Shown: positions 1-64,000 of the stretch, piece by piece
How the letters are laid out: the number at the start of each line of letters is the position of its first letter
Position numbering within the stretch: position 1 is the stretch's first letter
Assembly: GCA_965237955.1 (NCBI GenBank)
Contig: OZ250169.1
Span: forward strand, 2,496,001-2,560,000
Source of the DNA: Candidatus Marinacidobacterales bacterium
GTDB lineage: Bacteria; Acidobacteriota; Vicinamibacteria; Marinacidobacterales; SMYC01
Length of the DNA: 64,000 nt
Direction: 5' to 3'
Made by a program: the position numbers and the translations under genes
Notes under the pieces: model-generated
Databases searched by the model: none
What the model was told of the DNA's origin: nothing
What the model saw: the letters and a program-made list of their open reading frames with translations, nothing else

Positions 1-1
1 C

Positions 2-1378
2 GAGCTCTGTGCGCGGGGTGAAGCGCGCCGTGAGCCGGGCGGTTTCGCCGCGATCGTGGAGCGCACCACCGCCAACGATGTCGCGCTCTTGGCAACGACG
101 TCGGGCACTACGGGAGCGCCCAAGCTCGCGATGCTGACCCACGGAAATCTGTTGTCGATGGCAAGAAACCTGATGGCGGTCGATCCCCTGGAGCCTGGTG
201 ATGAGCTCGTCTCGTTTCTACCGCTCGCATGGGTCGGTGAGCAAATGATGGCGGTCTCGTCAGCTTTGACCGCGGGGTTCACCGTGAACTTCCCCGAGGA
301 GCCGGAGACGGTCACGGAAGATCTCCGTGAAATTGGACCGAGCGTTATGTTTGCACCCCCCCGCATTTGGGAAAGCCTGTTGTCCGAAGTTCAAATGAAG
401 CGAGAAGACGCATCGTGGCTCAAGCGTTGTGTGCTCGATTGGGCACTCGAGAAAAGCTCGACCAACGTCCTCGCCGAGCTAACGTGTCACTATTGGATCC
501 GCGACGCGCTCGGTTTGCGGCGACTCAAACGCGCGTACACCGGCGGCGCGGCCCTCGGTCCCGACACGTTACGCTTTTTTCGAAAACTCGGCGTGAACTT
601 GAAGCAGATCTACGGGCAAACGGAAGTGTCGGGCATCTCTGTCGTGCATTGCGACGGCGCCGTCAAACCGGAAACGATGGGCGAGCCGATCCCGGAGACC
701 GAGCTCAGGATTACCGATGACGGTGAGATCGTGACGAAAAGCCCGGCCGTGTTCACGGGCTATTACGGCAGGCCGGAGGAGACGCGCGCTGTGCTCGAGG
801 ATGGCTGGCTCCACTCCGGTGATGCCGGCTACTTCGACGCAGAGGGTCAACTCGTCGTCATCGACCGGGCGAGTGACGTGACCCACTTGGGGGACGGCAC
901 GCCGTTCAGCCCTCAGTTCGTCGAGAACAAGCTCAAATACAGCCCGTACGTGCGCGAGGCCGTCGTGTTTGGCGGTGAGGGTAAAGCGTTCGTGAGCGCA
1001 CTCGTGGTGATCGATTTCCAGAACGTGGGTAGCTGGGCCGAGAAGCGCCAGATCCCGTTCACGACGTTCACGGATCTATCGCAACAGGATGCCGTTCGCT
1101 CGCTTTTGACGGTTGAGGTGGAGCGGGTGTCCGAGACGCTGCCGCGTCCGATGCAGGTGCGGCGCTTTCTGCTCCTTCACAAGGAGCTCGACGCCGACGA
1201 CGCCGAGCTGACGCGAACGAGGAAAGTTCGCCGGCACACGGTGTCCGATCGCTATCGCGATCTCGTGAACGCACTTTACGGTGAAAACGAAACGGTGTCG
1301 GTTACGACCGAGATCACGTACCAAGACGGTCGTCGTGCCCAACTCGTGGTCGACGTTCCCATTGTGCGGCTTTTATGA
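2..1378 (+). CDS. Long-chain fatty acid--CoA ligase (AMP-binding), 5' partial
   Basis: TTSGTTGAPK P-loop, YGQTE and GWLHSGDAG motifs; frame is open from position 2, so the start lies outside the window. Confidence 0.9.
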   Translation, partial: ELCARGEARREPGGFAAIVERTTANDVALLATTSGTTGAPKLAMLTHGNLLSMARNLMAVDPLEPGDELVSFLPLAWVGEQMMAVSSALTAGFTVNFPEEPETVTEDLREIGPSVMFAPPRIWESLLSEVQMKREDASWLKRCVLDWALEKSSTNVLAELTCHYWIRDALGLRRLKRAYTGGAALGPDTLRFFRKLGVNLKQIYGQTEVSGISVVHCDGAVKPETMGEPIPETELRITDDGEIVTKSPAVFTGYYGRPEETRAVLEDGWLHSGDAGYFDAEGQLVVIDRASDVTHLGDGTPFSPQFVENKLKYSPYVREAVVFGGEGKAFVSALVVIDFQNVGSWAEKRQIPFTTFTDLSQQDAVRSLLTVEVERVSETLPRPMQVRRFLLLHKELDADDAELTRTRKVRRHTVSDRYRDLVNALYGENETVSVTTEITYQDGRRAQLVVDVPIVRLL

Positions 1379-2658
1379 ATCGAGGCATGACCCGAGGCAT
1401 AAAACGCGCCGGGAAGAAAACCGTCGCGGTCATCACCGCCGGGCATCTGTCGACGTGCCGGCGCATGCTCAAAGCGGCCGACGCGCTCGCAGAGGAAGGG
1501 CACGACGTGCACGTGGTGAGTACGCGTGCCACGCCGTGGGCGAGCGACGCTGACGAGACGGTTTTGAGGCGCCGTCGCGACCGATGGCAATGGAGCGTCG
1601 TCGACTACTCGAGACAAGGGGCGCCGTTCACCTACGTCACAAGCGGCGTGAAGCGGCGGCTCGCCGCGGGTGTTTCACGGTATTGCTCGACGATCCTGTT
1701 CGCGGTGGCAGCGAGGGCGCTCTTCCGCGTTCACGACGATGTGGTCCGCGCCGCGCTCGCGACCAAAGCCGATTTCTTCTATGGCGGTACAATAGGTGCG
1801 ATCGGGGCAACGTTCGAGGCCGCAGCGCGCGCGGGACGTGAGTACGCACTCGATCTGGAGGACTTCTACTCGGGCGACCACCCGCAAGACGCGAAGCTCA
1901 CGCGTCTCGTCGAGCGCGTCGAGACCGAGACCGTCGGAGGGGCGCGCTTTCTCACCGCGGCCAGCGACGGGATCGCGGACGCGTACCGCTCGAGCTACGG
2001 CGTCGAGTCGGTCGTCATCCACAACACCTTCCCGCTACCGTCGCGCGTTCCCCAAACCGCGCCTTCCGGCGGGGCGTTGAAGCTCTACTGGTTCAGTCAA
2101 ACGATCGGTCGCGGTCGTGGTCTCGAGGACGCCGTCGAAGCGCTGCGCCGTGCGGGCATTCCCGCTGAGCTTCACCTCCGTGGGAATGCCGATACGGATT
2201 TCGTCGCGGGACTCGAAGATTTCGTTTCCAAAGACGCTCCCAAGCTTCGTCTCGTCGTGCACCCTCCGGCGCCACCGGACGAGATGGTGGCGCTTCTCGC
2301 CGATTTCGACGTTGGACTCGCGATCGAACAAGGAGCGAGCGTCAACCGGGAAATTTGTCTCACCAACAAAGCCTTGACCTACATCCTCGGCGGATTAGCT
2401 CTGGTGATGACGGAAACGGCCGGACATCGACCGCTCATCGAGGCATTGGGCGAAGCATCGATCCACTACGCTCCCGGCGACGTCGATACTCTGGCTTCCG
2501 GCCTGACGCGTTTGGCGGACGAGCGGAGTTTTCTCGAGCGGTGCCGTCACGCTTCCTGGGAAGCGGCGGATCGCCGATGGCATTGGGAGCATACCGAGGA
2601 GCGCGGCCGCCTCGTTCGGCTGTTCGCCTTCGAAGCCTTCGAGGCCTTCGAGGAATGA
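1375..2658 (+). CDS. Glycosyltransferase (GT-B/GT4-like)
   Basis: DALAEEGHDVHVV N-terminus; DVGLAIE...NKALTYILGGL and YAPGDVDTLA GT-B C-terminal motifs; ATGA overlap with upstream gene. Confidence 0.75.
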   Translation: MNRGMTRGIKRAGKKTVAVITAGHLSTCRRMLKAADALAEEGHDVHVVSTRATPWASDADETVLRRRRDRWQWSVVDYSRQGAPFTYVTSGVKRRLAAGVSRYCSTILFAVAARALFRVHDDVVRAALATKADFFYGGTIGAIGATFEAAARAGREYALDLEDFYSGDHPQDAKLTRLVERVETETVGGARFLTAASDGIADAYRSSYGVESVVIHNTFPLPSRVPQTAPSGGALKLYWFSQTIGRGRGLEDAVEALRRAGIPAELHLRGNADTDFVAGLEDFVSKDAPKLRLVVHPPAPPDEMVALLADFDVGLAIEQGASVNREICLTNKALTYILGGLALVMTETAGHRPLIEALGEASIHYAPGDVDTLASGLTRLADERSFLERCRHASWEAADRRWHWEHTEERGRLVRLFAFEAFEAFEE

Positions 2659-2661
2659 CGC

Positions 2662-3490
2662 GTGGACGTCTTTTGGCAGCTCACCACGACCTGTCTTGCG
2701 AACGGGATGATCTATGCCCTCGTCGCCATCGGCTTCGTCATTATTTATAAGGCATCCGACGTCATCAACTTTGCTCAAGGGCCGCTCCTGCTGGCGGGGG
2801 CGTATCTCGGCTACACGTTCCTGTCGCTCGACCTCCATCCCGCGCTTGCACTCGCGCTCACGCTGGTTTCGTGCGCGCTCATCGGCGTTTTCATCGCTCT
2901 CGTAGTGCTGCGCCCGCTCATCGGAGAAGCGGTCATTTCCATGGTCATGGCGACCGTCGCGCTGTCGAGTCTCCTCCACGCCATCGTTCAAGGCGTTTGG
3001 GGTGCCCGTCCCAGGAGCTTTCCGTTGAGCATGGGTTTCACACACCTTGTCGCCATTGCTTCGGTGACGTTCTTGTTGGTCGGATGGTTCTTCCGGCGAA
3101 GCCGCGAAGGGCTTGCAATGCGCGCGGTAGCCGATGATCAGCAGGCCGCCATGAGCGTCGGAGTGAGCCTTCACGAGAACTCTGGCAATTGCTTGGGCGC
3201 TGGCCTCCGCCACCGCCGGTCTCGGCGGCGCGTTGCTCGCGAGCATGGTCGGTGTGAGTCAGGATGTTGCCGTAATAGGTCTCCGCGTGTTCCCGGTGGT
3301 CATTCTCGGCGGGCTCGACTCCGTGGTCGGCGCGATTGTCGGAGGCGCGGTCATCGGGTTGTTGGAAGCCTACACCGGAGGCTACGTCGGCTCCGGGCTC
3401 CAACGCGTCGTTCCGTTCGTGGTGCTGATCGCGATCCTGATGGTACGGCCCTATGGGCTGTTCGGCAAAAAGCGCATGGAAAGAGTCTAG
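2662..3490 (+). pseudogene. livH: LivH-like ABC permease, frameshifted (extra base near 3170)
   Basis: GMIYALVAIGF..INFAQG and AMRAVADDQQAA in one frame; IAWALA..VILGGLDS..RPYGLFG continues in the next frame; could be a sequencing error. Confidence 0.8.
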
Positions 3491-3493
3491 GCG

Positions 3494-4537
3494 GTGCGCT
3501 CCGGCGTTTTCCATACGAGTTACGCTGCGGATATGGCATTCACGCGCTCACCGCTCGCGCGGGCGCGGTTGGCGCTTTTCGCCTCGTGTGTCGTCGTCCT
3601 TCCTTTCGTCGTGTCGTCGTACTGGTTATCGCTTGCGAATCAAATTGCGATCGCGACGGTCGGCGCCATCGGCCTCAATATTCTCGTTGGTTACACGGGA
3701 CAGATCTCGTTGGGACAGGGAGCGTTCATGGCGGTGGGTGCCTATGCGAGCGGTCTCACGACTATCGCTTGGGGACTTCCGTTTTGGATCAGTATTCCGC
3801 TGGCGAGCTTGTTCACCGCGGCAATAGGAGTGTTTTTCGGACTTACCTCGCTTCGGTTGAAAGGACTCTATCTCGCGATCGCAACGCTCGCCGCGCAGCA
3901 GATCGTCGAGTGGATCGTGACTCACTGGACGGGCTTGACCGGCGGCACGGAAGCGCTCGTCGTTCCCGCGCCTACGCTTTTCGGCGCGCGCAGCAACACC
4001 GATTTTGGATTCTATTGGGTCGCCGTTGTCGCCGCGTCGGCCACCGCTCTCGTCACCGCGAACTTGTTTCGAAGCCGCACCGGCCGCGCGTTTCTGGCGA
4101 TCCGCGATCAGGACGTCGCCGCGTCGGCAACCGGCGTGAATGTCTTTCGCTACAAGCTGACCGCGTTCGCGGTGTCATCGTTTTTCGTCGGCATGGCCGG
4201 AGCGCTCATCGCGCACTACCGAACCATTGTGACGTGGGAGCGGTTCACGCTCGAAGTGAGCATCCTATATCTCGCCATGATCATCATCGGCGGCCTCGGG
4301 AGCATCGTCGGTTCATTCCTCGGTGCAACGGTAATGACGCTCTTACCGGCGCTCATCGCGACGTTCGGAAGAAGCTTGCAGACGAGCATCCCGCGGGTCG
4401 CGGAGCTCTTACCGGCCGCACAAGAAGCCGTGTTCGGCTTGGTGGTGCTGCTCGTCCTCATCTTCGAGCACAAAGGCCTCGCTAAAATGTGGTCGAGCAT
4501 GAAGACGTATTTCAGGCTGTGGCCTTTCTCATATTAG
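3494..4537 (+). CDS. livM: LivM-like ABC permease
   Basis: GLNILVGYTGQISLGQGAF, LRLKGLYLAIATLA and IIGGLGSIVG motifs. Confidence 0.9.
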   Translation: MRSGVFHTSYAADMAFTRSPLARARLALFASCVVVLPFVVSSYWLSLANQIAIATVGAIGLNILVGYTGQISLGQGAFMAVGAYASGLTTIAWGLPFWISIPLASLFTAAIGVFFGLTSLRLKGLYLAIATLAAQQIVEWIVTHWTGLTGGTEALVVPAPTLFGARSNTDFGFYWVAVVAASATALVTANLFRSRTGRAFLAIRDQDVAASATGVNVFRYKLTAFAVSSFFVGMAGALIAHYRTIVTWERFTLEVSILYLAMIIIGGLGSIVGSFLGATVMTLLPALIATFGRSLQTSIPRVAELLPAAQEAVFGLVVLLVLIFEHKGLAKMWSSMKTYFRLWPFSY

Positions 4538-4569
4538 ATGCGCCAACGAAGTTGGCGCCATCCACTAAT

Positions 4570-4645
4570 CCCTCTGCCCTCCTCCCGCCTTCGCTAGTAG
4601 CCTTCGGCGGAGGCGGAAGGGAGAGGGCCTGGGTGAGGGGGGCCA
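4570..4645. repeat. REP-like GC-rich palindromic repeat
   Basis: CCCTCT..CCCTCC..CCGCCTTCGC / GCGGAGGCGGAAGGGAGAGGG..GGGTGAGGG nested inverted repeat; similar motif at 17197-17292. Confidence 0.55.
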
Positions 4646-4710
4646 CATAAAGCTCGAGTTCTCCAATCACCCCTACTATCGATTCCTGCACTACAATCAC
4701 CATTCTCAAT

Positions 4711-5889
4711 ATGCGACCAATCTGGATGCCCGCCCTCCTCGTCATCCAACTCGTCGCGTGCAGCGGAGCGCGCGATTCCAACGAAAACGTCATCCTCGTC
4801 GGCGCCATCTTCGCCCTAACCGGCCCAACGGCCGACGTCGGGACGCTCTATGCCGAAGGCGTGCGCGACTACGTCGCGTGGGTGAATGAGCGAGGCGGCA
4901 TCGCGGGAAGGCCCCTCGAGCTGTTGTTCCAGGACTACGGCTACCGCGTCGATCGCGCCGAGCAGCTCTACAGCGAGTTCGTGGGAGAAGGGGTCGTCGC
5001 GTTCATGGGTTGGGGAACGGGAGACACGGAGGCGCTCCGCGGCCGGATCTCGGAAGACCAGGTACCGTTCATGTCCGCCTCGTATTCTCACGTACTCGGT
5101 GATCCGAAGGAGGCGCCGTACAATTTCCTTGTGGGCACGACCTATAGCGATCAGTTTCTGATCGTGTGCGACTGGATTCTCGAGAACCATCCGGAAGGCA
5201 CAACCCCCAAGGTCGCGTTGCTCCACCACGCTTCTCCTTTCGGGCTTTCTCCGTACCGCCAGCTCGGCCGCGACTACGCGGCGGAGAAAGGCATCGAATT
5301 GCTCGCCCAGGAGATGCCGCGCGGCAGCACCGACTACTCGTCCGAGCTCACCCGGGTTCGCGAGTGGGGAGCCGACTACGTCGTGTTTCAGAACACGTCG
5401 GGGCCCGTTTCCGTCGCTCTCAAAAACGCCGACGCCTTGGGACTGTCGTTGACGTTTGCTTGTCTCAACTGGTGCACCAACGAGCTCCTCGTGGAGCTCG
5501 CGGGCCCCGCGGCGGAGGGCATGCTGGGCGCCATGCCGTTCGCGCCTCCGTCGGAGAATGTCCGTGGCCTGGATGCCGCGCGCGCCTATCTGGAACAGCG
5601 CGGAGGCGGTCGTCTCGAAGACAAAGGCGTTCCCTACGCTCAGGGCTGGTCGACGATGTCGGTGATGGCAGAAGGGATCCGGCGCGTCGTCGAAAGCGGT
5701 GAGCCTCTCACCGGGGCCAACGTCAAGGCCGCGCTCGAAGGGCTTCGTGAGCTCGACACCGGCGGTGTGACGTACCCGATCACGTTCAGCGCGGGCGATC
5801 ATCGTGGCGCGAAGGGGATGCGGCTCTTCCGCGTCGCGGAAGGCTCGTGGGTGCCGTTGACGGAGTTTCGCCATGCTCCTGCTCAATAG
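4711..5889 (+). CDS. LivK-type ABC substrate-binding (lipo)protein
   Basis: Lipobox LVAC; LTGPTADVG and VNERGGIAGRPLEL motifs; operon context. Confidence 0.9.
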   Translation: MRPIWMPALLVIQLVACSGARDSNENVILVGAIFALTGPTADVGTLYAEGVRDYVAWVNERGGIAGRPLELLFQDYGYRVDRAEQLYSEFVGEGVVAFMGWGTGDTEALRGRISEDQVPFMSASYSHVLGDPKEAPYNFLVGTTYSDQFLIVCDWILENHPEGTTPKVALLHHASPFGLSPYRQLGRDYAAEKGIELLAQEMPRGSTDYSSELTRVREWGADYVVFQNTSGPVSVALKNADALGLSLTFACLNWCTNELLVELAGPAAEGMLGAMPFAPPSENVRGLDAARAYLEQRGGGRLEDKGVPYAQGWSTMSVMAEGIRRVVESGEPLTGANVKAALEGLRELDTGGVTYPITFSAGDHRGAKGMRLFRVAEGSWVPLTEFRHAPAQ

Positions 5890-6670
5890 CGTCGAAGTCG
5901 TCTACGACGATGTCGTGCTCGTCCTCAGGGGATTGTCGCTTTCCGTTTCGAGCGGCAACATCGTTTGTCTGCTCGGCCCGAACGGGACCGGCAAGTCGAC
6001 GACGTTGAAAGCGATCTCCGGTCTTCTCGGACCCGAGGACGGCGCGGTGACGGACGGCACTATCGAGCTCGACGGTGAGCCGATCGAAGGCCTGTCGCCT
6101 CATGAAGTCGTCGAGCGAGGCGTCTCCCAAGTCATGGAAGGCCGCCGTGTCTTCGAGCATCTCAGTGTCGAGGAGAACTTGCGCATCGGGTCATACTCTC
6201 GTGGCACTCGTGGCACCCGTGCCAACGCGGACGTGGATCGTATTTACGAAACGTTCCCCCGGCTTCGCGAGCACCGCCATCGTCTTTCCGGATTCCTGTC
6301 CGGAGGCGAGCAACAGATGCTCGCGATCGGAAGAGCTCTCATGTCCGAGCCGAGGCTGTTGCTTCTCGACGAGCCGTCGCTCGGGCTCGCGCCGCGCATC
6401 GTCGAAGAGATCTTCGACACGTTGCGGCGTGTCAACGCGGACGAAGGCACGACGATGCTGCTGGTAGAGCAAAACGCGGCGCGAGCGCTCGATATCGCGC
6501 ACTACGGCTACGTCATGGAGAACGGGCGGGTGGTCCTCGAAGGGAGTCCGGAGGAGCTTCGAGACAACGCCGACGTCAAGGAGTTTTATCTCGGGGTGTC
6601 CGATCTCGGTGAGCGGAAGTCGTATCGGGACGTGAAGCGCTATCGGCGGCGGAAACGTTGGCTGTCGTGA
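5873..6670 (+). CDS. livF: LivF-like ABC ATP-binding protein
   Basis: Walker A GPNGTGKST, LSGGEQQMLA signature, LLLDEPSLGLAP. Confidence 0.92.
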   Translation: MLLLNSVEVVYDDVVLVLRGLSLSVSSGNIVCLLGPNGTGKSTTLKAISGLLGPEDGAVTDGTIELDGEPIEGLSPHEVVERGVSQVMEGRRVFEHLSVEENLRIGSYSRGTRGTRANADVDRIYETFPRLREHRHRLSGFLSGGEQQMLAIGRALMSEPRLLLLDEPSLGLAPRIVEEIFDTLRRVNADEGTTMLLVEQNAARALDIAHYGYVMENGRVVLEGSPEELRDNADVKEFYLGVSDLGERKSYRDVKRYRRRKRWLS

Positions 6671-7884
6671 CCGATCCCTACTTACCCGAGATCGAGTGCG
6701 CGTCCGCGGAGGCGTGGCGCGACTACCAGGACGAGCTCGTGCGCACCATCGTCACCCGGGCCTATGAGTGTACTCGCGAGTTCCCCGAGCGGCTCGACCG
6801 TGTGGGCGTTTCGCTGGTTGAGATGAAGGGCGTCTCCGATTTGGCGCGCGTGCCGGTGCTCTCGAAAGAAGACCTGCCCGACCTGCAAGAGAGGTCGCCA
6901 CCGTTCGGCGGTCTCCTCGCCGGTGATGTCAGCGATCTGAAACGCATCTTCGTTTCGCCCGGACCGATCCTCGACCCGGAAGGCGAAGGCCCGGATTTCT
7001 GGGGATGGGCACCGGCGCTCTGGGCGTGCGGCTATCGTTCGGCCGATCGCGTCTACAACACGTTCTCGTACCACCTGACTCCGGCGGGGGCGATGATGGA
7101 AGAGGGACTGCGCGTGATCGGTTGCACCGTCGTGCCCGGCGGGGTGGGTAACACCGATGCGCAGGTCGAGCTTCTCTCGTTGTCGTCGAGCACGGGCTAT
7201 TGCGGCACGCCGCAGTTTCTGTGGACGCTCCTCGAGCGAGCGCGCACGAAGGGGGTCGACGTTTCGTTGAAGCGAGCTTTCGTCAGCGGCGCGCCGTTGT
7301 CCACGACGCTTCGCGACGAGCTAGCGCGGGAGTTCGGCGTGTCCGTCTTCCAGGGCTACGGCACCGCCGACGTCGGCGCGATCGCGTACGAGTGCGAGCA
7401 TGCGTGTGGTTGGCACGTCGCACCGGGGCGGGTCGTGGAGGTTCTCGAGCCCGGCACTGGTGAGATTGTGGTGAGCGTGGACAACGAAGTTTATCCGCTC
7501 GTGCGTTTCGGGACCGGCGACGTTTCCTCGTTCGAGCGCGCACCGTGTGCGTGCGGGAGAACGACACCACGGTTGATGGGCTTTCAAGGACGTGTGGGCG
7601 AGGGTGTCAAAGTGCGCGGCATGTTCGTCCATCCCCGGCAGATCGCTCGCGCGCTCGGCGCACTCTACGCGGAGGTTCCTCGGTTTCAGGCAGTTGTTAA
7701 GTTCGAGGAGCGCGGCACTGATATCGACGCGATCGTCGTGCGCGTCGAGGCGGGGGGTGATCCGTCGGAGGTAGCCGAGCGTTTAAAAGAAGAGCTCAAG
7801 CTGCGCGTGGAGGTCGAGCTGGTGACGCCGGGCACGCTCGCGCGCAACGCGCCTCGTATTCGCGACGATAGGACGTGGGCCTGA
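6667..7884 (+). CDS. Phenylacetate--CoA ligase family protein
   Basis: FVSPGPI, YNTFSYHLTPAG, YGTADVG, RFGTGD, KVRGMFVHP motifs; GTGA overlap with livF. Confidence 0.85.
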   Translation: MTDPYLPEIECASAEAWRDYQDELVRTIVTRAYECTREFPERLDRVGVSLVEMKGVSDLARVPVLSKEDLPDLQERSPPFGGLLAGDVSDLKRIFVSPGPILDPEGEGPDFWGWAPALWACGYRSADRVYNTFSYHLTPAGAMMEEGLRVIGCTVVPGGVGNTDAQVELLSLSSSTGYCGTPQFLWTLLERARTKGVDVSLKRAFVSGAPLSTTLRDELAREFGVSVFQGYGTADVGAIAYECEHACGWHVAPGRVVEVLEPGTGEIVVSVDNEVYPLVRFGTGDVSSFERAPCACGRTTPRLMGFQGRVGEGVKVRGMFVHPRQIARALGALYAEVPRFQAVVKFEERGTDIDAIVVRVEAGGDPSEVAERLKEELKLRVEVELVTPGTLARNAPRIRDDRTWA

Positions 7885-8820
7885 CTAACGAAACAACAAC
7901 GCGATGAACGTGACATAGCCGCATAGAAGAAAAACGCCTTCCCATCGAATCAGTCGTTTTCCGGTGTAGAGAAAGAAAGCTGTCACGAGAGTGAACCCGA
8001 TCAAAGCGGGAAACTCGAAGCGTAACAGCGCGGCGTCAATGTTGATGGGCTGAATGAGGGCCGACAGGCCGAGTGCGCCGAGGATGTTGAAGACGTTGCT
8101 CCCTATTATGGTGCCGACGACGAGGTCGGCCTGCCGTCTCATGCCGGCCACGACGGATGTCGCTAGCTCGGGAAGAGACGTGCCGACGGCCACGAGCGTC
8201 ACCCCGATGACGAACTCGGAAAGGCCGATCGCGCGCGCGATCGAGACCGCACCGGCCACGAGAAGCTGAGCGCCCCCGAGAAGAAGGCCGAGCCCTATTA
8301 TCGTCAGCATCGAGCTACGCGCGAGACTGTCTTTTCGCGGCGCCGTCTCGGATGAGCCGTCGGCGTCGGCGCGCGCCCAGCGCAGCGACAAGATGTTGAA
8401 CACGACGATGAGACCGATGAAGACGAGGCCGACCCCCCGTCCGATCTCGAGGCGAAGCGCGATGAACCCGAGAAGGAGCGTGACCCCCACCATGAACGGA
8501 AGCGCGCGCCGCAGGACCGTGGGTGCGATGGCGAGAGGCGTGAAGATCGCCGCGGCACCCAAGATGAGACCAAGGTTCGCGACGTTACTGCCCAAGACGT
8601 TTCCAACCGTCATCTCCGGGTAACCGGTGGCGGCGGCCACGAGGCTCGCGACGATTTCAGGCGCCGACGTTCCGTAGGCCACCACTGTCAGGCCGACTGC
8701 GAGTGGGCTTATCCCGAATTGCGCCGCGAGGCGGGAGGCGCCACGCACGAGCCAATCGGCACCGAGAGTCAAAGCGACGAGACCGATGAGAGAAACAACG
8801 GTTGCGGTGGCGAAGCTCAA
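7885..8820 (-). CDS. Calcium/sodium antiporter (YrbG/CaCA family)
   Basis: Two alpha repeats GTSAPE and GTSLPE with GSNVAN/GSNVFN; TTG start at 8820 inferred from a -10 TATCAT just upstream. Confidence 0.9.
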   Translation of the reverse strand: MSFATATVVSLIGLVALTLGADWLVRGASRLAAQFGISPLAVGLTVVAYGTSAPEIVASLVAAATGYPEMTVGNVLGSNVANLGLILGAAAIFTPLAIAPTVLRRALPFMVGVTLLLGFIALRLEIGRGVGLVFIGLIVVFNILSLRWARADADGSSETAPRKDSLARSSMLTIIGLGLLLGGAQLLVAGAVSIARAIGLSEFVIGVTLVAVGTSLPELATSVVAGMRRQADLVVGTIIGSNVFNILGALGLSALIQPINIDAALLRFEFPALIGFTLVTAFFLYTGKRLIRWEGVFLLCGYVTFIALLFR

Positions 8821-8962
8821 ACGGCCGTCATGATAGCAGACGAAACCGCCGTAACCCGTGGCGGCATCCAGAGTGTCCCAACCCGGGAGCGGGCCGTCCG
8901 GCCCGCACCCCTGGCCACCGGCCACCGCCACGGGGAGAAGCGATCCACTTCTCCCTAATTAG

Positions 8963-10648
8963 TTCCTGTCCAGAAACACCATAACTTGTGGTGTGCGACA
9001 GGCCTACCGAAGATGTGGGTATTATACGGTTTCGGTAGGGAACTTCGTAGGGTTGAGAGCGAATGAAAATCTTGGACGAAACGAGAGGCGAATCGTCAGG
9101 AATCCAAGGCTATGGGAGCGGAAGAGTAATAGTTATTATCTTAATAGATGTCTCGCCATCACCAGTAGATTGCAGGTGATGATGGAACCCCATACGTACG
9201 ATTTAAAAGAAGGCAATGAGCGCCATGTGCATCGGTCGAGACCAAAGACTCGTTTCAAGAACGAAATGACGCCTTCGATCCCGCAGCGAAATCGCCGCAG
9301 GCGTTGATAGACCCAGGAACTCTTGACCATATCGGTCACGGCGAAACCTTGAGCCTTGGTAAAGGCAACATCTTCAACTCCCTTGCCTTTGATGGCTTCC
9401 AAGTTTGCCTTTGAAGAAAACGCGCCATCGTAGGCGACCTGGCGCGGGGCCCGCTCGTAGAGTTCGACTAGACGGTCGATCATGGTTTCCGCGAGAGTTG
9501 AATCGGCCGGATTCCCATCCAAGATCACGCAATCCAAAATCATCGAGGACGAACCACCAGTCAGACACACCTTGTGACCGTAGAGGGTCTCGCGCCGGTC
9601 TTTGCGAATAATGTCGGTGTGTTCTTCGAAGACAGAAACGACCTTTTCCTCTGCAGGCACACGCTCTTCGTCGATCACTCGGCGTTGGGTTTGGTTGATG
9701 ACTTTCTTGGTGAGGACGAGAAAGTGCTCAAAATCCGAGGCGATCCTCTCCGTACTCGCTCGCTTCACAGGCTCGGTCAAGCCCGACTCTTCCAACTGTT
9801 CTACAACGCGTTGAGCGGAGCGATAGGTTGCTTCCGTCACCTTCAGTAGATCTCGATAGACGCGACGCCTTTGTTGCTTATCCTTCGCGTTCAGAACTCC
9901 CAGTCGACGTCTCTTCGCTCGACGCGTTCGATTGCCGAAGACCACTACTGTACCCAGCAGTTCGCGAGCTCCGCACATCAGGCGAGTGAGAACCCGAACA
10001 CAGTCATAAAGAAGCTCGGAGTCTGTAGGCGGATGAATGTTTGATTCCACTACCGTGCAGTCCACTCGTACTTTTCTTCCCTTTTCGATCCTAGCATCCT
10101 CGGCAACGCTCACCAGCTCTCGGTTGATCTGCTCCAGCGTTTCGAACTTCACGGCTTTGATGTTTGCTGCTAGGGTCGACTTCGACGGGGTCGGCTCTAT
10201 GATGCCGAGCTGGCAAAACGTCCGATAGCTTCGAGAGTCTGCCAAGTGAAACGCCAGCTCTCGATAGCTGAACTGATTCAGCTGCTTGACCAACAACGCC
10301 CGGAGAACCTGCTCCGCGCTCATTCCCCCACGACCAACATCGCTCCCTGCCGATGGGGTGACCGACTTCAGGTCTTGCAGTACCAGCTCATTGAGCTTAG
10401 GATGGGCATCGAGCAGCGACGAGATCGTTTCGAGTTCGCGTGCGTGCTCCAGCTCCAGCCAGGGCTCACGTAGATTTGGCTGTGGGTTGATCGTTTTTCG
10501 CATTTAGGGCTGGTCTCCTTTGGAGTTAAGTCATTTAGAATCGGATGTTTTCAACGACACGGTCCTAATCGACACCCCCTCAGAAGACTAGCCCTAAATT
10601 TGCGATTTCTCCTTTTTTCTCAATCCCTTACAGGCTTCAGGACGGGTA
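8963..10648 (-). mobile_element. IS element (ISNCY/IS5-like) with imperfect terminal inverted repeats
   Basis: Ends TTCCTGTCCAGAA / TTCAGGACGGGTA flanked by identical CTAATTAG at 8955-8962 and 10649-10656; lower GC than flanks. Confidence 0.85.
9136..10503 (-). CDS. DDE transposase (ISNCY/IS5-like), apparently intact
   Basis: RVDCTVVESNIHPPTDS, AYDGAF and RCGIEGVISFLKR DDE motifs. Confidence 0.9.
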   Translation of the reverse strand: MRKTINPQPNLREPWLELEHARELETISSLLDAHPKLNELVLQDLKSVTPSAGSDVGRGGMSAEQVLRALLVKQLNQFSYRELAFHLADSRSYRTFCQLGIIEPTPSKSTLAANIKAVKFETLEQINRELVSVAEDARIEKGRKVRVDCTVVESNIHPPTDSELLYDCVRVLTRLMCGARELLGTVVVFGNRTRRAKRRRLGVLNAKDKQQRRRVYRDLLKVTEATYRSAQRVVEQLEESGLTEPVKRASTERIASDFEHFLVLTKKVINQTQRRVIDEERVPAEEKVVSVFEEHTDIIRKDRRETLYGHKVCLTGGSSSMILDCVILDGNPADSTLAETMIDRLVELYERAPRQVAYDGAFSSKANLEAIKGKGVEDVAFTKAQGFAVTDMVKSSWVYQRLRRFRCGIEGVISFLKRVFGLDRCTWRSLPSFKSYVWGSIITCNLLVMARHLLR

Positions 10649-10816
10649 CTAATTAGTGACGATTTCCAGCCCGCCAAACCTCCCTGCCGGGTAGATTTTC
10701 TTGGCATGAGCCGCATCGACAGGGTTCACGCTGCCAACGAGCCGCGGGGTTAGACTGGTAGTATCGATGAACTTTCAGGAGACGCTCCGGCGTCGGTTCA
10801 AACTGGAAGACGATTG

Positions 10817-11071
10817 ATGCCGGTGCGAAAGTTTCGCAACCTGAAGGATATGGAGGATTCTCTGTGGCGGTCGCCGGACGACCCCTCGTTGTCGGTTGCC
10901 ATCGCTCGGGTCTGGGATTTCGCAGACCGCGTCTCCGAGCGCCACTTTCCGCCCGGTGTGCACAAGCATCGATCCATCGAGGAAGCACAGGAGCTCCGCG
11001 ACCGCTGGGAAGAAGCGAACTTTCAGAGATATTGGGCGAGCAAAAAACCCGCTAAGAAGACGGTTCGCTAG
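10817..11071 (+). CDS. Small conserved hypothetical protein (MPVRKFR...FPPGVHKHRSIEEA)
   Basis: Resembles small proteins I recall downstream of nucleotidyltransferase genes; TGATG-coupled to a 16-codon remnant ORF. Confidence 0.6.
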   Translation: MPVRKFRNLKDMEDSLWRSPDDPSLSVAIARVWDFADRVSERHFPPGVHKHRSIEEAQELRDRWEEANFQRYWASKKPAKKTVR

Positions 11072-11102
11072 CGGTCGCCGCTGCTGCTCGGACGCGCTGA
11101 GC

Positions 11103-12191
11103 CTAGACTTCGACGGCGATGGGGGTCGGCTTTTTCGTCACCGCGCAGTGGCGGCAGATGGGTTCGCCTTCTTTACCGTCGCGGTCCCAGGTGCGCTCGC
11201 GGTGGGCGCGGCGTAGTCGATCGAAATTCTCACTGGCCCAGGTGTCTTGAATGCTCTGCGTGCCGGGGACCACCGCGCCGCCATCGATCTCGAGCGTGAA
11301 CCCCTGGCAGCACGGCATCGTGTGCTTGCCGTCCCAGGTCACGACCATGCGCCGGAACGGATCCGGACATTGGAACTCGTCCGCGCTGAGCGACGACCAC
11401 TCGGCGGCTTTCCACTGGTGCGTGGCGCCGGCGGGAAAGTAGCACTCGCTGATGGACATCCAATCGACGCCCATCTCGTTCTTCCAGAACGATTCCATCC
11501 GTCCGCCATCGACATCGGCCGCGTTCAAGAACGTTCGCACGACCGAGGCGCGAATGCGACAGTCGGGTGCACTCTTACCTTGCGCGCGGGCCTCGACGGC
11601 ACTTCGTACCGAGTGCAGCAGAATGTCCCATTCACCGCCGACTCGCTGTTTGGCGTAGCTCTCGGCATCCGCGGCGTCGACCGAGAACATCAAATCGGTG
11701 ATGCCCGCTTCGACGAGCTCGGCGAAGAGCTCGGGGCGAGTGCGCGCGCGGCCGTTCCCGTTGGTGTTCATCATGATGTCGGGGAAGCCGTGATCGGCGG
11801 CCTGGCTGACGAAGGACACGATCTCCGGATGGAGCGAGGGCTCGCCACGGTAGTTGAGCTTGATCGAGCTCACACCCATATCGGCGCACTGTTGCAATAG
11901 GACCTTGTAGAGCTTCGGGTCCATGTAGCCCCTTTGATACGTATGCTCGTCGAACCCGAGCTTCCGGATGTGCTCGTGGGTCCAAATCTGGCAAAACCCC
12001 TGCGGATCTTCTTCGGAGCTCCCGCAGCGCAGATCGCACACCGCCACCGACTCGAGGTCGACGTGGACGGGGTGGTTGGAGCCGTCGAGCTCGGCGCCGC
12101 GCCGGTCCCACTCGCGCCGGTAGGCTTCGTAGCGCTCGCTGCGATCCGACGGGGCATTCCCGAGAATCCGGAAAGTAGGGTCTTGGCTCAT
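11103..12191 (-). CDS. Radical SAM protein with SPASM/Twitch domain
   Basis: CDLRC(x10)C, RGEPSLHP, MMNTNG, FSVDA; C-terminal CPDPF...DGK...PCC...CRHC. Confidence 0.85.
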   Translation of the reverse strand: MSQDPTFRILGNAPSDRSERYEAYRREWDRRGAELDGSNHPVHVDLESVAVCDLRCGSSEEDPQGFCQIWTHEHIRKLGFDEHTYQRGYMDPKLYKVLLQQCADMGVSSIKLNYRGEPSLHPEIVSFVSQAADHGFPDIMMNTNGNGRARTRPELFAELVEAGITDLMFSVDAADAESYAKQRVGGEWDILLHSVRSAVEARAQGKSAPDCRIRASVVRTFLNAADVDGGRMESFWKNEMGVDWMSISECYFPAGATHQWKAAEWSSLSADEFQCPDPFRRMVVTWDGKHTMPCCQGFTLEIDGGAVVPGTQSIQDTWASENFDRLRRAHRERTWDRDGKEGEPICRHCAVTKKPTPIAVEV

Positions 12192-12245
12192 CCGCCGTAT
12201 TCTAGCGTGGGGTGAGGGCTGCGGCCATCGACCGTTGGACTCGGT

Positions 12246-13165
12246 TCAGAAAGACGTTCCCGTGGTCACGGCGCGCCACGCGCGTGCCAGGCTCTCCGTC
12301 GGAAGCCAAACCGTTGGATAGCGTTGCTCGGGGGCGTCCGCTGCCGCCGTGCAATGATTCGATGTTGGATCGCAGACAAAGCCGTCGCTCAGCTTCAGCG
12401 CGCGCAATGCGGGCGTTGTCGGCAGACGCAGTGCGATGAGCTCTTCGTAAAACAGCGCCGCCATCTCGCGCGCCACGTCGGGCTCCTCCACGAGCGCCCA
12501 AAGCGCACGTGCCCTGCGGTTGATGGAGTAGATTCCGCGGATGATGTCATTGCGGAACGCGAGATCGTTTTCGCCGATGAAGAACAACCCCGGTACCTCG
12601 CGTGCCGCTTCGTCGGCGACCGCCGAGTAGTAGATACCGCCTTTGTTGACGACGAAAACGATGACCCGCTCTGGCTTCCACAGCGCAAGCTCATAGTTGA
12701 ACTCACCACCGGCCGACATGCCCCACAAAAGAAGCAGGGCGCTCGCGAGCTCGGAATGATCGGCATCTCTCCGAGGCGGCTCAGAGCGTCGAGAAAAGCC
12801 TGAGCGCTGCCCTCGCTGACCTCGACGTAGTGCTCGATGAACGTGTCGTCGTGCCGCTTGTCGGTGGGATAGACGCCCACGAGGCCGAGCCGGTGGCGCA
12901 CCGCGAGTTGTTGCCAGAACGGAGTCTCGACCTGATCTCTTCCGTCGCCATTCGACCCCGGTACGAGGACGAGGACAGCTTCGAGCGTCTCGACGTCTTT
13001 GGGAAGCCACAACCGGAATGCCGCACGTGCGAAGTTTTTTCCCGGCGGCATCTCGACATCGTGTGTCCCAGCGCTCGCGGGTTGAATCGTCGCCCCAGAG
13101 AAACTCAAAGCCAAACTCAAAGCCGCGGCAACCAGGAACGACTCGATGAGACTGCGTCTTTTCAC
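12246..13165 (-). pseudogene. Secreted alpha/beta hydrolase, frameshifted
   Basis: Signal peptide and LVPGSNGDG in one frame; WGMSAGG nucleophile elbow in another; shift near 12760. Confidence 0.7.
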
Positions 13166-13327
13166 GAGATAAGAGACCTTCCTTCTCCAGCAGAACGACT
13201 CGAGAGCGTGATGCTACCAGAAAAAAGGAAGACGCTGGGCGGACCAAACAGCTTGGAAGTGTGCAGAAAAGAAACAAATAAATCAACGTAAGTTATTGTA
13301 ATAAAAGATGTTGCTGTTTGCCCGGAG

Positions 13328-13356
13328 TTGACTTACACTAATTATCCACCTATGAT
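13328..13356 (+). promoter_or_regulatory. sigma70-type promoter of HNH gene
   Basis: TTGACT-17bp-TATGAT followed by RBS GAAGGAGG near 13384-13390. Confidence 0.7.
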
Positions 13357-13390
13357 GAGGTCGTCTTCGAAATATTCATTCTGAAGGAGG

Positions 13391-14497
13391 ATGGTGATGG
13401 CGAGCCCGGCTACTGTTACTGAGACGTGTCTGCTCACGGAAAAAGACCTCGAGATGGAGGGGGGCTTGAAAGCGATGGAGGTCCACGGTCGGCTCGTTCT
13501 CTTGGCACGCGTGGATCGCAGGGTCGAATCCGTGCTGTGCTTCTACCTTCAGGAAGTCGAAGAGCGAGGGCTCTACATCGACTACGGCCACGCCTGCACG
13601 GTCGACTACGCACGCGAGTGTCTTGGCTTCGAGGATCGCAAGACCCGAACGCTTCTGCATCTGGCCTGTCGCTTCAAAGAACTGCCGAAGATGAAAGAGT
13701 CCTTCAGCCGTGGAGAGATCCCGTACACGAAAGCGAGAGAGGCTGTCAAAGTCGCCACGGCGAAGAACGAAGACGAATGGATCGACAAGTGTAAAAAGCT
13801 GAGCAACCGCCAGCTAGAACAAGCGGTCAAGAAAGAACTGCCCCCGCAGAAGTCGCGAACCCTCGTGCTCGTCCTTGACGAAGAGCGCATCGAGACGTGA
13901 GAGCGGACGCGCGAAGCGATGGAAAAACTCGCGGGCAAAACGCTCACCGACATCGAAGTCTTCGATCTCACGTGTGCCGAGTCGCTGTGCACGTACGATC
14001 TCACGCCGCCCTTGGGCGATCCCAGCGCGCCGATGGGCGGGTATGTCGCCAAAGTCATCGAGCGGGATGGGTTTTTATGCCAGCGGCCCGGTTGCAGCAA
14101 TCGCACCGCGCTGACGGGTAGCCATATCAAATCGCGTGGGCGGGGCGGCTCCGAGGAACCGGTGAACCTTCTCACGCTCTGCATGGTGTGCCACACCGCG
14201 ATCGAACGAGGGGTGCTGAAGGCGACGGGCCGCGCGCCGGACCAGATCACGTGGGAGGGGCCGTTCGGTGTGATCGAAGAGCCGCTCGAAGCCGCTAGCG
14301 AGGAAGTCACCTCCGGTGAAGCTCAATACGAAGACGTTCGGGACGAACCCACGCTTCTCGTAAGAGAAACTGCACCGGGCTACGGTGACCGGAGCTTTGA
14401 CTCACGTGAGTCATCGCTCGGGATGTCGCGTGCCTCACGTGAGTCACGCCTCGCGATCGAATGGGACAGCATGAACAGGCATCCTGCGCCTCCTTGA
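13391..14497 (+). pseudogene. DUF222-like/HNH endonuclease with an internal TGA
   Basis: GEIPYTKARE N-terminal region; ERDGFLCQRPGC..HI..RGG..NLLTLCMVCH HNH motif; in-frame TGA at 13898-13900 between same-frame ORFs. Confidence 0.8.
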
Positions 14498-14499
14498 GT

Positions 14500-14757
14500 T
14501 CATTCACCGAGATTTGAAGCCGGCGAACATCAAAATCGGGCGAATGGAGAGATCAAAATTCCTGGACTCCGGCCTAGCCAAGGTCGCCGAAGCGGAAACG
14601 GGATCCTACCTCTGGCGGCGGCGACTCGCACTCCCCCACCACGTTGACCAAAGGTACGGCCTTGGGTGCCATCCTGGGCACGGCCTCGTACATGAGCCCC
14701 GAGCAGGCGCGCGGGAAACCGGTCGACAAGCAGACGGACATCTGGGCGCTCGGATGC
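14500..14757 (+). pseudogene. Ser/Thr kinase internal fragment
   Basis: IHRDLKPANIKI, (D)SGLAK and ILGTASYMSPEQARGKPVDKQTDIWALG read across frameshifts. Confidence 0.8.
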
Positions 14758-15137
14758 TGACCCCGTTCGGCATCATCATGACTGGCATCGGCGTGATATC
14801 GCTGGCCGGCATGTTGGTGAACAAGGCGATCGTGTTGTGCGATTTCATCCGCCAGCTTCGTGACAGCGGGATGGAAAAGACCAAGGCGGTTATCGAGGCC
14901 GGTGTCATCCGTCTTCGGCCGCTGTTGTTGACGGCGGTGACCACGGTACTTGGGCTCATCCCGTTGACGCTCGGGATCAGCCTGGATTTCTTTACCGGTA
15001 CCAGGGGGGGCAGTCTTCGTAGTGTTGGGGGCCCATGGGGGTGGCGGTGATCTCGGGGCTTACGGTGGCTACAGTGTTGACGCTTGTTGTGGTGCCGGTG
15101 ACGTACCACAGTCTGGATTCGTTATCGGGGCTTCTTA
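14754..15137 (+). pseudogene. RND (AcrB-family) permease C-terminal fragment, interrupted by ISAzo13
   Basis: GVISLAGMLVNKAIVLCDFI and RLRPLLLTAVTTVLGLIPL; frameshifted. Confidence 0.8.
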
Positions 15138-17063
15138 GGGCCGGCGACAAAATAAGTTCCCGTTTTCAAGACGGTCGGATGGTGTAGTTCCATTTGGGTA
15201 GAGTCTGGTCCTTTGTAACGGAAAGCGCCTGCATCCGCTCGTCAGTGATTTTGACGCCCTTCGGATAACGACGCCGGATAAGGTGTGCGCGTACTCGCAA
15301 ACCGGAAGAGGTGGTGGTCGTGCGGATGTATTTGAGGATGGTTTCGTAGCTGTCGAGAGGCCTGCCCGCCCAGTTCTTGCTGATCTCGCTGAACAGACGG
15401 TGCTCCACTGGATTCCACTTGGATGTACCGGACGGATAGTGGGCTATGGTGATAGCGATGTCGTGGCGATTGCAAATCCGCGTTTGAAGCCCGTGCTTCC
15501 AACCCCGACACCGATAGCCATTGCTGCCCCCGGCGTCTGCCAATATCGCGAGGTCACGGGCTGCAGGATAGCGTCGCCGTCCTTCCGTTCGCCACCACTT
15601 CTCGATGGCATTCACGGCGAAGTCCGGGGTGTTGTACGAGGTACCAATGAACACTGTCCCGCGGTTCGCGAGCAGATCGTAGACGCCGTAGGGGATTGCG
15701 ATGCCGTTCGATTCGGAACGGAAGTCATGGTCTTTGACGAGAGTCGGCTCGCGGTTCCAGGCCTGCCCGCCGTTTTTGAATAATCCCACCAGCTCCCGTT
15801 TCTTCGTGTCTACGCTGATGATGGGATGACCAGCTGCGGCAAAACGCTCGCGCAGTTCGGCGATACACGCGAATTGGGTATCGCGATCTTCGGACGTGGC
15901 ACCGCACAGCTTCTTGTGGTTCACCCGCAACGAGAAGCCGAGCTGTTTGAGCAGTCGACCGACGGTTTTGCTGCTGACGTTCACACTGAGGCTTCTTAGC
16001 TCGCAAGCAATCTTGTCGGTGGTCCGCCGCGTCCATTTCACTCCCGTCATCGGATCGCCCGCGGTGTCGTGCTTCATGAGTTCTTCGATCTTGGCGATGA
16101 CTTCTGGCGTTTTTTTTGCACGGCGCGCCGTCCGCCACCCTTTCGCCGAACTCCGTCGAGCTCAACATCTCTCATTAGCAATTCCCTACGACCTCTGGCT
16201 ACCGTGCTCGGATCCATCCCGAGCAGTTCGGCAATCTGTTGGTCGCCACCGTGACCGAGCTTCATGGCCTCGACCCCCGCGTAGAGACGGCGCTGCTTTT
16301 CATCGAGCAGGCTGTAGAAAAGAACGATCGCAGCCTTCAACTCCACGGGGAGCACGCGGACTCCCCCGACCCAGCCCAACGTGGAAGGTGACGCCTCATG
16401 TACCTGGCGGGCCGAGAGCTGTTGCTTGCGCGTGCTCACATCGGTGGCCAGATACAGATATCGGCCGAACACCTGCTCGCGCGCCAATCTTTTCTCTCGG
16501 ACCAGTTTCAACAGAGGAGCCTTGACGTCAACCTGCACCTCGTCCTCGAGCTCGTCGACGTAGTAGCCTGCCTCACAGGCCGCGACCAACGCTTTTACCG
16601 TCGCAAGCAACGTCCCGTACTTCGAGAACCACACTGAGCGCAACGACCAAAGACCTTTTCGATCGAACTGGGCGATCTCGTCCAACGTGTAGTAGCTACC
16701 ACGGTGGGAGTAGCTTGTCCGATACGCCAACTCATTGAGCTTTCGGAAGACGGTCGAGTCCACATCGGTACCCAACACTGCCTTCAAATCATCGAGGGTA
16801 GCTATTTTGTGCTTCCTCAACAGGCGGTCGAGATCTTCAGACTGATAGCTCGTAGGTCTCATAATAGGAGAAGTGCTCCTTGATAGGCGTAATCCTCCCT
16901 AAAATGAGGACCGTTTGTCAAACACGCGCTGGTTGCTGAAGATCTACAAATGTTCCGTTTCTAGGGAGCTTGCCAGGCTCTCGTGATGCCAGACGACATC
17001 GCGATCACGACCTGAAACAGGAAGAGTGTGCTCAAAACTAGACAGTTATTTTGTCGGCGGCCC
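15138..17063 (-). mobile_element. ISAzo13-family insertion sequence
   Basis: IRs GGGCCGGCGACAAAATAA / TTATTTTGTCGGCGGCCC; TTA direct repeats at 15135-15137 and 17064-17066. Confidence 0.9.
15166..16862 (-). CDS. ISAzo13 transposase, two ORFs joined by a probable -1 frameshift
   Basis: ISVDTKKRELVG, ADAGGSNG, SKWNPVEHRLFS and WNYTI motifs; A8 run at 16110-16117 links GGGRRAVQK to KTPEVIAKIEEL. Confidence 0.85.
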
Positions 17064-17196
17064 TTAGTGGGCTCAAAGGCCGCGCTTGCGGGGACCGCGG
17101 TGAGGTTACGGGGAGCGCGGGCTTGGGAGTGCGGAGATCCATGCCAGGGAAGTAGCTGACGAAGCCTAGTGCCCAGGTACGATATAATCGGCGTTT

Positions 17197-17292
17197 GCCC
17201 TCACCCGCCCTCGCGGATGGCGGTATGAGGAAGAGGATGTTCCCTCACCCGCCCTCGCGGGGCTCGGGCACCCTCTCCCTCCGAGAGAGGGT
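17197..17292. repeat. REP-like repeat pair (CCCTCACCCGCCCTCGCGG x2 plus CCCTCTC/GAGAGGG hairpin)
   Basis: Direct repeat and palindrome visible in sequence. Confidence 0.6.
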
Positions 17293-17308
17293 GGATAAGG
17301 AAGAATTA

Positions 17309-17398
17309 GGAGGGGTGCAGGAGTGGCTTATTTGGCTAGCCCGGAAAGCTAGTGTACCGGCAACGGTACCGTGGGTTCGAATCCCACCCCCTCCGCCA
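17309..17398 (+). tRNA. tRNA-Ser(GGA)
   Basis: GGAGGGG/CCCCTCC acceptor stem, long variable arm, GGTTCGAATCC T-loop, encoded CCA. Confidence 0.93.
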
Positions 17399-17401
17399 TG
17401 T

Positions 17402-17513
17402 GTCCTGTGGCTCAGGCCCTGTGCGAATCGAGCCTGTGAACTCCGTCAGGCCCGGAAGGGAGCAGCGGTAAGCAGAGCCTTGATTGTGCCGCAGATCGCC
17501 TGAGCCGCGGGGC
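17402..17513 (+). ncRNA. ffs: SRP RNA (4.5S)
   Basis: GTCAGGCCCGGAAGGGAGCAGC core; closing stem; canonical position upstream of dnaX. Confidence 0.93.
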
Positions 17514-17536
17514 TCCAAATGGGTGGGGACCGTTTT

Positions 17537-17636
17537 TTAACGCAAAGACGCAAAGGCGCAAGGAAAAAGACCGATGTTCAAGCGTGCGGGACCGACTGGA
17601 CTCTGCGTCCTTGCGTCCTTGCGCTTTTGCGTTTAA
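17537..17636. repeat. Inverted octamer-repeat element (ACGCAAAG)n ... (CTTGCGTC)n
   Basis: Imperfect inverted arms with 8-nt periodicity. Confidence 0.65.
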
Positions 17637-17648
17637 TTTCTTTCTGTC

Positions 17649-19373
17649 ATGGCTTACGAAGTACTAGCGCTCAAGTATCGGCCGAAGGTCTTCGAAGACC
17701 TCGTGGGCCAGGAGACGGTGACGCGCACGCTCACGAGCGCCATCGAACAAGATCGGCTCGCGAACGCGTTCCTGTTTTCCGGTGTCCGCGGCGTGGGCAA
17801 GACCACCACCGCCCGCATTCTCGCGAAAGCACTGAACTGCCACCGTGGACCCACGGTTCGTCCTTGCGGCGAATGCCCTGCATGTAAGGAGATTGCCCGA
17901 GGAAGATCCCTCGACGTGCTCGAGATCGACGGCGCCAGCAACAACGGTGTCGAGCAGGTGCGGGAGATCATCGAAGGCTCCCGCTACGCGCCGTCACGCG
18001 ACCGCTTCAAGATCTACATCATCGACGAAGTCCACATGTTGTCGACGGCCGCGTTCAACGCCCTCCTCAAGACGCTCGAAGAGCCGCCGCCGGCGGTGAA
18101 GTTCATGTTCGCGACGACCGAGCATCACAAGATTCCCGATACGATCCTGTCCCGCTGCCAGGAGTTTGAGTTCCGCACGGTCGCTCCAACCGAGATCGCG
18201 GCACAGCTCCAGATGATCGCACAGGCGGAGAGCATCGAGATCTCCGAGGCCGCTCTGCGCACGCTGGCCCGCTCTGCGGCGGGGAGCTTGCGAGACGGTA
18301 TTTCCGCGCTCGACCAGATCATCGCTGCGACGGGCAACAGGATTGAAGAACAAGATGTCACCGAGCTTCTCGGGCTTATCGAACGTGATGTGTTGCGCCA
18401 GACGACCCGGGCGCTTATCGAGCAGGACACCGCGGCGCTCCTTTTGATCGTCGACGATCTATCGAAGAGCGGCCGCGACTACCGGTACTTCACGACCGCG
18501 ATGATGGGCTACCTCCGAGACGTTCTCGTCGCCAAGGTGGCTCCAGACGCATCCGAGCTCATGGAGCTTCCCGGTGAAACGTCCGAGCTTCAAGCGCTCG
18601 CCGAGGAGTTTTCCGAAGAAGACTTGCTACGGAACCTCGACGTGTTGACTCAAACCGAGACGGCACTGCGCAGGTCACCCGAGCCGCGGTTTCATCTCGA
18701 GATGGCGCTGTTGAAGCTCTCACAGCTTCGCCGGCTCGCGCCCTTCGAAGAACTGCTCGAACGGTTCGAGGCCCTGGTTTCGGGAAAGACACCCCCGCCA
18801 CCTTCCGGCTCGCCCGCTCAAGGGGGCAAGCCGGTTTCGAAACCGAAGGTCAAAACGGCACCACCGGCGACGCCCACGGCCCCGCTCGAGACCTTGTCCT
18901 CCAAGCGGACCGCGGAAGTGCCGCCCATCGGTGGGAACACTGAGCCTGCACCGCCGACGCCGATTCCGGCTGACGACCCCGATTTTTTCGGGCGCCTCGT
19001 CGAACAACTCAAGGCGTCGAAGCCGATGTTGCACGCGCTCGTTTCCCACAACGAGACCGTGCGTCTCGACGGCGACCGGTTGACACTGAGCTATCGCCCC
19101 GGTCAGAAAGTATTGGCGGAGCAACTTCAAGAAAAAGCGGTGAAAGAGCTCCTCGAGGAGCAAGCATCGAACCTTCTCGGCCGAAAACTCTCGGTGACGG
19201 TGGAGCTCACCCGTGAGGCAGAGCAGGCAGACGAGGTAGCACCGGGTGAACCGCCGGAGGAAGATGGCGGGTCTCGAACACTGCGCGAGCGCGCCGATCG
19301 CGATCCGCTGGTGCGCCAGTTCATCGATACCTTTCAAGGTGAGATCGAAAGCGTGCAAAAACCGGATGTCTAG
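17649..19373 (+). CDS. dnaX: DNA polymerase III gamma/tau
   Basis: KYRP..FEDLVGQ, GVRGVGKTT, Zn-finger cysteines, DEVHML, SRC. Confidence 0.97.
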   Translation: MAYEVLALKYRPKVFEDLVGQETVTRTLTSAIEQDRLANAFLFSGVRGVGKTTTARILAKALNCHRGPTVRPCGECPACKEIARGRSLDVLEIDGASNNGVEQVREIIEGSRYAPSRDRFKIYIIDEVHMLSTAAFNALLKTLEEPPPAVKFMFATTEHHKIPDTILSRCQEFEFRTVAPTEIAAQLQMIAQAESIEISEAALRTLARSAAGSLRDGISALDQIIAATGNRIEEQDVTELLGLIERDVLRQTTRALIEQDTAALLLIVDDLSKSGRDYRYFTTAMMGYLRDVLVAKVAPDASELMELPGETSELQALAEEFSEEDLLRNLDVLTQTETALRRSPEPRFHLEMALLKLSQLRRLAPFEELLERFEALVSGKTPPPPSGSPAQGGKPVSKPKVKTAPPATPTAPLETLSSKRTAEVPPIGGNTEPAPPTPIPADDPDFFGRLVEQLKASKPMLHALVSHNETVRLDGDRLTLSYRPGQKVLAEQLQEKAVKELLEEQASNLLGRKLSVTVELTREAEQADEVAPGEPPEEDGGSRTLRERADRDPLVRQFIDTFQGEIESVQKPDV

Positions 19374-19405
19374 AACGTAAATCCAAGTACCGTTTGGAGC
19401 AACCC

Positions 19406-19699
19406 ATGAAGCTCAATCAAATCATGAAGCAGGCGCAAGCGCTTCAAGAGAAATTCAAAAAGCAGCTCGAAGACTTGAGCGTCGAAGCGACTGCGGGCGG
19501 CGGCATGGTCTCGGTGCAGATGAACGGCAACAAAACCGTTCTCAGAGTGACCATCGACCCCGAAGTCGTCGACAAAGACGATGTCGAGATGCTCCAGGAC
19601 CTCGTGACCGCGGCGGTGAACGAGGCGTCGCGGAAGGTCGATGAAGAGGCGCAGCAACAACTGGGCTCGATGGCCGGCAACTTGCCGGGGTTGTTTTGA
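19406..19699 (+). CDS. ybaB: YbaB/EbfC nucleoid-associated protein
   Basis: MKQAQALQ, AGGGMVSV, DVEMLQDLVTAAVNEA; dnaX-ybaB-recR synteny. Confidence 0.95.
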   Translation: MKLNQIMKQAQALQEKFKKQLEDLSVEATAGGGMVSVQMNGNKTVLRVTIDPEVVDKDDVEMLQDLVTAAVNEASRKVDEEAQQQLGSMAGNLPGLF

Positions 19700-19715
19700 G
19701 CGGCGGCGCTAGCGC

Positions 19716-20315
19716 GTGAAAGAATATCCGGAGCCGGTGTCGCGACTGATCGGCGAGCTCAAGGAGCTCCCCGGGATCGGTGCCAAATCGGCCCAGCGCA
19801 TCGCCTTCTATATCCTGCGCGCGGGCGAGGAGGATGTTCACCACCTTGCGCGCGCCATCGTGGACGTCAAGGAGAAGATCGTCACTTGCTCCGTTTGCAA
19901 CAACGTGACCGATGACGATCCGTGCATCTATTGCTCGAGTCCCGAGCGCAACTCGCGCGTCGTGTGCGTGGTGGAGGAGCCGCCGAACGTCGTGGCGATC
20001 GAGAGAACCCACGAGTTCAAAGGGAGGTACCACGTCCTGATGGGAAGCTTGTCGCCGCTCTCGGGCGTCGGCCCCGAGCAGCTCAAGATTCAAGGTCTGC
20101 TCGCCCGTCTCAGCGGAGGCGAGGTCGAGGAAGTCATTTTGGCGACCAACCCCAACGTCGAAGGCGAGGCGACCGCCATCTACCTGTCGAAGCTCATCAA
20201 ACCGCTAGGCGTCAAAGTGACGCGTATCGCGATGGGAATTCCGGTAGGAAGCGAGCTCGACTATGCCGACGCGGTGACCATGGGTAAAGCCCTCGAAGGG
20301 CGTCGCGAGTACTAG
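19716..20315 (+). CDS. recR: Recombination protein RecR
   Basis: [12 protein letters not shown]4 zinc finger, [14 protein letters not shown] Toprim motif. Confidence 0.97.
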
Positions 20316-20468
20316 TGAACTTCATGCGAGGCTGCAACTCACGTGGGTGGACAATTTACGAGTCGCCGCTTGCCAAGTGGCGTTCTTTTAGATATACCTA
20401 TTAAGTAAAACAACCCGCAGTCTTCATTCCCTTGAGCGTGCAGGTCTCGGACGGAGGAAAGCAGAGTC

Positions 20469-20972
20469 ATGGCAGCGACCACTGATGTGGTGATGTATGA
20501 CGAGGAGTTTAATCAGATCAAGACGATTCTGAGCAAGCTCCGCACCGACGCCAACGCCAAACTGGTTTTCCTGGTGGACAAGAACGGCCAGCAGATTGCC
20601 GCCCATGGCAACATCGATAATCTGGATACCACGTCGCTAGCGTCTCTCACTGCGGGAAACGTCGCGGCGACCGACGCCCTCGCCAAGCTCATCGGTGAGA
20701 AGGAATTCTCCGTTCTCTTTCACGAAGGCGAAAGGGACAACATCCATATCTCTATCGTCGGGCTGCGAGTCATCCTCGTCGTGATTTTCGACGAGCGTTC
20801 CTCGCTCGGGCTGGTGCGTCTGCGCGTGAAGAAAGCTGCGGTCGACCTCAATGGAGTGTTCGACAGCATCATGCAGAAGGTCGAGGCGGAGAAAGCTTCG
20901 TCCGGTGGCAGCTTCGAGTCCCCTTTCGCAGAAATAACCGATGAAGATATCGACAGCTTGTTCAGTGAGTAA
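20469..20972 (+). CDS. mglB: MglB roadblock/LC7 GTPase-activating protein
   Basis: FLVDKNGQ, DTTSLASLTAGNVAAT, SSLGLVRLRVKKA, PFAEITDEDID. Confidence 0.92.
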   Translation: MAATTDVVMYDEEFNQIKTILSKLRTDANAKLVFLVDKNGQQIAAHGNIDNLDTTSLASLTAGNVAATDALAKLIGEKEFSVLFHEGERDNIHISIVGLRVILVVIFDERSSLGLVRLRVKKAAVDLNGVFDSIMQKVEAEKASSGGSFESPFAEITDEDIDSLFSE

Positions 20973-20981
20973 GGCCGGCCG

Positions 20982-21575
20982 ATGACCTTCATCAACTACG
21001 CGTCCCGCGAGATTAACTGCAAAATCGTGTACTACGGTCCCGGTCTATGCGGGAAGACGACGAACTTGCAGTTCATCTACGAGAAGACGAATCCGAACGC
21101 CAAGGGAAAGCTGATCTCGCTCGCAACCGAGACCGACCGCACCCTGTTCTTCGACTTCCTGCCCCTCGAGATCGGAAACGTCCGCGGCTTCAAGACGCGG
21201 TTCCACCTCTACACCGTGCCCGGACAGGTGTTCTACGACGCCTCTCGAAAGCTGATCCTGAAGGGCGTCGACGGCGTCATCTTCGTGGCCGATTCCCAGC
21301 GAGAGCGGATGGACGCGAACGTCGAGAGTCTCAGAAACCTTGAGCTGAATCTCAAGACGCAAGGCTACGACATTCGTGCCCTTCCCTACGTGCTGCAGCT
21401 CAACAAGCGCGACCTTCCGAGTGCGGTTCCGGTCGAGGAGATGAAGGCGAAGCTCGGCCTCAACAACGAGCCCGTCCTCGAGGCCATCGCCGCGTCAGAA
21501 GAAGGCATCGGCGTCTTCGATACCCTGAAGGCCGTGGCCAAGCTGGTCCTTCAGGACCTCACCAAGACGACCTAG
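20982..21575 (+). CDS. mglA: MglA small GTPase
   Basis: [36 protein letters not shown]. Confidence 0.95.
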
Positions 21576-21704
21576 TCCCCTGTATCAGAACAAACTAGAT
21601 AAAGCAGAGCTTGCCGAAACACTTCTAAGTGCATGAATCTTATGAATCTTATGGGCTGGCGAAAAGCCTAACTTTGTATAGTAATCAAAGATCCAGGGGA
21701 CTAG
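21572..21704. mobile_element. 133-bp MITE, copy 1
   Basis: CTAGTCCCCTG..CAGGGGACTAG ends; near-identical inverted copy at 60468-60600. Confidence 0.85.
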
Positions 21705-21717
21705 CGCCGCGCGCCCG

Positions 21718-21726
21718 TGCTATAAT
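21718..21726 (+). promoter_or_regulatory. Extended -10 promoter of tRNA-Asn
   Basis: TGCTATAAT 13 nt upstream of the tRNA. Confidence 0.6.
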
Positions 21727-21739
21727 CTTTCGCTCTTGG

Positions 21740-21814
21740 TCCCCGGTAGCTCAACGGTGGAGCGGCGGACTGTTAATCCGTAGGCTGTTGGTTCAAATCC
21801 AACCCGGGGAGCCA
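21740..21814 (+). tRNA. tRNA-Asn(GTT)
   Basis: TCCCCGG/CCGGGGA acceptor stem, CTGTTAA anticodon loop, TTCAAAT T-loop, CCA. Confidence 0.95.
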
Positions 21815-21839
21815 ACCTTCTCGTCTCCCCCAATCGAGG

Positions 21840-22952
21840 CTAGGTGCGGCCGAAGCAGTACAAGACGCCGTCTTGTGTTCCGATGACGATGCGCCCGGAA
21901 GCCAGGGCCGGAGACGCGACGAAAGGCGCTCCCGCCTCGAACTCCCATACTTTCTCACCGCTCGCGAGATTGAGCACGTAGAATCGGCCGTCCGAGGAGC
22001 CGACATAGATGCGCGAGCCCGCGACCACGGGAGACGACTCGACGCGCGCGCCGGTCGAGAAAGTCCATACGGACTCTCCCGTCTTCTGGTCGATGGCGTG
22101 GACCATCTTGTCGCGTCCGCCGACAATGACTTTCCCGTCCGCGACCGCGGCCGAAGAGTAGAACGGGAAGTGGCGCGTTGGATGCTCGTAGCGCCAGAGG
22201 TATTGTTCGCTGTTCACGTCGACCGCGATGACATTGTTGGCGAATGTTCCGTAGTACGCGACGCCGTCGATGACGGCCGGGGTCGCCGCGGTGTACTCGC
22301 CCGAGTCCATTTGCAATTGCTCGATGCCGTCTTCGAGGCGGATGCCCCGCAACACCGCATCGCAGCCGGTCACGAGCACGAGGTCGCCGTCGCGGCTGGG
22401 CGTACTATGGAGAGGTCCCTGGCTCTGAAACTTCCATACGAGCTCGCCGGTTTTTCGATCGAGGGCGTACAGGTGCTCGTCGTAGGAGGAGACGAGCACG
22501 AGGTCATCGAAAACGACCGGAGAGGCTTTGATCTCGGCTTCGGTCGCGAACGTCCAAAGCGTCGTGCCGTCTTGGGCGTCGAAAGCGTGCGCCACTCCGA
22601 GGAGGTCACCGACGTACACCACGCCGTCGAACACCGTTGGAGACGACTCTCCGAAGAGGTCGTCCACCTCTCCGAAGTCACGCTTCCACACGACGGAGCC
22701 ATCCTTGAGATCGAGAGCCGCGACCAGTCCGGGAAGAGCGGTCATGTAAACGATGTCGTTCACGATCGCGGACGACGAATCGATCGAGAAGCCGGCATCG
22801 AAGCTCCACAGGAGTTTCAGGTCATCAGGAATCTCCGCCGTCGAGCGGCCCGTCCTCGTCGCACTCCCTCGAAACTGACTCCACTCGTTTTTCGGTGCTA
22901 CGTCGTCTTGCGGGAGCACCGCCACGAGCAACAACAGGCTCAAAACTCGCAA
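21840..22952 (-). CDS. PQQ-like beta-propeller repeat protein (BamB/AfsK-like), secreted
   Basis: Signal peptide, WSQFRG, repeated SSP.V..G.(V/I)Y.G..DG..YA.D..TG..W blades. Confidence 0.85.
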   Translation of the reverse strand: MRVLSLLLLVAVLPQDDVAPKNEWSQFRGSATRTGRSTAEIPDDLKLLWSFDAGFSIDSSSAIVNDIVYMTALPGLVAALDLKDGSVVWKRDFGEVDDLFGESSPTVFDGVVYVGDLLGVAHAFDAQDGTTLWTFATEAEIKASPVVFDDLVLVSSYDEHLYALDRKTGELVWKFQSQGPLHSTPSRDGDLVLVTGCDAVLRGIRLEDGIEQLQMDSGEYTAATPAVIDGVAYYGTFANNVIAVDVNSEQYLWRYEHPTRHFPFYSSAAVADGKVIVGGRDKMVHAIDQKTGESVWTFSTGARVESSPVVAGSRIYVGSSDGRFYVLNLASGEKVWEFEAGAPFVASPALASGRIVIGTQDGVLYCFGRT

Positions 22953-23172
22953 TAGTAAACCTCTGGTTCAGACAGCGCTCACGAGCAGCATCTGCCTCCC
23001 AACGGGTCTTCGGATTCGTCGCATGTTAACGATGTGCGTCTCCTTCCGTGCGAGCCCGTGCGCCCCTAACCGCCACTTTACTACGCTCTCCGAGCGCGGT
23101 GCTTATCTTAATATTGTGGTCCCGGTCGTAGAAACGCGGTGGCGTTGAGGACGAGCTCGAAGAGTTGGCGGC

Positions 23173-23883
23173 TTAGGTTTTCAGTGCCAGGCCGTGGGCG
23201 TTGTTTTCGCGAAGCTCGAGGATGCCAACCGAAAGGTGTCCGAGCACGGCGCGGGCGGTCTGCTCTTCGGAGAGTGGGCTCAAAGCGAAGACCGATCGCG
23301 TGGGCTCGGTCCCGCTGATGCGTGACAGGATGAACGCCTCGTGAGGCTTCATCGTCACCCGCTCCATCAGGACCATGGAGTCCTTGGTGAGCGATAGGTG
23401 GCGATCGTCTGCCATGAGCGTCTTCATGTGGTTGTCGATCTTGGGAGTCCGCCGGGCGGCCTCCATGATGATATCGAGGACGGCCACGGGTTGGCTGACG
23501 ACCTGGATCGTGTCTTGGGTCTTGGTGAACGCCAGCTTTTTGGGAGGGTTGATCATCACGTTCGATGCGATTTCCAGGATCTGCATGCGCACGTAGTCTT
23601 CGATTTCTTCGGACTGGATGATGTTCAGATCGACGAGGACATCGCCGAGACGCTTGCCCTTTTTGGCAAACAGCGTGGCGTCTAGTAGATGCTGCGCGGT
23701 AATGGAGCCTTGACGGACCATGACTTCGCCGAGCCGTTCGTCGTCACTCGACGAGCGCGCCGAGGTCACACCACCCTTTATGAACACGAGGTGTCGAGTG
23801 ACGCTCGCCCCCTGGCAGGTCAGAATGCCTGTCCGGCGTTCACGAGAGAGCTGCTGAAGTGTCTTTAGAACTTGTGTATTCAC
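23173..23883 (-). CDS. DUF4388 (PatA-N-like) protein with RLG..LV repeats
   Basis: RRTGILT..V.RHLVFIKG; RLGEVMVRQGSI and KRLGDVLVDLNII; GTG start inferred. Confidence 0.75.
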   Translation of the reverse strand: MNTQVLKTLQQLSRERRTGILTCQGASVTRHLVFIKGGVTSARSSSDDERLGEVMVRQGSITAQHLLDATLFAKKGKRLGDVLVDLNIIQSEEIEDYVRMQILEIASNVMINPPKKLAFTKTQDTIQVVSQPVAVLDIIMEAARRTPKIDNHMKTLMADDRHLSLTKDSMVLMERVTMKPHEAFILSRISGTEPTRSVFALSPLSEEQTARAVLGHLSVGILELRENNAHGLALKT

Positions 23884-24168
23884 GAGCTCACACAGTCCGA
23901 GTCGAAAACATTCGACGTCAAGCACCGGAGCTGGGGAGCCGGTACGCACGGGAGGCGCACGAGCCGCCGGGCTCTCGCACTTCCGCGCGTGTCTGGCCTC
24001 GGATAATGCAGGATATGTATCAGTCGTGACCCTTCTGCCACGGCCTCCACAAGGCCAAAAGTGTATTGTTTGCTGTTGATTAGAAGGGCTACGTTGAAAG
24101 AGGAGCGGCCGCATTCCCGGGTTTGTGGGACTTAGGACGCAGCCTTATGGGATTTGCCCCCCGCCGGC

Positions 24169-24615
24169 CTAAGGCTCGCGGATGACGGTGGAGTTGTCCT
24201 TCAGCCAGTCCCCGACGGTCTTGGCGAGCCGGCTGAGGTCGCGCCCGCCCGAGCCCGTTACCGAGAACTCTTTGCTGAAGGGCTGGTCGTCCCCGATACG
24301 GACGATGGCCCACATCCGCGGCGCCTTGTCGTCGGGGGTCCAGAGGTGACGCACCGCTTTGCCGGTCGTGTCGAGCTCGATGACGAGGTCGCCTTGCCCG
24401 AGGCACTGCACCGTGATCTGGGCCGACTCGCGCGTATAGGCGAGCTCCATCAGAGGAGACGCGTATTTGCCGAGCTCACGGCGGAACGTATCGAGATGCT
24501 CATCCTTGAACCCCTGGTTGCTGTCACGGCTGTAGGTGTAGATGCCGACAGGGTTCGGTTGCGCCTCGATCAAACCCGCCGTGAACGACAGGATGACGAT
24601 GAAAAAACCTGTCAT
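24169..24615 (-). CDS. Hypothetical secreted protein
   Basis: Signal-peptide-like N-terminus; -10 TACAAT upstream; coding-like composition. Confidence 0.6.
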   Translation of the reverse strand: MTGFFIVILSFTAGLIEAQPNPVGIYTYSRDSNQGFKDEHLDTFRRELGKYASPLMELAYTRESAQITVQCLGQGDLVIELDTTGKAVRHLWTPDDKAPRMWAIVRIGDDQPFSKEFSVTGSGGRDLSRLAKTVGDWLKDNSTVIREP

Positions 24616-24669
24616 GAAGCCACCATTGTATTACAGGCGATGCACGAGCTCATGTGGTAAGAACACGGG

Positions 24670-25917
24670 ATGAAGACGCTTCTCCTCGTTTCGGTTCTGC
24701 TCCTTGCGTTCGGCGCGATCTCCGAGCGGTTGAAGCGCACCGCGATCACGCCGCCGATGGTCTTCGTCGGCGTGGGGCTCGCTGTCGGCGCCGGTCTTTT
24801 CGGCTCGTTCGGCAGCTACGACGGCTTCGAGCTCACTCGCCTACTCTCCGAGCTCACGCTCATCATCGTGCTTTTTACCGACGCCTCGAGGATACGGTTC
24901 CGTGAGCTCAAAGAGGGCTATCAGCTTCCTCTGCGTCTCCTTGCGGTGGGGATGCCGCTCGGTGTCGGGTTCGGAGCCGTGCTCGCCATCGGGTTGTTTC
25001 CGGAACTTTCGATTTGGTCCGCGTGCGTTCTCGCGGCGATTCTCGTTCCCACCGACGCAGCTCTCGGCCAGGCCGTGGTCAGCAGCAAGAGCGTGCCGTC
25101 AAAGATCCGCCAAGCGTTGAACGTGGAAAGCGGCCTCAATGATGGCCTCGCGCTCCCAATCGTTCTCGTGTTCGCCGCGCTTGCGAACATGCAAGGGGAT
25201 CCGGTTGCATCTTGGCTTTGGTTCACCGCGAAGCAACTGATGCTCGGTCCTCTCGTAGGCGTTGTCGTCGGCTTCGCGGGCGGACGTCTGGTTGTGTTGT
25301 CCGTCGACCGCCACTGGATGGAGCATAGTTTCGAGCAGCTCTCGGCGTTGGCCCTGGCGTTTCTCGCGTTTCTCCTCGCGGAGCTCGTGGGCGGCAACGG
25401 ATTCATCGCGGCGTTCGTCGCCGGGATCACTGTCGGGAACACTGCCGGGCGCGTCGGTGCGGTGCTAGAGGAGTTCGCCGAGACCGAAGGGCAGCTCCTG
25501 AGTCTTCTCACGTTTTTGTGCTTCGGCGCTCACCTTGCATGGCCATTACTCGCCGACGTGAGCGGCACGATGGTGCTGTACGGAGTTTTGAGCCTGACGC
25601 TCATTCGCATGGTGCCGGTGAGCCTCAGCCTCATCGGCGCGAGGCTCCAATTTTTCACGCACCTTTTCCTGGGTTGGTTCGGTCCGCGTGGTCTCGCATC
25701 GATCCTGTTTGCGTTTCTGGTTCTCGAAGAGGGCGTTCCCGGTCGCGATCACATCTTGTTGGTCGTCGTCATCACGGTGTTGATGAGTGTGTACGCCCAC
25801 GGCGTGACCGCATGGCCCGCCTCGAAAGCGTACGCTCGCGTGTGTGAGAGAAAGCGAGACGATGCCATGGAAGAGTTTATGCCGGTGGCAGAGCTTCCGC
25901 CGCGGATTTCGTTTTAG
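24670..25917 (+). CDS. Cation:proton antiporter (NhaP/CPA1)
   Basis: PTDAALG, LNVESGLNDG and WFGPRGLASI motifs; many transmembrane segments. Confidence 0.92.
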   Translation: MKTLLLVSVLLLAFGAISERLKRTAITPPMVFVGVGLAVGAGLFGSFGSYDGFELTRLLSELTLIIVLFTDASRIRFRELKEGYQLPLRLLAVGMPLGVGFGAVLAIGLFPELSIWSACVLAAILVPTDAALGQAVVSSKSVPSKIRQALNVESGLNDGLALPIVLVFAALANMQGDPVASWLWFTAKQLMLGPLVGVVVGFAGGRLVVLSVDRHWMEHSFEQLSALALAFLAFLLAELVGGNGFIAAFVAGITVGNTAGRVGAVLEEFAETEGQLLSLLTFLCFGAHLAWPLLADVSGTMVLYGVLSLTLIRMVPVSLSLIGARLQFFTHLFLGWFGPRGLASILFAFLVLEEGVPGRDHILLVVVITVLMSVYAHGVTAWPASKAYARVCERKRDDAMEEFMPVAELPPRISF

Positions 25918-25931
25918 TCGGTTGTAATGCT

Positions 25932-26204
25932 CTAGCGTTGGAACATGGACCAAATCCCCCCAAGGTGATCGAGCACCGAGCCTTCGCCTTTGCCGCCGCC
26001 GCCGGTCTGCGGTGCCGCTTTCCAGATCCGGCCGGCGAGACGGCTGAACGGGAGCGACTGGAGCCACACGGTTCCGGGGCCGGTGAGGCTCGCAAAGAAG
26101 AACCCTTCGCCGCCGAAGATGGCGGACTTGACGCCTCCTACGAACTGGATGTCGTACGTCACCGAGGGGTCGAGGGCGACGTACCACTCCTTGGAATCGT
26201 TCAT
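25932..26204 (-). pseudogene. AIM24/TIGR00266-family remnant
   Basis: Only the C-terminal YDIQFVGGVKSAIFGGEGFFFASLTGPG.VWLQSLPFSRLA is present, fused to a short N-terminus. Confidence 0.75.
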
Positions 26205-26305
26205 GTGCGTGCTCTCCCCATCGTGATGATGATTGGTTTGTGGCGCAAAAGTATATCAGACTTGCTACGCGCGTCCCGGGCCAGTAGATTTGCAAGATAA
26301 ACCTC

Positions 26306-27886
26306 ATGCCTCGCTCCCCCGAGCTCGCTCTCGTCCTGTGTCTCGTGTGTGCGCAGAGCTTTGCTCAGGAAGGGGCCGAAGACGAGGCGCGGCCGCCCAT
26401 CATCGACAGCATCGAGATCGTTGTCGAAGACGTGTTCGACGACGACGGGATGACGCCGGTGTTCTGGGCCTATCGCATGGCGAACGATCTCCATTTCAAG
26501 AGCCGGGAAGGTGTCATCCGCCGCGAGCTCTTGTTTGCCGAGGGCGATCCCGTCGACGACGAAGCTTTGGCGCAGACCGAGCGCAACCTGCGGGCTCTAC
26601 CGTTTCTTCGAAGCGCGCTCGTCGAAACCATCCCTCTCGATGACGACCGTGTGCGGATACGCATCACGACCTCGGACAGTTGGTCCACGAATCCCGAGCT
26701 GCGTCTTGCCAAGGTCGGAAACGTTTGGGTCTGGGCCGTCGGGGCGCGGGAAACGAACTTGTTCGGCCATGGGAAGCAGCTTCGCGTGCTGTACAACTCT
26801 GGTCTCGACCGCGACGAGACGTTTGTCTCCTACGGAGATCCACGGGTTCTCGGATCGCGGATCGCGACCGGGGTTTTGCTCTCGAACGCTTCCGATGGGC
26901 ATCGCGTGCAGCTCACCGCGCAAAGACCATTTTTCGCCATCGATACCCCCTACAGCTTTCGCTTCGCGTTCGAGGATTTCGATCGTCTCGACCCTCTTTA
27001 TAAGGATGGCGTGCGCGTCGAGGACCTGCGGCATTTGCGACGAGGAGGCGAAGTCCAAGTGGCGCGCGCGGTCCGGAGGAGAGCGACGAGTGCCGTTCGT
27101 CTCCATCTCGGATACATCAACTCCGACGACGACATCGCCGAAGGTCGTGACGTGCGCCGGTTCGGAATCGTTCGCGTCGGGGTGAGCACCGTCGGGCACG
27201 ATTTCTTGAAGCTGACCCACGTTAACCGTTTCGAACGTCCTGAGGACATCAATCTGGGAAACCAGGCGTCGGCATTTTTCGGCGTCTCCTCGCCTGCTCT
27301 CGGCGGCGAAGATCAAGTGTCCTATTTCTACTTCGTCGGCGCGGGGCGGGGATTCCGGCTCAATCAGAACGGTTTTCTGCTGTCGAATATTTCCTGGCAA
27401 GCTCGAAACCGAAACGACCGTCTCGAGAATAACTTCGCGTTGGTTCAACTCAATCTCGTTCAGAAGCTCACGTTGAAGAAGCTGATCCTGGCGAAGGCGA
27501 TTCTTCGCTACGGCAGCAACCTCGATCCGGAAGTTCAGATTCGCCTCGGCGCCGGCAGCGGATTGCGGGGCTATCCGGTCCGACAGTTCGCAGGCGATCG
27601 ATCGTTCCTGGTGAGCGCCGAGGGACGCTGGTTCCTCGCCAACAACATTGGACGCCTGGTTTCCGTCGGTGTGGCTGCTTTCGTGGATGCGGGCTTCGCC
27701 TGGCCGCGGGGTCAGCCGATGACGCTTGGCGACATGCGCTCGAACGTTGGCGTGAGCCTTCTACTCGGCAGCAACCGAATCTCGGGGTCGAGACCGGGCG
27801 TGCGGTTCGATTTCGCGTACGCGTTGCAGCCGATTGACGGGTTGAGTCCGTGGCTCGTTTCCGCTGGGTCGCGGATAGGGTTTTGA
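26306..27886 (+). CDS. Omp85/BamA-TamA family outer membrane protein (single POTRA)
   Basis: SREGVIRRELLFAEGD POTRA, ETNLFGHG, GLRGY motif, C-terminal Phe. Confidence 0.85.
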   Translation: MPRSPELALVLCLVCAQSFAQEGAEDEARPPIIDSIEIVVEDVFDDDGMTPVFWAYRMANDLHFKSREGVIRRELLFAEGDPVDDEALAQTERNLRALPFLRSALVETIPLDDDRVRIRITTSDSWSTNPELRLAKVGNVWVWAVGARETNLFGHGKQLRVLYNSGLDRDETFVSYGDPRVLGSRIATGVLLSNASDGHRVQLTAQRPFFAIDTPYSFRFAFEDFDRLDPLYKDGVRVEDLRHLRRGGEVQVARAVRRRATSAVRLHLGYINSDDDIAEGRDVRRFGIVRVGVSTVGHDFLKLTHVNRFERPEDINLGNQASAFFGVSSPALGGEDQVSYFYFVGAGRGFRLNQNGFLLSNISWQARNRNDRLENNFALVQLNLVQKLTLKKLILAKAILRYGSNLDPEVQIRLGAGSGLRGYPVRQFAGDRSFLVSAEGRWFLANNIGRLVSVGVAAFVDAGFAWPRGQPMTLGDMRSNVGVSLLLGSNRISGSRPGVRFDFAYALQPIDGLSPWLVSAGSRIGF

Positions 27887-27889
27887 TCC

Positions 27890-28360
27890 GCCGTGATGAC
27901 GCGTTGCAAGCTGTGCCAGTGTTCGCCCGGATCGCCACCGGGAAGATCGGTGCGGCCGGCGCCGCCGATGAAGAGCCAGTCTCCGGTGAGGATCGCTCCG
28001 GGAAGCTTTAGTGTCAGACTGTCTTTCGTATGTCCGGGTGTTTCGATCGCTTCGATGGTGAGCGAGCCGAGTGCGAGCATCGAGCCGTCGGTGAGCCGTT
28101 CGGTTGGGTGGTTGGAGCCTGCCTTTTTGTGCCTGACGTAGGTCGCATCCGTACGTTCGCGAACAAGCACACCGCCCGAGATGTGGTCGGCGTGGGTGTG
28201 GGTGTCGATGACGTAGCGGAGCGTCCACGTGTTTTCTTTGAGAAATTTCAGGTAATCGTCCACGGACGCGATGACGGGATCGACGAGCGCGGCTTCTTTC
28301 GTTTCGGGCGAGCCGATAAACTACGTTTTGCAGGGGGCTGTTGAGTTGTTTCAGCGCCAT
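27890..28360 (-). pseudogene. MBL-fold hydrolase (ETHE1/persulfide dioxygenase-like), frameshifted and truncated
   Basis: DTHTHADHISG, TPGHT, TGD.LFIGGAGRTD; frameshift plus TAG near the start; 3' end missing. Confidence 0.8.
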
Positions 28361-28386
28361 AACGGAGAATTGTAGCAGGTGCCGCT

Positions 28387-29661
28387 ATGCCCCTAGTGAA
28401 CGAAGAGCTTCGCGAAAAAGCGCGCGCCATTTTCGAGGCGGGCCTCGCCGCGGCCGATCCCGCGCGACAGATCGAGGGCATCGATGTGCCCGTGCCGGTC
28501 GACGGGCGCCTGATGGTGTTCGGCGCGGGAAAAGCCGCGGCGCATCTAGCCAAAGCACTCGAAACGCGTCTTTCCGGTCGAGACTACTCGGGTCGGATCG
28601 TGGTCAAGTATGGCCACGGCGTGCCGCTCGGGCGCATCGTCGGCGAGGAAGGCGGGCATCCGCTTCCGGACGCGTCCGGCTTGCGCGCGACCGAGCGGCT
28701 CCTCGCAGACCTCGATAAAACCCGGGCGGAGGACCGCATCGTCTTTCTACTCACCGGCGGCGCGTCCGCGCTTCTCGTGGCTCCGGCGGAAGGGCTGACC
28801 CTCGACGACAAGATCGGCGTGACCGAGCTTCTTCTCCGTTCAGGTGCCACGATCCAGGAGCTCAACGCTGTCCGCAAGCATCTTTCGGCGGTGAAAGGTG
28901 GTCGCCTTTTGGAGCGCATGGTGCCTGCCCGAGTGCTCACCCTCCTGGTGTCCGATGTCATCGGCGACGACCTGTCTTCGATCGGCTCGGGCCCGACCGC
29001 GCTCGATCCGTCGACGTTTCGAGACGCGCTCGACGTGTTGACGCGCTACCACGTTGTCGACAACGCACCGGAGAACGTCGTACGGCACTTGCGCGCGGGA
29101 GTTGCCGGCGCCATCGCCGAGACACCGAAACCCGGCGACGGCGTGCTCGACTATGTCGAGCATCACCTGTTGGCGAGCAATCGCACCTCGCTCGTCGCGG
29201 CGGCCGAGAAAGCGCGTGCCCTCGGGTTCGAGACCGAAGTGTTCGCTCGAGACATGGTCGGTGACGTCCATACCCAAGCCAAACGCTTTGCGAAAGCGCT
29301 TGCGGCGCGAGCAGGACCGGCGGCGCTCCTCGCTGGAGGTGAGCTCACTCTCGAAGTCACCGGCACGGGAGTTGGGGGGCGGAGTCAGGAGTTCGCGCTC
29401 GTCGTCGCGCGGGAGTTGGCCGGACGCGACGACGTCATGGTGCTTGCGGCGGGCACGGATGGAACCGACGGGCCCACCGATGCCGCCGGAGCGTTCGCCA
29501 ACGGCCGTACGTGGGAGCGCGCACGCGAGCACGGGCTAGACCCGGACGCGCACCTCGCGAACAACGATGCCCATCACGTGTTCGATCCGCTGGACGCGCT
29601 TTTGAGAACCGGTCCCACCGGCACGAACGTGAACGATCTCGTCGTCGGGCTCGTTCACTGA
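28387..29661 (+). CDS. Glycerate kinase type 2 (DUF4147/MOFRL)
   Basis: GAGKAA, GHPLPD, TGGASAL, VRKHLS.VKGG, GTDGTDG, TGPTGTNVND. Confidence 0.93.
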   Translation: MPLVNEELREKARAIFEAGLAAADPARQIEGIDVPVPVDGRLMVFGAGKAAAHLAKALETRLSGRDYSGRIVVKYGHGVPLGRIVGEEGGHPLPDASGLRATERLLADLDKTRAEDRIVFLLTGGASALLVAPAEGLTLDDKIGVTELLLRSGATIQELNAVRKHLSAVKGGRLLERMVPARVLTLLVSDVIGDDLSSIGSGPTALDPSTFRDALDVLTRYHVVDNAPENVVRHLRAGVAGAIAETPKPGDGVLDYVEHHLLASNRTSLVAAAEKARALGFETEVFARDMVGDVHTQAKRFAKALAARAGPAALLAGGELTLEVTGTGVGGRSQEFALVVARELAGRDDVMVLAAGTDGTDGPTDAAGAFANGRTWERAREHGLDPDAHLANNDAHHVFDPLDALLRTGPTGTNVNDLVVGLVH

Positions 29662-29696
29662 GCCAATTGCAAGGGGAATTATATACAATTTCACCC

Positions 29697-29725
29697 TTGA
29701 CACTGAACCGACATTGGGGTAACAT
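29697..29725 (+). promoter_or_regulatory. Transposase promoter
   Basis: TTGACA-17bp-TAACAT followed by GGAGGA RBS. Confidence 0.7.
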
Positions 29726-29747
29726 CCTCCTGTAAATAGGGGAGGAT

Positions 29748-30699
29748 ATGGCACACTCAGCACCCGGCAAACACTACCGAGAAGGGCTTTCCTTCATCGA
29801 AGTAGCGGACATGTTTCCTGACAATCTCACCGCCGAACGATGGTTCGTGCAGGCGAGATGGCCGAATGGCGTATGCTGCCCGGCTTGCGGCTCGCTGAAT
29901 GTCCAGGCTCGACCGAAACGTAAACCGCAGCCCTTCCGCTGCCGTGAGAGGGACTGCCTCAACGACTTCTCGGTCAAGACCGGTACTCCGATGCAGAGCT
30001 CGAACCTTGGGCTGCGCAAGTGGGCGATCGCGTTCTACCTGCTGAGCACCGGAATCAAGGGCGTGTCTTCTATGAAGCTGCACCGCGATCTCAAAGTCAC
30101 ACAGAAGACGGCCTGGTTCATGCTGCACCGCATTCGCGAGACGTGGGACAAAGGTAGCTCGATGTTCGGCGGGCCGGTCGAAATCGACGAGACGTTTCGT
30201 CGGCGGCAAGGCCAAAAACATGCACACGCACAAGCGCAAGCAAGTCATAAAGGGACGCGGCTCCATCGGCAAGACGGCCGTCATCGGCGCGAAGGACCGC
30301 CGGACGAATCGCGTGAGCGCCGCTGTCGTCAAGAACGTAGACCAGCCTACACTCCATGGCTTCGTAGCCGAGAACGGCGAGCCTGGAGCGAAGGTGTATA
30401 CCGACGACCACGGAGGCTACGAGGGCCTACCTAACCACGAGACCGTCCGACACTCGGTGAAGGAGTACGTCAACGGCCAGGCCCACACGAACGGTATTGA
30501 GAGCTTTTGGGCCATGCTCAAGCGTGGATACTACGGCACGTACCACCGGATGAGCCCGAAGCACCTCCACCGCTACGTGGACGAATTCGCCGGCCGTCAC
30601 AATGTCCGCACGTCGGACACCATCGACCAGATGGCCGCCATGGTTCGCGGCATGGACGGCAAACGCCTTCGCTACAAGGACTTGGTGTCAAAGTTCTAG
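29748..30699 (+). pseudogene. IS1595 transposase, frameshifted at ~30195
   Basis: RWPNG.CPACG zinc ribbon, TQKTAWFMLHRIR, VEIDETF|VGG, YTDD, HTNGIESFW; one extra T. Confidence 0.88.
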
Positions 30700-31061
30700 T
30701 TGAGACCCAAGTTCTTAAGCGCGGATGCTAACTGCTCGGTGGTCTCTTTGCGCATCCTCTCATGTATAGCGAGCCTTTTCCGAGCGATATCAAGCTGCGT
30801 TGCTGCCGCCATGCCGATCTTGCGTGCAACCAACTCTCTCATTGCGCCGGTTGCTGAGTAGGGCGATACTCTCTTCGGTCTGGATTCAGTTTCAGGTGCG
30901 TCCTTTCTGAATTCCGCACGAATCTCAGCCTTGATCTTTCTCCCTTTCTGCTCAAGGCGCGCATCAATTTGTGCAAGACTATCCTCGAGTAAATCGCTGA
31001 TTTGCTCCAAGATGGCGTGAAGTTCTTTGCGCGAAACGGGTTTTGTGTTATCGTCGTGCAT
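30696..31061 (-). CDS. Hypothetical helical passenger protein
   Basis: 121-aa ORF with AGGA RBS inside the IS1595. Confidence 0.6.
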   Translation of the reverse strand: MHDDNTKPVSRKELHAILEQISDLLEDSLAQIDARLEQKGRKIKAEIRAEFRKDAPETESRPKRVSPYSATGAMRELVARKIGMAAATQLDIARKRLAIHERMRKETTEQLASALKNLGLN

Positions 31062-31118
31062 AGCAGACGGTCCTTTCCTCTGTCGCCGATTGCTACTCGG
31101 CTCAGAATTTTAGTTGTT

Positions 31119-31148
31119 GAAGCCCCGGGGTTAAATCCTCGGGGCTTC
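31119..31148. other. Stem-loop in IS1595 cargo
   Basis: GAAGCCCCGGGG / CCTCGGGGCTTC inverted repeat. Confidence 0.55.
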
Positions 31149-31340
31149 GTGTTTTAACGGCTCTATTGTACTGCTTTTCCGTCACTGCGAGAAATCTGCC
31201 GACACTCTAGAATTGTATGGGACTCGCGCGCGCCTGTCGCGTTATTCTGAGCCCTACCAAGTGCCGGTCGTCCCGCTACAAACCTCTTTCGTCGTCGGGT
31301 CGCCCACCCCCTAGCTTCTCAAGAAAAGGAACTGTTCGCA

Positions 31341-31712
31341 ATGAAAAGAAGTATAGCATTCGCCCTGTTATTCCTGAGTCTGGCCAGCGTAGTGTCGCTC
31401 ACAGCCCAGACAAACGAGAAAAGGATAGAACGCTTCAAAAAAATCTGGCAAGATTCCAAAGAACGTCAAAAGAGTATTAACGCGCTTTGTGCTGACGAAT
31501 GGGCAACGGACTTTGAGATGCAGAAGTATTGCCGTGACCAGCAGAAGGAAGGCTACGACGACTTGTCAGATATTTGGACCGAGGCGATGGAACACATCGG
31601 GGTAGCGGTTACTCAGTGTATCCTGGACTGGTCGGATGACTTGATGTTCGATTGGGCGATGATTCATTACTGCACGGACAATCAACTAACAGCCTGGAAA
31701 GAGTTGCAGTGA
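31341..31712 (+). CDS. Secreted passenger protein with duplicated Cys motif
   Basis: Signal peptide; two C..(E/D)W..D..M..YC...Q repeats. Confidence 0.7.
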   Translation: MKRSIAFALLFLSLASVVSLTAQTNEKRIERFKKIWQDSKERQKSINALCADEWATDFEMQKYCRDQQKEGYDDLSDIWTEAMEHIGVAVTQCILDWSDDLMFDWAMIHYCTDNQLTAWKELQ

Positions 31713-31741
31713 AGGCTTTGTGAGGACGGAGAGTGGGAATC

Positions 31742-31933
31742 ATGAAGGAAAAGAAACCGAAGGTGAAGCGCGGTCGTGGCCGTCCGCGCGTCTACGTCAT
31801 GCCAGAGCCGATCCACGACACGCCAGAGAATATCGCCCGGATCTTCATGAACAGCCCGGTTGTGCCGAAAGGCGGGTGGCGGTTCCTCAAGGACGTGAAG
31901 TCGAAGGGGGTCCAGCTAAGCTTCATGCTATGA
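31742..31933 (+). CDS. Small IS1595-associated protein (RGRPR..MPEPIHDTPENIAR)
   Basis: AT-hook-like RGRP; resembles short ORFs I recall in IS1595 elements. Confidence 0.6.
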   Translation: MKEKKPKVKRGRGRPRVYVMPEPIHDTPENIARIFMNSPVVPKGGWRFLKDVKSKGVQLSFML

Positions 31934-31940
31934 TTCGACC

Positions 31941-32282
31941 ATGGGCAAAAAACACGGTCACAAACTTATACCGATAGAAAATAACGATCCGCAGCTCAAA
32001 CTATTCGGTGAGTTTCTGCTTCTTCTTTCTTCGGTCCTGAAGAGCCTTAGCCCTCGCGCTGATAATCCTGAACCCTTTGCCGTCAGAACTGTATGCGATG
32101 AAATTGACGTGGCCCCTGGGACACGTGATGTTCGGATTTCGCTTGAGATCGGGGATCGTTTCGACGAAGTGATGGAAGCACTCGGTACAGCGAAACCGCA
32201 CATTCAGAGAATCATCGAGTTGGTCGGACATGAAAAACCCCAGAACATAGAGGCCCTTGAATCTGCAAATGCGCGCGCGTAG
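31941..32282 (+). CDS. Hypothetical passenger protein
   Basis: 113-aa ORF directly after the previous gene and followed by a terminator. Confidence 0.5.
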   Translation: MGKKHGHKLIPIENNDPQLKLFGEFLLLLSSVLKSLSPRADNPEPFAVRTVCDEIDVAPGTRDVRISLEIGDRFDEVMEALGTAKPHIQRIIELVGHEKPQNIEALESANARA

Positions 32283-32337
32283 AATCTCAGCGCGATCGCG
32301 TTCCTGCCTGGCTCTCAATAAGTTGGCAGGGTAGTTC

Positions 32338-32363
32338 AAGCCGGGCACCCACGCCCGGCTTTT
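32338..32363 (+). terminator. Rho-independent terminator
   Basis: AAGCCGGGC-loop-GCCCGGCTTTT. Confidence 0.7.
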
Positions 32364-33386
32364 CTACGTCAAAGGGAGCATATCACGGCTGTGGGGTAAG
32401 ATCGTATATAATTCCCATTGCAAGGCGGCGTCCTCCGCCCATTGCGACACTTTGTCGTGCTCCAAGTATCGCTGCCACGATTTCGAGGCGGCCGCGTGCA
32501 TGCCCAGGGCTTCGTAAAACTTGCCGTAGTTGTAGAGAACGCGCAGATCGGTCGGGCCGAGACGTTCTGCCTCACGCAGAAAAGCCAGGCCCTTTTGCTG
32601 CTGCGCATAGGAATCGTCGATGTTGCGCCGAGCTTTCTCGTAGTAGACGACGGCGAGTCCGTTGAGCGCGTCCACCGAGTCGGGACGCTCTTCGGTGACG
32701 CGCGTCAGAAGACGTTTCGCCTCGTCGAGCTCGCCTTCGTCCAATAGCAGCAGTCCGAGAACGAGAACCGCTTCGGGCTCGGGCGCGCGCTCGACCGTCG
32801 TGCGCAAATTGAAGATCAGGGCTTCCTCGGCGGCGTCGGTGGTGTCGAAACCACTCCGGACGATTCCGGCGCGCTCGAACTCGGTGATGTAGCGCAGCGG
32901 AAGGCGCCCGGTGGCCTGGCGCAGGGTCACGAGAGCGCTCAACGTTTCCGTGGCCGCACGTCGGCTCGCGGCAGGAAGCCAGTACTGGTTGCGGATGAAC
33001 AGGCCCAGGGCGGCGAGCAGGGCTCCGACGACGAACGTCACCAGGATCGGCTTCCAGTCCTTGCGCGGCGCCCGAGGGCCGATGTGCGGGCGGATCGCAT
33101 CGAGGAGCTCCGAGCTCGTCGGCTCGGGGATGCCGGCCAGCACCCCTTGCTCCTCCCGTGACGCAGGTCGCTCGGCGCGAAGCACCATCGCGAGAGTCTC
33201 TACGCACTCGGCGCATGCGTCGAGGTGCGTTTCGGCCGCGCGCAGCTTTCGCCGAGAGAGCCGCTTCTCGACGAGCTCGTAGATCTCGTCGGGAGCGAGG
33301 TGGTCTCCTGGTGCGGCCCGTGACAGAGAAGCGGCTTCCGCGGCGTCGTTTTCTAGATCTCGGGGTCGATGTGTGGGGGCTGACAT
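32364..33386 (-). CDS. zf-HC2 anti-sigma factor with TM helix and TPR; C-terminus altered by IS1595
   Basis: HLDACAEC, hydrophobic TM segment, TPR-like ALNGLAVVYY and LYNYGK; adjacent to an ECF sigma. Confidence 0.8.
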   Translation of the reverse strand: MSAPTHRPRDLENDAAEAASLSRAAPGDHLAPDEIYELVEKRLSRRKLRAAETHLDACAECVETLAMVLRAERPASREEQGVLAGIPEPTSSELLDAIRPHIGPRAPRKDWKPILVTFVVGALLAALGLFIRNQYWLPAASRRAATETLSALVTLRQATGRLPLRYITEFERAGIVRSGFDTTDAAEEALIFNLRTTVERAPEPEAVLVLGLLLLDEGELDEAKRLLTRVTEERPDSVDALNGLAVVYYEKARRNIDDSYAQQQKGLAFLREAERLGPTDLRVLYNYGKFYEALGMHAAASKSWQRYLEHDKVSQWAEDAALQWELYTILPHSRDMLPLT

Positions 33387-33429
33387 GGATTTATTCCTCT
33401 ACCAATATAAAGACGACTTTTAGCCGCCT

Positions 33430-34113
33430 TTACCTCCCTCCCGTCGAAGAAAATCTTGATTTCAGCGCTTTTCGGATGCGCCGGATACACTTCTCGACCC
33501 CGCTCGCGGAGAGCCGAATCGACCGATTCGCCGCGATCTCGTCCACCGTCAGCCCTTCGATGAAAAAGAGCTGGAAAACGAGGCGATCGCGAGCGCTCGT
33601 CGTGCCCCGGGGCGATAGCTCATCGACGACGGCGCGAATCTCGTCGCGGAGCTCAGACGACGCTACGAAGCGCTCGGGCCCAATGCCGCCACTGATGAGC
33701 GATTCGGCGTACGTGGGTCCGTCCTCTCTAACGACATTGGAAAGCGACGCGGTAGCCTTGGGCGTCTTGTGAGCGCGAAGCGTCTTGAAGTGATCGCGCA
33801 CCAGGTTCACAGCGATCGCACTCATGTACGTGTACGCGGATTGCTCGGTCCGTCCCTGGAAGCGGGACAACGCCCGCCGCTCGCCGTCGAGAAGCCGCAC
33901 GAAAACCTCCTGGGTCAGATCGTCGACGACCTCCTGCGGCGCGCCGGCATCGAGACCCGGACTCCGCTCGGCTTCCGTCTGAAAGCACCGGAGCACCGAA
34001 AGCCGCACCCGCGGGCGAAACCGGGACAGGAACTCCTTCCACAGCGGATCGTCGGGCGCCGCCTGCGCAAGGGTTTGGATCAGATCCCGGTTGGGAAGCC
34101 GCTTTAGGTCCAT
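33430..34113 (-). CDS. ECF RNA polymerase sigma factor
   Basis: DDLTQEVFVRLL, IAVNLVRDHFK, RDRLVFQLFFIEGLTVDEIA; ATG start inferred. Confidence 0.88.
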   Translation of the reverse strand: MDLKRLPNRDLIQTLAQAAPDDPLWKEFLSRFRPRVRLSVLRCFQTEAERSPGLDAGAPQEVVDDLTQEVFVRLLDGERRALSRFQGRTEQSAYTYMSAIAVNLVRDHFKTLRAHKTPKATASLSNVVREDGPTYAESLISGGIGPERFVASSELRDEIRAVVDELSPRGTTSARDRLVFQLFFIEGLTVDEIAANRSIRLSASGVEKCIRRIRKALKSRFSSTGGR

Positions 34114-34442
34114 ACTGGCTCTGGAATCGCTCCTTCGGGTGGTTCGGGTGTCCGGGGTGGGGACCGGCAGGCTCCGGACATCATAATGCCTCCGGCCCAA
34201 GGTTGAAAGCGTAACTGACTCAGCTCCGTTCTGCCGACCATCCACCGTGCCCGTGTGCGGTGCCCGTGCCCGAAAACCAAATGAGCTCATGAAGCCATAC
34301 GATCACGACGAGCTCGATTGTCGGGATGTTGTGGGTCCGAGACGTATCGGGCACGGGCACGAGGGAAGGGCAAGGGCAGGGGCAGGGGCAGGGGAGCGCA
34401 GGAAAGGGCGATGGTTCGGATCAAGGTATACTAGCTCCCGCA

Positions 34443-34994
34443 ATGGCTGGCTCGAATGCCCACCCTCGAATCCGTTCGACGACGGTGCTTGCCGTTGCTC
34501 GCGACGGCCATACCGTGGTCGCGGCCGATGGTCAGGTGACCCTTGGCGACACGGTGATGAAGAACGGGGCCAAGAAGCTCCGGCGGCTGGCCGATGGGAA
34601 CGTGGTCGCCGGGTTCGCGGGTACCACCGCGGATGCGCAAGCGCTGTTCACGAGGTTCGAGGCCAAGCTTCAGGAGTTTCAAGGCAACTTGGAGCGCGCC
34701 GCGGTCGAGCTCGCCAAAGACTGGCGCACCGACCGGGCGCTCAGGCGCTTGGACGCCCTGCTCGTGGTCGCGAATAAGGAGCATATCCTGCTGCTGTCGG
34801 GAAACGGCGATCTCATCGAGCCCGATGACGGTGTGCTCGCGGTCGGCTCCGGCGGTCCGTACGCGCTCGCCGCCGCGCGTTCTCTGATGGCGCATACTTC
34901 CTTGGGGGCTGCCGAAGTGGCCACAGAAGCGATGCGCGTCGCCGCGGGCATTTGTATCTACACGAACGATAACATTCTCTTGGAGGAGCTCTAG
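34443..34994 (+). CDS. hslV: ATP-dependent protease subunit HslV
   Basis: [32 protein letters not shown]. Confidence 0.96.
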
Positions 34995-35021
34995 AGCGCG
35001 GCTCGGAGCTTACGACGACAT

Positions 35022-36437
<1,416 letters not shown>

Positions 36438-37818
36438 CGCCGTCGTCGGTGTCCTCAGTGTATCGGCGGGTTGCGGCAAGCGCGGCGCTCCCCTTCCTCC
36501 CTTGAGACCGTTCCCCGCGGCAGCCGAGGGGCTCACCATCCGCCAAATCGGTAACCGCATCGAGCTCGAATGGCGCGCGCCGACTTCAAACACCGACGGA
36601 ACGATCGAAAAGCTCGAGCTCGCGGAAGTCGAAGTGCGTCGCCGCATCATCGACATCGCGGCGCTCGTCGAAGCGCAGACGGAGACGATCGAGCCGCCAG
36701 AATTGGAAGAAGACCCGGAAACGCCCGACGCGACGGGAGCGGACGCGCCGGAGACTGAACCCGACGAAGTAGAGCTCCCACAGGAAGAGCCCGCTCCCGA
36801 ATCGCCCGAACTACCTTCGTCGCCTTTGTTGGGCGAACGCGAAGAAGAACCCGAAGAAGAAGAGCCCCAAGCTCCTCCCACACCGGTGCTCGAGATTCCC
36901 AACTTCGCGCCCGAGTCACGCTACGTGGCCACGCTCGAGTCGACGGAACCCGGCGAGACGACGACGTTCGAAGAAGACGTCGATCCAACCTGGGTCGGAA
37001 AGCGTCTCGAATACGCCGTCGTGTATACCAATCGAGGCAACCGCCGCGGGCAGCGCACGACCGCGGTCCAGATCGAACCGATGGCGACTCTGCTCGTGCC
37101 GGCCCGACCCACCACGGAGACCGGCGACGGCTTCGTCATGGTCCGTTGGGATCGTCCCGAGCCCGACGGCTACTTCTCGATTTTCCGCCGCAGGGAATCC
37201 GCACTGGACTTTCCGGATCGCCCGCTCAACGCGGCGCCGATTGCGGAGGCCGAGTTTCAAGATCGGTCGGTGACGTTCGAGGTTTCGTCGTGCTACATCG
37301 TCCGGACAGTGCCGCCTCCGCCGCTCGACTCAAACTCAGAAGCCGAGTCGTCTTCCGAGCCCGAGCCCGAGCCCGAGCCCGAGGATGCCCCGCAGGTCAT
37401 CGTACCGCTCGTGCCCCCTCTCAAGAACACGGCGCGCATCGAATCCGTGGCGTCCCCCGAAGTTTGCTTGGTTCCGACCGATACGTTCGCACCACCGCCA
37501 CCCACGGGTCTGGTCGCGGTTCGCTCGGGAGAAGACGTGCTGCTCACGTGGACCGAAGTGGAGCGGACCGACGTCACCGGCTATCGCGTCTATCGCGCCG
37601 AGTCGGAGGGCGGTCCTTTCGTCCTGCTCACTGAGGACGTCCTGCGCGTACCGAGCTATTCTGATGATACGGTGGCGTCGGGCCAGGCGTACTACTACGC
37701 GGTCACGGCCGTCGACGACGCCCCGGCTGCGAACGAATCCGAGCGGAGCGAGCTGTCCGAAGTGACGTTCACGCGCTGATTTGGATATATAGTTACTAAT
37801 CCTCCGGAGGAAACGAAG

Positions 37819-38478
37819 ATGAAGTTTTTCTTGGATACCGCCAATGTGGACGAAATTCGCGAAGTGGCCGCCCTTGGCCTCGTGGACGGCATCACCACGA
37901 ACCCCAGCCTTCTCGCCAAAGAGCCCGCTCCCGACCGCGAGATCCTGGAGCAGATCTGCGAACTCGTCTCGGGCCCGGTGTCCGCCGAGGTCGTCTCGAC
38001 GGACTCCGAAGGCATGGTCCGAGAGGGCAGAGATCTCGCGAAGATTGCCCCGAACATCGTCGTCAAATGCCCGCTCATCGCCGAGGGCCTGAAAGCTGTG
38101 CGGATTCTCAAGGAAGACGGCATTCGCTCGAACGTCACGCTGTGCTTTTCGGTGCCGCAGGCGCTCTTCGCCGCGAAGGCGGGCGCTTACATCGTCAGCC
38201 CCTTCGTCGGGCGTCTCGACGATATCGGCGCGGACGGCATGAGCCTGATCCGGGACATCCGTCAGGTTTACCGCAACTACGACTTCGCGACCGAGGTGCT
38301 CGTGGCCAGCATCCGGAACCCGCTCCATGTCATCGAAGCGGCGCGCATCGGTGCGGACATCGCCACCCTCCCCGCAAAGGTGTACAAATCGCTTTTGAAA
38401 CACCCGCTCACCGACATCGGTCTCGAGCGCTTTCTCGAGGACTATCGGAAGGCGCAGAAGATGGGCGCCACCGTCTGA
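37819..38478 (+). CDS. Transaldolase / fructose-6-phosphate aldolase (short type)
   Basis: [36 protein letters not shown]. Confidence 0.95.
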
Positions 38479-38499
38479 GCCTCCGTTGACGTTGTGAGC

Positions 38500-40050
38500 A
38501 TGTCGAAGGGCGATCCCTTTTCGAAGCTCGAGGAACGAAACCGCCGCGCCGCCGAAGCCGGCGGGAAAGCCCGCATCGACCGCCAGCACGCTGGCGGCAA
38601 GATGACAGCGCACGAGCGCGTGGATGCGCTCCTCGACAACGACAGTTTCCAAGAGCTCGGACGTTTCGTCACCCACCGCTCACACGACTTCGGGATGGAG
38701 GAGACCAAGGTCCCGGGCGATGGGGTCGTGACTGGCTACGGCCGTGTCGATGGACGGCTCGTTTACGTCTTCTCGCAAGACTTCAGCGTTTTCGGCGGCT
38801 CTTTGTCCGGGGCGTACGCGGAGAAAGTCGTCAAAGTGATGGACCTCGCGATGCGCCAAGGAGCGCCGATAATAGGCCTCAACGATTCCGGGGGGGCGCG
38901 CATTCAAGAAGGCGTGGTCTCCCTGGCGGGCTATGCGGACATTTTTCTCAGGAACACGTTGGCATCGGGCGTGGTGCCTCAGGTCTCCGCGATCATGGGA
39001 CCGTGCGCGGGCGGTGCGGTGTACTCGCCGGCGATTACGGATTTCACGTTCATGGTGAGCGACACCAGCTACATGTTCGTGACCGGGCCCGATGTCATCA
39101 AAACGGTGACGCACGAGCAAGTGTCGATGGAAGAGCTGGGGGGGGCGTCGACCCACAACGAAGTCTCGGGAAACGCTCACTTTCTCGCCGAGGACGACCG
39201 CCAATGCCTCGGCAACATTCGTGAGCTCTTGTCGTATCTGCCGAGCAATAACCTCGAGGAGCCGCCGGTGGTGGAGAGCGCCGATCCGTGGGATCGCGAG
39301 AACAAGGTGCTCGACAAGCTCATACCGAGCGAGCCGGACAAGCCTTACGACATGAAGGAGCTCATCCGCACCGTCGTCGACGACGGCGGGTTTTTCGAAG
39401 TGCACGAGCACTTCGCGCAGAACTTGCTCGTGGGTTTCGTGCGGCTCGACGGACGATCGGTCGGGATTGTCGCGAACCAGCCGGCGATGCTGGCCGGAGT
39501 TCTCGATATCAACGCGTCGGTCAAAGGTGCCCGGTTCGTTCGCTTTTGTGATGCGTTCGGAATTCCCATCGTCACCTTCGAGGACGTACCAGGGTTTTTG
39601 CCGGGTACCGAGCAGGAGTGGGGCGGCATTATCCGGCACGGGGCCAAGCTTTTGTTCTCGTTCGCGGAGGCGACCGTGCCCAAGGTCACGGTTATCACCC
39701 GCAAAGCCTACGGCGGCGCCTACTGCGTGATGGCGAGTAAGCACATCCGCACCGATATCAACTACGCGTACCCGACCGCGGAGATTGCGGTCATGGGACC
39801 CGAAGGCGCGGTGAATATCTTGTACAAGCGCGAGCTCGCGGACGCCAAGGATCCGGACGCGCTTCGAAACGAGAAGGTCGCCGAGTTCCGCGAGAAGCTC
39901 GCGAACCCCTACGTCGCCGCCGAGCGAGGCTACGTCGACGAGGTCATCGCGCCTCGCCACACGAGAGCGAAGCTCATTGCCGCCTTGCGTTCGCTGGAAA
40001 CTAAGCGAGACAAGAATCCTCCGAAGAAGCACGGGAATATTCCCTTGTGA
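38500..40050 (+). CDS. pccB: Acyl-CoA (propionyl/methylmalonyl-CoA) carboxyltransferase beta subunit
   Basis: [36 protein letters not shown]. Confidence 0.93.
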
Positions 40051-40055
40051 AATCG

Positions 40056-40144
40056 GCTGCCAGTCGCCAGCTTCCAACTGCTATCAGCTCGGAAGACGGC
40101 CGGGCTGGAAGCAGCTGACAGCTGGCAGCTGGTGACTGGAAGCA
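40056..40144. repeat. Inverted heptamer-repeat element
   Basis: (GCTGCCA/GCTTCCA)n ... (GCTGGAA/GCTGACA/GCTGGCA)n. Confidence 0.6.
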
Positions 40145-40172
40145 GGACCCCCCGGCCCCTTCGAGACCGACC

Positions 40173-41684
<1,512 letters not shown>

Positions 41685-41703
41685 CGGGAGACCGTTTCTG
41701 ACA

Positions 41704-42231
41704 ATGCCTAGCAAGAAAAAGCTCCACACCCTGCCCGATGGGGAGGCGTTCTTGGTCCAAGTCGAGCGCGCCGACGAGGGCTATCGTGTCACGTGCGAGT
41801 CGCCTCGGTTGGAAGCGACGGTCGGGGGTGGCGAGCACGGGTTCTGGTCGATTGTGACCGGTAGGGGCTCGTATGAGACCCACATCACTCGCGAGAACGG
41901 CGAAATCCACGTGGAGGTTTCCGGCGAGCGCTTCGCATTTAGTATAGGCAGCATCGGCCGTCTCGGCGCCGATGCGGTCGGGGCCGATACGACGAAGCGG
42001 GCTTCGGCGCGTACGGAAGTCAAAGCCCCGATGCCCGGCAAAGTCGTGAAGCTTCTCGTTGGTGCCGGCGACACCGTCGACTCGGGGCAGGGAGTTCTCC
42101 TGTTCGAAGCGATGAAGATGCAGAACGAGATCAAAAGCCCTCAAGACGGCGTTGTCGGCGAGATGGCTGTCGATGAGGGCCAGGCGGTGGAGGCTCGCGA
42201 CCGGTTGTTCGTGATCCATAGCACGGATTAG
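41704..42231 (+). CDS. Biotin carboxyl carrier protein
   Basis: APMPGKV and EAMKMQNEI biotinylation motif. Confidence 0.92.
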   Translation: MPSKKKLHTLPDGEAFLVQVERADEGYRVTCESPRLEATVGGGEHGFWSIVTGRGSYETHITRENGEIHVEVSGERFAFSIGSIGRLGADAVGADTTKRASARTEVKAPMPGKVVKLLVGAGDTVDSGQGVLLFEAMKMQNEIKSPQDGVVGEMAVDEGQAVEARDRLFVIHSTD

Positions 42232-42249
42232 GTTGATCAGACTAAAACC

Positions 42250-45200
42250 ATGACCACGTGGCGGCAGCGTTTTATCCGTTTCCTCGGGTGGTGGATCGCT
42301 GCGTTCGCATCGTTTGTTGCGGCCATTCTTCTCGTGTTCGCGGTCTACTTGCTGTTCTTCGACTACCCGGAAATGCTTCGGGAAAAGCTCGAAATCGAGC
42401 TTTCGGAGATCGCCGGTGCTCCGGCCCATATTGGGTCAATCAACCTAGACATAACCAGCTACGCGTTCGAGCTCACCGACGTCTCCGTGGGAGGGAGGCG
42501 AGGCGACGGTGAGACTGAGAACGCAGAGAGCATTCTCACGCTCGAGCGCGTGTGGGGACGCCTGCGGCTTTCCGAGATCGTCCGGCTCCGCCTTCATTGG
42601 ACCGAGCTCGTCGTTCAGGGCCTGTCCGTCCGCCTCGTCGAGGGATCCGAAGGTGGGCTTGCGTTTCCGGGCGATGTGAGCGCGTCTCCGGCGTTGGCCG
42701 GCGCCCGGGTTGCGTTCTCGGCGGATCGGATCTCGCTCGAGGACGCGGTTTTCGTGCTTTCGAACGAGAACGTTCCGTGGCAGCTCGAGGCGTCGAACCT
42801 CGGGCTCGAGCTCACCCGCGATCGCGGCAATAGCTACAAAGGAACCCTTTCCTACGACGACGGTGTCCTTGTCATCAAAGATCACGCGCGCATCGAAGGC
42901 TCGGTGTCGGCTGAGATCGAGCTCTCGGCCGGTGAGCTGTTCGTACACGAAGCCCGGGGAGAGTCCGAGTTCGGTATCGTCACGGCACGGGGCAAGCTCG
43001 GCCTCGGTGGCGGTGGCGTACTCAGTGGTCGCTTCGACGTCGAGGCCGAGGGAGATCTCGAGCGTACGGCCAACTTGCTCGGACTCGAGCTCGATGAGGG
43101 AGCTCTGACGGGCGCGGCTCATTTCGAAGGCTCGCTCTCCATCACCCCCGACAACAGAAAACTCGAGGGAACGCTACAGTGGCCGGCGGGTCGGTTGCAC
43201 GGCGTGCCGATGCGCGATTGGACGGGCGACTTGTTCTGGGATCGCCAGCTGCTTCAGGTCAGCCTAGCGCAAGGTCAGCTAGCGTCGGGTCGCGCTCGCG
43301 TATCACTCCATCAAGCGTTACCGATGGCCGACCACCCGGCCGTGCTCGATCTCGACGTCACCGGAGCTTCTCTGAGCGAAATCCTCGCAGGCCTCTCCGG
43401 CCTCTCCGGAATGCCCGGCCGACCAAGCCCACTGGAGTCGAATGTGTCTGGACGGGCGAGCCTTCTCTTCCCGGCCGCGAGTCCGGACCGCATCGACGGC
43501 ACGTTCGAAGTGACGGGGACGATGCCAGCCGCAGGCCTTACTACTGAGGATGCAGATGTAGAGGGTGTCGCCTTCGTCGTATCGGGTCGCGTTAGCGAAG
43601 GTGACATCGAGCTGACGTCGGCCGAGGTGGAGACGGCGACGTTGACGGGAACGATGACGGGACTCTATCCACGGGAGGGCTCGGCCGAGCTCCTCGTGGA
43701 CATCCATTCGGTCGACCTCGCTCGCACGGATGAGCTCGCGCGCGACGTGAGGCGCCTGTTCCGCCTGTCCGGCCTGTCCGGCCTGTCCCGCACCGCCGAC
43801 GAACCCGATCCCGAAGCTTGGGGTATCGCGGGGCGGGGTCGGGCCCGCGGGCGGTTGACCGAGCGGCTTCCGCACCTCAGGTTCGAAGGTGCGCTCGAAG
43901 CGCCAGAGTTCCGCTTCGACCGACTTCGCGTGGACGACCTCGAGGCGCGTGCGGTGTTGTCTCGGGGTGCGCTCAGCTTCGAGGATCTTCTCGGGCATCG
44001 AAACGATGGTGTCGTTGCCGGGTCGGGCTCGTTTTCAGTCGAGGGGCCGATTGGATCGAGAGACTTCGACCTCGAACTGCGATTTTCCGAGTGGCCTGCC
44101 AGTGATTTGGCAACGCTCTTGGACTCGGCGGTCACCGCCGAAGGTCTCGCCACTGGTGACCTGGCACTTCGCCGGAGCTCGGGCGAGCTCGACGGTGTCG
44201 CCGAGCTCGCAGTCTCGCGGCTGGTGCTACTGGGAGCGTTATTCGATCGGGCAGAGGCGCGCGCGAGCTTCGCTGGAAAGAAGGTCGTGCTCGAGCAAGC
44301 TTCCGTCTTCCGCGGCGACGCCCGCTTCGAGGGCGCGCTTGAGCTGGATATTCAGACGGGTGCGGTTCAAGGAGAGCTATCGACTCGCGAGTTCCCACTC
44401 GACGGGAGCAACGTTTTCGGCCTCGAGCTGACCGGCTGGCTCGACGCCGAGGCCGCTCTCGCGGGCCACGTCGATGCGCCGGTCATCGATCTCACCGCCG
44501 AAGGCCGATCGCTGAATCTCGGCGGCGCTGCTTTGCCTGACGCGACGATAACCGCCACCATAGTGAATGAGGACCTCGAGCTCGACGTTCGTCTCGGGGA
44601 CGCGCACGCGCTCGAAGCCAGTGGCCGTCTTCGAGGCTACGCGCCGGTGTCGGGAACGCTCCGGTTCGTAGAGCTCGATGCCGGTCCGTGGTTCGCTCGC
44701 GTTTCCGAGAGCTTTTCCCAGACGACGCGCGTTCTCACGACCGGAAGCGCAAGATTCACCGCCGAGCTTCGGCGTGCGAGTTCGCTCGACATCGCCGCAA
44801 CGTTGACGCAAGTCGTCGTCCAAAGCGATCGCGTCCGCCTCGAATCGCTCGCGCCGGTGGAAGCTCGCTACCAGGACGGCATCCTTCACATGCCGTCTCT
44901 GACGCTCGCCGAAGGCTCGTCGCGCGTCGCACTCGGCGGGACGGTGAACTTCCTCGCGCGAAGCCTCGACCTTCGGCTCGAAGGCGTCACCGAGTTCGAC
45001 ATCGTCGAGACGTTTTACCCGAGCCTCGCCGCCACCGGTTCCGTCGACCTCTCGGCTCGGGTGACGGGGAGTTGGGACGCTCCGTCTCTTTCGGGGCGCG
45101 CGGATTTGGACGGGAGCTCGTTGCGACTCGAAGGGTTTCCGCAAGCTTTAGGGGGTCTTCGCGGTCGACTCGTCTTCGACAACCGAACGATCCGGATCCC

Positions 45201-46242
45201 CGAGCTTCACGCGGTCTTTGGCTCTGGCCCGGTGTTGTTTTCCGGCGCCGTCTCGCTCGAAGGCTTGTCGGCAGGCTCGATTGATCTCGCTGCTACCGGG
45301 AGGGGGATGCGACTGCGCTACCCGGAAGGATTAGTGGCGCAGCTCGACGCGGACCTCACTCTTCTCGGAAGTCGTGATGAGCAAGTCCTGAGCGGGCAAA
45401 TTACGCTCACCGACGCCGTGTGGACCCGAGACTACGATCTCGTCGCTGGCATCCTGAGTGACAGTGAAGGCGTCGGCCTGTTCGACGAGTTCGCCGAAGA
45501 CGAGCTGTTCGAGAACTTGAGATTCGATGTCGCCATCGTTGCGCCCGAGAGCCTTCGCTTGAAGAACTCTATAGCCGAGATCGACGCCAGCGCCGAGCTC
45601 GAGCTCCGCGGGAGTCTCGCGCAACCGGTGCTCCTCGGCACCACCGAGGCCCACCGTGGCGAGGTCTACTTTCTCGGCCAGCGCTACGACATTACCGCGG
45701 GGAAGATCGACTTCGTCGATCCGACCAAAGTCCAACCTTTCATCGAGCTCACCGCGGAGACGCGGGTTCGCAGCTATCGCGTCGAGCTGCGCTTGACGGG
45801 AACGAGCGATCGGTTCTACCCCGAGCTCAGCTCGGACCCACCGCTCAGGACGGTAGACATCTTGCGATTGCTCTCGGGCGCGAGCGAGCGCGACATCCTC
45901 ATCGGGACCGAGGAGGAGGAGCTTGCCGGCGTCGGCGTCGCATCGCTTCTGACCGAGCGTCTGTCGCAAGAGTTCGGCCGTCGCGCCGAGCGTCTGTTCG
46001 GGCTCGACCGCTTCAGCATCGATCCATTTCTCGTGGGCCAGATCGCGAACCCGACCGCACGCGTCAGTCTCGGGAAGCAAATCACGCGCGATCTCAGCAT
46101 CAACTACTCGACGAACCTGAACGCAACGACGGAAGCCATCATCCTCATCGAGTACACGCCCGAAGGCAACATGTCGTGGATTCTCTCTCGGGATGAAGAG
46201 GGGGATGTCGGCATCGACGTCAAGTTCCGCAAGAGCTTCTGA
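42250..46242 (+). CDS. tamB: TamB/AsmA-like translocation and assembly module protein
   Basis: N-terminal TM, long beta-rich body, C-terminal LSSDPPL..ILRLL and GLDRFSIDP region; adjacent to an Omp85 gene. Confidence 0.85.
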   Translation: MTTWRQRFIRFLGWWIAAFASFVAAILLVFAVYLLFFDYPEMLREKLEIELSEIAGAPAHIGSINLDITSYAFELTDVSVGGRRGDGETENAESILTLERVWGRLRLSEIVRLRLHWTELVVQGLSVRLVEGSEGGLAFPGDVSASPALAGARVAFSADRISLEDAVFVLSNENVPWQLEASNLGLELTRDRGNSYKGTLSYDDGVLVIKDHARIEGSVSAEIELSAGELFVHEARGESEFGIVTARGKLGLGGGGVLSGRFDVEAEGDLERTANLLGLELDEGALTGAAHFEGSLSITPDNRKLEGTLQWPAGRLHGVPMRDWTGDLFWDRQLLQVSLAQGQLASGRARVSLHQALPMADHPAVLDLDVTGASLSEILAGLSGLSGMPGRPSPLESNVSGRASLLFPAASPDRIDGTFEVTGTMPAAGLTTEDADVEGVAFVVSGRVSEGDIELTSAEVETATLTGTMTGLYPREGSAELLVDIHSVDLARTDELARDVRRLFRLSGLSGLSRTADEPDPEAWGIAGRGRARGRLTERLPHLRFEGALEAPEFRFDRLRVDDLEARAVLSRGALSFEDLLGHRNDGVVAGSGSFSVEGPIGSRDFDLELRFSEWPASDLATLLDSAVTAEGLATGDLALRRSSGELDGVAELAVSRLVLLGALFDRAEARASFAGKKVVLEQASVFRGDARFEGALELDIQTGAVQGELSTREFPLDGSNVFGLELTGWLDAEAALAGHVDAPVIDLTAEGRSLNLGGAALPDATITATIVNEDLELDVRLGDAHALEASGRLRGYAPVSGTLRFVELDAGPWFARVSESFSQTTRVLTTGSARFTAELRRASSLDIAATLTQVVVQSDRVRLESLAPVEARYQDGILHMPSLTLAEGSSRVALGGTVNFLARSLDLRLEGVTEFDIVETFYPSLAATGSVDLSARVTGSWDAPSLSGRADLDGSSLRLEGFPQALGGLRGRLVFDNRTIRIPELHAVFGSGPVLFSGAVSLEGLSAGSIDLAATGRGMRLRYPEGLVAQLDADLTLLGSRDEQVLSGQITLTDAVWTRDYDLVAGILSDSEGVGLFDEFAEDELFENLRFDVAIVAPESLRLKNSIAEIDASAELELRGSLAQPVLLGTTEAHRGEVYFLGQRYDITAGKIDFVDPTKVQPFIELTAETRVRSYRVELRLTGTSDRFYPELSSDPPLRTVDILRLLSGASERDILIGTEEEELAGVGVASLLTERLSQEFGRRAERLFGLDRFSIDPFLVGQIANPTARVSLGKQITRDLSINYSTNLNATTEAIILIEYTPEGNMSWILSRDEEGDVGIDVKFRKSF

Positions 46243-49133
46243 TGATCGCACCGAAATTCGCTCGGCGCTTCACCGGGGTGTTGTCCCTCACCGGCATCTG
46301 GGTGATTGCGGCGAGCGTAGCAGCGCAGCCTGAACGAAGCGCGACCGAGCGCTATCGCGGCATGGTGGTACGAGACGTTCTTCTCGCTTACGAAGGGGAG
46401 GAAATGCCGGAAGCCACACGCGCCCTCCTCGACCTCGCGCCGGGGGACCTCTACCGGCCGGATGCGGTGCGGCGCTCCATCCGTCAGCTCTTTGCTCTTA
46501 GCGCGTTCAGCGACATCAAAGTCGAAGCTGAGCGAGTGGGCGACGAAGACGCAGTCGACGTGCTGTTCCGTCTGTACCCAAGACTCGAAGTCCGTGCCGT
46601 CGAGATGCGGGGTCTCGATGCTGGGCTCAAGAGCCTCGAGGACCGCCTCATCGACGAAAGTAGGGTGAATCCCGGAGACCCACTCGATGTCGACGCCCTT
46701 GCCGCGGGCGCCGCGCGCATCGAGAACGTTCTTCGCGGAGAAGGCTATCTCTGGGCGACGGTGGAGCCGGAAGCGTCGGTTCAATCTTCGATGGCGGTCG
46801 TCGTTTTCCACATCGAGCCAGGCCGCCAGGCACAGATAGGCTCGGTCGAGATCTCGGGCGTCGCACCTTACGCGGCTACCCACATGCGCCGCGAGCTCGA
46901 CGTTGGTGAAGGAAGCCTCTATTCGCGATCCGAGATCGACGCGGGTGTGGACAAGCTGTCGACATCATGGCGTGAGCTCGGCTTCTACGGAGCTTCGGTC
47001 GAGGTCGAGGCGATCCCGGACGAGCGAGCGGACCGGGCACGGGTCGATCTCAAAATCGCGGTCGATATGGGGCCGCGCGTTCACATCGAGGTCGAAGGCG
47101 GCGATTTCTCCGACAAGACGATTCGAAAGCTCGTCCCTCTGTACGGAGAGACCTTGTTCACCGAAGATCTGATCGAGGAGTCGCGCGCCAACCTCGAAGG
47201 CTATCTGCGCGAGCGCGGTCACCGAGATGCTTCGGTTGCGATCGAGCGCGAGACCTTGGCCGAAGGCCGCTATCTGTACCTCCGCTTCCGCGCCGAACCG
47301 GGGCTTTCGTACGACGTCGTCGGGATCGAAATCGAAGGGCTCGACTCGATTGCCGAGGCTGATGTTCGTTCGTTGTTCGTGACGCGAACGACGCGTCGGT
47401 TCCGATCCGCCCCGTTTCAAGAAAGAGTTTGGCGACAAGATCTCGAGGCGGTTCAGAGCTACATGGAGCGTCAAGGGTTCCATCGCGCCTTAGTGACGAG
47501 TCGGGAGGAGGCGCCAGGGGAAGCACCCGGAAAGCTCAAGCTCGTCGCCGTCATCGATGAAGGACCCCGCGCGCTCATCGAGTCCGTCCAGGTCGAGGGA
47601 GCGTCGGCCCTCGACTCGGGCGCGGTCTTGAAAGCATCCGGGCTCTCCCCGGGCGCTCCCTTCGATGCCACCGGCGTCGTCGAAGCACGCGAGCGCATCG
47701 TGGCCCACTACTACGATCAGGGGTTTCGACAGGTCAACGTCCAGGCGCGAACGCTCATGGACGACGCTGGGACGCGTGCGGACATCGAGCTCCGCATCGG
47801 CGAAGGCCGGAGAACGCGGGTCGATCGCGTCATTGTTTCTGGATTGAGCGTCACCAGGGAGTCCGCCGTCCGAGGGCTCGTCACCGTCGAAAGTGGTGCG
47901 CCGCTATCGCGCGTCGACATTCTCGATACTCGCCAAAAACTCGTCGGCTCGGGTTTGTTCAAGAGCGTGAACGTCGAGGTCCTGCCCGCGGACCCGATCA
48001 CCAACCGCAGTGACGTTCTTATCTCCGTCGAAGAAGGCCCTCAAAGCACATTCGGCTATGGGTTCGGCTTCGAGGAGCAGCAGCTGCTTCGTGCCGAGGT
48101 CGAAGTCACGCGCAGGAATCTCTTCGGCCTCAACCGCACCATTAGCGTGTTTACCCGGGCGAGCTTTCGTGGCGGGCGTTTCATCACCACCTATCGCCAG
48201 CCCGACAGCATTTTTGAAAACCTTCCCTTGTTCGTGAGTCTTTTCGTCGAAGAGGAACAGCGGACCGGCTTCAAGTACAACCGTGCCGGTGTCGGCCTTC
48301 AGATTTCGAAACGACTCAGGGAAGATCAAACTCTCTTCTTTCGATACCGATTCGACAACACCGAAGTGTTCGATCGCCGCAACCTGGCCATCGACGAGAT
48401 CGATCGACGGTTTCAGCCGGTGCGTATCGGCGCGATCTCGGTCGCCTCCGTGACCGATCGGCGGGACGACCCTCTGAATCCCGCCGCGGGTCAGTTTCGC
48501 ATCATGGACGTGGAGTGGTCGACGAAGGCTCTCGGCACCGAAGCGCCGTACCTGAAAGGATTGGCGCGGCAATTTTTCTATCGGTCCCTACCCCACCGTA
48601 TGGTGGTCGCCGTCGGAATGCGTCTCGGCGTCGCCTACAGCTCGAACCGCCTTGAAGACGACCCAGAGTTCAGCATTCCCATCGTGGAGCGTTTCTTCGC
48701 CGGCGGCGCCACGACCCTACGCGGGTTCGCGCTCGATCAAGCGAGCCCGCTGCGAAACGTCATCGCCGAGGAAGATAATGAGCCGATTTTCGAGGACGAG
48801 GAGCACTTGATCGTCAAGGGAGATCCGGCCGGCGGCAACGTCATCTCACTTCTAAACCTCGAGCTTCGGTTTCCGATCTGGGGCAACCTTCGCGGGGTAG
48901 CTTTTTCTGATAGCGGTGCCGTGTACGGTGAGCTCTCGGACTTCACGTTCAGGGATTGGCGATACAACGTAGGGTTCGGCTTCCGTTACGACACGCCGTT
49001 CGGCCCGCTGCGTGTCGACTACGGGTTCAAGCTCGACCGGCGCACATTCAAATCGATCCACTGCCCGGACCAGAGGATAGCGTGCACCGAGTCCTTTGGG
49101 CGCTGGCACGTGAGTTTGGGACATGCGTTTTAG
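46242..49133 (+). CDS. BamA/TamA family outer membrane protein with multiple POTRA domains
   Basis: POTRA repeats, RRNLFG, FFAGGATTLRGF, TPFGPLRVDYG, SLGHAF end. Confidence 0.92.
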   Translation: MIAPKFARRFTGVLSLTGIWVIAASVAAQPERSATERYRGMVVRDVLLAYEGEEMPEATRALLDLAPGDLYRPDAVRRSIRQLFALSAFSDIKVEAERVGDEDAVDVLFRLYPRLEVRAVEMRGLDAGLKSLEDRLIDESRVNPGDPLDVDALAAGAARIENVLRGEGYLWATVEPEASVQSSMAVVVFHIEPGRQAQIGSVEISGVAPYAATHMRRELDVGEGSLYSRSEIDAGVDKLSTSWRELGFYGASVEVEAIPDERADRARVDLKIAVDMGPRVHIEVEGGDFSDKTIRKLVPLYGETLFTEDLIEESRANLEGYLRERGHRDASVAIERETLAEGRYLYLRFRAEPGLSYDVVGIEIEGLDSIAEADVRSLFVTRTTRRFRSAPFQERVWRQDLEAVQSYMERQGFHRALVTSREEAPGEAPGKLKLVAVIDEGPRALIESVQVEGASALDSGAVLKASGLSPGAPFDATGVVEARERIVAHYYDQGFRQVNVQARTLMDDAGTRADIELRIGEGRRTRVDRVIVSGLSVTRESAVRGLVTVESGAPLSRVDILDTRQKLVGSGLFKSVNVEVLPADPITNRSDVLISVEEGPQSTFGYGFGFEEQQLLRAEVEVTRRNLFGLNRTISVFTRASFRGGRFITTYRQPDSIFENLPLFVSLFVEEEQRTGFKYNRAGVGLQISKRLREDQTLFFRYRFDNTEVFDRRNLAIDEIDRRFQPVRIGAISVASVTDRRDDPLNPAAGQFRIMDVEWSTKALGTEAPYLKGLARQFFYRSLPHRMVVAVGMRLGVAYSSNRLEDDPEFSIPIVERFFAGGATTLRGFALDQASPLRNVIAEEDNEPIFEDEEHLIVKGDPAGGNVISLLNLELRFPIWGNLRGVAFSDSGAVYGELSDFTFRDWRYNVGFGFRYDTPFGPLRVDYGFKLDRRTFKSIHCPDQRIACTESFGRWHVSLGHAF

Positions 49134-49782
49134 ATCAGCCAGCGGCCATCGGCCGTCAGCCATCGGCCGCGGGCTTGCGGTCGCGTTGTTGTTGATCGTG
49201 GCTTCGGGTGGGGCTTTTGCCGAGCCTGAGTTGGTCGATCGGATTGTGGCGATTATCGATCGGGACGTCATCATGCTTTCCGAAGCAGAGCAGGCGATGT
49301 GGCTCGTCGAGCTCCGCACCGACGACGACGTGAGCTTGCGCGACGTCGTCGAGCGTTTGGTCGTAGCGCGGCTCATCGAGCACGAAGTGGCGCGGTTCAC
49401 CGACGCACCCGTTCCCGACGAGCTAGTCGAAGAGCAGCTCGCGCGAGTGCGCTCGCGCTTCCCGTCCGAAGAAGCTTTGGATACGATGCTCTCGAGCAGC
49501 GGGCTGAGCGAGGAGGAGCTTCGCTCCGAGGTGAGACGTCAGCTCACGGTGAACCGCTACTTAGAGCGACGCTTTCGCGCGTTGACGTACGTGACTGATG
49601 ATGACATCCAGAACTACTTCTCCGAGGAAGTTCTACCGGAGCTTGCCGACGAGCGTGAGCCTACGCTCGAGGAGATCGATCAGATCCGCCGCATCCTCGA
49701 AGAGCAGCGGTTCAACGAACGCGTCGAGCAATGGATCGACGGGCTGAAAAAGCGCTCGCGCATCCGGCTCTACGTTTGGTAG
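49123..49782 (+). CDS. SurA N-terminal domain protein (start uncertain)
   Basis: LVDRIVAIIDRDVIMLSE; WIDGLKKRSRI end; follows bamA. Confidence 0.8.
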   Translation: MRFRSASGHRPSAIGRGLAVALLLIVASGGAFAEPELVDRIVAIIDRDVIMLSEAEQAMWLVELRTDDDVSLRDVVERLVVARLIEHEVARFTDAPVPDELVEEQLARVRSRFPSEEALDTMLSSSGLSEEELRSEVRRQLTVNRYLERRFRALTYVTDDDIQNYFSEEVLPELADEREPTLEEIDQIRRILEEQRFNERVEQWIDGLKKRSRIRLYVW

Positions 49783-49796
49783 CGCGGCGTCAATCG
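49709..49796 (+). repeat. 88-bp direct repeat, left copy
   Basis: Matches 52640-52727 with 3 mismatches. Confidence 0.9.
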
Positions 49797-50816
49797 CGTC
49801 GTGTCCGAAAACACGAACGGAGCCGAAAGCTCGAATCGTAGAGGCGTTCTCGAAATTCGCGGAGACCAGCCGACGCGGCACCGGACCTGCGATAGGCGAT
49901 CCCGAGCAGACCTCACCTCCGGGCCATCCGTTCCGTCCAGCTTGCTTGCCAGAACTCCTATGCGGCGTCGCGGTGGTAACAACTGAGCAAGCCGCCCAAT
50001 CGCTTGCAGCAGCGCACGTTCCCCTGGCGTCTGCCGACGCGCTCGTCCGCTTCGGTCAGCGCGTTCTCCAGCCCTTGATGATTTCGCTCTTTATGATAAT
50101 GAGAAATGAATTCAGTGACGGCCCGGCGAAGCGATTGCTCACCGAAGAAGATCATCCGATTCAGGCACTCGCTTTTGATCGACAAATTCCCAATGGGCGG
50201 TCAGAAACGTGCGCCAGGGCGTCCGCTCACTTCTCTCGGGTGCGGGCTCGACGCCGTGCTCGCGCAAAATATTTGCGATGGTGCTCCTCGCAACGGTATG
50301 GCCGAGATTCGAGAGTGCGCCGCGAATTCTAGTGTACCCCCAGCGCGGATTGTCTTTCGCTAGGCGCACGGTGAGCTCGGTGAGCTCGACCATGACGCGC
50401 GGACGGCCCGCTCGTTTCCGCCGCGCGCTATAGTTCCACTTCCGCGCAATGAGCCTTCGGTGCCAGGCCAAGAGGGTTTCCGTTGTGACGATACCGGCGA
50501 CTTCTGCCAAGAGTTTCCGGCCGAGGGCCTTACCCTTTACCGCGAGCCGACGTCGCTCGTCGTCGGTGAAGCGAAGTTTCCTGCCGCGAAGCCGAGCTTT
50601 GAGGACTCTGTTCTCCTCGAGCAAGTAGACGATAGCGGCCTGTTGGTCACGCTGGATCCAACCAGCCACGGCGACGACCAAGAACGTCCAGGGTTGGATC
50701 GGCGTGCTCATGACGGTGCATTCTAGCTTCCCTTGGCGAAGCAAGCGTAGACGCGTCTATCCGAAACGCCCCGGCTGACGCGGGTCTTGAGTTCGTTCGT
50801 GTTTTTGGACAGGACG
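49797..50816 (-). mobile_element. IS copy 1 (integrase-core transposase, internally deleted)
   Basis: IRs CGTCGTGTCCGAAAACACGAAC / GTTCGTGTTTTTGGACAGGACG; protein remnants LLAWHRRLIARKW, NPRWGYTRIRGAL, SIKSECLNRM, RLGGLL. Confidence 0.85.
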
Positions 50817-50884
50817 GGACCTCCTTGGACTGGAGCGTATATCATGTGCCATCGGATCGGAATCGCTACCTGAGGAAGCAACCC

Positions 50885-52078
50885 ATGGCATTCGGAGTCG
50901 GATCGGAAGAGCGCATCGATCAGCAGCAGGCGGAGAGGAAGGTCGTCAGCGCCGTCACGGCGGAGACGGTGGTCGCGCTGGTGCTCGTCGCGGTGGCGTT
51001 TGCTGCGTTCGCATGGAAGATGGGTCTCGCCCACATGTTCGGAACGATGATGGCCACCGCGCACGACCTCATCTTGAACACGGTGCTCTTCCTGATGGGC
51101 GTGATCATCATCGCCGGCGCGTTCACGTCGCTCATCTCCGAGTTTGGCGTCGTGAGCATCGCCAATCGGGCCTTGTCTCCCCTCATGGGGCCGCTCTTCG
51201 GCCTCCCGGGGGCGACGTCGGTCGGCGTCGTGGCGACGTATCTGTCCGACAACCCCGCCATCATGCCCCTGAACGCCGACAAGGGGTTTCTAAAATACTT
51301 CAAGCGGTGGCAGGTGACGACGTTGGTGAACCTGGGGACCGTGTTCGGCATGGGCCTCATCGTCACGACGTTCATGCTGTCACAGTCCTCGGCGAGCGAG
51401 CCCTTGGGCCGGGCGGTGTTGCTCGGCAACATCGGTGCCATTCTCGGCGGCATCGTCGGCGTGCGACTCATGGGCCACTTCGGCAAGAAGCGATACGGCG
51501 CGGCCGAGGACGTGGTGTCCGGCGCCGAGGAGGGCTATGACATCTTGCGCTTTCGGGAGGTCAGGCCGGGAAACGTGCCGCAGCGGGCCCTGCAGGCGTT
51601 ACTCGACGGCGGACGGCACGGCGTCAAGACGGGGCTGGACATCATGCCCGGCGTCGTCATCATCACCACCACGGTCATGATGCTGGCGTACGGTCCCAAG
51701 GACGGTGTGTATACCGGGGCCGCCTACGAGGGCATCGCGTTCTTTCCCTGGATTGGCGCTCATTTTTCGTTCATCATCGAGCCGCTGTTCGGTTTCTCGA
51801 ATCCCGAGGCCATCGCGTTTCCCGTCACGTCGCTCGGGTCCGTCGGTGCCGCGATCGCCATGGTGCCCCAGTTTTTGGACACGGGCGTAGTCGACGCCAA
51901 GGGCATTTGTGTCTTCACGGCCATCGGTATTTGCAATGCCGGGTTCTTGAGCACGCACGTCGGCATGATGGACGGCATCAAGGAGCGCGACCTCACCAAC
52001 GTGGCCATTGCTACCCATTTTGCCGGCGGCTTGTGCGCCGGCATCTTCGGTCACGTGTTGTTCCTGCTGCTGGGTTGA
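50885..52078 (+). CDS. Polytopic membrane protein (CD0519/CD1768-like, Gate-domain putative transporter)
   Basis: SEFGVV...LSPLMGPLFGLPG...TYLSDNPAI and FPVTSLGSVGAAI; GAGGA RBS before ATG 50885. Confidence 0.75.
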   Translation: MAFGVGSEERIDQQQAERKVVSAVTAETVVALVLVAVAFAAFAWKMGLAHMFGTMMATAHDLILNTVLFLMGVIIIAGAFTSLISEFGVVSIANRALSPLMGPLFGLPGATSVGVVATYLSDNPAIMPLNADKGFLKYFKRWQVTTLVNLGTVFGMGLIVTTFMLSQSSASEPLGRAVLLGNIGAILGGIVGVRLMGHFGKKRYGAAEDVVSGAEEGYDILRFREVRPGNVPQRALQALLDGGRHGVKTGLDIMPGVVIITTTVMMLAYGPKDGVYTGAAYEGIAFFPWIGAHFSFIIEPLFGFSNPEAIAFPVTSLGSVGAAIAMVPQFLDTGVVDAKGICVFTAIGICNAGFLSTHVGMMDGIKERDLTNVAIATHFAGGLCAGIFGHVLFLLLG

Positions 52079-52163
52079 GCGTGGGGCGATGATGTCGCGA
52101 TCGATGCCCGTCTCCCGGGGTTCCGTCAAGTAGAGCTGGTCGCTGTTAGAACTTGACCGACCC

Positions 52164-52639
52164 CGTCGTGTCCGAAAACACGAACGGAGCCGAAAGCTCG
52201 AATCGTAGAGGCGTTCTCGAAATTCGCGGAGACCAGCCGACGCGGCACCGGACCTGCGATAGGCGATCCCGAGCAGACCTCACCTCCGGGCCATCCGTTC
52301 CGTCCAGCTTGCTTGCCAGAACTCCTATGCGGCGTCGCGGTGGTAATAACTGAGCAAGCCGCCCAATCGCTTGCAGCATCGCACGTTTCCGTGGAGACTG
52401 CCGACGCGCTCGTCCGCTTCGATCAACGCGTTCTCCAGCCCTTGATGATGATTTCGCTCTCTATGATAATGACAAATAAATTCGGTGACGGCCCGGCGAA
52501 GCGATTGCTCACCGAAGAAGATCATCCGATTCAGGCACTCGCTTTTGATCGACAAATGGCGAAGCAAGCGTAGACGCGTCTATCCGAAACGCCCCGGCTG
52601 ACGCGGGTCTTGAGTTCGTTCGTGTTTTTGGACAGGACG
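52164..52639 (-). mobile_element. IS copy 2 (476-bp deletion derivative)
   Basis: Near-identical to both ends of copy 1; only the transposase 3' end is retained. Confidence 0.85.
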
Positions 52640-52727
52640 GGTTCAACGAACGCGTCGACCAATGGATCGACGGGCTGAAAAAGCGCTCGCGCATCCGGCG
52701 CTACGTTTGGTAGCGCGGCGTCACTCG
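52640..52727 (+). repeat. 88-bp direct repeat, right copy
   Basis: Duplicate of the surA-like 3' end, intergenic spacer and GT stop. Confidence 0.9.
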
Positions 52728-54121
52728 GTCACGTCGCGTAGCATTTCCCGCACCGTCTCGAGGCCGAACGTGCTCCCGACGGGCATATCCGCGATCGACG
52801 TCATCACCGACGCGGCCAAATCCGCCTGATCGTAGGGAGGAGGAGGGGCGAGCGAACCTTTTTGGCGCGCTGCCACGACTTTCTCCAGAAACGCCATATA
52901 CGCGTCGGCTTCGTCCTCGAGCTTGTAGTACGACTCGACGTGCTCGCGGGCGAACCGGCCCATGGCCGCCCGCAGCTCGGGACGCTCGTGGAATAGTCGC
53001 AACGTGCCCGCAATCGCTTCTATTTCCGGAAGCCCGAGATCGATGCGTGCTACGGTGTGCTCGGGAAACTCGACGAACGGTCCCGTGTTCGACACCAGGA
53101 CCGGCTTTCCCATGCCGAGCGTGCGGATGAGCGTTCCCGAAAGCTCACCGGTAGAGGGGAAGCGCAAGTTCACGACGACGTCGCATGCGAGCATGTACAG
53201 GTAGAACCGATCCATCGGCTGGCGCCCCGCGAGGACGAGCCGGTCGCCGAGCTCGGCGACGAGAGCTGGGTTGAGTGCGTAGCCCTCTTGAACTTCGCCG
53301 ACAACGAGAAATCGCGCGTCCGTCGCTCGCGCACTGGTTGCGAGAAAACGCCGGAAGCCCTCGAGCGCGCGATCGATGCGCTTCGCGCGTGTCGCAAGCC
53401 CGAACGACGCGACCAGAAACGCTTCCTCCGGCAATCCGAGAACGCGCCTCGCTTCCGCCGGAGTGTCGACGACCCTCCGGGTCGCGGGATCGACCCCCCG
53501 CGAAGCGGGTTCTGAAAGACGCGGGGCAGGTGCATAGTGATGCGGAGCGCGCCCGATGAACTTTCCCACCGGAATCGAGCCGAAACGCCTCTCGAGCCAG
53601 CGTTGCATGAACCGGGTGAGGACGAGCACACCGTAACTGCGCTCGATTAACCGCTCACACAGTGGGAACTTCGAGGTGAGGAGCTCGCTACCGAGTGCGG
53701 CGGCAACCTGACGGCCGAGCGCGGCACCGCGCTCCCCGTAGGCGCGCTTCATCTCCGACACGTAGAGTGCGGTGTCACCTCGCTCGACCGACAGGCCGAG
53801 AAACAAATGTTGTAGGACGAGATCGTGCAAAACGACGACGCCTGGAAACCTGAGCGCGGCGTTGAGCGCATAACGGTGATAGGAGCTGTTACCAATTTGG
53901 TAGAGGTTGAGATCGAATGCCTCCCGCTGGTTGACGTGTTCGTACTCGTTGGCGGGATGCCACGGAAATTGCTCGACGATGGCGCGGTTATTCGGCTCGT
54001 AGTCGTCCACGAACAGATGGATGTCCGCGCCTTTGTCGGCGAGGTAGGGAAGAAGCTCTTCGCTGTAGTCGGCAATGCCGGTGCCTCGAGGAGAGAGCGG
54101 GCTCCAGTAGGCGAGCTTCAC
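52721..54121 (-). CDS. Glycosyltransferase family 4
   Basis: SPLSP..TGIADYS..LLP, YQIGNS.YH, VVLHD, NLRFPSTGE.SG. Confidence 0.88.
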   Translation of the reverse strand: MKLAYWSPLSPRGTGIADYSEELLPYLADKGADIHLFVDDYEPNNRAIVEQFPWHPANEYEHVNQREAFDLNLYQIGNSSYHRYALNAALRFPGVVVLHDLVLQHLFLGLSVERGDTALYVSEMKRAYGERGAALGRQVAAALGSELLTSKFPLCERLIERSYGVLVLTRFMQRWLERRFGSIPVGKFIGRAPHHYAPAPRLSEPASRGVDPATRRVVDTPAEARRVLGLPEEAFLVASFGLATRAKRIDRALEGFRRFLATSARATDARFLVVGEVQEGYALNPALVAELGDRLVLAGRQPMDRFYLYMLACDVVVNLRFPSTGELSGTLIRTLGMGKPVLVSNTGPFVEFPEHTVARIDLGLPEIEAIAGTLRLFHERPELRAAMGRFAREHVESYYKLEDEADAYMAFLEKVVAARQKGSLAPPPPYDQADLAASVMTSIADMPVGSTFGLETVREMLRDVTE

Positions 54122-55167
54122 CGAAGCGGCTCCGTGAGCGTATCGATGACGTGGTCCCATCCGATGCCTTCGACCTTGGGCCTGCCGGCCGCGCCCATGT
54201 CGCGGGCTTTCGAGCGGTCGGCATACAGTTTGTTGACAGCCGCTCCAAGAGCTTCCGCGTCCGGCTCGACGACGTAACCGGAGCGGCCGTCCTCGACGAA
54301 CTCGAGAGTGCCGCCGGAGTCGGTGCAGGTGATGACGGGCTTTCCCGACAAGAAAGCCTCCACGGTCACGTAGCCGTAGTCTTCGTCCACCGGGGCGTAG
54401 AGCACGCCGAACGCGCCCGCGTAGAGTGCGAGGAGCTCGTCGTCGGGAACGAACCCGGCGAAGCGCACTCGATCGCCGAGACCGAGCCGCTCGACTTGGC
54501 GTTCGAGGTTTTCTCGTTGTGGTCCGCGCCCGGCGATGACGAGGCGCGCGGGAGGATCCACGTGGCGGAACGACTCGATGAGAAGGTCGCAGCGTTTGAG
54601 CTGGTCGAGCCGCCCGGCGTAGAGGGCGTAGTCGCCGAACTCGCCTCGCTGGTACCGCCCCGCGTAGTGCGGCGGTGGGTAGAGCGGCTTGGAGCCGATG
54701 CCGTTGAATCGCTCGAGCCTCGCGGAGACGTTTTTCGAGATCGTGTAGATGTCCCGGGACTCACGCAGCGTCTTGTTGTCCATGTCGATGATGGTCTGGC
54801 GGATCTCTTGCTCTTCGGGATCGTCGGTGAAGCTGCAATAGGACGTGCCATAGAGATCGTAGACCTCACGGTGTTGGTGGAATAGCCACGTTACTTTCAG
54901 CGGATGCTTGACGAGGTACGAGGGAAACTTGGTCGGGATCACCATGTCGATGGGCGCGCCGTTCGACTCGGTGACTTCGGCGAAGCGCCACATCAGCGCT
55001 TGTTTGACGATATCTATTACCGGATACCACTTGAACGGGATGTTCACGACGTCGACGAGGAAGCCGCGCGCCTTCAGCTGCTGGCTGAGCTCACCGACGA
55101 GCATCTCGGCGCCGCCGGTAATGAACGGCGCCTGGACGGAGCAAACGCAGATGCTTCGCCGGGCCAT
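54118..55167 (-). CDS. Glycosyltransferase family 4
   Basis: PFITGGAE, YAGRLD.LKR, EDYGYVTVEAF. Confidence 0.92.
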   Translation of the reverse strand: MARRSICVCSVQAPFITGGAEMLVGELSQQLKARGFLVDVVNIPFKWYPVIDIVKQALMWRFAEVTESNGAPIDMVIPTKFPSYLVKHPLKVTWLFHQHREVYDLYGTSYCSFTDDPEEQEIRQTIIDMDNKTLRESRDIYTISKNVSARLERFNGIGSKPLYPPPHYAGRYQRGEFGDYALYAGRLDQLKRCDLLIESFRHVDPPARLVIAGRGPQRENLERQVERLGLGDRVRFAGFVPDDELLALYAGAFGVLYAPVDEDYGYVTVEAFLSGKPVITCTDSGGTLEFVEDGRSGYVVEPDAEALGAAVNKLYADRSKARDMGAAGRPKVEGIGWDHVIDTLTEPLR

Positions 55168-55173
55168 GTGCGA

Positions 55174-55818
55174 TTAAGGCTCTTTGTCGCTGGTTGCGGC
55201 GAGGGTCTCGAGACGTTTCGCGAGGTCTTTGAGCTCTTCGCGCGTTTCCCGGAGAGCGCTGTCGATCTGGAGATGGTTTGTCTCCGCCGTTTCGAACACG
55301 AACTCGATACGCTCGACGAGATCATGCACGTGGCGGATGAGCTCCTGCTGCAGGATCAGGTGCCGCTCGTCGATCTCTTCCATGCGCTTTCCGTGTAGCC
55401 CGAGCACGTGGTCGTAGTGGCGTCCCATTCGATCGAGCCGCGCGTCCACGTATTCGATCACCTCGTTGTCGAAGCGAACCTGCGCCGAATTCATTTGGAC
55501 CTGGCGTTCCACGACGGGTCCCAGGGCGAAGCGCTGAAGTAGCCGCCGGAATGGCGAAAACAGCGCTCCCAGGAAACCCTGTGGTTTGGCGCTGGCCACG
55601 TTCCACAGCGAGTTCAGGTCGTCGCGCGCGGGCGAGGAAACATTTTCGGAGGTGTCCTCGACGGCGATCTTCGCGAGCGCCGCAGTGGTCTTCGTTGCGT
55701 CTACCTGCTCCGGCATAGAGGGCCGCGCTTCGGGAGCGTCGCGAGCATCGCTCCGTACGGAGCGCAGGCTAGCGATCAGCTCACGCCGCTCGTCATCGGT
55801 TGGGCGGGTTGGGCTCAC
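55174..55818 (-). CDS. Hypothetical coiled-coil protein in GT operon
   Basis: PFRRLLQR...QVQMN..Q..F pattern; co-oriented and closely spaced with the GT genes. Confidence 0.7.
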   Translation of the reverse strand: MSPTRPTDDERRELIASLRSVRSDARDAPEARPSMPEQVDATKTTAALAKIAVEDTSENVSSPARDDLNSLWNVASAKPQGFLGALFSPFRRLLQRFALGPVVERQVQMNSAQVRFDNEVIEYVDARLDRMGRHYDHVLGLHGKRMEEIDERHLILQQELIRHVHDLVERIEFVFETAETNHLQIDSALRETREELKDLAKRLETLAATSDKEP

Positions 55819-56125
55819 CTGGCAAGTTTCTAATGTCCCATTTCGGCTGTCAATGAATTATGAGGGGTCATCCCCTCACTGAGACCGAATTTCGTAAAAA
55901 GGGTTTACATAAACATGACTAATATAGTAATATATAATCGTTCTTTCATAGGCGGTAAAAAGTGGACAGAGACTGTAAAGTTTCCAGGCTTTGTACGCCC
56001 CGAAGAAATTACAGTTTTTGCGCTAACCTGTTGTTTCTGAATAGCTTAATGTGGTGCGGTGTTTTTGGCACGGAACGTGAAGATACGGTTGACAGGGAAG
56101 CGATTGAGGAAAGGACAGGAATCAT

Positions 56126-57103
56126 ATGAGAGCACCGACGATTGCAGTCCCCGAGGAAGAGCTCGAGCTCGGTAAAACCCGTGCTGACGTCAAAAAGCGC
56201 GCCGAAGGGGCTGAACCGGCTACAGAGCTCGACGTACTGGGACAGTACCTCAAGGAGACGCACCGTTATCCTCTGCTTTCGCGCGAGGAAGAACAGAAAG
56301 TGTCGCGCGCTATGCGTCGCTCCGAAGCGGTTCTGAACGAGAAGAAGTCGGGCGCCGGACGACGCGGCGCGCGCAAGGAGTTCGACGACACCCGCGCCAC
56401 GATGATCGAGAGCAACCTCCGTCTCGTGGTCTCCATCGCCAAGCGTTACAAGAACATGGGGATGGAGCTCTCGGACCTCGTGCAGGAGGGCAATATCGGC
56501 CTCATGCAAGCGGTCGAGCGCTTCGATCCTCGCCGGAACCTCAAGTTCTCGACCTACGCGACGTGGTGGATCCGCCAGGCGATCACGAGAGCGCTGTCGC
56601 AGAAGTCGCGCACCATCAAAGTGCCGATCAACAAGCTCGAGATGGTACGCGTGGCGACCCGGGCCAAGAACAAGCTCCAGGAAAAGGACGGCAAAGAGCC
56701 GTCCATGAAAGAGATTGCCAAGGCCGTGGGAGCTCCCGAGCAGCAAGTCGAGACCGCGATGAAGTCGATCCCGCATCTCGAGTCGTTGGACGCGCTTGCC
56801 GTCGAGGACGGAAGCCCCCGCTGGGAGCTCCAGTCCGACGAGCGTTCCGAGACACCGTGGCAGGTCGTTCTCGATCGGGACATGCGCGAGAAAGTTCGCT
56901 CGGCACTCGAGCTACTCCCGCCGAGGCAGCAGCTCATCGTACGCATGCGTTTCGGCATCGGCTTCAACACCGAGTACAACCTCGAGGAGATTGGCAAGGT
57001 GTTGAACCTCACGCGCGAGCGTGTTCGCCAGCTCGAGGTCGAGGCGCTCCGCCGCCTCCGGGCCGCGGGCAACCGGCGCGCGCTTCACGATTACATTCAG
57101 TAA
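56126..57103 (+). CDS. Sigma70-family factor (RpoD/RpoS-like, lacking region 1.1)
   Basis: NLRLVVSIAKRY, DLVQEGNIGL, FSTYATWWIRQAI, TRERVRQLE..AL. Confidence 0.93.
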   Translation: MRAPTIAVPEEELELGKTRADVKKRAEGAEPATELDVLGQYLKETHRYPLLSREEEQKVSRAMRRSEAVLNEKKSGAGRRGARKEFDDTRATMIESNLRLVVSIAKRYKNMGMELSDLVQEGNIGLMQAVERFDPRRNLKFSTYATWWIRQAITRALSQKSRTIKVPINKLEMVRVATRAKNKLQEKDGKEPSMKEIAKAVGAPEQQVETAMKSIPHLESLDALAVEDGSPRWELQSDERSETPWQVVLDRDMREKVRSALELLPPRQQLIVRMRFGIGFNTEYNLEEIGKVLNLTRERVRQLEVEALRRLRAAGNRRALHDYIQ

Positions 57104-57116
57104 TAATAGTGGCTGG

Positions 57117-57153
57117 AAAAAGGCGTGAAGTCCGTTGGGCTCACGCCTTTTTT
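57117..57153 (+). terminator. Bidirectional rho-independent terminator
   Basis: AAAAAGGCGTGA...TCACGCCTTTTTT. Confidence 0.8.
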
Positions 57154-57283
57154 GTGTCTCGTATACGGCATACGGCATACGGTTCAAACTGGCCGTGCCG
57201 GTTTGGGGCGCCTTCGCCAGATTCTGCGTTGTGCCGGTAGTGCGCGCTTCTTGACCCCTGCCCCGAGTCGTATTTAGGTAGAT

Positions 57284-58417
57284 TTACCAACTCTGAGCGA
57301 AGTCTACCAGGATGTCACGGCAGCAGCAGATTTGTTCGGTGTCGCCCCACTCTTCTAGGCCGTGGAGGCCGGCGCCTCCGGGGCCGAAGACTACGGCGGG
57401 GATGCCGGCTTCGGCGAGGAGGGCGGAGTCGGTCCAGCCGGTCATGCCTACGAGGCTGCATGGGCCTTGCGTGCGCTCGACGGCCTCTTTGAGGCTTTGG
57501 GGGAGTGCGTCTTGCTTCGGATATCTCGAATGCGGGGCGGAATAGGCTCAAATCGAGCTCTGCTTCGAATGGGGGTCGCGGCCCAGGGCTTCGAGGATCT
57601 GCGCCATCTCACGGAGAATGCCATGGCGCGTCTCGCCGGGACGTGTCCGTCGCTCCAGGTCGAGCTCACACACATCGGGATAGGTGGACAGCTCGCGCCC
57701 GCCGCGGATCAGAGACGCGTGGACGGATGCGGTGCCGAGGAGCGCGTGCGGTGGGCGCCGGGAAAGCTCGACGCTATGAGCTTCGATGGCGCCGAGGACG
57801 CGGCCCATGTGAGCGATCGCGTCCACCCCTTCCGTGGGTCGACTTCCGTGAGCGGCCACCCCTCGCGTCACCAGGTGCATCCACGCGAAGCCCTTGTGGG
57901 CCACGACAACGTCCAGCTCGGACGGCTCGAACACGATCGCCATGTCGGTGGTGCGGATTCCCCACGTGAGGAGCGCGTCCGTGCCGGCTGAGTAAGCTTC
58001 CTTGTCGGCGACGCCGGCCACGATGACATCGCCCTTGGGTGGTGACTTTGACAGCACCACTGCCCCCGCGAGCATGGCGGCGAGCCCGCCTTTGACGTCT
58101 TGCGCCCCGCGCCCGAGAAGCCGGTCATCCTCGATGGCGCCCGAGAACGGCTCGCTCATGCCTTCGACGCTCACCGTGTCGAGATGACAGCACAGGAGAA
58201 TGCTCGGACCGCCACCGGTGCCGGCGATACGGGCCATGACATTGGGTCGGCCCGGTAGCGCGTCGCGGAGCTCGACGTCGAGCCCGCGGTTCTCGAGAAA
58301 ACCGGCAACGAAGTGCGCGAGCGCGGCTTCGCCTGCGGCGCCGGGCACGAGGCTCGGGTTCACCGAGTCGATGCGGACGAGGCGCTGGGCGAGTTCGAGG
58401 GTCTCCCGATCGTTCAA
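57284..58417 (-). pseudogene. M20 ArgE/DapE-family deacylase, frameshifted
   Basis: HLDTV, GRGAQDVKGG, HGSRP; conserved EE appears as KE; C-terminal WTDSALL..GIPAVVFGP..GLH lies in another frame. Confidence 0.8.
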
Positions 58418-58439
58418 GGCTGTATCATAGAGGCCGCTC

Positions 58440-58865
58440 ATGGCTGTGACCACCGTTCGTCGGTCGCTCGATTCGCGCGGCCACGGGCACATTCTCGATA
58501 TCACCTCTGATGTCGCCGAGGCTGTGCGCGATGCGGAGCTGAACCAGGGGGTGGCGACCGTCTTCGTGACCGGCTCGACCGCGGGGCTGACGACCATCGA
58601 GTACGAGCCCGGACTCGTTCACGATCTCATCGCCGCGTTCGAGCGCCTCTACCCGCAAGCGATGGAGTATCGGCACCATGAGAGGTGGGGCGACGACAAC
58701 GGACATAGCCACGTACGTGCGTCGATGCTCGGCCCGTCGCTCGCCGTCCCATTCGTCGATGACGAGCTGACGCTCGGTACCTGGCAGCAGATCATTCTCG
58801 TCGATTTCGACACCCGCCCACGCTCCCGGGAGTTCCTGATCCAAATGATCGGAGAAACGAGTTAG
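58440..58865 (+). CDS. yjbQ: YjbQ (UPF0047) family protein
   Basis: GSTAGLTTIEYEPGL, NGHSHVRA, LGTWQQI. Confidence 0.92.
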   Translation: MAVTTVRRSLDSRGHGHILDITSDVAEAVRDAELNQGVATVFVTGSTAGLTTIEYEPGLVHDLIAAFERLYPQAMEYRHHERWGDDNGHSHVRASMLGPSLAVPFVDDELTLGTWQQIILVDFDTRPRSREFLIQMIGETS

Positions 58866-58867
58866 CC

Positions 58868-59175
58868 TCACGTTTCGGAAGCGTGAGCCTGACGCGCTCG
58901 ATAGCGCATGTTCAAAAGCTCAATGCCGAGACTGAAGATCATGGCGAAGTAGACGTAACCGCGCTCGAAGTGCTGCCCCGTTCCCTCGGCCACGAGCAAA
59001 ACGCCGATCATCACGAGAAACGACAGCGCGAGAATCTTGCTGCTCGGATGCTCCTCGACGAAGTCCCCGACAGGCGCCGCGAACACGAGCATGACGATGA
59101 CCGAGAGGATCACCGCCACGACCATGATTTCTAGATGCGGCACCATTCACCAGGAGTCGAAAGTATCTCGAGCAT
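58868..59175 (-). pseudogene. TerC-family protein, internally deleted
   Basis: C-terminal [32 protein letters not shown]; orphan start MLEILSTP at 59175 out of frame. Confidence 0.78.
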
Positions 59176-59269
59176 GGAGGGGGCTACTTCCTTAGCGGCG
59201 GCGCTCGCAAGAGTATGCTAGGGTTCCGCCGATTACCCACGAGTATCTAGACCACCGAAGGGGGTTCCC

Positions 59270-60409
59270 ATGACGCTACGTTGGTTCGTTCTCACTGTGA
59301 TGATCGTGGCCGTCTTGGCGGGCGTGGCCTGGACTGCCGCCGACGATCCCGTCGCCACCGACATGGAACAAGGCGCCCAACGTTTTCTGCGAGCACTCGA
59401 TACCGGAAAGCGCGCGCAGGCGACGATCGCCTTCTCCGATGAAGAGCGCTACAACTTCCACTACATCCCGAGAGAGCGCCAAGGAATTCCATACAAGAGC
59501 ATGACGCCGGCGGAGCGCAAGCTCTCACACTCTCTCCTTGCGACCGGAGTGAGCCACCATGGCTTTGGAAGAGCGCTCGGCATCATGTACCTCGATCAGA
59601 TTCTGTTCGAGATCGAGAACAACGCCATCCGCGATGCGGACGCCTACTACGTCACCGTCTTCGGTGAACCGACCGCCGGCGCCGATTGGGGCTGGCGCGT
59701 CGAAGGCCACCACTTGTCGTTAAACTTTACCCTGCGCGACGGACGTGTCGTCTCGAGCTTTCCTTCTTTTTGGGGCGCGAATCCTGCGATCGTTCTTTCC
59801 GGGCCACAGAAAGGGATGCGCGTTCTTGCGGAAGAGGAGCTCTACGGGCGCGCGTTGTTGCACTCTTTCGATGAGCGCGGCTCAGTCATCATCGAAGCTG
59901 ACGCACCACGAGACATCATCACGGCGGCCGAGCGTCGCGTCGAGATCGGCGCTCCCGCGGGTATCGCGGTTGCGACCATGGGTTTCGAGCAGAAGGCGGC
60001 GCTCGAGAAGCTCATCGAGCTCTACGCCCATCGGCTACGTCCCGAGCTCGCCGAGGCGGAGATGCGGAAAATACACGAAGCCGGTCTCGACCGGGTTCAC
60101 TTCGCGTGGGCGGGAAGCTCCGACGTGGGCGAGCCGCACTACTACCGCATCCATGGGCCGACATTTCTCATCGAGTACGACAACACGCAAAACGACGCCA
60201 ACCACATTCACACGGTGTGGCGCGATCCTTCCGGGGACTGGGGCGACGCGGACCCGTTATCCGATCACTATGCGCGGAGCAGGCATCACGAATCCGCCGT
60301 CAGCCATCAGCCGAATCGGCCATCAGCCGTCGGCCATCAGCCATCCGCCACTGAACGTCTCGCCTCCGAGACCGGCGCCGTCGACCGGCAACGCTGTCGC
60401 TACTCTTGA
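59270..60409 (+). CDS. DUF3500 domain protein, secreted
   Basis: WGWRVEGHHLSLNF, HFAWAG, HYYRIHGPTFLIEYDN, NHIHTVWRD. Confidence 0.88.
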   Translation: MTLRWFVLTVMIVAVLAGVAWTAADDPVATDMEQGAQRFLRALDTGKRAQATIAFSDEERYNFHYIPRERQGIPYKSMTPAERKLSHSLLATGVSHHGFGRALGIMYLDQILFEIENNAIRDADAYYVTVFGEPTAGADWGWRVEGHHLSLNFTLRDGRVVSSFPSFWGANPAIVLSGPQKGMRVLAEEELYGRALLHSFDERGSVIIEADAPRDIITAAERRVEIGAPAGIAVATMGFEQKAALEKLIELYAHRLRPELAEAEMRKIHEAGLDRVHFAWAGSSDVGEPHYYRIHGPTFLIEYDNTQNDANHIHTVWRDPSGDWGDADPLSDHYARSRHHESAVSHQPNRPSAVGHQPSATERLASETGAVDRQRCRYS

Positions 60410-60460
60410 GCACAAGAATTTCCCTCGACGCCCCTGCTGATGGCTGATGGCCGATGGCGG
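60296..60460. repeat. Inverted heptamer-repeat element (GCCATCA)n ... (TGATGGC)n
   Basis: Tandem heptamers in inverted arms; related units at 49134-49169. Confidence 0.65.
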
Positions 60461-60467
60461 GTTAGAC

Positions 60468-60600
60468 CTAGTCCCCTGGATCTTTGATTACTATACAAAG
60501 TTAGGCTTTTCGCCAGCCCATAAGATCCATAAGATTCATGCACTTAGAATGGTTTCGGCAAGCTCTGCTTTATCTAGTTTGTTCTGATACAGGGGACTAG
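60468..60600. mobile_element. 133-bp MITE, copy 2
   Basis: Reverse complement of 21572-21704 with about 3 differences. Confidence 0.85.
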
Positions 60601-61988
60601 CCGAGCCCAGACAAGGGTTCTTCTTCCTGGTCTTTGCGCTTTCTCGGATCGGAGAGCGCGTAGTCCTTGATCTTTTTGTCGAGGGTGGGCCGGGTGATAC
60701 CGAGGATCTCGCTCGTGCGCGACTTGTTCCACCGCGTCTGCTTCAACACGTGATCGATGTAGCGATGCTCCATCTCTTTCATGCTGGTGAGCTCCTCGGT
60801 AATGAGACCGGCGCTGCTCTCCGTCGAACGCAACAGCGGTAGATGCTCGGCAAGCAGTACGTCCCCGTGGGCGAGGGTGACCGCGCGCGTCAGCGCGTTC
60901 TCGAGCTCGCGGATGTTACCTTTCCAGTCGTAGTTCACGAGCATCTTCATGACGCTCTCCGGCACTTTGCCAACGTTCGTGTGCAGCTGCCGGTTGATCT
61001 TCTCGAGGAGATACGCTACGAGATCGGGAATGTCCTCACGTCTTTCCCGAAGCGCAGGAAGCTTGATCTCGACCACCTTCAAACGGTAGTACAAATCCTC
61101 CCGGAAGCTACCCTCGCGCACCAGCTCTTCGAGGTTGCGATTGGTCGCCGCCACGATGCGGGCCTCGGTGCGCTGGGTCTTCTCGTCGCCGACGCGCGCG
61201 AACTCGCGGTTCTCCACGACCCGCAGGAGCTTCGACTGGAGATTCGGTGAGATGTCTCCGATCTCGTCGAGAAAGAGCGTTCCTTTCTGCGCGATCTCGA
61301 TCTTGCCTCGGTTGTCGCGCACGGCCCCGGTGAACGCGCCGCGCACGTGGCCGAAGAGCTCGCTTTCGAGAACACCTTCCGCGAGCGCCGTACAGTTCAC
61401 CGCGACGAACGGCTCTTCGCGGTTGACCGAGTTGTAATGGATGGCGCGCGCGACGAGCTCTTTGCCCGTTCCCGATTCACCGCGGATGAGCACCGTCGTC
61501 GTGCTTCGTGACAACATCCCGATGGTCTTGAACACGTCGCGCATCTCGGTAGTGCGCCCGACGATATTGTCGATGCTCCACGCCTGAGACGCCTCGGTTA
61601 CGAGGTAGTCGAGCTTCGTATCCATTTCCTGCATCCGCTGCGCCTTGCGGATACTCAGAAGGAGCTCGTCGTAGTCGATGGGTTTGCAGATGTATTCGAA
61701 CGCCCCGACCTTCATCGCTTCGACCGTGGTCTTCATGTCGTCGAACGCCGTGATCATGATGACGTAGGCTTTGCCATCCATTTCGCGGATGCGTTTCAAC
61801 ACGTCGATACCGCCCATGACTGGGAGGTGGATGTCGAGGATCACGAGGTCGGGCCGCACCTGCTCGAACTGCTCGACGCCTTCGCCTCCATCGGCGGCAA
61901 GCGATACGTCGAAGCCTTCGGTCGTTAGGTGGCTTTTGAACGTCTGTCGGATTAGCCGGTTGTCATCAATGACTAGGATGGACTTCAT
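60597..61988 (-). CDS. Sigma54-dependent response regulator (NtrC family)
   Basis: Receiver domain, GESGTGKE, GAFTGA, FREDLYYRL, Fis HTH. Confidence 0.95.
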   Translation of the reverse strand: MKSILVIDDNRLIRQTFKSHLTTEGFDVSLAADGGEGVEQFEQVRPDLVILDIHLPVMGGIDVLKRIREMDGKAYVIMITAFDDMKTTVEAMKVGAFEYICKPIDYDELLLSIRKAQRMQEMDTKLDYLVTEASQAWSIDNIVGRTTEMRDVFKTIGMLSRSTTTVLIRGESGTGKELVARAIHYNSVNREEPFVAVNCTALAEGVLESELFGHVRGAFTGAVRDNRGKIEIAQKGTLFLDEIGDISPNLQSKLLRVVENREFARVGDEKTQRTEARIVAATNRNLEELVREGSFREDLYYRLKVVEIKLPALRERREDIPDLVAYLLEKINRQLHTNVGKVPESVMKMLVNYDWKGNIRELENALTRAVTLAHGDVLLAEHLPLLRSTESSAGLITEELTSMKEMEHRYIDHVLKQTRWNKSRTSEILGITRPTLDKKIKDYALSDPRKRKDQEEEPLSGLG

Positions 61989-63495
61989 GGATCTCCGTGA
62001 AACTTTCGCTATCGTCCGAGGCGCGGGTTGGTGTCGATGGTGTGTACGGAAGGCGAATCGTTATCGTGGTCCCCACGTTCGGTTCGCTCGCGACCTCGAT
62101 GCTGCCGCCATGAAGCTCTATTACTTTGCGGGCGTTCGTCAGGCCGAGGCCCGTGCCGAGGCTTTTGGTCGTAAAGAACGGATCGAAGATAGCTTTGAAG
62201 TCACCCTCTCTGATGCCGGCGCCGTCGTCTTCGATGGTCACCACCGCCCACGTGCCTGAATCCGTGTCGTGCAGTTTCGTCGCCACGTGGATGACGCCGT
62301 AATAGGAGACCGCTTCGGTCGCGTTCAAGAGCGTGTTCAAAAACGCCGAGCGGAGCTGATCGCCGTCGACTTCGATGGGCGCGAGGTTCGCGTAGTCTTT
62401 GACGAGCTCGATGCGCTTTTCTTCGACGGGCTCTTCCACGAACCGGATCGCATCCTCCACGAGATTCTCCAACTCGAACCTCTCTTTGTGGAGCTGAGGC
62501 GCTCGGGCATAGCTCAAGATGTCCTTGACGAGCTTTTCCACCTGCTGGACTCCGGTTTCCGCAATGCCTATCTGCTCGCGCTCGACATCGTTCAGTGCCG
62601 GGTGCTGGCCAATCTTCTGGATGTTGAGCTTGACCGCCGTCAGCGGGTTTCGAATTTCGTGCGCTAGAGCTGCTGCCAGGCGGCCGATGGTGGCGAGCTT
62701 CTCGGCTTCCGAGAGCTTTGTCGAAGCCTCTTCGAGCTTTTCGCGATCGTCGAGGATCTGCGCCGTCATGCGATTGAAGTTCGCCGCGAGCTCGCCGATC
62801 TCGTCTCCGGGCGGGATGTCGATGCGATGTTGCAAATCACCGTGGGCGACGCGGATGGTTCCTTCGACGAGGCTTTCGAGCGGACGGCTGATGCGGTTCG
62901 CGAGAAAGACCGAGCCGAGTGCACCAAAAGTGAGTCCGAGAAAACCGAGGCTGATGAGGCCGAGGCGCGTTCGCTGGATCTCGGCGTTCACTTCCTCGAG
63001 TGATAGCCCGAGTTTGACCGCGCCCCAGAGCTCGTCCTCGACGAATACAGGGGCGATGACCTCGAGAACCTCGACGTTGCGCCCGTCAGTCGATTCGAAA
63101 CCCAGCTCTCCCTTGAGGACTCGGCCGCGCTCGAGGCGCCCCATCTCTGCGCCCAGCTCGAACAGCTCCTCCGGGAAAAGCTCGCGCGCCGCTTTGTTCG
63201 CGGCCAAGGTCCGCGCATCGCGATTGAAGATGATCGCAAAGAGCACGTCCTCGTCTTCAGTAACGCGCTCGACGTTTTGCTGTAGCGCGACGAGATCGTA
63301 GAACATCAGCCGGTTCTCCGACAGATCGGCCATCATCTGCGCGATTGCGGAGGCATGCTCTTCGGCGCGTTCTTTCAAAGCCGCCGTCCGTTCCATCTCG
63401 ACGAAGAAGATGACCACACTCATCAGGAGAGTGATGAGCGCCGTGGAGCTCAGAATGAAGCGATCCCGCAGTCCCAGCGGAGCAATGCGCCACAT
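61966..63495 (-). CDS. HAMP-containing sensor histidine kinase
   Basis: Two TMs, DEIGELAANFN HAMP, LAHEIRNPL H-box, DDGAGI, FFTTK..GTGLGL. Confidence 0.95.
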   Translation of the reverse strand: MWRIAPLGLRDRFILSSTALITLLMSVVIFFVEMERTAALKERAEEHASAIAQMMADLSENRLMFYDLVALQQNVERVTEDEDVLFAIIFNRDARTLAANKAARELFPEELFELGAEMGRLERGRVLKGELGFESTDGRNVEVLEVIAPVFVEDELWGAVKLGLSLEEVNAEIQRTRLGLISLGFLGLTFGALGSVFLANRISRPLESLVEGTIRVAHGDLQHRIDIPPGDEIGELAANFNRMTAQILDDREKLEEASTKLSEAEKLATIGRLAAALAHEIRNPLTAVKLNIQKIGQHPALNDVEREQIGIAETGVQQVEKLVKDILSYARAPQLHKERFELENLVEDAIRFVEEPVEEKRIELVKDYANLAPIEVDGDQLRSAFLNTLLNATEAVSYYGVIHVATKLHDTDSGTWAVVTIEDDGAGIREGDFKAIFDPFFTTKSLGTGLGLTNARKVIELHGGSIEVASEPNVGTTITIRLPYTPSTPTRASDDSESFTEIHEVHPSH

Positions 63496-63499
63496 GATG

Positions 63500-63722
63500 C
63501 TAGTGTCCTGTATCAGTGGTTCGTTGCATAAAGCTCGAGGTCATTTTGTGTGCTGGCGAGGCGTGCCGACGACGTCATATCTGGATATTTCGAGCCGCCT
63601 TCCGCAGCGAGCCTGTCGAGCGGAGGGCTAGGCCGACGGCCGGACTGCAATGATGTAGCAACGACGCCAGCGCGCAAAAGGGGCCGAGATTTATGTGACG
63701 AACTACTGATACAGGGCACTAG
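63500..63722. mobile_element. 223-bp MITE with long terminal inverted repeats
   Basis: 33-bp IR (4 mismatches) CTAGTGTCCTGTATCAGTGGTTCGTTGCATAAA; CTAG at both ends. Confidence 0.8.
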
Positions 63723-64000
63723 AGCTCGACTCGGTTGGCGGGGCCCTCCAGCGCCAGCCAGATATTCTTCATCTGGAGATAGGGCGCTCCCAAAGGCGTC
63801 AGCGTGAAGCCGCGGACGTTGGGCCGGAGCAGGTAACGCAGCCGCCCGTAGTGGATGGGCACGATCGGAGAATCGCGCAGGATGATCTCTTCGATGCGAT
63901 GGTAGAGCTCGTTGCGCTTGCTATAGCTCGTCTCCAACCAAACCTGATCGAGGAGATGGTCTACTTCGCTGTTCGAATAGCCGAACTCGTTGAACGCGCC
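63719..64000 (-). CDS. Peptide/nickel ABC substrate-binding protein (family 5), C-terminal part
   Basis: N.FGYSN.EVD.L..Q...R.ELY..IE..IL.D.P.VPI...NVRGF; runs off the window. Confidence 0.8.
   Translation of the reverse strand, partial: GAFNEFGYSNSEVDHLLDQVWLETSYSKRNELYHRIEEIILRDSPIVPIHYGRLRYLLRPNVRGFTLTPLGAPYLQMKNIWLALEGPANRVEL

Follow-up and report, generated by a model that had tools for sequence, protein, structure and literature searches.

Between the convergent genes for a SurA-like protein and a group 1 glycosyltransferase (GT), the genome of a Candidatus Marinacidobacterales bacterium carries a cargo gene framed by two insertion sequence (IS) copies and an 88-bp direct repeat. The insertion is real, and its long duplication spares both neighbouring genes; such a duplication is the exception, not the rule, in the IS family concerned. 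According to our best model, one end of the element was joined to the chromosome 88 nt outside its other end, and the resulting circle was integrated by homologous recombination. The model rests on one locus, and we give it a probability of about one half. All positions without further designation refer to the window, i.e. the stretch of 64,000 nucleotides of contig OZ250169.1 that was analysed.

Results

Anatomy of the surA-GT locus

The window contains the direct repeat at the coordinates given in an earlier note on this DNA (49709-49796 and 52640-52727), with 85 of 88 bases identical and both copies abutting the outer element ends. At the left edge (...TCAATCG|CGTCGTGTCC) the repeat copy ends exactly where the element terminus starts, and at the right edge (GGACAGGACG|GGTTCAACG) the terminus lies directly against the other copy. 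Because of terminal GG/CC bases the boundary had been considered ambiguous. It is now settled at the originally proposed position by means of 727 candidate ends in the genome, 11 of which are doubtful (six with one shared divergent sequence and a further five that are also divergent) and were kept in most counts; those of the six that were checked lie inside an IS200-type gene. The boundary is fixed because positions +1 to +4 of the ends (CGTC) are 97-99% invariant, whereas position -1 is variable and corresponds to the base of the uninterrupted target at about 91% of 236 traced sites.

The surA-like gene (49123..49782, + strand; SurA_N E-value 4e-7, just under the cut-off) is complete and has its 3' end inside the left copy of the repeated segment, which we call D (49709..49796, + strand). 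An orthologue is present at 14 of 14 loci of relatives. The GT gene (52721..54160, - strand) is likewise complete and terminates within the right copy of D (52640..52727, + strand). As the earlier note had stated, both stop codons, TAG of surA at 49780-49782 and TGA of GT at 52721-52723, are part of the repeat.

The layout between the repeats is that of a composite transposon, with a cargo between two IS copies and the outer ends of these copies as the insertion edges. Element 1 (49797..50816, - strand, 1020 bp; termini CGTCGTGTCC and CGTCCTGTCC) is internally deleted, positions 1-390 being joined to positions 720-1348 of the full copy. It retains the N-terminal half of the transposase with its HTH (50139..50744, - strand), which is cut ahead of the first presumed catalytic Asp, and a rve_3-like C-terminal remnant in a different frame (49958..50185, - strand). 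Element 2 (52164..52639, - strand) is a 476-bp miniature derivative with the same break at position 390. Since internal deletions have reduced both of these elements (to 1020 and 476 bp, from about 1348 bp), the composite transposon is non-autonomous, which corrects the earlier description. The cargo gene (50885..52078, + strand) encodes a membrane protein of the CD0519/CD1768 family with a Gate domain (NF049989, 491 bits; cut-off 300). It occurs once in the genome, solely at this locus, and homologues with 70-80% identity reside at different loci in relatives. No scar was found at the corresponding cargo position in relatives, and a promoter scan of the cargo gene found no site.

Empty alleles and read-graph evidence

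An empty surA-GT allele can be found in relatives. Among the 14 loci, GT lies within about 70 bp of surA in six; in one another gene stands between them, and in seven there is no GT within 1.5 kb. The aligned empty junctions contain D once, and in run X15 a relative with about 91% identity joins 49792 directly to 52728. As D is single-copy in the relatives, the duplication is derived and arrived with the insertion.

The earlier note had also raised an assembly artefact, and the contig graphs of public runs favour two copies of D. The depths given here are contig depths, and runs X1-X14 (share <0.3) were left out. In X15, which may be the source sample, two distinct 3' variants of D, one leading to the IS and one to GT, have equal depth (upstream 23.9, IS branch 22.9, GT branch 23.3, cargo 24.9), which therefore places two copies of D on one chromosome. 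In X20, D is a separate contig that starts exactly at 49709, with a depth of 22.8 versus 14.4 upstream; the other depths (IS branch 8, GT branch 14.2, cargo 9.1) fit a mixture of filled and empty alleles. The depths of X19 fit the same mixture with about one third filled. Those of X16 (in 17.2, repeat 16.7, out 9.5 + 8.3) give a hint of filled alleles lacking the right copy of D, but this may also be an effect of graph cleaning. The contig for the right junction is absent in X15, X16 and X19; this is a hole and carries no weight. With a cargo depth below the flank depth in three runs, the element appears polymorphic there. The whole element is spanned by no single public contig, which is the one point in favour of an artefact. 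The two 3' variants at equal depth in X15, the doubled repeat depth from 49709 on in X20, and the presence of the cargo and its inner ends in four runs, each from a different study, nevertheless largely refute this explanation.

The transposase and its classification

Elements of this family have ends of the type CGTC(C/G)TGT(C/G)C(A/G)AAAA and a full length of about 1348 bp. Their transposase is a single ORF of about 360 aa with an HTH and a rve_3 domain, i.e. an RNase H-like DDE core, and 30 such uninterrupted ORFs are present in the genome. D181, D247/D249 and E282 are invariant in six homologues, and we read them as the putative catalytic triad. The predicted fold matches retroviral integrases and IstA, and no solved structure was matched by sequence. 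The scores lie below the cut-offs for both the IS481 model (NF033577; 95.8 and 99.8 bits, cut-off 224) and the IS3 model (NF033516; 75-82 bits, cut-off 160), and no IS1634-type model gave a match. Judged by these models, the transposase is IS481/IS3-like, albeit far under both cut-offs. Homologues of the family occur in Acidobacteriota, Betaproteobacteria and Planctomycetes and, more distantly, in Streptomyces. In the genome analysed here, the ends are strongly clustered, with a variance/mean ratio of 23, or 3.2 when thinned to 70, compared with 1.2-1.5 for two other IS families.

The family shares with IS481 and IS3 a single RNase H-like DDE transposase, short terminal inverted repeats and a TGT, which is found here at positions 6-8. 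In prokaryotic IS481 elements the termini themselves begin with TGT. The same applies to IS481EU (PMC10045372). The CGTC-ended family is set apart by its ends starting with CGTC and by the lack of a target duplication. Such duplications measure 2-15 bp, mostly 6 bp, in IS481 and 3-5 bp in IS3, and IS481, IS1202 and IS481EU have discrete lengths of up to 29 bp (PMC10045372). IS3 elements also employ OrfA/OrfB with a programmed frameshift (PMC3469429), as opposed to the uninterrupted single ORFs of the CGTC-ended family. IS3 elements further form circles whose ends are separated by a few bases; among the chromosomal pairs of the CGTC-ended family, no fixed short end-to-end junction was found.

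Sister elements lack duplications

The earlier note had suggested long duplication as the insertion mode of the family and had named sister copies without duplications as the finding that would speak against it. This is what the flanks of the sister copies revealed. In this genome, a duplication of at least 4 bp is found in 0 of 167 adjacent end pairs; among the same pairs, 2-bp and 3-bp matches are near shuffled levels (19 vs 17.2 and 7 vs 3.9, respectively), as are 1-bp matches. A duplication of at least 4 bp is likewise missing from all 24 recent copies. For comparison outside the genome we used 61 loci from genome collections, 60 regions of relatives chosen around mostly isolated ends, and 31 metagenome loci, sets that may overlap. 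Among these, 0 of 136 pairs (588 ends) show a duplication between 4 and 29 bp in length, and none of the longer repeats abuts two ends; 17 one-sided repeats were not counted, as no second end was abutted. None of our conclusions depends on the unpublished genome G027. Two distant actinobacterial copies are also without duplication.

A self-comparison of the whole genome gave 59 duplication-type signatures at any distance, among which the surA-GT locus is the only one in low-copy DNA. Several longer candidates were not counted. An 869-bp duplication (G000, 1110991-1125796) lies in an ISAzo13-like repeat that is present about 30 times. The 3-bp repeats on its outer sides are unlike each other (TTA/TAA), as they are in 4 of 15 intact copies, and the overlap contains two mismatches, so that we lean towards two separate copies. 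Duplications of 207 and 937 bp are pieces of the family's own multi-copy body, and a 326-bp overlap (3660277-3660552) represents the end portion of a different repeat. At an isolated family copy at 7255397, the relatives diverge at that very point.

As controls we considered other IS families of the same genome. Of 47 copies of an ISL3-like family, 38 still have their duplication, and so do all four copies of another family, whereas an IS5-like family shows none, as in the CGTC-ended family. A presumed IS21-like control was excluded, being an internal piece of another IS. Shuffling after insertion may contribute to the missing duplications, because only two ISL3-like copies lie in IS-dense islands (one with a duplication) and because the IS5-like elements also lack them.

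Ends appear to be transferred one at a time

From the 236 ends whose uninterrupted target occurs elsewhere in the genome we derived the target motif GAYCS|NSY, which is asymmetric. A two-ended reaction at a fixed stagger requires a symmetric pooled logo, but the logo of the 236 sites is asymmetric at every stagger from -4 to 12 (distance 0.26-0.44, noise 0.08). Short overlaps gave no peak at any distance, and a search for a mirror motif up to 200 bp, as expected for a fixed long stagger, yielded a sole peak at offset 6, which is the motif itself. Both flanks could be traced in 41 pairs, and in 40 of these they originate from unrelated DNA. Where two paired elements have one junction in common, the opposite side is different in 76 of 88 cases. 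The asymmetric motif together with this one-sided inheritance of junctions therefore indicates single-end strand transfer, and we infer that the ends of the family are transferred one at a time.

Outward-facing spacers of up to 200 bp are only mildly enriched (20 vs about 12 expected). End-to-end spacers measure 12-27 bp and more; none below 12 bp was found on the chromosome, as judged from contigs, in which free circles are invisible. At the surA-GT locus, the right junction (52639|52640), at the left edge of the right copy of D, is, including its unjoined half, a strong target site of the family and ranks in the top 0.5% of local sites. The left junction matches the motif weakly and falls into the top 6-17% with the present bases.

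Three mismatches in D

At 49728, 49769 and 49793, the left copy of D reads G-T-A and the right copy C-G-C. The combination C-T-A occurs in X16, X19 and X20, both on paths that lead to GT and on paths that lead to the IS. G-G-C is found in the outgroup L002, which belongs to another genus and differs from the two copies by 21 and 20 mismatches per 88 bp. An empty G-G-C allele was seen only in L002 and not within the species. Position 20 of D toggles between G and C among outgroups. The mismatches had been interpreted as decay of the redundant copies. Instead, each of them matches an allele of other strains or of the outgroup, in the pattern of a single crossover. Nor do all of them sit in redundant DNA, as 49769 (Arg to Leu) belongs to the functional surA copy; the change at 49793 (Glu/Asp in the last codon) leaves the GT stop untouched. 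Since a single crossover is compatible with four of the eight possible mismatch patterns, the order of the mismatches alone is a weak argument. The weight of the argument lies in all alleles being pre-existing. Two independent replacements of alleles, each with an endpoint within D, would look no different.

Discussion

Proposed mechanism

In the figure-eight step of copy-out transposition, the 3'-OH of one end joins the same strand. Our best model supposes a similar step (for copy-out see PMC3299598), but with a free distance, in which one end at a time would be joined to a preferred site. The DDE transposase of the family would be supplied in trans, and the 30 uninterrupted copies could serve this purpose. 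The 3'-OH of the right end would attack the same (top) strand 88 nt beyond the left end, at 49708|49709, and thereby create the exact junction GGACG|GGTTCAACG and a circle consisting of D and the element. We slightly favour this reaction as the source of the circle. A circle with C-T-A would then meet a chromosome with G-G-C, and a single crossover between positions 20 and 61 of D would produce a left copy with G-T-A and a right copy with C-G-C without any new mutation. The exchange would take place within the 88 bp, because D is the only homology of the circle to the empty site. This crossover is probable in our view, and it is better supported than the attack, because the circle could also stem from an already duplicated allele, out of which recombination had excised it. 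The allele would persist with surA and GT intact, as both stop codons lie inside D. The circle carrying D is a predicted intermediate, of a kind that contigs cannot show.

Circles that carry an IS plus neighbouring DNA are reported for IS26 translocatable units and IS911, and for both systems a single-end transfer resolved by host branch migration has been proposed (PMC7986276). IS26, however, generates 8-bp duplications and targets another IS copy, whereas the circle envisaged here would use captured chromosomal homology, and the target of transfer is a short non-IS motif.

Other routes to a long duplication

The 88 bp could alternatively reflect a one-step insertion with an 88-nt stagger, in which gap filling duplicates D and exchange between strains takes place later. 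The models for this are IS1549 and IS1634, which have long variable direct repeats of 8-514 bp (PMC2266710); the present duplication falls into that range and abuts both ends, as it does there. Both repeat edges are indeed termini, and in X20 the two copies seem not to differ over 87 bp (one contig), which is how a fresh duplication would look. A choice of sites far apart by the two ends should likewise result in an asymmetric half-site motif. Most copies of the element are reported with long repeats in the IS1549/IS1634 case (PMC2266710), but here there is one case in about 360 elements, none among the 136 pairs elsewhere and none among the 24 recent units. Long repeats are easily lost by recombination, which could thin out such cases (PMC11708052, for a 60-kb duplication). 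The G-T-A/C-G-C pattern is left unexplained by the stagger on its own. We regard this reading, which would have to be a rare outcome, as unlikely.

Somewhat less likely still is a tandem duplication of larger size that had the element at the joint and was trimmed from within, by repeated one-ended deletions, up to the stop codons so that 88 bp were left over. A precedent for the starting point is a 60-kb duplication in Pseudomonas whose joint is occupied by an IS481 copy; this copy lies between two target copies without the ordinary short duplication (Ngan et al. 2024, PMC11708052), although the 60-kb duplication is about 700 times longer, was a laboratory event, and the element otherwise makes 4-bp repeats. 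One-sided renewal of junctions is common in the CGTC-ended family, both junctions are near the limits imposed by the stop codons, and the depths of X16 may point to filled alleles lacking the right copy. The latter also fits the best model and may be a graph-cleaning effect, however, and the locus is free of other family ends over 147 kb on its left side and 271 kb on its right side. Moreover, the right junction is at 49709 in X20 too, so no series of trimmed alleles was seen. An insertion independent of the transposase, or break repair with an excised linear composite, we consider improbable. Restriction-modification genes are known to insert within long duplications that often include the 3' end of a host gene (PMC2853133), and the poor fit of the left junction to the target motif would suit such an event. 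The described cases are, on the other hand, defined by the absence of other mobile elements, while both edges here coincide exactly with IS termini and the right junction is a strong transposase site.

Implications

No account of the footprint of the CGTC-ended family is given in the accessible parts of PMC12065110, PMC3469429 and PMC9333248. Likewise, no description of this family or of homology-carrying circles was found in the literature searched, a search made without ISfinder and with few subscription papers. As a wider reading, we tentatively suggest that this may be a widespread unclassified IS481-like family that works by single-end transfer only, never duplicates its target and links unrelated DNA, and at times spreads passengers between strains by circles with a homology arm. 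If only the weak reading holds, the locus is a one-off rearrangement in an IS-rich genome.

The locus also warns against taking every long duplication that surrounds an IS for a target-site duplication. This matters for the repeats of IS1549 and IS1634, for which no mechanism had been proposed as of 2008 (PMC2266710). Readable cases in single-copy DNA are rare, and the surA-GT locus is one of them. If the wider reading is true, passenger genes would enter one chromosomal site by host recombination while the neighbours remain unbroken. In nearly all DDE insertion sequences, to our knowledge, the two ends are both integrated with a fixed stagger. A family as abundant as this one whose junctions look one-ended would be a different engine of island building.

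The surA-GT junction

The junction between the surA-like gene and the glycosyltransferase (GT) gene, the convergent neighbours of the composite transposon, is variable among relatives, since a different gene lies between surA and GT in one of them (L013, 2091-2534) and GT is not adjacent to surA in seven relatives. No repeat was found around the intervening gene at L013:2091-2534. In the contig graphs of two public sequencing runs, X19 and X20, the left junction path exits the 88-bp repeat one base sooner (window 49796), and the left element end differs from that of G000, the genome holding the window, at a few bases (window 49821). At the bamA-surA boundary (window 49133-49168) there is a short intergenic motif, possibly a REP-like repeat, with about 11 further occurrences in the genome.

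Insertion sequence families in the genome

Large islands of G000 (0.13-1.15, 2.0-2.08, 2.8-3.2, 3.35-3.7 and 7.8-8.1 Mb) hold about 720 densely packed ends of the CGTC-ended family as well as numerous miniature derivatives of 120-480 bp, whereas the other IS families are evenly distributed. An IS5-like family (70 full copies genome-wide, ends GCCTTGG/CCAAGGC; e.g. 7466574-7467660) did not show a clear target duplication either. Four of the 15 intact ISAzo13-like copies (example, 4684968-4686901) are flanked by TTA at one end and by TAA at the opposite end, inside a CT(A/T)AG target.

Subfamilies and deletions of the CGTC-ended family

Loci L016 and L017 represent two subfamilies, which share the CGTC tip and have the end types TGTCC and TGTGC. 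These differ in base preference in the unjoined target half, with C (80%) versus G (63%) at +2. At another locus, L062:1946-2086, an 87-bp tandem repeat consists of flank plus element tip. Both internally deleted window elements are broken at position 390 of the full copy (window 50186-50187 and 52556-52557), and L066 and L123, from metagenomes or genomes, break at comparable protein positions. These like positions suggest that elements of the family have deletion hot spots.
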